A stretch of DNA of 62,567 bases, filler included, from Hausera hauseri (Eukaryota), in the NCBI GenBank assembly GCA_046269625.1. It is 11 parts of 11 records of this genome, joined end to end, with 100 filler letters (N's around TTAATTAATTAA, not from the genome) between each part and the next. Parts side by side here need not be neighbours in the genome. Positions count along the whole stretch, not along the records: positions 58,521 to 62,567 come from JBJURY010795201.1; 10 more parts are not named here. The stretch is one strand, 5' to 3'. The position numbers and the translations under genes were made by a program. This document shows, piece by piece, positions 1 to 62,567 of this stretch (positions are counted from its first letter, which is position 1; every line of letters starts with the position of its first letter). The notes beneath the pieces are model-generated. The model was not told the origin of the DNA and did no database searches. It was given only the letters and a program-made list of their open reading frames with translations.

Positions 1-409
1 TCTAACCGAAAATAACTTTTATAACAAATGGAGTTTATGTAAGTTTTCAACATTGTTTCTTATAAAAATATTGCGCATTCAGAAAATGACAACAAAAAAT
101 GAAACTAACAGCAATTTTTTTCTCCATTTTATTGTTAATTCTGTTGAATATTTGTTTTATTGACCATGACAGTTTCTGTTATAACATCGTTAAATTGTTG
201 TCGACCATTGATTATTTCATTTAAACATTGTCGTCATGGTCACCATCATGGTGATCACAGAGACAACCATCATGAACACATTGTGCAGGTACTGGATTTT
301 CAATTCGACAATTTTTCAATCATGTGTCGAAATGACGACTGGGCTAATATAGCGAAATATATTTCAATTTCATTTTTATTGCATTTTCTCTGTGAAAAAC
401 TTTGATATT

Positions 410-647
410 CACGGAATGCAACTACCAATGATCAATGAATAGACTATGAGTGTGTGTGAGACATTTAAAATGTAGTTGTCATGTGAAATTATATCGTTGT
501 CATAAATGAAGTCAAATTGACATTTCACATACTACAAATTTTTCATTTGTTGACTTCAATTATAAAAACTATAAATCATTTCACATGACAACTATATTTT
601 AAATGTCACACAGTCTATTCATTGGTAATTGGTAGTTTCATTCCATA
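410..647. repeat. Foldback/MITE-like element with ~105-bp imperfect inverted arms
   Basis: 411-516 (ggaatgcaactaccaatgatcaatgaatagact...gacatttaaaatgtagttgtcatgtgaaat) is the reverse complement of 550-646 (atttcacatgacaactatattttaaatgtc...agtctattcattggtaattggtagtttcattcc). Confidence 0.75.
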
Positions 648-1150
648 CAGTAATTTTTCATACGTTTGTTCATAATCACAGTTCACAAAGACGCAGCCGA
701 TGCATCTTGCTAAGACCTGTTACATTTTCCATGTTCATCTGAAATCTCCTTGAACACCGAGTAGTAACTGTAGTTATCATATTACAACCAATTTCACTTT
801 AGCAGGGCATATTTTCATTAATAAAGATCCACAACATGGAACTATTTATAAGGTCATATGCAAAGGTTTGATAAAAATCAAAGTAACAATTCACAAATGA
901 CATCAATCAAATATTTCAGCACCGAAAAATAGATCTTATTAAATGAGATTGACTGTATGTCCAGAATGAACATCATTTCCTTCAAATGTTCATATAGAAG
1001 TTGATTCATATAGTCCTATGGAGTATAATACGAAATTGCAAATACTAAATAAAGATAATAACAATATGGATATGCATATATTTATTTATTTAAAATCATC
1101 AATAATCATTATGTTCATAGTACAACGTGTGTATAATAATCTATTATTAT

Positions 1151-1903
1151 TCAGAATCCCCAATTATACGAGTATATGGTAGGAGTTTCGTACGAACCCC
1201 AAATTTCCAATGACTGGGCAAAAGAAATGTTTGTGAATTTTCCAAATGGATAAACATAAGTGATAATAGGATCGCCTTTGTTCTTTGGAACGTAGCCACA
1301 TGCATCATTTGCCAGAAAAACCCCTGTATAACCCTTGTCTGCGTCACAACCCCCATTTTCAGATAATATGTAAAAATATCTTAGTAGATTCCATTGGTAA
1401 GACACTGCAGTGAATAAAAGATAATTAAGTTGCTTCATTTGTTGTAATGGCCATGGATATGCTGAATTCAACTTACCTACACTGAACCAACTAAAGACGT
1501 CATCCGAACTGCCCACCGCAAATCCCAAATTAACAACAATGTTACCCATACCATCCTTCATTATTACATTCACCATTGATGGTTTTGTGTTGTTCCATCT
1601 ATCCCACAAACTGCATCTATAACAATTCCCTACCATTGGATTTTGAAATCGTCCATTGATATTTATAACATTAATGGGCAAACATCCACTACCTGCCACA
1701 ACTCGATAAAGTAACACATTCGTTATCTTCTGGTACAATTTGTTCGATACCTTTTGAGGAATTGATTCACTTCCAATTGAACAATCATCATCGTTGGCCG
1801 TAGTAAAATATAATGAGTTGGCTGACCCAGCACGTATGGCACAATGGATCGGATTTGCATGAATGAAACTGCAGCAGAACACGAGCATAACAACGGTAAA
1901 CAT
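1151..1903 (-). CDS. Intronless 250-aa secreted Cys-containing protein of an uncharacterised invertebrate family
   Basis: Open ORF with a signal-peptide-like N-terminus (MFTVVMLVFCCSFIHA). Motifs GS..FSWFS..KL, RYFYI..NGGCDADKGY..F...ACGY resemble a domain recalled from lophotrochozoan secreted proteins; recognised by eye. Confidence 0.65.
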   Translation of the reverse strand: MFTVVMLVFCCSFIHANPIHCAIRAGSANSLYFTTANDDDCSIGSESIPQKVSNKLYQKITNVLLYRVVAGSGCLPINVININGRFQNPMVGNCYRCSLWDRWNNTKPSMVNVIMKDGMGNIVVNLGFAVGSSDDVFSWFSVGKLNSAYPWPLQQMKQLNYLLFTAVSYQWNLLRYFYILSENGGCDADKGYTGVFLANDACGYVPKNKGDPIITYVYPFGKFTNISFAQSLEIWGSYETPTIYSYNWGF

Positions 1904-2317
1904 TTTTTCTCCACCCGGATTTTCTTACCTGCATTGAACTTTCTTTAACTTTTTATATTTGATATAATGATGAAGATTTTGTCTCCATCCAATGAAAATA
2001 AATTATTGAATATTTATAAACCAATAACGTCTTGCCATATGTCACAATGAAGTGCGTGTATGTGCGCATGTGTGTGTAAATAATACTCCCATCAGAATCT
2101 GCATTAATTCCGGAATTCTATTTCATAATTTATTGGGTAGTAAATTCCGGAATTTCTGTGTCTATTGGTAATTTATGAAGGATGTGGCCAATATTTTGAT
2201 AGTTGAAAAATATGCTGTTTTGTTTAAATTTTCTTTCATTCTAATTGCCTCGGAATAAGCCGACGTCAACCTTTCCAAATATGTGGCGGTAAGATGTTTG
2301 GTAACAACAAACTAACA

Positions 2318-3337
2318 TAGGAAAGTATCCAATTAACCCACAAACAAAAGGAGGTAAAAGTTAATGAGCTCTTTCCCACAAGATGGCTATTCATTGTTGG
2401 CGTTTCAACTTGAAATGCACGAAGTAAGATTAGTCCGTTAGATAAGTTTGACAGCATGAATAGTTTGAATAGTTAAATTATACTACTTACTATTTGTAAT
2501 TAGTATTCAGTTGCGCCATGTTGCCAAAGTTCTGTTATTACTGGTGTAGAAACGAGTCGATTAAAATTTCCAAGAATTGTGGTACCGGCCATGCTGATAT
2601 GCAACTGTTTACTGGTCTATCGAAAATTTTCGTTCTTCTTCTTTCAATATTCGATTTATAATGTGTTATTATAATACGCCTTGGTGTGCACTATCCATTA
2701 GCGACAGATATGTGAAAAGTGAAAAGGAGTCATTGGAATGGTGCCCAAGGGCACATCCGCCGTGAGCATTTCCCGATCGGGTGCACTATCGATTAGTGTA
2801 TTCGCATTATCGATTTTATCGATTTTTTATTTAATACCGAAAAGGACTTTGGGCATTCGGCACCAGTTGACATTATTCGAAAACCATCCGTTATTATTGA
2901 TTTGCACGCACTTGCACATGTGCAGGTGCACTGCACAGTGCACAAATTGATGCACCTTAAAGTGCACTAACGATTAGCATCTAAAATGTATTGGTTGAAT
3001 TCATAATGGCAGAACATCACAAAAACACAATAAATCAATTACTGAAAGAAAAATATCCCAAATAAATGAAAAGTTCAAAATTCCTAAACATAATGGGGGA
3101 GATTTGAACAAGTGCAAAATGTTGCACTTATAAAAAATCAGTAGTTAAATTACAATTAAAATAATAATCCTCGAATCGTGCTCAGTTAGGTAATTGTCCA
3201 TCCAGTCGGCTGACAATGTAAAATTGTGATGCTACAACAACAATTACAAAATGGCAGTAATTTGATAATGATCTTGTGGAAATGAACTAATTAATTTTTA
3301 TCTCCTTTTGTTTGTGGGTTAACTGGATACTTTCTTG
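2318..3337. repeat. Inverted pair of ~70-100-bp segments ~0.9 kb apart, flanking a GTGCACTA.CGATTAG repeat cluster
   Basis: 2321-2384 gaaagtatccaattaacccacaaacaaaaggag... is the reverse complement of 3269-3333. The motif gtgcacta.c.attag recurs near 2685, 2781 and 2961. Confidence 0.6.
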
Positions 3338-4499
3338 TGATAATTTATTGTGACAGTAATTACGATATCGAATAGTCATCAATGGTATGCTAGGTCAAGG
3401 GTAAAGTTCTCATATTATAGGTTTTTACGTTAAGGAGGTACTGAGCAAAGGAAATTCATGAACTGATTGCCAAAATGACTGCTGTGGATAGTCAAGCATT
3501 TTCATCCTTTTAAGGGTTTAAGACGACCTGGAAATTTTATATAGCTTCAACATTACACATCGTCCTTAAAATAAAAAACTTTCTCTAACAAAATGTTATC
3601 CATATTAAACCACGAGCTCACATTCATCAGTTTTTCACAGAACCCATATACCTTTGAATTCAATCTACAATTATTTTTACCCTCAATTAATTCCCCTCTC
3701 ATCATTAATTTATTTAAACTTAAAAACAGCTTACTTCGTTGAACATATACCATCATTTGGGAGGAGTGACTATCTTTAATCTTATTTTCCAACCCAGTCC
3801 TTTCAACCTCATCAAGCATACAAAGAATTCCCCCATAACGCAACCCAAATCAACATTCTTGGGGCCAAAACAAGATTAATAACTAACAATATTTTTAAAA
3901 TCATCTCTAACCGAAATTATAAGCACGTTATTTGATCCTTTTTCGGTGTCAATTCTTTTACAGAAATGATGACAATAATGCCAACATTCTGCGCAAAATT
4001 CATCAACCCAAAATTTTGATTTTCTTAAAATATTCGATAAATATCGACAAATAGACAGAGATTTTTGCAATGACTGACTAGTAATGTTACTTTTAATATT
4101 GTCCAGGTGACTGAAATTTAGCCAGGGTAAATTTTCTTGTTCAGTGGAATTTTTACAACCACTTGTAAAATACGATTGAGTTGTAATTGATTCTACAAAG
4201 TACGTATTACAACAGAAACAGATTTTATTACATCCTTCATTTTGATGGTATATTTCAGCCTATAGTAGCATAAAACGAGAAAATTTCGATGAGAATTCAC
4301 CTGGAGTAAGGCGGAAATGATCATTTGAATTCCTGTAGTCGCCCAAAATATTGCATGATTCTGGTGGAATGAACAATGACCTTTTAGACACGAGAGAATA
4401 ATCTACTTCCTTGTCGGTGAGCCGGTTATTAATTATCAAACCAGTGAAGATAGGTTGTCGTGCAATAAAACGATTACAAAGTAAAACAGTAACTTAGAT

Positions 4500-4580
4500 C
4501 AGTTGTTCTCAACCTTTTTTGGCCGCGACCCCTTTTGACTGCCAATTATTTCCCGGTGACCCCATCTATTTTTTATATAA
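4500..4580 (+). mobile_element. hAT (Charlie/Buster-type) terminal inverted repeat, cut by contig end
   Basis: cagttgttctcaacctttttt...cgacccc matches the typical CAG.GGTTCTCAACCT hAT-Charlie end. Confidence 0.6.
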
Positions 4581-4680
4581 NNNNNNNNNNNNNNNNNNNN
4601 NNNNNNNNNNNNNNNNNNNNNNNNTTAATTAATTAANNNNNNNNNNNNNNNNNNNNNNNNNNNNNNNNNNNNNNNNNNNN
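4581..4680. other. Artificial contig spacer N44-TTAATTAATTAA-N44, repeated at 11789, 15867, 21122, 25513, 32152, 37672, 43897, 50488 and 58421
   Basis: An identical 100-nt block occurs ten times; the 12-mer puts stop codons in all six frames. Confidence 0.98.
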
Positions 4681-5574
4681 GTTCTTTCTGCCAGGCCGTT
4701 TGCCTGATGTTGATAAGGCGCCGTAAATTCCTGTTTAATTCCCAGCTGTTCGCACATCTGTCGCATTTTTGCACTTTCAAAAACTTTCTACAATTGGGGG
4801 TAGACCCCACATTTTCCAACTTTGTATAATTTTTGCACAAGGTAAGGCAATTTAAAATGTTACCATTGTTGAGGAGTTTATGACTTCTAGAACAGTGCAA
4901 ATTCAAACAATTGCAGAATGAGCCAGGAAAATATTGACCTCAAATATTCTTGTGACTCTAATACACACTATGCAGCTAATGTACACAATTTTGGGAAGGC
5001 TTCTCAATTATCCAATTAAAGATTTAGCCTACTGATGTAGTAAAATAATTAACCAAGCCAAAATTAAATTCAGGTTGAAATGTATCAATGGCAACTATTT
5101 CTAAGAGTTGAAATTTCTATAAAAAATTCTTCTACTGTCGGAGATATAATCACAAAGAGATCTAACATCTGCAATAATGCTAGGGAAATCTTCGATAGAA
5201 GAGAATCCCGAGAATCTGTGTTTCGCGATAACGTTACAATTGTAAGCTAGTTACGAAAAAGAATGGATCAGCGATTCTGGAATCAATCATGCGTTACAAT
5301 GCAGCTATATAACGAATGTAAAGAATAAACAGGAAATCATTGCATATAATATTTAGCATGAAATGTGATGTATACATACGGGATAAGATGGTGATAAACT
5401 TTACCTACAATAGGCAAAGGTGATGATCAGTGGTCCTTTTTAACTTAACTCTTATGGACTTTAATGATGATCCTTTCATGAGACTTGTAAGGTGCACAAG
5501 ATATTTGCGTGTTATGCTTCTCCTTGGCGCTATGATACTATACAAGTAAAATAAAGGAGGAATACCGCACAGTA

Positions 5575-6910
5575 CATGGTGCCCATTATTTTTTTTTCGA
5601 TAAAAAGTATCGCTTGCGGAAAATCGTCTTGTCTAATGAAAGTTTCTAAATTTGCACATGCAAATAAATTAACTAAAGTTTTGTTGGCAAAGAAAAACGC
5701 ATTGAAAAAGCTTTAAAATGGAAAATTCAGTGAAATTTTGTAAGAGACACTGCATTTGGCTACTAAACAATTTAACACTTTTACATTTTATTCAGTGAAA
5801 TTATTCACAACTTCCCCACAACAAACGATTTCATAAGGCGCGTTTCGCAAATAACTGTGCGTGTGTGTGTGTGTATGTGTGTGTGCTTAACTATCAGCTA
5901 ACATTTTCTGGTCTGTCGTGTCGCTACCGACACATCAAGGCATTTTTTAAAGTCATTATTCACATGAAGCATGCGAAGGATGAGTAATGACAATATGATT
6001 TGTTGTCACAGGAATTATCAAGTTCATGTTGACAAATGGTGTGCTTATGCTTGTGTTATTGGACAAAGTTACAACTAAGAAATGCCGTGAGACAAAGTAA
6101 CTAGAAACATGGCTATAGAACAATGGTTAAAAGTGGGTAAATCTGCAGCTAGAACAAGAGTAATGAACAAGGAGTAATAACTTCCAAATCAAACTTGCAC
6201 AAGGTGCTCAAGAAAACAGCGAAAAAACGCAACTTTAAAATAGCAAGACTTTCAAGATCGTTTTCGCCGATGCAACGAATTCATAGGTGTTGGTTATGCA
6301 ACTGAGCCATTACCAACAATTATTTTTACAGACGAAGCCGTTTTCAGTTTCGATTGGTTTGTCAGCAGTGAGAACGTTTATTGGGAGGTTGATAACCGAG
6401 ATGAAATTGATGAAGTCCAACGAGTTACACAGAAGAAGGTTCATTTCCAATCAGTTCACGTATGGATTGCAATAAACTTTGAGTTTGGATTGAGCAATCC
6501 GTTAACGATTTCCGCCATTCTTGCGACAAACAGCTTAATTCGTTGTTACTTCGTTATCAGCAGGATGGCGCTCGTTGCCACACAATCCATGTCACATTGC
6601 AATTTCCCAATGTTCACTTTTTGAAAGTCATTAGCAATAGACGCACAGCAGAAGAGACACCATTGTGGCCAGCACGATCTCGAGATGACTACTACTAAGT
6701 CCAAATGACTACGAGATCATTTAATTCAGTTAGTTTATCCTGTCCACAATCCTGCACCTCTATCCATTAATGATTTAAAAGCAAGAGTATGTAGTGCAGT
6801 CGCTTCCATTCCGTTGGATGAAACTCAAGCGGCACTTAATGGGTGGCACGAAAGATTTATTTCGTGCGTTAATGCTGGTGGATGTCATTTGCCTTATGAC
6901 ATTATAAAAT
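5575..6910 (+). mobile_element. Degenerate Tc1/mariner (DDxD-type) transposon, apparently inside an RSF1 intron
   Basis: TIR-like tacatggtgccc at 5575. Frameshifted translation gives IFTDEAVF, VHVWIAI, QQDGARCH, WPARS and CVNAGGCH. Confidence 0.65.
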
Positions 6911-6969
6911 TGGTTGTTGTGAAGTTGTGTAATAAATAAATTATTCTTGTGAAATAAAATATTTAATAC

Positions 6970-7521
6970 CTTAAAAGATTCCTCCTCTAAATTTTCTTTG
7001 TACATGAGAATATTAATATCTCTATCGACGAAAAGCCAATAAATACAGCCATATACATCACTACCAAAAGGTTGTATTCGTAAATCATTATTATTCCTCT
7101 GGTTTAGTTTTTCTTTAAATTTTTGATTTCCGCCGAACTGAGAATCAAACAAAAAACCTAAAATCTGGCTTCGTTGATAAGAAGATAAGTCGATGTAACT
7201 GCTAGTCACTAATTCTGAATCATATCCAACTACTGTTTTGAGAAATTTCTTAAGAGTACTTTCCCATTTTGCAAAAGATGAATGAAATTTTATTCTATTC
7301 AGAAGTCCACGGTGAATATCTATCCATGGTTTAGGAATGTTTTCTTAATAAGTTAAGTAATAAACTATAAAAATTATTTAAGAAAATATACCACAATTTC
7401 TAATTTCTAAAAAATTTGCCAACTGGTCATGAGTTAAATTAATATTCACTTCGTCTCCAAATTGATGTATATAAGAGCATAAATATGCAAATTCGGGATA
7501 TTCTTTAACATCAGTCGTCAT
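6970..7521 (-). CDS. RSF1: Remodeling and spacing factor 1 (RSF1)-like, first two exons (7392-7521, 6970-7343); DDT/WHIM region
   Basis: ATG at 7521 and a 48-nt GT-AG intron at 7344-7391. Translation PEFAYLCSYIHQFG...IHRGLL...KWE...LFDSQFGGNQKFK...LRIQPFGSDVYGCIYW matches the RSF1 N-terminus. GT donor at 6969; downstream exons not seen. Confidence 0.8.
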
Positions 7522-9323
7522 TAATTAATTGTTTTATTTTAAAATTTTTATTAAATAGTTATAAAGATCATTAAAACCGGTAATGGAGAAAAAACAATAA
7601 AAAATAATTTCTGAATTCAAGTGGTCAAACAAACATTTCAACTGTGAAATATTATTAAAACAAAATCATACTTTATCTGAAAATGTGACAATTTATCAGA
7701 TGCCGAAAGTATACAGATATAAACCTTCTATGTAAAAAATAAATTAGATATGTCGGCATCTAATTCGTTTTTGAATAAGTAATAGTATGACTGTTTGGAA
7801 TCTTCATTATATTGTACCGTTTGATCAACAGTCAGTCTCACTAAGCTCGGCTCCATCGTCCTTTATATGATCTGTTAGAAATACGTGTATGTAAAAGGAA
7901 CTTTTTATTTGGTTACGTAATTTTCCAAACTCTTTTGAGATACTTTTTGCCAATAGAAAATATCCAATCTGCTTTTCTTTATCTTCCAGTCTTGAAAATA
8001 CACTTTCTGTAAATTCCCCGTGGGACATTAAATTCTGGAGTTAATGTGAAAAATATAAAGAATTACTCTAATTGCGCTTGTAAAAGTTTCGAATCTGTAA
8101 TCGTATTTAATTTAACAACATGATATGATGTGTCATTATGTATATACTGCTAAAATGTAACCTCAAGTAATCGTTTCCCAAATTCGTTAAACTATCGAGT
8201 TTTTGGATATAAATACAACCTCAAAATAACTGTCCAAAGTTAAAGAAAATTCGTATTCCCGATTAATGATCTCTTCTATTTTAATCATGTAAAGCAAAAT
8301 TAGCAACGTGTTGAAGAAATATTCACTTTGAAATTTGACTTTACTGATTATGTTTAAAATGCCTCATCTATTTACCATCGGGCAGTAGTAAATTATCGGT
8401 ATTATTGGTCAATTTACTATCGTAAATGAGTGCCATCAACAAAATCTATAATTCTTAAATAAAAATAGACATTATGTCTCCACAGATCGACAAATCCAAT
8501 TTCTACAAACAAATTATATTAGAAGTCGTCACTATCAATGAAACAATTATGCGATTACTAATCGTACACCAAATAAATCTATGGAAAATTTATTGATTTA
8601 GAAACAAAGTCCACTATCGCATCTACCGCGTTCTTGCATGTTATTTGTTAGATAATATCTATTCTGCATTGGAATTGCCGTGCGTATTCATATTTTGGTT
8701 ACCAGCATTTGCATTCGTCACAATGCCAATTACAATTTCAGTAATGTTTATTTCAATGATCTCGTATGTCATGAGTAATTGCTTATCTTGTACTAATCAA
8801 TTACACGGTTTGTTTGGGTTTGGTGAGGGATTCCTTTAAGCGGATCACTATGTTACGATCGAAGTTATTAGTAAACGATGTTTAGTTTACATTCGGTTTG
8901 GTGATTATTGATAGCAGTTACTAACTATTATTCGATTTTGTTATTCTTGATGAATTTATTCCGTTTTCGATTTTGTTACTGATCAGTAAAATTGGTTATT
9001 TAAGAATATATGATCATTCAGAATAGTTTAAAAAATTGAGCATACATTTTTAATATTGTAGATAGACACATTTTGTTTTCAATTTTCATGCGAAGTACCT
9101 TTTACAAATAATGACTCAACAAATTAATGTTTGATATGATAATTTTTCTCTTCAATAAGGGCATTTTATTTACTAACAAGGAAACGAATTTTACTGTAAA
9201 TATGGGTATTTTTATAACAAATAGTCAGAGAGACATGCAAAATATAATGTTGGTTAATAATATGAAAAAAAGTTTTACCAATAAAGCTAAAATAACGCAG
9301 TTGGAGTCTATAAATGTATCATT

Positions 9324-9622
9324 TTGCACTTGTTCAAATTTTCCCCAAACTTTTCAATTTTTAAGAAATTTTCATTACTTTTCTTGAACAAATATTCCTT
9401 TAATATTCGATTTATAACGTTTCCTTTATGTTCTGACGAAATAAATATAGTCTGTGGTCAGTCTTGTGATAGTCAAAATTTATACACGAGGGAATATGCT
9501 ATTGTGAATTGAATCAATACATTTTTGATTGACAGAACATCAAGAAAACAAATCGAATATTAAAAAACATTAGCACGAAAAAATGAACGAAAACAATGGG
9601 GGGAGCACGAACAAGTGCGAAA
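9324..9622. repeat. Short inverted repeat of a dispersed DNA-transposon end motif (GGGGA...GAACAAGTGC), also present near 3094
   Basis: ttgcacttgttcaaattttcccca (9324) against tggggggagcacgaacaagtgcgaa (9597) and tgggggagatttgaacaagtgcaaa (3094). Confidence 0.5.
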
Positions 9623-10255
9623 TTCTGTTACATTTAAAGGTTAAAAATGCGTTCGTTGGTCTTCCTCGGCAAAAAATTTTTTCATATTATTAATCAGCAT
9701 TATATTTTTCATATCTCTCTGATTATTTGTTTTAAAAACCCAAGATTTACACTAAAGTTCGTTTCCTTCTTAGCAAGTTATCTTGAACTACAACTTTTCC
9801 AAAGGATTTTACAACATGTCTTTCAAAATGTTCTCAAACGTTTTAATCCATAACGATTTCTTTTTTATGTACTATTAATCAGTTTGTATCGTACGACATG
9901 ATTTGCGTGCCTCTCCAAGACACTAGTCCATCAAATTTTGTTCGTCATTTGGAAAGTATCTTCGCTCGAGAATTTTAGCTATCCTGTAGGCAGATTTAAT
10001 GTTCTTTATCAACGTTGATGTTACGAGTGATTTCTACTGTATGATAATCTTTAACAACTGAACTATGTTATTATTCAAGCAGTTCATGAATAACGCTTAA
10101 GGAATTAAGTTTTATTACTGAATATTACACTTTAATATAACAATGTAACAAATAGTATAAGGATCAATTAACGGACATGTAAAAAATCATTACGTACCTT
10201 TACTAATGTGGAGATGGAAAATAATTAAAGTCTCTATCCTGATCTATTTTCATAG

Positions 10256-11338
10256 GGCTAATTCTGGTAACAAGACGAGCGGGTCTATTGCCATTGACGA
10301 TTGTCAATTTCATCAGTGTGTAAAATTGAGTAGATTTGATACAGAACATACGATATCATTCATTCCACCTGATGGGGAGTTTGAACTCATGCGGTATCGA
10401 ACTACCAAAGTACAATCTTTTTCTGGGGCATTTATCATTTAACAAAATCCATTCCAGGAAATTAATTTACCATTCCGTGTCATACCTCTCGTACGCGAGA
10501 TGGGCAAATCTCGAATGGAAGTTAAGTTGGTCGTCAAAGTGAACTTCAAACCGAATTTTTTTTGCCCAAAAAGTGGAAGTTCGTATACCGACACCGACGA
10601 ATACGAGCGGTGTTCAAGTTATTTGTATGAAAGGCAAGGCAAAGTATAAATCATCCGAGAACGCCATTGTATGGAAGTATGATGTTATGTCATAAGACGA
10701 CTGAAATGACGATGATTTGTTGTACAGAATAAAACGAATGGCCGGCATGAAAGATTGTCAATTGTCAGCTGAAATTGAATTGTTGAATGTCGGTGATCGA
10801 CAGAAACGATGGACTCGTCCACCAATTTCCATGAATTTTGAAGTGAGTCTTAAATGGAATATTTTCCCCATCTCCCCTCTTTCCTTTACGTTGTAACAAT
10901 CTGCGTCGTTCCCACAAATACCGTGGGACAATCCGTTATGAGTTTCGTAATTGGTCGTGTGTGTGTGTGAACATTTGCATTGTGTTACACAATAGTACAG
11001 AAATATTTGTTAAATATGTTGGCTCATGATTTGTTAACTTTTTCTGAAACTATATAGCGGCATACCGTTTACAGATTTACTTGATGTCTTGTCCGTTGTG
11101 ACATTCATTTTCGTAACATTCGTTTTCTCCTTATTAATATTCGACAAGGGGGAGGGCAAGAGGATGTGAGTCATTCATAATTTGTCCAATTCCTACATTT
11201 CAGGTCCCATTAGCCCCATCTGGATTCAAGGTGCGTTATTTGAAAGTGTTCAAACCGAAACTGAATTATTCCGACCACGAAGTCATCAAATGGGTCAGAT
11301 ACATTGGAAAGAGTGGACTTTATGAAACCCGTTGCTGA
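10256..11338 (+). CDS. AP2M1: AP-2 complex subunit mu, last four exons (10256-10409, 10458-10676, 10728-10842, 11204-11338), with one +1 frameshift
   Basis: [54 protein letters not shown] and [18 protein letters not shown]-stop are AP-2 mu motifs. GT-AG introns. An extra T lies in the run at 10556-10563. Confidence 0.9.
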
Positions 11339-12619
11339 ACGACAACGTGCAACACTCTCTGACCTAACCGAATCTATCCGATATTTGCATTGATTTCTGT
11401 GCTATATAGAATCTATTGCGATTTGAATGTTATGATTTTGAGTTATTAGCGAATTCTTTCTTTGTTTTTTTCTTGTAAGTAGGAATTATCTTTGTATCGA
11501 TTTTGTTATCAGAATTTTTAGTAGAGGTGCTGTTACCTTTCGACTGGGACGCCGACTCGACAGATGTTGTACTGATATTATTAATAGTACTAATAAATAT
11601 TCGCTGTTTGGTTCGTGTTTTTTATGCTTACTTCACTGAATATTTCTATTAAAGTAAAATGTGTACTTACTGATATTCCTCATTGGATTTGTAAATATAT
11701 CTGTGATTTTGACCGATTGATAATTTGTTAATAAATGTTTGCTGACAGCGTTGCTATTGTTCATTTTCACTCGTTATCATAAACTATCNNNNNNNNNNNN
11801 NNNNNNNNNNNNNNNNNNNNNNNNNNNNNNNNTTAATTAATTAANNNNNNNNNNNNNNNNNNNNNNNNNNNNNNNNNNNNNNNNNNNNGCCGCGAAGCCG
11901 AAAAATCTAACCCGGTGGCACAGGAGGCGGAAGACAAAAAACGGCCAATGTACAACTGGCAACGCAACACACGTAGTTGGTATGCGGAAATTTTGTAAAG
12001 AGGTAAAATTGATGTTGACAAGTCGAATGGACACGGTTTCTTCGTCGTCAGACCTAGGGAACATGGGGAAAACCTGTTGGAAAATTTTTCGTCGGATAAA
12101 ATTTCCCCCTGTTCAAGTCTGCCGGTGAAGGAAATGGGCACCGTACATTGCCCATAAGTTGTGAAAAATTACATATTATAACCGCCTCGCGATCAGACCA
12201 ATGAATCCGGGTGAAAAACGAATTTTGTAAAACGTCAAAATCGTCATTTTCGTTTTGTGTTTTGTAAATGCGTTTGTAAAAATCTCGCATAAATTTTATT
12301 TTGTACAACGACGACTATTAAAACCGAACGGTTAATAATAAATTATAATCGCACTATGAGCATGAGCTCATAATTGAGTACTAGTCATAAGGGGAATGAT
12401 TATTATCAAAACTGCAGTGCTAGTAATAGTAGTAGCAAAGGAGACACCTGTGACCGTGTACCAAATGTAACAAAGGTAATGAAACGATATAAAAATACAT
12501 GGTAACAACAACAACAATGACAACAGCAATATAGCAAGTAGTATATTTCAAAATCACAAAAACTCTCTGTCCATCCACAGAAAACAGTCTGTCTGTCGAT
12601 TCAAAAAAGCGGAATAGGT

Positions 12620-12982
12620 TCACAATAATGTCTGTAATGTAAGCCAAGACAGGCATTAATGTCAACACAATACGGTAAGTGGATGTTGATAATGAAGTCG
12701 ATTATATGATTGTCTTTCAATTTGGGAAACTAAAGATGACGGATAATAAAACCCAAGCGGATTGAATACCTAGACGACGGTCGGATATTCGTACACCGCA
12801 ATCCAATGTTTGCCCGGTAACAATGACCTGTGTGTATTGACGATGAAATCTCCACCACCATTTTGTCGTAAGTCACGCGGCACACGGTCCAGTGGAAGCA
12901 CACCACGGAATTTTACACCAAAGAGAAGTTTTCCATACTGACTGAGTTCAGTTGAGCTAAACGTAAAACGTGATTTAATCAC
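12620..12982 (-). pseudogene. Adenain-like cysteine protease of Polinton
   Basis: FRGVLPLDRVP...FIVNTH...PGKHWIAV, then past a stop VFNPLG...YQHPLTVLC*H*CL; this is the His...Asp/Asn...Gln-Cys order of adenain. Confidence 0.85.
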
Positions 12983-13043
12983 AATGGTAATATTGGTAAT
13001 AAATTACTTAATGGTGTTACGACAGTAAGACAGCGGATTTTAT

Positions 13044-24281: not shown

Positions 24282-25326
24282 GAGACTTGTTGGGAGAAAG
24301 AAGAGGATTGGTGAGTGCAAGGAGGTGAAGAAGATGGAGGGAAATTAAAATTCTTTTTATAATGTTTACAACCAGGCACACATGATCTAGCCCGTGACTG
24401 AAACTGTGGTAGACACAAATGGGGTTTTCCACAGCGTATCGTTCGCTGTAGAACCGACAACCCACAAAACACTTCCTAGCATCCCTTCGAAATCGCGTGT
24501 GATAAAAACAAGTCATGCGTCCTCCAGGTGAAATGGATCGAGCAGGGCGTTTGGAAATGCTTCTCTCCCTTACAGGTCTGGTTTCGCTTGGTCGAGGCCT
24601 ATTAAGATTATTTAGTTGGGTAGTAATGGCTACAATTGACTGCTGTAACTCGCCAAACTGTCGCTGCATCAATTCTAATGGTTGTAAGAATGTAGTGTTG
24701 TCTGACGGGGTGTGAGCGGTTGTTGCGACTACTGGCTGTAAATTATTAGACTGCAGAATATCAAAACTTTTGTCTGCTAACAAGGCGAGTTTTTCAAGGG
24801 CAGTAGAGTCGTCTACTACAGTGAGCAGTGCCCGGACAGAGGTTGGCAAAGATGAAAGAAAATACCGACGAAGAAGATCGGCATTGTTTGTGGGAGTGAC
24901 GCCCAAGAAGCTCAATTGCGAGATAGCAGTTTTAAGGAAATCCGATGGTTTTTGATTTTCGATGGCGTGTTCATTAAAGTATTCCTGAATTATGCTGTCG
25001 ATGGAAGGGTCGGTGACATGTAAAACTGATTCATATGGCACATCATACGGGCTTGAAGAAGAGAGTATATCAGCCAGATTATTGAATTGCTGCTTGATGT
25101 TAGTTGGATGTAATAGCAGCAAACTGTTAGCCCGTGGAAAGAAATCTGTAATATGATTGGCATTGAGCCACTGCAAATGAAACTGTAATCAAGTGCGGCT
25201 CGAGTTCGTTTTATCTAGGAAAAAATCTGTGCAGGGGAGATTTGGAGATGTAGTTGGTTTATGGTCGATATGACGACAACCAGATCTAACTTTGGTTAAG
25301 TTTTCTGCAGAAGGATCACGGTCTGA

Positions 25327-25512
25327 TCCACCACGGATACGAAAATGAAGAGTGAGGTGGATGATTTTGGACGAAAATGCAAAAAGCGGATCATGGATAT
25401 GAAGTATTTGGTCGTGATATAATAAATAAAAATCCGATATATAAAGCATGAGGGCCTAATGTCTGTGAAGACAATGTAAAGTCTCTTGGTTTGTGGCAAT
25501 GAGAGTGCAGAA
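25327..25512 (-). other. Ubiquitin-like domain ending in di-Gly at the N-terminus of Gypsy Gag
   Basis: FCTLIATNQETLHCLHRH*ALMLYISDFYLLYHDQIL...IHLTLHFRIRGG-S, in frame with Gag; compare ubiquitin LHLVLRLRGG. Confidence 0.65.
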
Positions 25513-25789
25513 NNNNNNNNNNNNNNNNNNNNNNNNNNNNNNNNNNNNNNNNNNNNTTAATTAATTAANNNNNNNNNNNNNNNNNNNNNNNNNNNNNNNN
25601 NNNNNNNNNNNNTCAAATGGCTAAACAATTTGTTGCAGATCAACAAACACCGACAACATTTACCTATCAATTAACAACCGGACAATGCAAAGAAACTGAT
25701 CCCAGTGCAAAAGAGCAGAGACCTGATGAAAATTCTGTGTCTAAAAATACTGTAAAAAAGATAAAACTTGATGAATAATCTGTTATTTG

Positions 25790-28700
25790 TATTTATTTTG
25801 ATGTTGCGCCTGACCAACTCATTTCTATTCGACCGCCTGAATATATACTAACTACATTACATTTGTACACTTTACGATTTTCATCTTCTAAGGTTCAGTA
25901 CGGTCTTGAAGTTTTGTTTTCGAATGCTGAAGATGACTATAAAGAAGCTTACATTTCTCGTAGAGTCGTGCCTTATGAGCGATCTTATCCTCAATCTGTA
26001 GACGATGGTTTACGTGAGGAAATTGCGATATTTGCCGAAATGGATAGTGGATGGAAGATAGTTAAGACTTTAAAGTACTGCTTCCATATTGTGAAAACGA
26101 GCACACTACCATATTTGTCCGGATTATCATATCTGCCAACATCTGAAGCCTTACGAAATGCAACGGCCGTTGTTAATGTACAGAATAAGGACAATTTGTG
26201 TTTCTTATATTCAATTATGGCAGTGACCAAGTATTCGGCTATCGACCATAATAGATGTAGAGTTAGTAATTACACTCCTTTCTTAGGTGAGTTTAAATAT
26301 TCCTCGGATGATATGCCTACAAAAATATGTAACATAGGTAAATTTCAGAGACAAAATCCACAGTTGTTAATTACTGTCGTTTTGTTTCACGAGGATGAAG
26401 ATGAAGTTGAGTTCAATGAGGATATTGTAAAAAATCTATTCGTTGATATTTTGTATCAAAGCAAAAATCCGAATGGTACTGTAGTGAACTTGTTGATTTT
26501 GGAAAATGATAATAGGTTTCACTATGTTGCGGTTCCTAATCTTAATCGACTATTGAACATACGTTCTAACAGTATGAGAATTCAATGTAAGCATTGGTGT
26601 GAGAAATGTTTGCATGGCTTCATGTATGACACTGCTTACGCTAAGCATTTACCAATTTGTATGTCTTCTTCCAAGTGTATGACTTTGTATAAAATGCCCA
26701 AAAATAATTTTTGTGAATTTAAGGACTGGGCAAAATCAATAAGTCGTCCTTTTGTAGTATATTCCGACTTTGAATCTGTTTGTTGTTCTGATGATACTGT
26801 TAAACATATTCATTTGCCTGCTGCTGCCGGTCTCTTATTAGTTTCATCAACAGGTATTGAATATAGACTATTTGTTTGTGAAAATTCTACTGTTAAATTT
26901 TTGGCTTGTTTAGATGAAATTTGTAAAACCACAGTTTTGCCTTGCTACAAAAATTCGAAAAAAACGATGATCCCGTTAATTTTTGTTGAATGATTTTGGA
27001 TCAAAATTGCCACGGCTTGTTATCTTTGTCAGGAAAATGGGTCTGACTTTGTTCGAGATCCCTTCCTTGTTGCGGGCAAATTCTTAGGACCTGCTTGCAA
27101 TTAATGTAACGTGGCTCGTCATATCAGATACAATTTACCGGTTATGTCTCATAATTTGCGTGGATATGATCTTTGTCATATTTTAAAACACGCTTTAAGT
27201 AAATTTTATACTTGGGAATTAAGTGTTATTCTTCAAACAACAGAAAAATTCCTGACAATACAGGCAATTATACGCTGCTCAGGTAAAACGTCAGTTTCCA
27301 TTTGATTTCTGAACTCCTTGCAATTTTTACTGGTTTCACTTAAGACTTTAGCTTCGAACTTAGATAGCTGCCCATTCACTGAATCGGCTTTTCCATCTGA
27401 CATCATTAAGGGTAAAGGTATTTTTCCATACACTGCAGCGAAAACATTCAGTGATTTGCAGTCGATTTCGGAATTACCACCAAAATAAGATGTTGTTAGC
27501 GATAGCGATTATGGGGAAGCGCAACTTATCTGGTCAAAGTATAGATGTAGTTGTCTTTTAGATTACATGTTGGTATACATAAAACTCGATGTATATTTGT
27601 TAGATGTTTTTGAACGGTTTTGAAAGCAGGTTAAGTTGTAGAATGGTTTAGAGGCGATTAATTTCGTATCCATTCCCGGAATATCTTGTGAAACAGTATT
27701 GAATACAGGTCTTTGTAAGACTGAGCTAATTCGAGATCGTGAAATGTGCAGTTTCTTTCAATAAGGTATTCGCGGTGGCACGACTTTTGTAAATATGTAT
27801 CGGGTTACTACCGATGAAAGCACCAGTCTCTTTCATATAGATGTAAATAATTTGTACTGCTGGGCTTTATCGCAACTTTTGCCATTTGCGAATTTGGTGT
27901 GGATTTGTAATCTTGAAAAATTAAATAGTCTTATTGAACAATTGCCTTATGTTGACACTGCTAGGGAAAAATGAGGCTTAGTCTTTGAAGTTGATTTAAG
28001 CATTCCAGCTGATAATCACGATAAATTTGACCAACTTCCTCTTGCTCCAATCAATCAGTGCCTTCCTGGTTCAACAATCAAGAAATTGTTGCTGACACAT
28101 GAGCATAAGTCCAGTTATGTTATTCACTATCGGCTGTTACAGTTATACATCGAGTTAAGCGCTGTAGTTGAGAAGGTACATCGGGCTGTTGAGTTTGACC
28201 AGGGTTATGTTTATAAGGATTACATAGATATAAATATTGCTAAGAGGGCTGCAGCGAATAATACTTTTGAAAACGGCTTCTTTAAGCTTAAAAACAACAG
28301 CTTGTATTTGAAAACAGTTGAAAACCTGTTGAAAAGGTCAAACTTGAGGCTGTGTAATAATGCTAAAAAGCTAATTACATATGCTAACAAGGCTCAGTTT
28401 AAAGAGAGTATTATTATAGCCGATGAGCTGGTTGTAGTTCTCCTCGATAAAGACATGGTTACATTAGATAGGCTCTCCTAAATTGGTCAGGCCGTACTTG
28501 ATCTGTTCAAGTTACGGATGTATGAACTGAATTATATCGATTTGGAGACGTATAGGCAACAGTTTCATTGTGAACTTAATATTATAGCCGGTGACACAGA
28601 TAGTTTCTTCCTCGAATGTCGTGGTGTTGATTTGCGATCACAGCTCTTGCCGACAGTGATTTTTAATAAACATTTGGACACTTCGAACTATAATAAAAGT

Positions 28701-29063
28701 GACCCGCTGTACTCAGCTCGTTTCGCATCTGTAATAGACAAATTTAAGGACGAGACTAAGAGCTGTGTCGAGTATTAAGAGGAGATTTTCCTACGGCCGA
28801 AATCATATGCCTTGAAAATCCAAAGCAAATCAGTGCTCAAATGCAAAGGAATCAACCTCAGACAGACATACTTACAGTTTCACAGCTACCTACACGCATA
28901 CGAAACCGGTTGTGCGACTATGGTGGACCAGCAGTGAATTGGGACAAAACACCACCAACTGAAGACAACCAAATCGCGAAAAAAGGCCTTGAATCCGAGT
29001 GATGATAAAAGGCAGTGGATGCATAAAAATAAAAGTGTCGCATATCGACATTGTTCTATTTGA
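25790..29063 (+). pseudogene. Polinton protein-primed DNA polymerase B, near full length, decayed
   Basis: DSGWKI, NVQNKDNLCF...HYV (vOTU-like), VYSDFES, HNLRGYD, KGIFPY, IRGG, DVNNLY, KLKNNSLY.KT, AGDTDS, KFKDE and DDKR. Confidence 0.92.
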
Positions 29064-29244
29064 TTTATGTTTGATTTGTTGTTATATCAATAAACATTTA
29101 TAATCAGACTTATTTGTTTCTGTTAGTTAGGTTTTAAGTTTTTTAGTCATAGCAACTTTATAAGACTTTGTAGTCATAGTACGTTCGTAAGATTTTGTTA
29201 ATTATAATACGGTTAACAATAGTAAAAATGTGAACATAAAATTT

Positions 29245-29445
29245 AAATGCTTTGTTCTCAAGGTGGGAATAGTGAAACCATAATGAGGCCTAAAACGTTT
29301 TGTTCTCGGGAAGGGAATAGTGAAATCATGATTAGATCAGAAAATACAGCGAATTTTCCTATGGCGGTCTCGAATAGAAAAGGCCTTGTTCGCACCCAAA
29401 AAATACAGCAAATTGTCCTATGGGGGTTCTCATCTGGTGTCCTAT
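29245..29445. repeat. Polinton subterminal direct repeats
   Basis: tttgttctc...gggaatagtgaaa twice and aaaatacagc.aatt.tcctatgg twice, right after pPolB; the first motif also follows the second pPolB copy near 44320-44355. Confidence 0.55.
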
Positions 29446-30119
29446 CAATCTGCTCAAAAAAGTTTCTGAATATTTTGTATAAAAAATCCCGAAGAAACAG
29501 TGAGATAGGAAAACTGAATATTTATTGATTTTAAAGGTGAAAGAAGATTTCTCGAAGTGTGTTTAAATTGGCGGATTAATCCAAGGATATTTTAAGGTCA
29601 CCATATTTTGTTTAAAGTCAAAAACATTATATAAAATTATTGTGCAATATGCCGTTTGTTTAATTTGGAAATATAAGTTACATGATGCAAAAAATAATTT
29701 CAATTTAAATGTGAAATAAACTGTTGAATGATATTGTAATTTGAAAAATTAAAATTCGTAAAACTTATCTAGAAACTTATGTAAAAATTTTGTCAAATCC
29801 AGGACAGTAATGATTCATTCACTGAAAACCTGGTGTAAAATATCGAGTGGTCGGAGAAACCAATTTAAATCATCAAGAACAAAGAACAAGAATTCTGTGG
29901 GAAAATGAAATCAAACCTATGGCAACCTGATGGCTCAATGTTAGCTCTCTTGAACTAATTAAAAGTATAAGAACATAAGAACATGCTGGTACAAACACCT
30001 TCGTAAAGAACCGATTTATTTGGGAAGTAATAATTAAAAAATGAAATAAGAAATAATTTACAAAAAATATAAATTGTATTAAACAAAACATTTAAATAGA
30101 AAATGCAGTCTAGATAATT

Positions 30120-30932
30120 TTACATCCAATTCATCAGCATCATCAAGATACTCACAATAATTATCAACATCAAAAATCCTACTCCTGCCGTACCAAGCAA
30201 ACAAAGTTTCTTGGAATTCACAGATTTGTGATGATCAGCTGCTGCACTCAATTCTTCCTCAGCATTCGCAACATATCTATCTGCAATTTCAATATTATTT
30301 GCAATTCGATTTATCTCATCACCTTGCTCATAAACTAACGCACTCAATTTTACAAACATGTCTTCAATTTTCACAAGATCATTTTCAATCTTTTCACACT
30401 GTTTCATATCTTGCAAATCTTGTTCAGCTTGTTGATGTTCCAAAATTGACAATTGAAAATTATTTGTTGGTGCTGCACATTGCCAAATATCGTTATTTCT
30501 CTGAGACTCCAAGAAAATTGGTAAGTTTACACTTGTTGAGTTTCCACGTAATGCTGATTGAATATCTTGACAAACCTTTTGAAACATTTTGACCTCATAT
30601 TTTGCCTGTGTTTTCAAACAAGCTATTTTGTTTGTCTTATTTACAAATTCTTTATGATGCTCTTCTGGCAATGACAGACAATCAATATTTCTTCTGACGT
30701 CTTTGTAAGCAATGTCAGTTTTGTGCATCCAATTTTCGTATGCACTAATTGACCCGACATGCATTTTTCTCCACATGACATTATGAGATTTGTTGTTTGT
30801 TTCTAACCTTAATTTCTGTAGGGATTCTTCAATGATCCTGACTTTTGTATCCCATGACTTATCATGCGTGGTACTAATTTCAGTACTGTTGATATTAGCA
30901 GAAAACGGAAACATATTCAATATGACAGACAT
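30120..30932 (-). CDS. Syntaxin (Qa-SNARE), possibly syntaxin-17-like; intact and intronless
   Basis: SNARE motif IENDLVKIEDMFVKLSALVYEQGDEINRIANNIE, a C-terminal TM helix, and an N-terminal WRKMH..SISA segment resembling STX17 WDKLHEEHINA. Confidence 0.8.
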   Translation of the reverse strand: MSVILNMFPFSANINSTEISTTHDKSWDTKVRIIEESLQKLRLETNNKSHNVMWRKMHVGSISAYENWMHKTDIAYKDVRRNIDCLSLPEEHHKEFVNKTNKIACLKTQAKYEVKMFQKVCQDIQSALRGNSTSVNLPIFLESQRNNDIWQCAAPTNNFQLSILEHQQAEQDLQDMKQCEKIENDLVKIEDMFVKLSALVYEQGDEINRIANNIEIADRYVANAEEELSAAADHHKSVNSKKLCLLGTAGVGFLMLIIIVSILMMLMNWM

Positions 30933-32251
30933 TGATTACTGTAGTATTGTTCACAAATCTGTATGATATTTTTATAAATTTTTTAATAAATGAAAGAAGA
31001 TTATTATCCAAGTTTTTTTATCTAATTTTGTATTGGATGATTTTAGTAAAATGTTTGAATGAATAATTTGTTAAACATTCAATTCTGGCATCAGGAAGGA
31101 TCAAGAAGGACGTGTTCACAAGAAAATTTATCAAATTGAATAAAATCGTATTATAGTTTATGTTGAAACATTTATACATATTAAAATGCATGGAAACAAT
31201 GAAAAAAATTATTTGTCAGATTTTTATCATTTGAATTTTACAGTGAATACCACATTTGGTTCTTGACAGGTAAATAGAGTTTTGCAGCATGAAACTAATT
31301 CAATGAATTGATTTTAATTTCATTTACATGATTTCGTACTTTATTGACTGTTCTGCAAATTATGTAAATGAAATTAACATTTTGTTCATTGGATTGGTTT
31401 TTATTGGTTTCTTGGTAATGTATGAATTTGTACATTGCATCAAACTTTTAGTTTGCTACATTTATCCATCTGTGTTTGTCTCGAAATGAAACATCTGCAT
31501 CAGGGAGAGAAGAGGGGGCCGTCATGGCGAAGAGGATTGTGTTTAGCCTTCAGTGAAGAAATAATGGTGCGGAGAGGGCTTGTGCATTCTGTCCGATATT
31601 CGGTGATGATGAATCACTTAAGATGCACTTAGAGGCTTGTATCTGTGTTATAATCTATGTGCTGATGCATCCGCTTGTGCTTGTCTGTTGATAATTTATT
31701 TCAAAGCGTCTTCGCCCTTACAATCGCATCTAGTCAATTTTGCGTTGTATGGTTTGAGAATCCGTCACGATCATTGCATGCAATTTTCTCTTATCACATA
31801 GCCATCTTAGTTCTGCTGTTGCCATTTTTATCTCCCGCAGCGCCCAATTCGTGGATCCCGAAACTAAATTATAAATAAAATTATTTTTTTTTTAAATTAT
31901 TAAAAAAATCATAAACATGATTTTATACAGGGCGCCCTTGACATTCACCTATCAGTACCTGGCCAGTCTTACACATTATGTATAGTGTATACATCGACGA
32001 TGTTGATTGGTGGACTGGATGTGGTAACTGGAGGAGAGAAGACGAAGCTGTCATTGCCCATTGAAGGTAAATAGCGATTCTTGATTAGGAACGAACATCA
32101 CAACACACTTTCTCAGTCAGAACCTGATTTTGCGATCTTCGGATCTTTCCANNNNNNNNNNNNNNNNNNNNNNNNNNNNNNNNNNNNNNNNNNNNTTAAT
32201 TAATTAANNNNNNNNNNNNNNNNNNNNNNNNNNNNNNNNNNNNNNNNNNNN

Positions 32252-32700
32252 CTTGTGGGATAAGAATGATAGTCACTGCTTTTTCTGAAGAAATTTTATT
32301 TTAAAAGTAGGAAAGGTGAGCAATTTAAAAAGGAATGTTGTACGTCTACGGCTAGGTATGGTTCGGGTTCAGTAATTGAGCGGGGTTTTGGATTAGACAA
32401 CTCTACATGTTATCTATTTGGACAACAAAATCCATCTATCTTCATGCAAGATAATTCCAAAGTTGGGTGCAGTTGAATGACTGGTCAAATCAAAGCCCCA
32501 ATATGCATCCCATAAAAAATCTTTGAGAAATATTAGTGCCGAATGTCGAAGAAACTTATCCCAACAGCTTTGATGAGCTATGGGAAGTTCTGCAGATTCA
32601 ACGGAATAATATTATTCAATATATGATAGGCCGCATTATCAAATCGATGACGAACCGTATGCACATTCAAAATATAGATTGATGTGAAGGTGTGTTACTT
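32252..32700 (+). mobile_element. Tc1-like transposase remnant
   Basis: AFSEE, MQDN and DWSNQSPNMHPIKNL motifs, heavily decayed. Confidence 0.6.
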
Positions 32701-33010
32701 GATCTAGTAAGTATTATTAACAAATGGAGTAACATAAAAAATAGTTAGAAATAGTTAAAGACGATAACACTTTCCGTTCAAATTACCATCCAAATACAGT
32801 TTGCAATAGGACATTTTTTCAGAATATTGGCTGGTTATTGTTAATTTCTTTGTATGCTGTAAACTCAAAAATGAGGTATTTCATGGCTATATTAACCAAT
32901 TAAAAGTAGGAGCAGAAATGATTTGAAGAAAATACAACGTGAATATGCAAATAATTTCCATGTAAGGATCCTGGAAATCTTTTATTGGATTAAAATTTAT
33001 GAAAATCACG

Positions 33011-34250
33011 TACCGGGATTTTCCGAATATTAGCCCAGGGTTTATATTCGGAAAAAATATTTTAACGTGTGCCAAATTTTTCCAAATATAAGCCCTTCCA
33101 AAATTAAGCCCATGGGCTTACATTCAGAAAATTTTCTCATTATAGTTGAAAGGCAAAGATAAGAGAAAAGGGGAAAAAGAAATAAGACTTGGTTGGACAA
33201 ATACCTCCATTAAAAATTGAAATAGATTGCAATTAAATAAAAAATGGGTTTTACTAAAAGATATTTCTATAAATATGTTACCAACGGGTTGTAACCAATA
33301 CATCCAACCATTACATTAATACACAATAAATATTAAGAACACCATGTATTTATTTATTCAAATGAATGTTGAACTGATTTTTCTCGATTGATAATAGGGA
33401 GATTTTAATCTCTTTCAATAAAATCAATTTCGTCACTATCCACGGCATTGCACTCAACATCAAAAAAGTTGTCATTGATATTATTATCAGATTTTTTTCC
33501 AACAGGATTAACTGACGTTTTGGACTCAAACAGCTTTTTGAACTTCAAGGCCTCCAGCTGATATTACACAGCACTCAAAACTTCTCGTTATGGATTTCGA
33601 ATCTATCTGATCAAGTGCTGTGGAGACGATATTCAATACATTTTCAGAGCTTGGTCTTTTGCGATATCTTTTGGAAGTAAATTCTTTTGTTCCCTCAGCT
33701 ATCCACTCGCTCCATTCGAATCTCAAGAAGAACTTGAAAGAAGAATTAACACCCACATCCAACGGCTGTAAATACCATGTTGTTTTGGGCCGAATGAATA
33801 AAATTTCAAAATTTAGCTTTCTCAATTCTGTCAAAACACTTTTTATGGCTCTAAAAGTGCCCATGATAAACAAGGATTTAGCAAAGAATTTCCTCTTTTC
33901 ACGAAACGCATATTTATCCACTTCTTCATTATAAATTCATTCATTGAACGTCCCTCGGAAGCATCAACGGACAAAGTTTTTGGAATTGTACAGTTTAAAA
34001 TATTTTTAAATCCCGTAACTATAACGAAACTTTTCAAAAGTTTGTTTGCTGTAGAAATACATAAGACAGCAGAAAATCTCGTTTTGCTATGGCCCGTTCC
34101 AAACGCTTCGACATTCGTTTCGCCAATAAATGAAATTGCTGACGAGCCTAACATATCTACATATATAGGCATTTCATCCATATTGAAAATGGTATTATCA
34201 TTGTGTCCTATTGTGGTAGTTTGTAACTTCAAAACGTGAAAATATTCATG
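33011..34250 (-). mobile_element. pogo/Tigger-type transposon (DDE_1), 5' part cut at the neighbouring Tc1
   Basis: IFNMDEMP, RFSAVLCIS, LQPLDVGVNSSFK; TIR-like taccgggattttccgaatattag at 33011. Confidence 0.75.
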
Positions 34251-34252
34251 TA

Positions 34253-35889
34253 CAGCCTTGGGAAAAGTTTAAGGACACCAAGTAAAATTATTTATTATTC
34301 GCAAATTTTGAAAACATGCAATTAATAGAAACAAAACACAACAATATGAATCATTTAATCAGTACTTAGCAGCATATCCTTTATTCTTAATAATCATTTC
34401 AAGTCTCTTTGGCATAGATTCAACAAGATGGCGAAAATAATCTTCATTGATTAAGCGGAACCATCCCCAGATTATTGCAGCAATCAACGTCGTTCGGTTG
34501 GTGACATTCTCATTTCTTAGTATTTTTTTAGTGGCACCAGGCATTTTCAATAAGGTTGATATCGGGAGACTGTGCCGGCCAATCATTAAAAAGGAGATGA
34601 AATTAGCATTTATTGGTTACTGTGCATAGTAACCTATAAATGATGATTTCATGACATTAAATGATTTTTTCTCATCATTTGAAGTGTTTCTGTTCATAAT
34701 AAAAAATTTTGTTTGTTATATTTTTTGCTGTTACATAGATAATTACATTGTGATGGGTAAAGCAAAACAAATTTCTTCCGAATCAAGCAGTGCAATTGTA
34801 GCACTACATAAATGCAACAAAAGTATTCGTGAAATTTCAGCAATGGGGTATAGTTCAAAATCGGCGGTTGGATCCATTATCAAAAGGTTTGAAGATGTTG
34901 GTAACGTTGATATCAAATGACCGGGACGGCCTAAAATCTCTACAGTTCGTGAGAGGAGCATGTTGTTAAGAATAACCAAAGGACATCCATTTTGTGAATC
35001 TACTGAATTGAGTACCAGATGGTTAAATGCATGTGGTGTTAATGCATCCACTTCAACTGTTCGTAAGCTCCTTGTGAAAAATGGACTTCGTGATCATCGA
35101 CCAGCACTTAAACCAATGCTGACACTTAATCATCGTAGAAAACGTATTGAATCTGCCAAACATTACCTTTATTGGTCCATCGAAGAATGGGAAACCATAA
35201 TATTTAGTGATGAATTGTGTTTTTCAATAAGCTCAGTTGGTGGTTGTCAGTTTGTAAGAATGGAGTCTGGGAAGCGTTATGATCCGCTTAACACTTTGTC
35301 AACAGTGAAGTATCCTACCTCAGTTACCGCATGGGCATGAATGAGTTATTTAGGTACCGGGCGTTTGCATGTTCTTAAACCAGGTGAAAAAATGGATGTA
35401 GCATGGTATCAAAAAGTTCTTAATAACAGAATGCTTCCAGCAGCATATGAATGGTACATGGATGGCCATTTCAAATTCTAAGATGACAATTCTCCATGCC
35501 ATTGAGCGAATGTCATCAAGCACTGGTTCCACGAAAACAATATCTACTTTTTAATGATTGACCGGCACAGTCTCCCGATATCAACCCTATTGAAAATGCC
35601 TGCTGCAAGTTAAAAAAGATTGTAAGAAATGAGAATGTCACCAACCGAACGACCTTGATTGCTGCAATAATCAGGGGATGGTTCCGTTTAATCAATGAAA
35701 ATTAATTTCGTCATCTTGTTGAATCTATGGAAAAAAAATTTGAAATGATTATTAAGAATAAAGGATATGCTACTAAGTACTGATTAAATGATTAATATTG
35801 TTGTGTTTTGTTTCTATTAATTGCATGCTTTCAAAATTTGCGAATAATAAATCATTTTACTTGGTGTCATTAAACTTTTCCCGAGGCTG
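34253..35889 (+). mobile_element. Full-length Tc1 element with ~340-bp TIRs and TA target duplication; transposase (34752-35783) inactivated
   Basis: TA|cagccttgggaaaagtttaa ... ttaaacttttcccgaggctg|TA; MGKAKQIS, GRPK, IIFSDE, DDNSPCH, WPAQSPDINPIEN. Confidence 0.9.
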
Positions 35890-35896
35890 TATAGTA

Positions 35897-37140
35897 CAGA
35901 GGTGACCAAATTATTACAGTTAACCAAGAAAATCAGACAAAAAACAAAAATCATTCATGAGTATATATATTTAATATTTAAACTGAAATTGTTACCATTT
36001 AGTAAATCCACGTTTGGCTTTAATGCATGCTTTGATTCGTTCGAGCATCTATCTGGTCATGGACAAGCATTTCTGAGAAATTGTTTCATCGCGATGCCAC
36101 GACTGAATAATAGATTCAACAAGTAACTGCTTGGCAATAATTTTGTACTGATGGACTTTATTCTTCAGAATGCTCCATAAATTTTCAATGGGGTACATAT
36201 CTGGATTGTTTCCAGGCCAGTCCAGTACACGAATCCCACTGTGCTGAAGAAAAGGGTAACAGTCTTTGCTTTATTGGCTGGTGCTCCATTGTGCATTAAA
36301 ATGCATTCACCAACATTACCAAACCATTCAGTCAGTTGTGGTATCAAACTATCTATTAAAGCATCTTTGTAACAAGCACCATTCATGTTACATTCAAGAA
36401 TTTTGATTCGCCCAGTATCAAAAGCACTGCAGCAGCTCCATTTCATGCATTTCTCAGGATGCTTGACCGTTTGACTAATACAGTTTTCAACTCCTCTGTT
36501 GGAAACCTTCTTACGTGTTGGCTTTGCTCATCCTTCACTTCAATATAACACTCATCCGTGAAGACAACTTTAGACCAATCATCAGAATTCCAGTGGGAAA
36601 GATTTCTTGCCCACTGATATCGTTTTCTCATCATCCCAGCTGTTGATTTCGTTTTCTTTCTTGGTCTGTGTGAAAATACGCCAGATTCACACAGTCTTCG
36701 ACGATTTGCGCGCTTGCTAGCTACAACATCATGTTCAGTCCATTTGTTTTGGAGCTGTGTAGAAGTTAGTCTTTTATTGTTCATCCCTGTCCTTTTTAAT
36801 ATCCGATTATCAAAAGGATTTGACAACCTTTTTCTTCCACAGGCTCCATTTCTTCTGCTTTTCTGTGGGATTCAGATCGGATGATTGTGGAGGCCACGTC
36901 ATGATTTTTGAGACCTTTTGCTTTTCTTTAATTTTTAAATAATTGAAACAAAGTTTCGAAGTGTGTTTACGATCATTTTCTTTTTGAAAGACAGATTCTT
37001 TGCCAATATTACGAGTACCAAATGGAACTGCATGATGTACTAAAATATACTACGATACACTTTTTTGTCAATTGTATACTTGAACTAAATTACCAATTTT
37101 CCTCTCGCCAAAACACCTAAATTTATCACATTACCTCCGT
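35897..37140 (-). mobile_element. Second Tc1-family element, decayed
   Basis: TIR start tacagaggtgaccaaatt; WSKVVFTDE, MHNGAP, DWPGNNPDMYPIENLW. Confidence 0.75.
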
Positions 37141-37218
37141 CATGCTTTAAATGGTAGAAATCGTAACAACAGAATTAATATATCCCAATTTAAAATCATA
37201 CATATTTTCGTAATTATA

Positions 37219-37528
37219 ATGAAAATCCATAGCAGAATATCTGTTGTGTTTTTGATATGTATTTCAGTCATAACCATGCTAACAATAACATCAAAATTAA
37301 ATCTGATGATTTTACTAAACCAAATCCGCTATTGGATTCTACCTGTTCAACAGGAAAATGAAGTGTACATTCCAACATGTGACGATGTTTCAAAAAAGAT
37401 GGTTGTAGGTAAATGGGTGACAAACAATTACACTTCACGTGAACTAGATGAGGTAGAACAGTATCACCAGAAAGTCAGAGCGTTTCATTTGATGCCACAG
37501 ACGTTACAGCGTGCGGATGGTCGTTGTG
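37219..37528 (+). CDS. First exon of a signal-anchored (type II membrane/secreted) host protein
   Basis: ATG, hydrophobic anchor ISVVFLICISVITMLTI, ...GKW...LQRADGRCG, then a canonical GTGAGT donor at 37529. Confidence 0.6.
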
Positions 37529-37781
37529 GTGAGTAGCTTGATTCATTCGGCATTGTCATTGATCCACAGTCATCGAGCGTCAGCTCTTATTGAAACATCA
37601 TTCGGTATTACCTCTTGATCTGTCTTGTCTTGTCTTCCATTCCATTCACAGTCATTGAGCGTCAGCTGTTGNNNNNNNNNNNNNNNNNNNNNNNNNNNNN
37701 NNNNNNNNNNNNNNNTTAATTAATTAANNNNNNNNNNNNNNNNNNNNNNNNNNNNNNNNNNNNNNNNNNNNCGACTGGAAA

Positions 37782-38075
37782 TTTTCATTCTGCAGACTGT
37801 TATAGACGTCTCTACTTCCAATTATTAAAAATTCCAATTTATGAAGTCGAAGCTATGCAACAGTTTTGTTGTGTTTTTGTTGATATTCATATTCAAGAAC
37901 AAATGGTAACTATTGTAACTTTGCCTAAAACTGTAAGTGCATCAGATTTATTAGCCGAGACTAAACGTCAGGCAAGATTAACAAATATTAGTTATCATTC
38001 CTATCGACTCTTCGAGGTTGTCAATCACAGAATCATCAGTCTTATTCCATTGAAATGGAAAATATCAGAGTTGGA
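37782..38075 (+). pseudogene. USP7: USP7 (HAUSP) C-terminal UBL-region fragment
   Basis: RLYFQLLKIPIYEVEAMQQFCCVF...DLLAETKRQARL...YRLFEVVNHRI aligns with USP7 [23 protein letters not shown]...DLLEECKKAVEL...LRLLEIVSYKI; similarity is then lost. Confidence 0.65.
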
Positions 38076-38624
38076 ACCGAACGCCGAATCTTTGGGCACC
38101 GAATTGACATGGAGTTTTGATCGAATACGTGCAGATCGTAGCAAACTGGAAATAACCCACGTATATAAAGTGAAAAGTCATTTAGATGACAGTTTACCGG
38201 CCGAATTAAATCATTATATTTATCGGAATATTGACAAAAATGATCATACGGAAATCACTTGCCAATCGGAAGTTGTTTCTGTTGAGGAAATTGCCATGGG
38301 ATCGAATAAAGGAAAATTGTCTGTTGGAATAAACTCCTTTACTAAATCGGACGATGCGAATAGAGTTCGACATCAAATTGTCAATCATGTCGCAATTGCG
38401 GCTGGCGTCGCACCTGAGACGCCTTTAGCAAAATCTGTCCAATTACAACTTGACGATAATCCTGTTGGGTGTGTGGTCAACGCTGAACTGCAAGTGGGGT
38501 TCTCAGCTACCCCGCAGTTTGCGGCTAGTCACGGCGAGACTAAAGCCCCGGCCGCCCAGCCTGTGCCATTGGGTCGGACGGCGCAGTTCTTTGCCGCACC
38601 ACGACACGCCCCCGGCCACACGAC

Positions 38625-38843
38625 CTTTCCTTATCTCCTTTTCTTTTTTTCTAAACAACAGACACATTTGCACACATACAGTAATACATGTAAACATAGC
38701 TGCCATCCATAAAATCATCTCAACTTCTCTTCACTCTTCTGACTTCTGTCTCACACAATGGATTTGTAGTGCCTTTCGCTGGACCCCTTCAACCTTCCAC
38801 AACTTGTGTCTGCCTTCACCTTCACTTCCGTATCCGTGGTGGC
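38625..38843 (+). other. Ubiquitin-like domain ending in di-Gly at the N-terminus of Gypsy Gag (one frameshift)
   Basis: FLISFSFFLNNRHICTHTVIHVNIAAIHKIISTSLHSSDFCLT/HNGFVVPFAGPLQPSTTCVCLHLHFRIRGG-MD; beta-beta-alpha-beta-beta-beta hydrophobic pattern; homologous to 25327-25512. Confidence 0.65.
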
Positions 38844-41800
38844 ATGGATTTATCACCCACAATTGATACCACGAACAAACTCACCAAACCACAGATTTAT
38901 ATGACTTACTTACCCAAACAAAGTGCTTCAAACACTTTGACACAACAAACACTCCTCACTCATGCACCCTGCACAGAATACTTCCTCGTCAGCAAAAACT
39001 CTACTTAAACTTGGCTAAAACTGCATAAATTCTGGTTCCAATCACAAAACGTCATCGACTCTTTATCCAAAGCCAACAGCCTTTTTTTTCATTTATCAGC
39101 TTCCATCAAAACTAAAATTACCAATATCATCGACATCCTTCATCACACCGACCCATATACTCAACTGTATAATGCCGTTTTCAACTTACTGAGCCGTCAA
39201 TTGACTCTGTCATTCAAAGATTCTTCAACGACAATGCCATGGGCCTTCAGAAGCCTTCTAAATTCTTGCGCACATCTTTGTCTCACCTCAATACCCTTGG
39301 CGTAACATCTGAGCATAGTTCATAACTTCTTCGTCGCTACTTTTTAAATGCATTGCCCCTTCAAATAAGAGCTTTGATAACTGTGGTCAAAGACTCCACG
39401 GCTCTGGAAAAGCTAGCCGAACTGGCGGACAAAGCAAATAAAGTACTGCACTCACACACAGCACCAACTATCTCTGCGGCATTAACAACAGGCCAACGAC
39501 AACAAAATGTAATGCTGCAGCAAAAAATTACGCAATTACGCACCGAAAATTAAATCTTACAAAAGACAACTAACAACATAAATGAGAAATTAAATGAGTT
39601 AACGCTGTCTCGACGCGGTTTTTCTAGGGCTGCTTCCCATAATGTATTTAATCAACGTCAAAGACGGTTGCCTTCGCCCGCGCGGCAGTCTATTTGCTAC
39701 TACCACAACAGATTTGGTAATAATGCTCAGAAATGCTGCATCGGTTGCATATTTTATTACCCAGACTTTAATACAAGCAACATCGTTTGCATCTATCACG
39801 CAAAATTTGGAACAAACGCACAAAAATGCCTACCTGGCTGTAACTACAACACACACAATAAAACCAACGTTACTAATTTCACACAAAATAGTAGGCCAAA
39901 CTCGCCAGCTACAAAATCTGATTTCGCCGCTAGGACACACGGCAAGTCCTAGCAAAGGCAACAACCTTCAGAAAGATAGCCGACATATTTTCTTTGCTGT
40001 ATTCACGTTGAAAGCAGCAGTTGTCACTCAAACAAAGCAAAAAATTAACTTTCTTATAGACACCGGCGCAGCAATCTCTTTACTACCACCAACACAACAA
40101 ATCCAAAACAATTTACCTTCAAAAGAAAGCAACTTTTCACTGCGTCCGGTGAACCTTTACAAATTTTTGGTGTTACCAAATTAACGTCCACTCTTCCACA
40201 TTTCCCAAACACATTCGCATGGAAATTTACAGTAGCTAATGCACGTACACCTATATTGGGTTCAGACTTTTTGTCCCACTACAATTTACTTGTAAATTGC
40301 AAACGATGTTCCTTAAAGTGCGGAAATAATCTTAATCAAATTAGCAGCATTTCAAGGACCACCCGGGCTATTGCTTCCAGCAAGTCAATACTGAAGAAAA
40401 ATACTTCCGATTGCAATTATTTTTATACTCACTCATTATACAGAAATTTTTACTACGGTGACAAATACGATATTGCCAACTGCATGGCACCTATTACTAA
40501 CAGTACCGCTGCCAACGCCATCTTCAATACGAACATCCTGAACCAAATATCACCCTGTCACAACACCTTGTCTACAACTTATACCGCAGCTGCATCCAGT
40601 TACGATGCATCGACACCATATGAATACTTTTCATCGTCGCCCTCTGATCTACAACAATACATTTCATCTTCATGCACATATCTGTTGCAAAAAGATAAAT
40701 CATTCGTACCACCTCAATCCACCTTCCATCACATAGTAACAGCACATCAAAGACCAATACGTCTAAAAGTCCGTCCGCTATCACCTCGCCGCAGACAAGA
40801 AGTAGAGGCTGAGTTCCTCAAACTGGATAGATTAGGAATAATCAGAAGATCTAAATCCCCCTGGTCTTTACCACTGCATGTGGTTCCAAGAAAAGATGGT
40901 ACCTTTCGCCTATGCGGTGATTACCGCCAAATCAACACCATAACAACAATGGATGCCTACCCTCTACCATTAATCAACGACATCCTTCACAGGCTCCATG
41001 GTTCGACCATTTTTTCCTGCATTGATTTACACAAACCATACCACCAAATTCCGGTGGCCCAGCAGACATTTCGAAAACGGCTGTCATCACACCTTTCGGC
41101 CTTTTCGAATACTTTTTCATGCCTTTTGGACTTCGTAGCACTTCCCAGTCCTTCCAAAGGCACATTGATACAGTTCTCTCAGGTTTAGACTTTGATTATC
41201 CTTATATTGATAATATCCTAATTGCATCATCGGCCTCGAAACAACACTCCGAACACTTACGTTTAATCTTCCAACGCTTGGACCAAAACAATTTGCAAAT
41301 TAATTTCGCCAAATTCTCCTTTTTTCAACATAAAGTCAACTTCCTAAGACATGTTATTAACTCCTTCGGACATTCACCTCAGCCAGAGCGCAACACACAG
41401 CTCAAAAATATAAAACTACCACGCACATCCACAGAGATGCGTTTTTTTCTCGGAATCTTGCATTTTATTCATAAGTATGTTCCACACTGTTCCACTCTAA
41501 CTGCTCCATTTGAATCATTAAGCTCTGGCAAGAAAAAACAATCTATTCAATAGACCGCCAAACTAGTCAGCACTTTCGATCACCTCGAAGATAATCTAAA
41601 ACCGTAGAAATTCTGGCCTATCCCGACTCCCATGCAGAACTCTTCTTAACCACGGATGCATCCACAACAGCTGCAGGTGCCGTCCTCCATCAAGTCAAAA
41701 GTGGATTCCATAAGCCATTAGAATTCTTCTCTCAAAAATGCACGGCACAAGAGCAAAGATATTCCACCTTTGACAGAGTTGTTTGCAATGGTCCTTGCCA

Positions 41801-43149
41801 TAAAACACTTTAAACATCTGCTAACTGCACGACCTTTTACAATACAAACGGACCACATGCCCTTGCTTCAAATTCTCATTATGAAATCGCCTCCTCCACG
41901 TCAGGAGAGGCAAATATCGTATTTGTCCGCATTTAGTTTTGAAATTAGGCACTTAAACGCAGTCGACAATCTAGTAGCTGACGTTTTGTCCCGATCGGTC
42001 AGCTCGATTGATTTCACACCAATTTTCCCTCAATCCAAACTTCAACAAAACCAGCTACCTCCTGACATCCTTAAATCTTTCAAATCGTGCAAAATCATCG
42101 ACGGTGTGGCCTTTGACACCTCCAAACCTAATAATCTTAAAGTCATCCTTTCTGAGTCGCTTCAAAAATAAGCATTCAACAGAATCCATTCATTACATCA
42201 TCCCAGTACCAAGGCTACTTTTTGACTCTTACAACGCCAAGTAGTATGGCCGTCGATGCGCTCTGACGTGCAGGCATGGGTTAGACAGTGTTTGGCATGC
42301 CAAAAATACAAAGTTACTAAGCACTAAAAGCCACCACTATTTCATTTCCCCTGCACGTCTCGTTTTGAATCCGTTCGCATTCACCTTGTAGATCCTCTAC
42401 CCTTAGACAACGGTTATCAGTTCATCCTCACAATGATGGATCGTTCCTCGCGATGGCCAGAGGCTGTCCCACTTCGGAACACCAACACAGAAACCATCGC
42501 AGACGTTTTCATCTGCACTTGGATCAGCAGGTTTGGATCACCTCGCAACATCATTTCGGATCAAGGTCCACAGTTCGGATCCAACCTGTTTAAACCTCTT
42601 GTCAATCGATTGAAATTAACCACATTCACACGTCACCATATCATCCTCAATCGAATGACCTTCTCGAATGCTTTCACCGAACGATGAAAACGTCTTTCGA
42701 AATCCTTGCTGAGTCCAATCGCAGTTGGACCACACTCCTTCCGTACGTTCTCCTTGGCTGGCGAAACACACCATCTACTTTTACGGGCTGTTCACCTGCA
42801 GCAGCATTATTTGTCACTTCCATCAGATTATTATTCGAGCTGACTGAGCTTGACAATATTCCTACACATGAAACCATACAAGGGGCACAGAGACACTTCG
42901 ATGAGATCAGCAAAGACTCATTTTGTAGACTACTTCACGAAAATAAGCATCATATACCCGACGATTTATATACTGCCAAATTCATATGGCTAAAGAATCA
43001 GACGCCGTGTGGTTTTCAGCCTTAGTATGTCGGCCCTTACAAAGTAATTCGTTTACACTCCCACAAAATCATTATCCTCAAAGACGACAAAGAAGTAACA
43101 AAGCTAAACTGGTTTCTTCATTGACGACACGTCTCCTATTGAAACCACT

Positions 43150-43860
43150 TCTTCACCAGCAACGTTACACGACGTGCAGCAATCCAATATTTCACCTTCC
43201 ATCTCTGCTCTATTTCTTAACCCACTTTTACCTACGCTTTCTCCCAAGACCTCTACATCAATTTCTTCTGACAATTCAGCCTCTTTTTCCCCATCCGATT
43301 TTGCACCTTCAAGCCTTTTCACACCTCTTTCATCCTCTGATAACAACCTGCATTCTCCTCTTACAATACCTCATCCATCAAACACCACTTTGATTTCACC
43401 AATCTCTCCATCCATCTCTTTTATCATTCCAGCCTCTTGCATACCACCTTCCAACTACTTTCCTTCGCCTTCTCTATCTTCTTGCTCTTTTCCGCTTTGT
43501 CCCCCTTCGTTGTCTTTTCTCTCTCGCTTTCACTCTCTTTTACACACGTTCCTCAGCTTCGGCGCTTTCGTCCTCCCTCTCTCCTCACACATCATCTTTT
43601 TCTCCTTTCATTTCCGCTTCGAAACTTCCTCCTCTCTTTCCCTCCATCCCCATCTCTCTTCCTCCCTTTACCACTACTTCTCTTTTATTTTCCACATCCA
43701 CTCGTTCACCCAATTCAATTCAAACTTCTACTCCAACTTCTGTCTCTCTTCCTTTATCCTTCACTACACCTTTTATTATTCCTTCGTCTTCAAACACTCT
43801 TAAACTATCTACTCTCACTATCTCTCTTCCTACTTCACTTTTTTCTTCCTCTCTTCTTTC
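43150..43860 (+). repeat. Pyrimidine-rich low-complexity tail after integrase
   Basis: About 700 bp of strongly C/T-biased sequence on the plus strand. Confidence 0.8.
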
Positions 43861-44129
43861 TGACTCGTCTAAGCACGACACAACACTCACAACAAANNNN
43901 NNNNNNNNNNNNNNNNNNNNNNNNNNNNNNNNNNNNNNNNTTAATTAATTAANNNNNNNNNNNNNNNNNNNNNNNNNNNNNNNNNNNNNNNNNNNNCATA
44001 ATTCAATCTTACAATCATCGAATGACGTTAAGGTCGGAAGGGTAGAAACGAGATCTAGGTTTCCTTTAAACAATACCTTTTTGTGATATGTCTTAAAGGT
44101 TATGCCAATCAGTGTAAGTAGATGGAAGT

Positions 44130-44450
44130 GATAACGCAGCACCAATCCCGCACCACCGTGGAAGGAAAAGAACCTGTCAGAATGCGCCGCGTTATCGGAG
44201 ATACGGGGAATCAGCCAATCAGATCGTGCCACGTGATCGGGTGGGTAAGGGAATAAGCCATTGTGAATGCAGTATTCTGTGGTACCCCCTCAAGAACAAA
44301 AAACTTTGGTGCAGAATAGGTTTCACTATTCTCACCCTCTAAAACAAAACGCTCCCCACCCAGCTGTAACAAAGCATTTTTACCCCCTAAGACAAATTTT
44401 ACCACCCTGAAAACAAAGCACTTTACCTCACCCCTGAAATAAAATCTTTG
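44130..44450. repeat. Polinton terminal-region repeats and GC-rich segment with CCAAT and CACGTG motifs
   Basis: Six variants of accc...aaaacaaa between 44283 and 44450; agccaatcaga at 44213 and cacgtg at 44230. Confidence 0.5.
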
Positions 44451-44639
44451 CATTTTATTTATATGAATTTTTTACTTTAGATAACCGTAACATGATTAAA
44501 AAATCTCATAACCTTAATATGATTAAAAATTTTACGAAGGTACTATAAAAATCTTATAACCATAATAACAAAACAAATGAGACTAAATAAAAAATATTTA
44601 TTGGTATAAAATATACAGACATCAAAATATATACAACAA

Positions 44640-45358
44640 ATACAAATTAATTACAATGTCAAAATGCGAAACTTTTGTTTTTTGTTATCCAGTGTCTTTT
44701 ATCGTCGAACGGGTCTAATGCCTTCTCTTTTGTATTGACTGCCATTAGCTGGTGAAGTTTCGTCCCAATTCGTTCCAGATCAGCTATTGTTCCACAACCA
44801 TTTGTAAACGCCTGTAGATAGTTGTCGAACTGTAAATCTGCTTGTTTGAGATTTACTCCCTTGCATTTAAGGACTGGTCTGTTTTGGGTTTTCAGCGTAT
44901 AACATTTTGATCTCAAGAAAATACCTTCTTGGTACTTGACACAGCCCTTACTTTCACCCTTAAATTTTCCTATTACAGACGAGAAACGAGTGAAGTATAG
45001 CGAAGTGCTAGTATCATAATTAGACGTGTCCAGCGGTTCATTGTCTATTACTGCTGGTAAAAGTTGTGATCTTAAACGAACTCCACGAAACTCAAGGAAA
45101 AAACTGTCCGTGTCACTAGCCATAATATTTATCTCACAATTATACTGTCACCGATACACCTCCAACTGGATATAATTTAAGTCATATATCCGTAACTTTA
45201 AAAGATCAAGTACCCTCAGACCAATGCATGAGGGTCTATCTAAAGTAACCGTGTCTTTATCGAGAAGAACGGCAACCAGATCATCGGCTATAGTAATACT
45301 TTCTTTAAATTTGGCCCTACTAGCATGTGTGATAAGCCTTTTGGCATTTTTACACAGC
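44640..45358 (-). pseudogene. Polinton pPolB C-terminus, same family as 25790-29063
   Basis: LDRPSCIGLRVLDL, ASDTDS, GKFKGE, FLRSKCY, KCKGV and DDKRHW; colinear with 28350-29050. Confidence 0.9.
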
Positions 45359-47540
45359 TTCCTTGGCACGATCAACTTCTGCCATCGCTACATTCCGCAT
45401 TGTTCGGAAATCCTGTCACCTCTACCTGCTCTAAGCCAAGGATCCAAGAAATCCCAGGTAAATTGGACAGATGAGGCTGAACGGGCATTTGCCAATGCAA
45501 AAATGGCGCTTCTCCACCTACCCACATTAAACTATCCTAAACGAGATGCACCGTTTGTCTTAACAACAGATGCATCCAAAATCGCTGCATGCGCCATGCT
45601 TGCCTAATGCTCCCATTGAATTATTTTCCCACAAATTCAATTCGGCTGAGCAACGATATTCAACCTTTGACCGAGAATTATTAGCCATAATCCTCAATGT
45701 CAAACACCTCCGACACTTCCTCAAAGGAAATGTGTTCACAATCCGTACGGATCACAAACCACTCATTCACATGACGAATATGAAGAACCCATGCCCTCGT
45801 CAAGAGGGGCACATTTCATTCCTATCAGAATTTTCATTCCAGATAGAACGCATAACTGGAAAAGATAACACAGTTGCTGACTTCTTTTCCAGAACCGGGA
45901 TGTCGACAATATCCTTGGATCCAATTTTCACGGAAGAGGTTCTTCGATCGAACCCTCCACATGAAGACGATCTTACGTTCTTCAAAACAGTCGACACAAA
46001 GGATGGAATACATTATAATACCATCCTCAATGGTTGTCCACGCCCAATTCTGGCAGCAAACCTACGGAAACAGGCGTTTGACACCATTCACAACATCCAT
46101 CACCCTGGATCAAAAGCCACAGCTCGCTTATTGAGCAGTAGAGTTTGTTGGCCTCGCATGCTAAGCGATATAAAGCGGTGGACAAAAGAATGTTCACTTT
46201 GCCAACAGTATAAAGTCAACAAGAATATACAACCACCAATCCTACACTATCCACTGCCTCACGGTGTGAAACTATCCACATGGACATAGTAGGACCACTT
46301 CCCAAATGTTGCGTATATCAGTATATCCTAACCATTCTGGAAAGGAAAATAAGATGGTCTGAAACCATTTCAATCCAATAAATAACAACGCAAAGTGTTG
46401 TGGCTGTATTGCTCAAAACATGGATTTCTCGGTTCGGAGTACTCAAAAACATTATAACAGATCAAGGTACCCAATTAGAATCAGCCATGTTTAAGCAATT
46501 TACCAAATCGCTTGGTTCAAAGCATATTCACACATCGCCCTACCATCCGCAGGCGAATGGTTTGACTGAAAGATTTCATCGTACACTCAGGTCATCCCTA
46601 CAAATCCTTTGCCACAACAACAAGAACTGGCTGGATGCATTAGCTATCGAGCTATTAGGGTTGAGAAACACTCCGAACACTAGCACTGATGTCTCTCCGG
46701 CACAACTATTATTTGGTGCCCACCTTACATTCCCCGAAGATCTGGTGAGCAACGAGGAAGTAACTTAAATTCCTGCTCTTAACCAAGCCCGGAAGCATTT
46801 CGTGTCAATAGACACAAACCCTGCATTCCACAACAATCACAAGAAGCCAATCATGCCCAAGAACCTACGAGATGCATCCTTTGTCTGGCTCAAAAGCCAA
46901 CGAAGACAGGGTTTTGAACCGTACTATACGGGCCCATACAAGCTCATAGAAATCACTGAGCACAACGCCAAAATATTGCGCGACAAAGAGAAACATATAG
47001 TCCACTTGTCGAATGTAAAACCCTCATTCAGATATCATGATTTCGATACGGAAGATCCTATAGAACAAAACATACCAAGCATGTCAGAAGCAGACAAGCT
47101 TCGACAAAACTATGAGAAAATTGATCCATTCAATATGGACACTACAGTAGCCTATGACCCAACCCCGGTCCAAACTGAAACAAATATTGCCCCAACGCCC
47201 ATACTTCCGGAAACAAAACGTACAACCATACGCAATCAAACCCCTGCCGCACCGGTGTCGAGTCGCACCAGGAGTGCATCAAAGATACCTTGACTCCAGT
47301 AAAACCCTACAACCTTGGAAGAAAGAGTACCCGATTGCACGCAGTATGTACGTCGCATCAAAGCAGGTGGGGATCAAACCCATAGTGCCGAATCGACACT
47401 CGCTCATACCACTTTTAATAAGTGACAGACACGCCACATGCAACCATCTCGGGAACCCTAGCGGACGAGAAAGCATTAAAATGACGTCAGTAAAGTCGGA
47501 AAAAAGGTGCTGATTCAGCGCGGGTGAAAGATGAACAAGT
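45359..47540 (+). mobile_element. CsRn1-type Gypsy fragment: RT connection, RNase H, integrase, 3' region
   Basis: FLGTINF, TDAS, YSTFDRELLAI, TDHKPL, HNIHHPG..CSLC, TDQGTQ, ANGLTERFHR and YTGPY. Confidence 0.88.
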
Positions 47541-48639
47541 GTCTATCATCGTTCAGTTCAGTTATATTTAATAACTATTTAAATATAAAAACTTCTAAAT
47601 GTACAATTTGCAAATGTTATATAAATGTTATAAAATTACCCTTTGAAAATAACAACTCTTCTGATATTAAACATCGAGAAAACTGAATATCACCATTGAA
47701 TTTTTCCAAACACTTTTCGACTTACATTAATCGGATCTTCTGGTCGAGGGAAAATGTTTTATCAAACCGAATGCTTTTAACATTAAACTTTATTAACTAT
47801 AAAAATTTGGCGATCTATTCAATAATAATCAATCAACCTCAAATCCAACTACGTAATCATGCGTTTGAAAAGACATTACAAAATAGGGAATCTTAGTAAC
47901 CTACAAGAAAAATTTTACTGTATACATTTAACCCACATTTTCATAATCAAAATCCAACCGTCGCAGATTGCTGGGATGATGGTCATATTAAATTCCGTAT
48001 TTTCTGATCAAGTGGTCGAACTTTCTACAAACTGTATACAGAAATGACTGAATTTGACAAAACATCCGGTAGATATAAAAGCGAAATATCATATTTTAAA
48101 TATTCTTCAAATGTAAAAATTATTGCATATCCCAGAAATAGAAAATGAACTATATAAAAATCTTACTTAACATTTTCAAAACCAAAATAGATGTTTAAAT
48201 TCAAACACTCAAAATTCAAAAAGCTCAACAGAAAAAGTCGACAGAACAATAACACTTTTTTACAAATCACATTCGTTCGGAATGCATACTTCTGTCGTCT
48301 CTGAAAACAACATAATCCGAGAGAGAACCGCACTTTATGAAAACGGGGTTCAACAAAAATCTCGGCCCTATTCAATACTCCATTTGGTATCAAACCCTCC
48401 TTCGGATGGAAATATCGATAATACGACGTCCTCATGACAGCATCTATTTCATTTTACTAAATTATCACGCAAACCATTATTCACCATATCGTGCCTCACC
48501 ACTCTCTATCATCAACACTTACAATGCCCCTTCACTTTCAATGTAACTTTTCATCGCATTTAACTGAACAAATTAAACAACAACTGATCGACAAATTACT
48601 CTCTTACTCCTGCACTGCTGATTTTCTCCTTTGGACATG

Positions 48640-48902
48640 CCACAATAAACAGTTTTGACAGTGACAAATGTCTTCCATCGGAATACGTCCAAATGACTGA
48701 CAGTGATTATCATTATCATCGAAATAAGCAGCATCCGAAATGCCGGTTCTGTGTCGATCGTTATTACGACAATACCCATTTAATTGGACACGTCAAAAAA
48801 CGGCATTTTCTCTGTGATATTTGTCATCGGCAGAGCGGATTTATGGCATTAAATACACAGAAAGAACTGATGCAGCATTATACGAAAGGTCATTGTCTGT
48901 AA
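48640..48902 (+). pseudogene. ZNF598: ZNF598/Hel2-like C2H2 zinc-finger fragment
   Basis: HPKCRFCVDRYYDNTHLIGHVKKRHFLCDIC...LMQHYTKGHCL matches ZNF598 HPLCKFCDERYLDNDELLKHLRRDHYFCHFC...LREHFREKHFLC. Confidence 0.65.
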
Positions 48903-50839
48903 TTGTAAATCACAATTGTAAAACTGGACAATTCATTGAACAATGAATATGAATCCTTACAAAATTTTACAGATAAACAAATTTATCCTTAAAACTGCCT
49001 CTATAAATTCAGACACCAGCAAATTTATGCAGTCTGATATTCCCGTTGATCAATTGCGTGACCTTGGTGCTTTTAGCTCGACTGAAAATAATTAAAAATT
49101 GTAAACGATTGGAGGATAAGAAACAAAGAAAAATGGCAATAATTAATAATTTATTGAAACAAACAGATGATTCAATAAAAGACAAACTTGAAACGATAAA
49201 GCGCAAGGCCGAACTGTATTTTCTCCAGAGCAAACAGAAAGAGTTAAATTCGAAATAACAGCATTTTAGTGTCAAATAAGTTCATTTAAAAAAGTTGCAG
49301 TTGATTTTAAATCGAAAACAATCACAATCCATGAAAATTTATCGGAATGTACAAATTACCGAGATTTGATCAAGATGAAATCAGACAAATTACGCGAGTT
49401 ATCCAATGAATGTATTCGAAAATCGAAATCCGTTACAAATCAAATCATCGCACTGCAAAGTGTAATTGTCAATGCCAAGAAAATATCCAAATCATCTATC
49501 GACTCCATCGTCGCTATCAACGGGATTCTGGAAATATTTTACAATCGATTTGCTAACGATACTGCACTACCGACAAATCTGCCGTCAATTGTCAAGTGAC
49601 TGGAACAGCGGTTGCAGAATAAAATGTTGGGATCTGTCGTTGAATATCTGCATAATCATGAGGATGATTTCTGTGAAGAAAGCAAAACCATTCATGCTCA
49701 CAACGGTATTTAATTTGTACTGATGTCAATGTTTCCATTTCGTACAATTCTCCAGTGAAGGCAGTTTCCAGTAAACAGCGGGTCAATCGAAAAGTGCAAG
49801 ATTATTTGAAGGAGTTCCGAAAAACGGAAAATGATGTCAATGAAATGATGGATAAAATTGGCAAAGTGTTGCGTGAATGGTATTGTTGCCATGGTAAATT
49901 CCTCGATATTTTATTTGCGATTCAGGACAACGGTGAAGAGGGAGTTTCATGTGGCGTAACAAGGATTTGGTCAATAAATTGTTATTGTCTTTGTTTTTAT
50001 TGGCGCTACCCAATATAATGCTGATAATTTATTTGAAAAATTCCCTTGTCAACAAGGTGGAATGACGTAATTATGAATGAATTTCGGCACTTGTCCAATA
50101 CCCCCCACACACACGGTTTGTAGTAATATTTTCGTCCTTTTTTGAAATCGTGTTTTGCCGAAATTAAACGTATCGTGTCAGCACTTGTAGTGAATGAAGC
50201 ATATGTTTCAGAACCTCTTGGTAAACTATCGTGTACTTGGATGTCGCTTGTCGTTAAAAATTCACTTTTAACATTCGTATCTTGACTTTTCCCGACGAAC
50301 TTGGATGATGTCAATGATTCAACCATGACATTGCTGAGATGGTGATGCGTTATTGAGGAAAGTGGAACTGGTATATGATGGCATACTATTGCTGGAAAAT
50401 TTCAGTGCTGCCAGAAAAACACTTACCGTTGTCGGTCAAGATTGACTTCGGTTTTCCAAATCTGTAAATCCATTTCACCAGCATGCANNNNNNNNNNNNN
50501 NNNNNNNNNNNNNNNNNNNNNNNNNNNNNNNTTAATTAATTAANNNNNNNNNNNNNNNNNNNNNNNNNNNNNNNNNNNNNNNNNNNNTTTGAATTAAGTA
50601 AATATAATAAGATGTTCAATTTTACAGCGCCATTAACCAATGCTTCTAGAAAGTAATTTTTGCGGTATGTGTGTATCCTTTTGAGAAGCTAAAAATACGT
50701 ACCTTTCCACCAGTTCGCTAAATAAGATTGCAGTCTGGGATCATGCAATAGCCCATCATTGTTAATAATGTATGGTTAGACTTAAAAGAATTGAATATCA
50801 CAATATTTTTTTTTCTGAGTAATTTTTTCTTTTAAAAGT

Positions 50840-50980
50840 TGTGAGACGTAGAGATTAGGTCTGAGGTAAAAATTGTATATAAATTTGTCTGTGCACATAA
50901 ACTTATTACATATAAGTTTATGTACTTTATGTACACACACACATTTCTGATTGGACCTTTACCGGATTCCCTAACTAACA
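50840..50980 (-). repeat. Candidate 3' LTR of the BEL element, preceded by a polypurine tract
   Basis: Minus strand aaggaggaggaaatggtggggcccgat|TGTTAG...tctcaCA. Confidence 0.5.
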
Positions 50981-53900
50981 ATCGGGCCCCACCATTTCCT
51001 CCTCCTTGGGGTATTCCGGCTCATCAATTCGGCCTCTACAGCTTCTGACCATTTCAGTTCATTTTCTATTTTACATAACTTGTGCACTGGTCTTTTATAT
51101 GTTTCGCCGTTCAATCTTATTTCTACCACCCTTATAACGTTGTCTATCCCAGGTAAAACCTTTGTTATTTGTGCAACTGGGCAGTGATTTAACTTTTCAT
51201 TCTTCTCCAATAGCCAAGCTTTGTCTCCGATCTTCAGATCTATCTTTTCTCCTTTTATCCTCTCATAATTTCGCCATTCGGATACGAGTTCACTTCTCCA
51301 TCGATTCCAATATTCGTTGACTAACTTCTATACGTATCTCCACCTATCCGCCAAGCTGCTACTTCCTGTCTCAGTTATCTCCGATGAGATTTCACCGTTG
51401 TGTCCGGCTGTTATAAAATGGTTCGTGGTCAATATAACATCATTTTTGCAATAATCAACGGCTATTATTAATGGCCGATTGTTTGTCACTCCTTCGATCT
51501 TTATTAATAACGTTTCCAACTCCTCGTCTGCCAAGGAGATCTCCGGGATTACCTTATTTAGTGAGCTTTTTATCAATTTAATCATTACTTCATAAACTCG
51601 TCCAACGTAAGGTGTTTCAGGAGTGTTGAATATCCATCTTATTTCGGTGTCCTTCAGTTCCCTTTTATGGCTGTAGGTATCTATTTGAAATTAACACACT
51701 TCCCTGTTTGCTCCTATGAATGTTCCTCCATTATCGGAGGTTATCAATGAAGGTCTTCTTCTCCGACTTATGAAACGTTTGAGGACCTTCAAGGAGCAAT
51801 TTGTGTCCAATCCTGTCTACATCTCTACATGCACTCCTCGACAGAGCAAACATGTGATTAGACATATATACCTTTTTTTATGTGCTAAACCTCGCCTTTG
51901 TCGCGTTTTCACCGGTCTTGTGAAATCAATTCCGACTTTATCGAAAGCTTTAAGTGGTAGTTGTGACCTAAACGTCGGTAATGGCGCTCCTATCGTTCGT
52001 ATGCCCTTTGCATTTGCCCTCCTACAAATCTTACAATAGTTTTGATAAGCTTTGACTAACTTCTTCATCTTTGGAAACCAATACCTCCTACTGAATTCCG
52101 CAAATTGGTGGTTGACTCCCGTGGAATGCCGTAAATTTAGACGTGTGTCCTCGATAATTAGTCTTATTACGATGCTCTTTGAAGACAGTATTATTGGGTA
52201 CTTTTGTTCCCAATTCAACCACGAGGTTGTTGTTAAGCTACTGCTTGATCGAAATACCCCTTCATCGTCTAAAACGGGGTTAGACCTTGCAATAAGACCC
52301 CTAAGGCTAATATCCTCCTTGGATCGTAAATTTGTTATTTCTGTAAAGAATTCCTTTTCTTGGTCCTCCTTCATTATTTCCAACTTTGCCTTTCTTCTTA
52401 ACTCTACCTCACGTAGATTATTATTCTCCTCCTTCTGTACGAATTCCTCAATCTTTTGTCAAACCACTCTTTCCCAACGGGATTCTACACACTGTTCGGT
52501 GTCATTCACATTATCCTGTTTTCGGTAATCTCCTTCCAACAAATTATTTTTCCAGGACATCAGTGTGAAGGCGTCTTTCCTCCTTTCCTCATCCTTCGGC
52601 TTCGTTAATTCTCTTGGTTGAATAGGCCATTGGTCTTCTCTTTGTCTGAGAAACTTCGGACCATTCCACCATTATATTTTTTCTCGTAGCTCTTCAATGC
52701 CCAGTCATCTAGACAGGTAGTCCGCTGGGTTATATTCTGTTATATAATTCCATTGTCTCCCGATTGTTTTTTCTTGTATATATCCTTCTCTATTTGCAAC
52801 GAACGTTTTATAATACTTACTGCACCTTTTTATCCAATACAGCACGTTCATTCTGGCCGTCTAGTACTGTATATCTTTCTTCTTGTTGCCCAGTGTCTTT
52901 CTTACTTTGCTCCCCAACTTGACTCCTATACAGGCTGCCATCATTTCCAGTCTTGGTATGGCGACAAATTTTACCGGTGTCACTTTACCTTTCGAGCATA
53001 TGATCACTACTTTAATTTTCCCTTCTACTATCGACTTTAAATAAGCGACTGCTCCATAATCCCATCTCGAGGCGTCGCAGAAGATGTGTACTTTACTATT
53101 ATCGCCCTTTTGAAAGTATAAATATCTTGGTACCTTTATTGTACTCAGATTCTCCATTCCTTTTGTCCACATCTTTATTTTCTCACTTAAATCCTTCGGG
53201 ATAGTTTCATCCCAATTTACACTTATCATCCACAGTTGCTGCAGAAACATTTTCCCGAACAGCGTGTAACAACTGAGGAAACCTAACGGATCGAACACTT
53301 TCACTAATGTGTTTAATAATATTCTTTTAGTTATTTCTGATTCTTGTTTAGTACGATCCTCAAATTCGAATCTATCATCTTCGATCTTTCACTTCATTCC
53401 CAACGTTTTGGTAACAGCGTCCAACTTTTTTAATATTTTAAATTTCTTAGCTCGGTCCTTGGTAGGTATTATGTTCGTTAATTCACTAGAATTTGACACC
53501 CATTTATGTGGTTTCATCCCAGCATTTTCCCATATCTCACTTAACTCATGGCACAGCGAAACAGCTTCTTCTTCAGTGCTAACTGAGTCGATACAATCAC
53601 CCATGTATGTAGAATTCTCTATTGTTTCTACGGCTCTGAGGAAATTTTCTTTGAATTTTTCGGCGTTGTGTCTTGATGTCAATTGGGCCAGAAACGGAGA
53701 GTTGTTCAACACAAATACCAATAGACTGAACTGGTATGTTTTGAGTTTTCCCTCTTAATACCATAGAAATCACAAATATCTCTTATCCCCTTCTTTGATT
53801 TTAATCTGTAAGAACATTTCCTGTATGTCGCATATGACAACCCACGGTCGTTTTCTCATTTGTAATATGATGTCTAAAATGTCCAATGGTAACTTCCGGC

Positions 53901-55114
53901 CGGAATCCAGAAAATCGTTGAGACAATTTCCTCGATATTTCGAAGCAGCATCGAAAACTATCCTACATTTCGTGGTGTCTCTATCGGCTTTCATAACTGG
54001 GAAGTGCGGTAACAACCAAGCTGTATCTGGTTCTTCCTGCTCCTCCAATAATCGAATGTACCCTTCCTTGGTGTGTGCTTCTATCGCTTTTTCGTATGCT
54101 GCCTTTCCCGTCTCATCTTTGTCCAGCTTTCTGTTTAAGGTTTCCAACCTTTTATGTGCCATCTATTCGTTGCATTCCATTTCAGGTTGTATTCCTCCCT
54201 TCCATGGCAACGGCACACAGTATCTCTTTTCTTGATAAGTTGTTTCCCTTAGAATTCTTCCTATCGTCGCCTCGTCTAGTTCATTTTTCTTCGACGTTAT
54301 CACATCCGTATTAAACTCGACCTCCCATAGACGGCTCAGATCCTTTTGAATTTCATCTGTCCATGTCCAGAAAGTCCTTATGAAATTACTTTTATGCTTC
54401 TCTTTCCTTTCTTTATTTATCCTACGCAGGTCCAGCCTAACGGAGTTAATCGCGCTACCGGTACACCCCTTTTACTACATACCTCTTCGATTGACCTGTG
54501 TAACTCTAGAGTTTGCTCCAATAATACCATTCACTTCTAAGTTGCGCTGCAATGTGGGAAACCTTTTGTGCTTTAGATGGGGCCACCTTTGTTTTTCATT
54601 GGACCAATTCACTGCCCTCATCTTTCCAGTTGGATTTTTCATAAAATATGCCTAAAATTGTACTTTCAGTAATCGGTCTATGTTCATCAGTACCAATATT
54701 ACCCTATTAATAGACATCTCAGTCTTTTTTCCTCCGACGACCGTTATTGTTAATCTTTCCGTTTTCTTATCAACCCCCAACTCTTCGCATAATTTTGAAT
54801 CGACGATGCTTTCGGTACTAGCATCGACCAGTAGCAATATTGCTTTCTTTATTCTCGTCCCATTCTGCAACCACACCTCCACTGTTCTCAGTGCTACCAT
54901 CTCTTCTTCTTCGTTTCCCTCTTGAGAACCTTATGTCACATAGGTTCTAACACCTTTTTTCTCAATGTCTCTTTTCCTTTTTCATATTCTACCGTCCGTG
55001 GCAGTGAATCTTCTGCTGTCCTACGTTCTATGTTTTCCTGAGAACTTTTAATTTTTCTCTCTACTTCCTCTTAGTCACGAATGTTTTCGACCTTTTTCTT
55101 GTTATCCATTTTTC

Positions 55115-55265
55115 TATGTAGAAACCTACAATTATTACCATACTTACATTCCCCTTTTTCGAAGTACCAGCATAACCTTCTTTGATCGTCCTTGTTAGAT
55201 TGATGCCAGTATTTGCAATTCTTTCCGAATTTGTACTGTCCATTCTTATCAAAATTACAGCATCT
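55115..55265 (-). other. Two tandem CCCH zinc fingers in BEL Gag
   Basis: CNFDKNGQYKFGKNCKYWH (second Cys mutated to Tyr) and CWYFEKGECKYGNNCRFLH, i.e. C-x7-C-x5-C-x3-H. Confidence 0.8.
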
Positions 55266-56371
55266 CTGGAACTGATCTTCTCGCTGTATATTGTGGTGAC
55301 TAGATTGTACCTCCCTTTTAACTTCTCGATCTCTTACTTTGGAATTCATGTTCGCGTTATCTCTATTTACAGCCCGTGATCTTTTCGTAAAATACGATCT
55401 TCCATCTCCTATCGATGTGTATCGATCACCTTGGCTTGTGTTGACCGCTTCGATTCCTCTTACTCTCTCTCTATGGCATTCCTTCTAACCATCGTTTCTA
55501 TTTCGATCCAATTCTTCAATTCTATGACTGTCCTATTAGAGTTCTTCTGGATCACATACCTTTCCCATAGAAGCACGATTGATTCAGGAAGCTTTTCCAT
55601 GAGACTTTGATACAATAGCCCTCCATTAATTTCTTCCCTTCTCCCTAGATTCCTCAATTTTGAAATTATTCCTTCTAGTAACGCCACGAATTCACCTAGC
55701 CCTTTAATATCTTCCTCCTCTATTACCCGAAATCTTATGACTTCGGTCATGATCGCTGTATTACAACGTTTTGCACCTCCACAATAGGAATCTAATTTCT
55801 CCAGGGACGCTTTATACCCTTCTTCTCATAGGTCAAAATTTTCAATCAGCTTTTTCGGCTCGCCACATAAGCATTGATTCAGCTACAGTTGCTTGTATAT
55901 TTCCGACATTGAGGTTTTGTGGATACAGGTGTCAAAGGTCATTTTCCATTTATCCTATTCGGTAACTAGCATCCCAAACATCGGCAACTCTAATTTTTGC
56001 AACTTTGGCAATATTACTCTTTCCCTTTCCTCCTTTTTAGATCTTCCGTTGGCGATCATCATGTTATTTTTTCTTGAGCTTCTCTCATAGATGATCACGT
56101 TGATTTTTTCGTTCTGATCGTCTAGTTTTTCCATGTCATTCTCTAACAATGTGAGATTCTCCTTTTTTCTCAACTTTCTCGCCACGTTGACTAATATGCT
56201 CGTCTCTCATTGAAGCTCGGTAAACGACTTGTCATACTTTTCGTGATACATTTCGTAATCATAATTATACAAATTTACGTCCATTAACTTCCTCCGAATC
56301 GCTGAAAGGTCGTTGATGTACTTACGTTGCTCAGATATCCTATCTTCCAGTTCTTCTGCAGTTAATTCACT

Positions 56372-56599
56372 CCCACCTTTTAATTGCAGCCGCAAATGAA
56401 CATTTGAATCCTTTTGAATATAATATTTACTAAGTTTCCGAGAATACTTTAGTTGTTTTCCATTGTAAATTAACCGTTGTTGATTTGTTGGGATCCCTTC
56501 TCTTTCCTCGACAACCGACTTCAGTTCCTCTACTTTTTCCTACATTTTGACTAATATCGCAATTATTTTTCCCGAAATTGTCTCAAGAAATATCGCAAA
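56372..56599 (-). other. Ubiquitin/NEDD8-like domain (76 codons) fused in frame within the N-terminus of BEL Gag
   Basis: [75 protein letters not shown]; 36/76 ungapped identities to ubiquitin by manual count. Confidence 0.93.
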
Positions 56600-57224
56600 T
56601 TTTCCCTTTTATATTTTTGTTGCGTCTCCTTGCTGTAAATCCTTGAGATTGAGTACTTCTCTTTCGTCCTTTTTAAACGACTTCTGCAATATTTGTGACT
56701 TATTTCCTTCCAGTATGCAATCCTCCAATACCTTTTCCCATTTCACGCCGCTGATTTTTGGTTCTCGACCGATCCCTTTAACTCGAGGTTCCGCTGTTTC
56801 TAACTTCCAATCTCTTTTGAATTCCTGTAATACATTTAATATCCTGAGGTCAGTCGTCTCGAACAAGGACCTTTTGACGTATTTGCCTCTCCACACCGTT
56901 ACCACTAATTCTGTCAGTCGGTGTCTATTCTCTACGTCTTTAAAAACATAGACATTTTTATCTTTTCTTTTTAAATAATTATCGGCCTTGACGCAAGATA
57001 TTACAACTCCTGAATTTTGCGTCGCCTATGTGAGATAGTCACGATGTTTCATTTTATTCACTTCATAGTATCTCCTCATCGTGCATATTTTACATAATGT
57101 TCCCGCATTTATTTTAATATTTAAACGGAAGGAATAAGTTCCGAAAGCAAGGAGACAGATATGGATACTTCGAAAGAGTAATGCTTCACGTGGTCTGTGC
57201 CCGCGGATCACGGTGCAAAGCACA

Positions 57225-57242
57225 AACCACGCTCTGCTACCA
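57225..57242 (-). promoter_or_regulatory. Primer-binding site complementary to initiator tRNA-Met
   Basis: TGGTAGCAGAGCGTGGTT, a few nt after ...tttcCA and just upstream of the gag frame. Confidence 0.75.
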
Positions 57243-58859
57243 ACAAATGGAAATTCTATATAGAAAATATACGTTATATTTCTTTCGATGTTATTTTCCC
57301 CTTCACTCAAACAATACACCTGATTCATAAAATCGCGACGTATAATTTTCTTTATAAGTTTCTCTCTGGGCCCATTTCCTTTTAAACATTCTTGTTTTAA
57401 TACTGATTTACCTCGTCGATCACGCTTGATCGTCCAAAAAATGTACCTCCCAACAAACTTATTTCTTACTCCACCCGCCTTGACCTCCCCGTTCTCAAGT
57501 TCCGTTCTTCCCTTCTTCCATTCCTCTAGTTCGGTCTGACCAATGCACATAACCCTTCCATTAACCCCAGGCTTAAACCCAAACATGATCGCACTAACCC
57601 CATCAATCACTAACATAAACACACATGCACTCACACTTCGCTTGCAACCTTCGCCGACACCCCCGAGACAAGACAAAGGGAAAGAATGAAAACGATTATA
57701 ATGAACAGTACCTCTCAATTTGCACAGTATATCCAGTCCGTTCTGACGACTACCAGCATCATATAAATAACTACACGTCACCACTGAGAGATCACTGAAC
57801 AGATTCATTCCCAACGAGGTTCGCGAGTCCCACCGACAGGTCCATGATGAACGTCTCAAGGCGGTCGAGTATTTTTGAAATGCACGTCGTGAATAGTTAT
57901 ATCCAGCATATACATTGTTTGGATAAACGGTAAATTGATACACGACATCTACGGAAATCAAGTTTTGTTGTAATGACAATCTCGAAGAATATTGTCTATC
58001 TATTTTTGATGCAGGTTCAATCGCTTGCTCGACTTATTTCAATTCCAGAAGTGGGTCATATCATTATGGTTGATGTCAAATTCATCTTTTAGTTTCATCA
58101 ATTCGGTGACAGATTTACCAACGTCATCTAATTTATCATCGTTTTCCAAATAATCCTTTATTTTAGAACCAAATAATTCCAAAATTAATAGTTTCTTTGA
58201 GATCAGAGTAAACACCATCATTACCGACTTTCGGAATTTGATTTCAATATGATGTCTCATCAGTTTATTCACAATTTCATTAGATTTTTCTATTTTTAAA
58301 TGACATTAGGCAATTAACAGCTCTTCACAGATCTGAATATTCTGATCTATCATTTATTCTTAAGTATATTCCAAATTAACAATATTTCAAATTTTAAATT
58401 TTGAATTTATCAATTTTTAANNNNNNNNNNNNNNNNNNNNNNNNNNNNNNNNNNNNNNNNNNNNTTAATTAATTAANNNNNNNNNNNNNNNNNNNNNNNN
58501 NNNNNNNNNNNNNNNNNNNNTAGGTATGGATAAGAATATGTGCATCGCTTCGTTAGCTTCTGCATTGTCTACTTCATCTATCATGATCTGAATTAAGTCA
58601 ATCATTTTGTAATACTCATATAAGATGTCTTCTACTAGTGGATCTTTGTAGTCGCTTTGTCTTTATTTCGTTGATTATGCTTGTTAAGTGTTTGAATAAT
58701 CATACTTATGAGTTGGTCTGTATCCTTTATGCATTTCTTTCCTGTTGCTTTGGGTATATTTGGATGAACTCTGCGAATAATATGCCTTTAAATCCTGCAT
58801 ATCATCGTAATCGAAGTTGGTGTGATAGTTGTACTCTTGATCGATATAACTTTCCTGAA

Positions 58860-60880
58860 ATCTTGATAGGAAATCTGCATTAGCGTTAGCTTTTCCTTGT
58901 CGGTATTTTATTGAGATCTCTAAATCCTGGATTTCATTAATTTTCGACTGGTATCTCGTTGTTTCATTAGCCATTGTAAAGGTTTCTGATCAGTGTATAG
59001 AATTATTTATCGTCCAGTTATATAATGTCTGAAATATCGTAGGGCATATACTACGGCGTAGCATTCTCGCTCGATTTTTGACCACCTACGTTGTGTTTTG
59101 CTTAACGTTTTACTAAGGCATGCTATTATTCCTTCGCGTGGTTTGTTAGGAACCGATTGTCCTAAGACGGCTCCTATAGCATAACCACTGGCATCGGTCA
59201 TTATTATATAGGGATATTTGGGGTCAGGAAATTGTAATATTGGAGGTGAAGTAAGTACTTGTTTTAAAACCTCGAATGCTCTCTGGTGTATTCCTTCCCA
59301 ATTCCATGTTGTTAATTCTACTAATGGTTCAACTATACTTGCAAAATTATACACAAACATTTTGTAATAGTTAGCCATTCCTAACAGTCGTCGTAATTCT
59401 TTAAGACATTTGGGCGCTTTTAATTTCTTAAGTTTCTCTACATTTCTAGGATCAGGTTGAATTCCTTTACTTGACACTATGTGTCCAAGAAACGTGACGG
59501 TATTCTTAACAAATTCGCACTTTTTTAATTTGATCTTTAGATGAGCTTGCATTAACCTATCAAATACGTGAGAAATATCTTTTAAATGTTGTTCCAAATT
59601 TCCGGAAAATATTATTACATCGTTTATGTATACCATAAAACAAGTTAATCCTTGTAATACAAAATTCATACACCTCTGAAATGTAGCGGGTCCTTTTGTC
59701 AGACCAAAAGGCATAACATTAAATTCCCATAATACAGTTCCAGCAGAAAAAGCTGTTTTTTGTTTATCTTCTTCGGCAAATTCGACTTGCCAAAATTTAC
59801 ATGGTAAATCTAGAGTGGCAAATAGTGCAGCATTTCGTAAGGCCGTCAGCATTTCATCTATCTTTGGTAATGGATAATTATCTTTTTTGGTGACATTGTT
59901 TACTGCTCTAAAGTCAACGCGAAATCGTTGTGCTCCATCTCTCTTTTGTACCAATACTACTGGAGACGTCCATGGTGAGAAACTTGGTATAATAATACCA
60001 TGTTCAATCATTTGTGCTATTTGTTTATCACATTCCTCTTTATTGACTTCTGCCATTCGGTATGGATTTTGTTTAACAGGATATGTGTTTTCGGTAATTA
60101 TATGATGTTGAATAACGTTAGTTCTACCAATATCATTATCATTCATAGCTATGGTATCTCGATATTTGTGAAATAATTGCAGTAATTTTTTCAATTGGTA
60201 TGGGGTTAAATCGCCATCTTTAAACTTAATATTCTCATCTTCTACGAGAAACGTTGCAGCGCATACCTTGACTGGCTGTAATTGTCCTAAATTAAGATTT
60301 TGCCGTAATCTGATTTCTTTCTTATTAATGCTTTCTATTAGCAATTCCAAACATTGTACTACTTTTGGTACAAACAAAGGATATTGTAGTATATTATATT
60401 TCTCATTATTATACAAATTCGGTTCGAACATACAGGTTTGCTTGAAATATTGCGATGGTATTATTAGCATTACCACTATCTGTTGTTGTGGTTTAATAAT
60501 AACATCATGAGTCAGGGTCATACTAATTTCCTCAATTGGCAAATTGGTCATTGTGCATTTAAGGGTTTTAGTTAATAGATCCATTGAAAGTCCAGAGATT
60601 TGAGATAATACATCCATCGCTATTACCAAGGTACTGGTAATATTTTATCATCTACCACAAACAGGGTTATAGTGTATAAATTATAGTCAATTTTTATTTC
60701 AATATTTATTTTTTCTAAAAATTGTACTTGCATAGAATTAGCCGCTGCTATTACTACATCGCTTGGCATAATTTCTCCTTTTTGATCGTCCGTTAAATAT
60801 GAGTGTCGAATCACTGACACAGATGCACCGGTATCTAACAATGCCATTATGTTCAATCCACTAAATCGTATGGGAATATA
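58860..60880 (-). pseudogene. pol: aspartic protease, dUTPase-like spacer, reverse transcriptase, RNase H
   Basis: Motifs as above; a frameshift near 60625 splits the protease C-terminus (ILPVP / VIAMDVL). Confidence 0.9.
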
Positions 60881-61269
60881 CGGGTTATTTTCTGTTGTTA
60901 CTGTAGTTTGGTTCATAAAAATGAATTTTGTGTTATTTCGTCGATTCTCCGTGGTATTATATTGTCGGAGTACGTTTGGTGGATACGCAGCACTTGGTAA
61001 GCAGGAATATTTATCCGAATCTCTTATCATTGGGAGTTCGAACATGGACGTAGCTTTCATATCTTTGTGATCAAGATGTTCTGGGTATTCATATATAGGT
61101 TCGGGATTATGGTATGTTTGTGCTTCTGGCTTGAAATGTTGTCTAGCTTTCTTACTTAGCAATTTATATTTAACAAGATATTCCTCCACAGTTAAATTAA
61201 TAAAGGCTTGTAATTGTTGTTCCAATTCTGGGGCTAAACGAAATTCCTTTCTTAATTTATCAAATTCCT

Positions 61270-62567
61270 TTGCATGCCAATACATTAACACTGATTGGGC
61301 CATTAAGGGAAAACATCCCAACATAATTTGCCATGTACAACCTCGTACTTTTTTTATATTTCTGGCGGCTCCTATTTGTCTTAATATAACCAATATGGTG
61401 GTGATTATAACATATATAGCAAAAACTCCAGATATAACTTAGTCAAAAATAAGGAATTTATTCCAAAAGTCATAAAGGATCCTCTTAGCTGTTTTTTCTA
61501 AATGATCAACTGGCAATAGCATCCCATAATTAGGCGTACCATCTAATCCTTTGGTAACAGTATATACAAACTCTGTATTAACTTTTTCTCGGATGTTATG
61601 GAATAATACTTGCTTTCTTACTGCTTCCAGATCAGTTAAATAATATAATCCGTTGGTAGGAAGTTCTCTGTTTACTTTACATTTTATACCTTTATCCAAC
61701 GGTAAAAACCCAATCGTCTGTGGTATATTCATCATAATTAAAGAGCGTGTTTTAGTCCATCTTCCCTCACTGAGTTTNNNNNNNNNNTGGTGCGAAAGTA
61801 ATTCAAGTAGGTAATAACAATTTTTGAGTAATGGGATCCACATATCCAAATTTGATCATATTTTTATCGTTATACTGGACCATTAGTTCATTCGTGCAAT
61901 TGGCCTTTGAAGATGTTACGAGTGTTACTTCTATCGGTGGACATTGGTATACATGGAGTATTTCGCCTTGTACTCTACCAATTGTTCCAGGGCGATATCC
62001 CATAATTAAAGCAATATGTTTACGGAATTCTCTAGCTAATATTAAGTCATGTTGGTTTAATTTTTGAGTAATTTTATAGCCTTTTATCACCATCATATTG
62101 TGTAATTCGACTAAATCCATTTTTGCGGCATAATAAATATAATCTGTCTTGTTATTCGTATAAAGATACCACTTTATATCTTCAGTTGGTAATCTTCCTG
62201 TATTCGCTAAGGTTTCCTTTGTTACAAACAGATCATTATATCATGTAGAATAAACAGCTTTTGATCCACAAGTTGATACCGCTCCTTTTCGTGCCAATAC
62301 AATTCCGTCTCTATCGTTAGATGACATTAATACTTTCAAAGAAGTGGTCTGTTTTAAATTTCGTGATATAGGTAAGGTTATATTATGATTATGCACAGGT
62401 TTTTGATATTCATCATCGTAATATAAATCACCTTGAATTTTGTACATTGATACTTGATTAAGGAGAGCTAATAGACATATCGTGATTGTATTTTCCCATA
62501 CTAATATAGATTCTCCTAAAGTACACATTCCATTATATTATGTACACGACGGTGCGGTTAACATTTC
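61270..62567 (-). pseudogene. Chuvirus/herpesvirus-gB-like (class III fusion) envelope glycoprotein
   Basis: CTYNNGMC..LVW, TCG...YST*YNDLF, YTNNKTDY, LILA..HIALIMGYRPG..GRVQGEILHVYQCPPIEV...CTNELMV...GYVDPITQKL, then FWNKFLIF and TM VISGVFAIYVIITTILVIL. Confidence 0.75.

Follow-up and report, generated by a model that had tools for sequence, protein, structure and literature searches.

Results

Two broken Gypsy elements in the window

The window, a 62,567-nucleotide stretch of Hausera hauseri DNA, consists of short contigs strung together with N spacers between them. Two of these contigs carry a Gypsy element each, copy A and copy B (Table 1). In both, gag was followed by pol in the order protease, reverse transcriptase (RT), RNase H and integrase (Pfam, tblastx), as in Gypsy/Ty3 elements, and an LHFRIRGG motif lay in frame with the downstream Gag. 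The model of the copy A Gag resembled dArc1, Arc, PEG10 and HIV CA, with weak E-values, and Pfam matches to DUF7041 were obtained in relatives and, weakly, in copy B. No long direct repeats or LTRs were found in either contig, both of which are short. Both copies are broken: copy A contains stops at 25458-25456 and 25191-25189 and its domain is truncated by the contig end, while the frame of copy B breaks near 38645, 38753 and 39185. We note that the Gag C-terminus carries two Cys/His repeats, not one (24510-24400 (-) and 39690-39860 (+)), a feature common to the branch of relatives that bears a ubiquitin-like (Ubl) domain.

Table 1. Coordinates of the two Gypsy elements and of the BEL/Pao ubiquitin domain in the window
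Feature	Position	Strand	Remarks
Copy A Gypsy element (contig)	21222..25512	(-)	Domain lies at the contig's cut end
Copy A putative degenerate Ubl domain	25327..25512	(-)	Runs from second strand to di-Gly; contig end cuts off first strand
Copy A LHFRIRGG tail	25327..25350	(-)	Predicted deubiquitinase cut after last Gly
Copy A variable linker, predicted disordered, di-Gly to capsid	25237..25326	(-)	pLDDT; A2 column similarity
Copy A Gag: two-lobed capsid, coiled coil, two Cys/His repeats	24400..25236	(-)	Stop at 25191-25189
Copy A pol: protease, RT, RNase H, integrase	21456..24194	(-)	Stops and frameshifts; Pfam rve, Integrase_H2C2; tblastx to B
Copy B Gypsy element (contig)	37772..43896	(+)	
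Copy B leader, 312-codon open frame with USP7 C-terminal fragment	37774..38709	(+)	
Copy B putative Ubl domain, ends LHFRIRGG	38624..38843	(+)	Frame breaks near 38645, 38753
Copy B LHFRIRGG tail	38820..38843	(+)	
Copy B gag and pol, broken	38844..43058	(+)	Pfam DUF7041 (weak), aspartyl protease (weak), RVT_1; tblastx to A
BEL/Pao ubiquitin domain ending LQLKGG	56372..56602	(-)	In frame with BEL Gag; no Met at start

In run X1, 692 and 1012 contigs matched the two stretches, with depth peaking at the motif, and most contigs differed from copy A inside both of its stop codons; A and B are therefore decayed members of multi-copy families. Run X1 is possibly the window's own source, and its contigs show copies rather than independent support. 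Examination covered the 40 best-supported differences per stretch, with 92 and 131 further ones beyond these. Upstream of the copy A tail these comprised 6 non-synonymous, 3 synonymous and 1 at a stop, and in copy A Gag 10, 6 and 1 respectively. The differences around A reflect its decay and carry no selection signal for the body of the domain. Upstream of copy B, the RGG frame showed an apparent excess of differences that remove stops (5 of 13 stops); this was disregarded, as protein alignments put the leader in another frame.

Other parts of the window resemble further mobile elements. A broken frame at 62567-61400 (-), which we take to be an envelope/fusion glycoprotein look-alike, is located upstream of a further Gypsy element's protease and RT (59010-61438). 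Decayed frames at 25779-27500 (+) and 18712-19401 (-), the latter with a Pfam endonuclease VII match, are presumably look-alikes of a Polinton-type DNA polymerase region.

Conservation of LHFRIRGG between the copies

A preliminary description of this DNA had held that the two copies are clearly diverged and keep LHFRIRGG with different synonymous codons, and this was confirmed. All 8 residues were the same, with three nucleotide differences, each synonymous (His, Phe and the last Gly), in elements that were 34-51% identical in Gag and 53-69% identical in Pol blocks. A codon alignment gave identical codons at 5 of the 8 positions against a baseline of 40% (181 of 451 identical-residue Gag/Pol codons; p=0.18), so there was no excess of DNA-level conservation. 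The same description had conservation stopping exactly at the di-Gly. The linker after GG, about 30 residues in A and 40 in B, was indeed unalignable, and alignment returned only at the capsid, but similarity fell upstream as well: beyond the last 10 residues the pair was not significantly alike (750 of 2000 shuffles scored as high), and thus conservation drops on both sides of the motif. A CT..H..SDF pattern reported ahead of it crosses a frame break in copy B. Gag and Pol also hold runs of 6-10 residues identical in A and B, so the conservation of LHFRIRGG equals that of Gag/Pol conserved cores, yet its surroundings are unalignable.

Similarity to ubiquitin through a family of Gag relatives

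Judged by sequence, neither copy is ubiquitin proper: neither matched Pfam ubiquitin (PF00240), and the Arg42 and Lys48 columns differ from ubiquitin in both. A phmmer search of PDB sequences likewise gave no match for A or B, and Atlas features calculated on a 43-residue piece recognized no ubiquitin. When A and B were compared with a canonical ubiquitin profile, the last 10-12 residues alone scored; with a profile of 96 viral ubiquitins, A reached 2.0 bits and B 6.9 bits, all from the tail. The A/B pair alone is insufficient to prove a ubiquitin fold. Scanning metagenome contigs with the motif DNA returned two matches in other frames of prokaryotic-looking genes, which were attributed to chance.

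A search of 1.84 billion protein representatives with copy A returned 1134 matches at E<=0.001, and the best 150 were examined; a word-indexed protein search found two Gag-core relatives only. Among these best 150 of 1134, 46 extended 55 residues or more ahead of the capsid core. In 31 of these 46, a patterned Gly-Gly preceded the core by 7-46 residues, as it did in 27 of the 28 extended relatives ranked down to P0041. The 31 carried a domain of about 75 residues that ends in the Gly-Gly; 11 matched Pfam ubiquitin, 4 of them above the curated cutoff, and P0032 was near-canonical ubiquitin (Pfam E=3.7e-23). In P0002, one of the two proteins from the word-indexed search, the N-terminal half was unrelated, and this protein was treated as a chimera. 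The intact relative P0164 (55% identical over 99% of the query) has a domain ending LHFRLRGG and aligned across both frames of the broken copy B domain.

A profile built from the 31 relatives scored copy A at 28.7 bits, copy B (with X at one frame break) at 23.0 and viral ubiquitins at 64. With the last 10 residues removed, A still gave 8.9 bits (0 of 500 shuffles as high) and B 11.5 bits (1 of 500). When the two nearest rows were omitted, or the eight that most resemble ubiquitin, 1-4 of 500 shuffles scored as high, and a profile without those eight rows and the tail scored viral ubiquitins at 14.2 bits against a shuffle maximum of 6.6. In a six-frame scan of the window with the family profile, copy A was the top match outside the BEL element. 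Similarity of A and B to ubiquitin beyond the tail thus holds through the family profile rather than directly.

A beta-grasp (ubiquitin) fold was predicted. The P0005 domain was modelled by AlphaFold at pLDDT 89 with a beta-beta-alpha-beta-beta order, and its top Foldseek matches were ISG15, ubiquitin and SUMO (TM about 0.7; best E 2e-4). In the copy A model, residues 11-60 reached pLDDT 78-89 by blocks of 10, and the partial domain superposed on ubiquitin and ISG15 with an rmsd of 2.3-2.8 and a probability of 0.91-0.97, but with E-values of 0.6-0.8; pLDDT fell below 50 in the linker, at residues 62-66 and 69-89. These models are not independent of the profile result because their input alignments include clear ubiquitin-like rows. 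The processed Ubl that had been read from the two copies was more than that pair could sustain, but it is supported for the family by the 31 GG-ending relatives, profile recognition in the absence of the tail and the predicted fold; the processing itself is a prediction.

A kept tail and a lost surface

In the family alignment (A2), G61 and G62 were nearly invariant, although among the 31 this is by construction, as rows were picked partly by their GG. Family-wide, conservation of the last strand and tail equalled that of the capsid, and the linker directly after GG had the lowest column similarity. Tail position -4 was L, I or Y with GG in 30 of 31 rows and position -5 was R or K in 23, with RxRGG retained in only 6. 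Proline never directly followed GG (0 of 32); the next residue was S, M, G, T, A or V, grouped from the N-end-rule list, in 26 of 32 rows compared with 38% in the linker, though the rows are kin. A, B and the 31 relatives therefore all show a di-Gly, a ubiquitin-type tail and a non-proline next residue, a feature of type I Ubls. By contrast, in the relatives the Ile44 column was mostly Thr/Ser and the Arg42 column mostly Tyr/Phe. A tail kept while Ile44 and Arg42 are lost is a pattern suggestive of a protease substrate and not of a signalling ubiquitin.

One alternative is that the domain stays attached to Gag, or is cleaved by the element-encoded aspartic protease, and acts as a module for Gag folding, targeting or degradation. 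Drift of the domain body far from ubiquitin would suit such a role, and a linker predicted to be disordered would be accessible to any protease. Integral ubiquitin-like domains, however, usually lose the di-Gly, while here the tail and di-Gly are best kept rather than the surface; the absence of proline after GG and the same GG junction in the BEL element also speak against an attached module. Despite the precedent of an internal SUMO-like domain in Burro elements, described in the available text of PMC6431247, we regard this alternative as unlikely.

The motif might instead be a DNA or RNA signal, a primer-binding site or packaging signal, that reads as RIRGG by chance. It contains TGG, as primer-binding sites do, and coincides with the X1 depth peak. 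But conservation precedes the TGG and A and B diverge directly after it; differences are synonymous or L/V/I, with codon identity at baseline; and the relatives' tails vary (RLLGG, KLKGG, LPGG) at the end of the ubiquitin fold. Given the protein family, this reading is largely refuted and is now scarcely credible.

Leaders and captured host fragments

The domain is internal in most relatives: a Met lay near its start in 2 of 31 and four gene calls began inside it. Intact relatives have leader, Ubl, GG, linker and capsid in one open frame, though their leaders come from protein-level gene calls on metagenome contigs. Leaders of at least 100 residues (100-870) preceded the domain in 19 of 32 and were highly diverse, with only 2 of 210 pairs alike. 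They contained pieces of H2A, Rrp44 plus CNOT1, SCC3-HEAT, 5'-nucleotidase, RING and methyltransferase proteins, and the P0005 leader joins pieces of two different genes. The copy B leader matched Pfam USP7_C2 (E=4e-12, residues 12-110), its 3' end aligned to the stretch before the Ubl of P0006, P0005 and P0164, and in run X1 its region was present in multiple copies, from at least 38300. This USP7 fragment, a piece of a deubiquitinase beside a ubiquitin-like domain, is intronless and is probably captured cargo.

A GC-rich segment at 38540-38635 (+), just before the copy B domain, had an X1 depth of 1400-2200 compared with about 800 downstream and could be a conserved RNA signal. Elsewhere in the window, intron-free, degraded fragments of G-alpha (16035-16715 (-)), of what we take to be a CDK-like gene (about 17200-16850 (-)) and of a SNARE (30123-30935 (-)) would fit a genome that contains many retrocopied host scraps.

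The released leader-Ubl-GG could itself be the point, as a conjugated modifier or a decoy for host ubiquitin enzymes with captured domains as effectors. In keeping with this, the window copies retain R-I-R-G-G as in ubiquitin and ISG15, and pieces of ubiquitin-system and chromatin proteins occur among the leaders (USP7 C-terminus, RING, H2A). Equivalents of Arg42 and Ile44 are nevertheless lost in most rows, the former loss arguing against E1 activation and conjugation, and the leaders are unrelated, truncated scraps with no kept cargo; a modifier or decoy is decidedly improbable.

It is also conceivable that Ubl-GG-Gag is real and the host-gene leaders are accidental, the product of insertions into host genes that gene callers read through. 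The lack of an LTR in both contigs, the frame break that separates the copy B leader from its Ubl and the relatives' being known without DNA context would all be compatible with such accidents. The chance of this is slim, given that 19 of 32 leaders stay open for at least 100 codons though off-frame stops fall at about 6% per codon, that P0005 combines two genes, that most Ubls have no Met of their own and that the region upstream of the copy B Ubl is multi-copy.

Distribution and repeated origins

A quick capsid tree was built from 125 rows, leaving out 26 of the 150 matches (25 that begin inside the capsid core, and P0001); in it, 30 of the 32 Ubl rows grouped on a single branch of 34 (SH-aLRT 90). 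This branch includes four short rows, one of which begins MRLRGG, so some of these are probably late gene calls. Rows of the tree without the domain comprised 78 short and 15 long ones. P0041 and P0095, both Ubl-GG-Gag, nested among ordinary DUF7041 Gags, which suggests that Gypsy elements acquired the domain a second time.

A BEL/Pao element in the window reads as a clear ubiquitin-GG-Gag fusion. Pfam ubiquitin (E=5e-18, residues 6-75) was followed in the same frame, with stops read as X, by DUF1759 (E=1.2e-11), and a Pao peptidase lay downstream; Gag extends to about 55470 and pol to about 51100. The ubiquitin sits behind a long leader, and Gag contains CCCH fingers. A relative 58% identical starts MAFKLKGG-SE, with the junction kept; the LKGG-SE junction is that kept by relative P0004. 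The presence of a BEL/Pao element suggests an animal host (PMC3118150). Ubl-GG-Gag has apparently arisen repeatedly, in the Gypsy branch and in at least two further origins.

Discussion

As a rule, a retrotransposon's Gag is translated from a start codon of its own, and the protease of the element matures it. We consider it likely that, in this Gypsy branch, a degenerate Ubl tail fused before Gag provides a host deubiquitinase cut site that frees Gag, because the family retains the tail but not the Ile44 patch. Translation would start upstream of the Ubl and read through leader, Ubl and Gag; a host deubiquitinase would then cut after Gly-Gly, and Gag would gain a defined, stable N-terminus. 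For this, host enzymes would have to act on a domain that has drifted far from ubiquitin. The domain appears to be old, inherited along the retrotransposon branch and worn down to fold and tail.

By such cleavage the element could tolerate any host RNA captured at its 5' end, with Gag unaffected by leaders. A wider proposal is that the Gypsy branch and, independently, some BEL/Pao and other Gypsy elements have left the opening step of Gag maturation to deubiquitinases of the host, the Ubl serving as an insulator and the 5' end as a gene-capture slot; we hold its prospects to be even. Captured upstream host mRNA would be translated in frame with the capsid unharmed, and the 5' end would be a standing slot for gene capture and exon shuffling, its products released with a ubiquitin-like tail. 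If true, transposition would be tied to host deubiquitinases, and the carriage of in-frame host-gene scraps without loss of the capsid would be explained.

No description of a Ubl-GG-Gag fusion was found in the literature searched, which lay outside Repbase Reports, most subscription journals and supplements, and a Gypsy branch with Ubl-GG before Gag is undescribed within it. The word 'ubiquitin' is absent from the main text of a BEL/Pao survey (PMC3118150), and Ginger and other transposons are described in the available text of PMC2836005 as carrying OTU/Ulp1 proteases, not Ubl-Gag fusions. Burro/GYPSM1 of planarians is, like the elements here, Gypsy-type with a ubiquitin/SUMO-like domain in its polyprotein, but it is giant, the domain follows Gag and lies between MATH and BCL-2, and no di-Gly processing is mentioned in the available text (PMC6431247); in the elements here, which are of ordinary size with a Gag-pol of about 4.3 kb, the Ubl comes before Gag. 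LTR-mediated retroposition captures host mRNA, sometimes from several genes and often sense and in frame, according to the available text of PMC5131818, whereas the pieces here are fused in frame to Gag via a predicted cleavable Ubl, by which the capsid gene would stay usable.

Gypsy elements with a DUF7041 Gag, presumably the CsRn1-like clade, share the capsid type, the Cys/His C-terminus and the PR-RT-RH-IN order; they differ in that most relatives lack a Ubl and begin no more than about 55 residues ahead of the capsid. Cellular ubiquitin precursors (polyubiquitin and ubiquitin-ribosomal fusions) share the layout, Ub-GG followed by a product that deubiquitinases release. They begin with near-invariant ubiquitin and supply free ubiquitin, whereas the domain here is internal and without the Ile44 patch.

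The principle of ubiquitin before a viral protein is known from pestiviruses. In cytopathic strains (BVDV Osloss, CP1 and CP Rit), as here, an internal ubiquitin directly precedes a viral protein, sometimes behind another host fragment and with its first residues missing, and hydrolases make the N-terminus (available text of PMC8310069 and PMC13517609). These inserts, cut by cellular hydrolases, release NS3, and release works even behind an S27a fragment and without the first three ubiquitin residues (PMC8310069). This precedent supports a host-cut reading, by analogy, for the elements described here. The pestivirus inserts are recent, occur in single strains and copy host sequence almost exactly, whereas the domain here appears old, branch-wide and worn, and stands before a capsid; if our proposal is correct, the pestivirus trick has here become a stable, heritable retroelement strategy.

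Follow-up and report, generated by a model that had tools for sequence, protein, structure and literature searches.

In Hausera hauseri (GCA_046269625.1), does a Ty3/Gypsy retrotransposon encode its envelope protein (Env) ahead of, and in one polyprotein with, its protease and reverse transcriptase (RT), and is such a gene order new? The locus that raises this question lies in what we call the window, i.e., the whole stretch of DNA analyzed (62,567 nucleotides), which strings together contig pieces with N linkers between them; the element is confined to the last piece (58521–62567, from JBJURY010795201.1), where it occupies the minus strand. Very probably, what is preserved there is one decayed copy from a Burro/GYPSM1-like family of Ty3/Gypsy elements that likely encodes Gag, Env, protease, RT, RNase H, and integrase as one polyprotein. 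The layout itself has already been published, and the window copy is a further, decayed example of it.

Layout of the element

Read along the minus strand, the element begins in an env of chuvirus/gB type (PF24664) and continues with a transmembrane (TM) helix, a linker, a protease, and a Gypsy RT-RNase H. The closest env relative, a protein of 1,963 aa (P0002), is 59% identical to the 5′ part of the window Env over P0002 residues 1533–1788, and 68% identical on the other side of an assembly gap, where 61280–61777 align with residues 1798–1963. Pfam matches, frame analysis, and Kyte-Doolittle (KD) hydrophobicity give the following features:

61788..62567, minus strand: gB/chuvirus-type Env ectodomain, 5′ part (PF24664, Pfam E 1.6e-13 at 61806–62240)
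61778..61787, no strand: 10-N scaffold gap inside env (P0002 has 9 residues there)
61442..61777, minus strand: 3′ part of the Env ectodomain, with the membrane-proximal region (PF24664, E 2.5e-5 over 61442–61855, under the curated cutoff)
61439..61441, minus strand: TAA in frame, where the TM helix begins (aligned position open in relatives)
61382..61438, minus strand: predicted transmembrane (stop-transfer) helix, 19 residues (KD mean 2.74)
61337..61381, minus strand: basic juxtamembrane loop, predicted to be cytosolic by the positive-inside rule (5 K/R, 0 D/E)
61277..61333, minus strand: second hydrophobic stretch, WQIMLGCFPLMAQSVLMYW (KD 1.26)
60884..61276, minus strand: open linker from the Env tail to the protease (0 stops in the 132 codons of 60884–61279)
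60626..60892, minus strand: retroviral-type aspartic protease, with DTGAS at 60821–60835 (RVP, E 7e-6)
60623..60644 (about), minus strand: frame change inside the protease C-terminus, ahead of RT, from comparison with relatives
58932..60644, minus strand: protease C-terminus, spacer, Gypsy-type RT (59475–59951), and RNase H (RVT_1, E 8e-29; RT_RNaseH_2, E 3e-30)

Past the protease, the Pfam matches in the window copy are RVT_1, RT_RNaseH, and RT_RNaseH_2, on the frame of 59010–60644; the RVP match belongs to that of 60626–61438. The contig piece stops short of the integrase, and the window end falls inside env, with about 170 N-terminal residues of Env lying past it; the window does not reach the Gag, LTRs, or integrase of this copy.

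Reading frame and decay of the window copy

A single frame, running from the N gap into the protease, holds the TM helix, WQIMLGCFPLMAQSVLMYW, a linker of about 147 residues, and DTGAS, interrupted by one TAA. Across the linker the protease frame has no stops, each of the others having several (9 and 14), and a stop-free linker arose in none of 20,000 dinucleotide shuffles (mean 9.5 stops). The Pfam scan of the window copy gave no Gag-like match between env and protease. Both the in-frame arrangement with its one TAA and the lack of an intervening Gag had been described in a first-pass annotation of this DNA, and both hold. Since 9 residues of P0002 stand against the 10 N of the window, the gap is probably a placeholder, and the alignment with P0002 shows no real frameshift at this point.

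The same description, although accurate as far as it went, omitted much of the decay. Upstream of the TAA, env has three more stops (62538–62540, 62241–62243, and 61803–61805), four in total; downstream there are the frame change at 60623–60644, a stop at 59007–59009, and a further frame change near 58932. Given the four stops in env and the two frame changes, the window copy is dead and cannot make the polyprotein, and the suggestion that it might be a potentially infectious endogenous virus finds no support for this copy.

Contigs of a sequencing run that may be the source sample (X1, Logan contigs) were compared with the window copy. X1 is the one run listed as containing the stretch; no RNA run is listed, which says nothing about expression. 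On the stretch of about 4 kb there are 12,915 X1 contigs, a number that fits a very abundant repeat and is not a copy number. At 61441, within the TAA triplet, the window letter is contradicted by 99.6% of the summed X1 contig depth (50 contigs), and therefore, provided X1 is representative, the stop is not a family feature. As the sole stop between gap and protease, placed just ahead of the TM helix, this TAA might be read as a programmed readthrough stop that yields a secreted ectodomain along with a membrane-bound Env-Pol. However, the X1 majority at the stop, the ten listed relatives that are open at the aligned position, and the three further env stops in the window copy leave this reading next to no chance, and ordinary decay is preferred.

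The frame change inside the protease C-terminus is likewise likely to be decay. It is called so mainly from the relatives, because the X1 contigs list no indel at a 25% share there; one X1 contig over 60598–60757 aligns with a gap. A programmed frameshift at the protease-RT joint was rejected, as no canonical slippery heptamer was seen by eye and the shift lies inside the protease domain.

Among the X1 contigs listed, none bridges env to protease in one piece, Logan contigs being too short. A by-hand tally of variable linker sites, which used positions only and is uninformative, placed 4 of 13 at the third codon position, with no excess.

One open reading frame in the relatives

Whether the family as a whole encodes Env and Pol together can be judged from its relatives. 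These were found with the RT frame, the env of a relative, and the env-protease frame as queries, with cluster members added, and 44 proteins were screened. The TM region was matched by 36 of them. In all 23 relatives with a tail of more than 100 residues, a protease motif follows the TM region in the same ORF, a proportion that is not unbiased since the queries favor long or protease-bearing proteins and some of the proteins share 50% clusters. In eleven relatives, the ORF with env and protease also contains the YxDD motif of RT. The order env, protease, RT, RNase H, integrase was found by Pfam in ten proteins (P0017, P0022, P0123, P0124, P0126, P0128, P0130, P0132, P0159, and P0161), the integrase following RNase H. 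The Env-Pol fusion proposed from the window alone is thus borne out at family level. As to whether gag precedes env, the relatives answer in the affirmative, with Gag upstream of env in the same ORF (as PF03732 in P0123 and P0146, and as CCHC knuckles in P0127, P0128, and P0130), whereas the Gag position of this copy is past the window end.

The remaining 13 of the 36 TM-matching proteins end within 73 residues. P0002 is one of them and the other 12 are mostly short fragments. P0002 terminates just past the second hydrophobic stretch, and a real stop, decay, and a contig end are indistinguishable there. Given that P0002 is the closest env relative, and that X1 depth is low across 60950–61126, it could be argued that Gag-Env of this sub-lineage ends after the Env tail and that Pol is made via readthrough, a frameshift, or a separate RNA. 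However, the window copy is open at this place, with 132 codons in the protease frame; there is no majority X1 difference at 61277–61279 among the 40 rows listed of 73; the long-tailed relatives read through without exception; and the low X1 depth fits a fast-evolving linker. We therefore consider termination after Env improbable, and a continuous Gag-Env-Pol frame remains the preferred reading.

Several relatives have additional domains. In P0017, P0022, P0123, P0124, P0128, P0130, and P0020, the ORF continues past the integrase into a second predicted membrane protein, made up of a signal-like segment and an ectodomain, in most with a TM segment (P0124 has an Ig_3 match, E 1.5e-5); the available passages of the two main reports on related elements (PMC6431247 and PMC13524379) make no mention of it. 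Two to six retropepsin-like domains per polyprotein, some after the integrase, occur in P0126, P0127, P0128, P0132, and P0161, with C2H2 fingers or ankyrin repeats lying between them. P0022 (HBK71150.1), a Gypsy env-pol polyprotein, is annotated as a protein of a Flavobacteriaceae MAG and is likely mis-binned animal DNA.

RT phylogeny and origin as a single element

A rival reading is that env and pol derive from separate elements, nested or lying side by side, such as a BEL env of Anakin type next to a Gypsy pol. The window is dense in LTR fragments, including a BEL element at 50588–58420, and BEL elements with PF24664 do exist (P0129). However, the window Env scores 76–307 bits against Gypsy env-pol proteins and 51.6 bits against the BEL-type P0129, and the env-protease junction is an open frame. 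The window RT, which groups among Gypsy pol proteins, has the same closest clade as the env: of 123 RT-bearing hits, the 13 that match it best all fall in the clade of the env-pol relatives (48–54% identity), and the window RT is sister to this clade with moderate support on a long branch (UFBoot 89; UFBoot 91 in a second IQ-TREE tree with added taxa and a shorter search; FastTree 0.955). The large RT tree leaves out three partial RT hits, and P0129 has no RT hit and is not usable as an outgroup. Because the window RT is sister to the env-pol clade and its best matches all lie there, nesting of two elements is unlikely, and given the env scores and the open junction we give it very little credence. 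The phylogeny thus agrees with a single element. At this level of RT identity to the nearest clade, the window copy adds a divergent member and little else.

Fold of the envelope protein

The first-pass annotation expected a class III fusogen, and structure comparison agrees, mainly through a relative. An AF2 model of the relative P0139 (pLDDT 73) gave 115 Foldseek matches at E 0.001 or better; against herpesvirus gB the match had E 2.3e-13 and TMq 0.32, the gB matches being to HSV, VZV, and PRV, and alignment with gB by VIA-align gave Z 9.7 and an rmsd of 8.7 over 414 aligned residues. For a model of the window's own 260-residue fragment, with X at the stops (pLDDT 61), the matches listed are all class III fusogens, nearly all of them gB, and gB heads the list with a best E of 0.018, which is weak. 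A phmmer search of P0002 against PDB sequences returned one match, at E 1.1. The assignment of the window Env to the class III (gB/chuvirus-like) fusogens is therefore supported.

Relation to published elements

The gene order had been presented as unusual. It is not new: an env lying in frame with gag before it and pol after it has been in print since 2019 (Arkhipova and Yushenova, 2019; PMC6431247), and GAG-ENV-POL elements were reported from three phyla in 2026 (Chary and Hayashi, 2026; PMC13524379), as far as the available passages of these papers describe them.

Burro and GYPSM1, in the passages of the earlier paper, are giant Gypsy-like LTR retrotransposons of dugesiid planarians, more than 30 kb long with LTRs, present in thousands of copies and having an ORF of 4.9–5.1 thousand aa (Burro1 ORF1 has 4,873 aa), and decaying Burro fragments are found in Dugesia japonica. 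Their Env is homologous to mononegavirus fusion glycoproteins and belongs to one polyprotein with Gag and Pol, in frame and placed between the two, with protease, RT, and RNase H coming after it; ubiquitin/SUMO-like and BCL2-like domains precede env, and a dUTPase-like domain lies between protease and RT (Arkhipova and Yushenova, 2019).

The window copy resembles them in having env, from the N gap onward, in frame with the protease, with one decay stop; its protease-RT joint is broken. In its relatives, env is preceded by weak segments of ubiquitin-like (by eye) and Bcl-2-like character, and ankyrin repeats occur in other places. In size, one relative (4,844 aa) comes close to Burro1 ORF1, whereas most have 2.6–3.9 thousand aa. 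The Bcl-2 match of P0139 in Pfam (E 0.00096) is under the cutoff, P0002 aligns weakly with the Bcl-2-like segment of P0130 (E 0.034), and a fold search of the partial domain gave generic helical matches only. For the spacer between protease and RT (60200–60629), phmmer against PDB sequences gave 0 hits and Pfam none. The window element is therefore called Burro-like here and not a proven Burro, the likeness being one of described features. In the manner described for Burro, residues ~1030–1320 of P0002, just before the env signal, hold a segment that looks ubiquitin-like by eye and a helical one, weakly Bcl-2-like, that carries a GGW motif.

According to the available passages of the later paper, GAG-ENV-POL elements with a gB-type env occur in Nematoda, Bryozoa, and Platyhelminthes, among them six Schmidtea elements with a Platyhelminthes C1a env (Smed_errantivirus_1-6), and GAG-ENV-POL elements are not monophyletic (Chary and Hayashi, 2026). 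The window element shares with these errantiviruses, as described there, the gene order from env to pol, an env of HSV/gB type, as well as the Ty3/gypsy pol; by eye, domains I–II of the Schmidtea env, as given in that paper, share cysteine spacing and a GESIL-type segment with the window env. That study, according to the same passages, kept intact copies, whereas the window copy is decayed. The passages do not state the single-ORF status or the processing of the GAG-ENV-POL parts, and the ORF maps and trees in the eLife figures may already give the single-ORF structure along with the topology. For the nematode elements the paper cites Sacco 2022 (PMC13524379). These elements have the same order, and in Caenorhabditis nigoni env, protease, RT, RNase H, and integrase lie in one protein of 2,658 aa (CAO4382312.1, P0152). 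Sacco's 2022 account is said to describe nematode elements with a 'continuous gag-env-pro-pol ORF'. The RT of P0152 falls outside the clade holding the window RT, consistent with the non-monophyly stated in the passages of Chary and Hayashi (2026).

Anakin elements, which are BEL/Pao elements with a chuvirus glycoprotein according to the passages available (PMC7642597; cited in PMC12440569 and PMC13524379), share the env family PF24664 with the window element but differ in having a BEL/Pao pol and an env placed after the integrase, as in P0129.

Membrane topology and a possible route for Pol into particles

An Env fused to Pol had been taken to mean that the whole polyprotein must cross the ER membrane. 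The hydrophobicity profiles suggest instead that only the ectodomain is translocated. By eye, 17 of 17 proteins carry a hydrophobic signal-like segment just upstream of where env begins; its KD is 1.6 or more in 8 of 10. The TM helix reaches KD 1.79–2.74 in the window copy and its relatives. In membrane proteins, according to the well-established positive-inside rule, basic loops are retained on the cytosolic side, and this is the basis for placing the juxtamembrane loop there.

A rival reading concerns the second hydrophobic stretch. If it were a true second TM segment, protease and RT would be lumenal, or a third crossing would be needed; its KD reaches 1.75 in P0130, and the passages of one paper note, for some gB-type ectodomains, two flanking TM domains, one per side (PMC13524379). 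Against this, in 11 of 11 proteins tested the stretch has a KD of 1.12–1.75, a summed biological hydrophobicity of +4.1 to +8.3, and a central Gly and Pro; the window copy has no third hydrophobic segment ahead of the protease; and an RT in the lumen could not replicate the element. A second TM segment is thus highly improbable, and the stretch is likely a cytosolic amphipathic or re-entrant helix. Pol probably never crosses the ER membrane.

From this topology we infer the following route. Gag and the cargo domains would be made in the cytosol, and the internal signal sequence just before Env would direct the ectodomain into the ER lumen, where host signal peptidase would cut at this signal. 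The TM helix would stop transfer, leaving the second hydrophobic stretch on the cytosolic face and the linker, protease, RT, and integrase in the cytosol as a long Env tail, whose domains would then be freed by the element's own protease. Particles would bud at internal or plasma membranes, with the class III fusogen serving cell-to-cell spread. It is possible, though we consider it rather doubtful, that Pol is packaged as the Env cytoplasmic tail and not as a Gag-Pol fusion, and that signal peptidase splits membrane-anchored Gag from Env-Pol. A full-text literature search on topology and signal peptidase, whose one return was an unrelated review of foamy viruses, found no account of Pol packaging via an Env tail.

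If Pol did travel in this way, every replication round, even an intracellular one, would need membrane budding, with Gag, Env, and Pol made at 1:1:1, and a reverse-transcribing element would be using a polyprotein strategy like that of flaviviruses and alphaviruses. The single-ORF relatives all keep the signal-like segment before Env and, ahead of the protease, one strong TM helix plus a second helix that stays below threshold, and with these shared features the cutting of gag-env-pol and the entry of Pol into particles become testable.

Other elements in the window

By eye, the BEL element at 50588–58420 (minus strand) is a decayed BEL/Pao element with a ubiquitin-like segment (~56207–56539) before the gag region and CCCH-like fingers (~55071–55484). 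Two minus-strand segments, one syntaxin-like (30123–30935) and one G-protein-alpha-like and degenerate-looking (16035–16715), are intron-free and possibly retrocopies by the same kind of inspection. Four more (25779–28478, 18712–19401, 44662–45147, and 13562–14227) resemble, again by eye, fragments of Polinton-type DNA polymerase and capsid genes.
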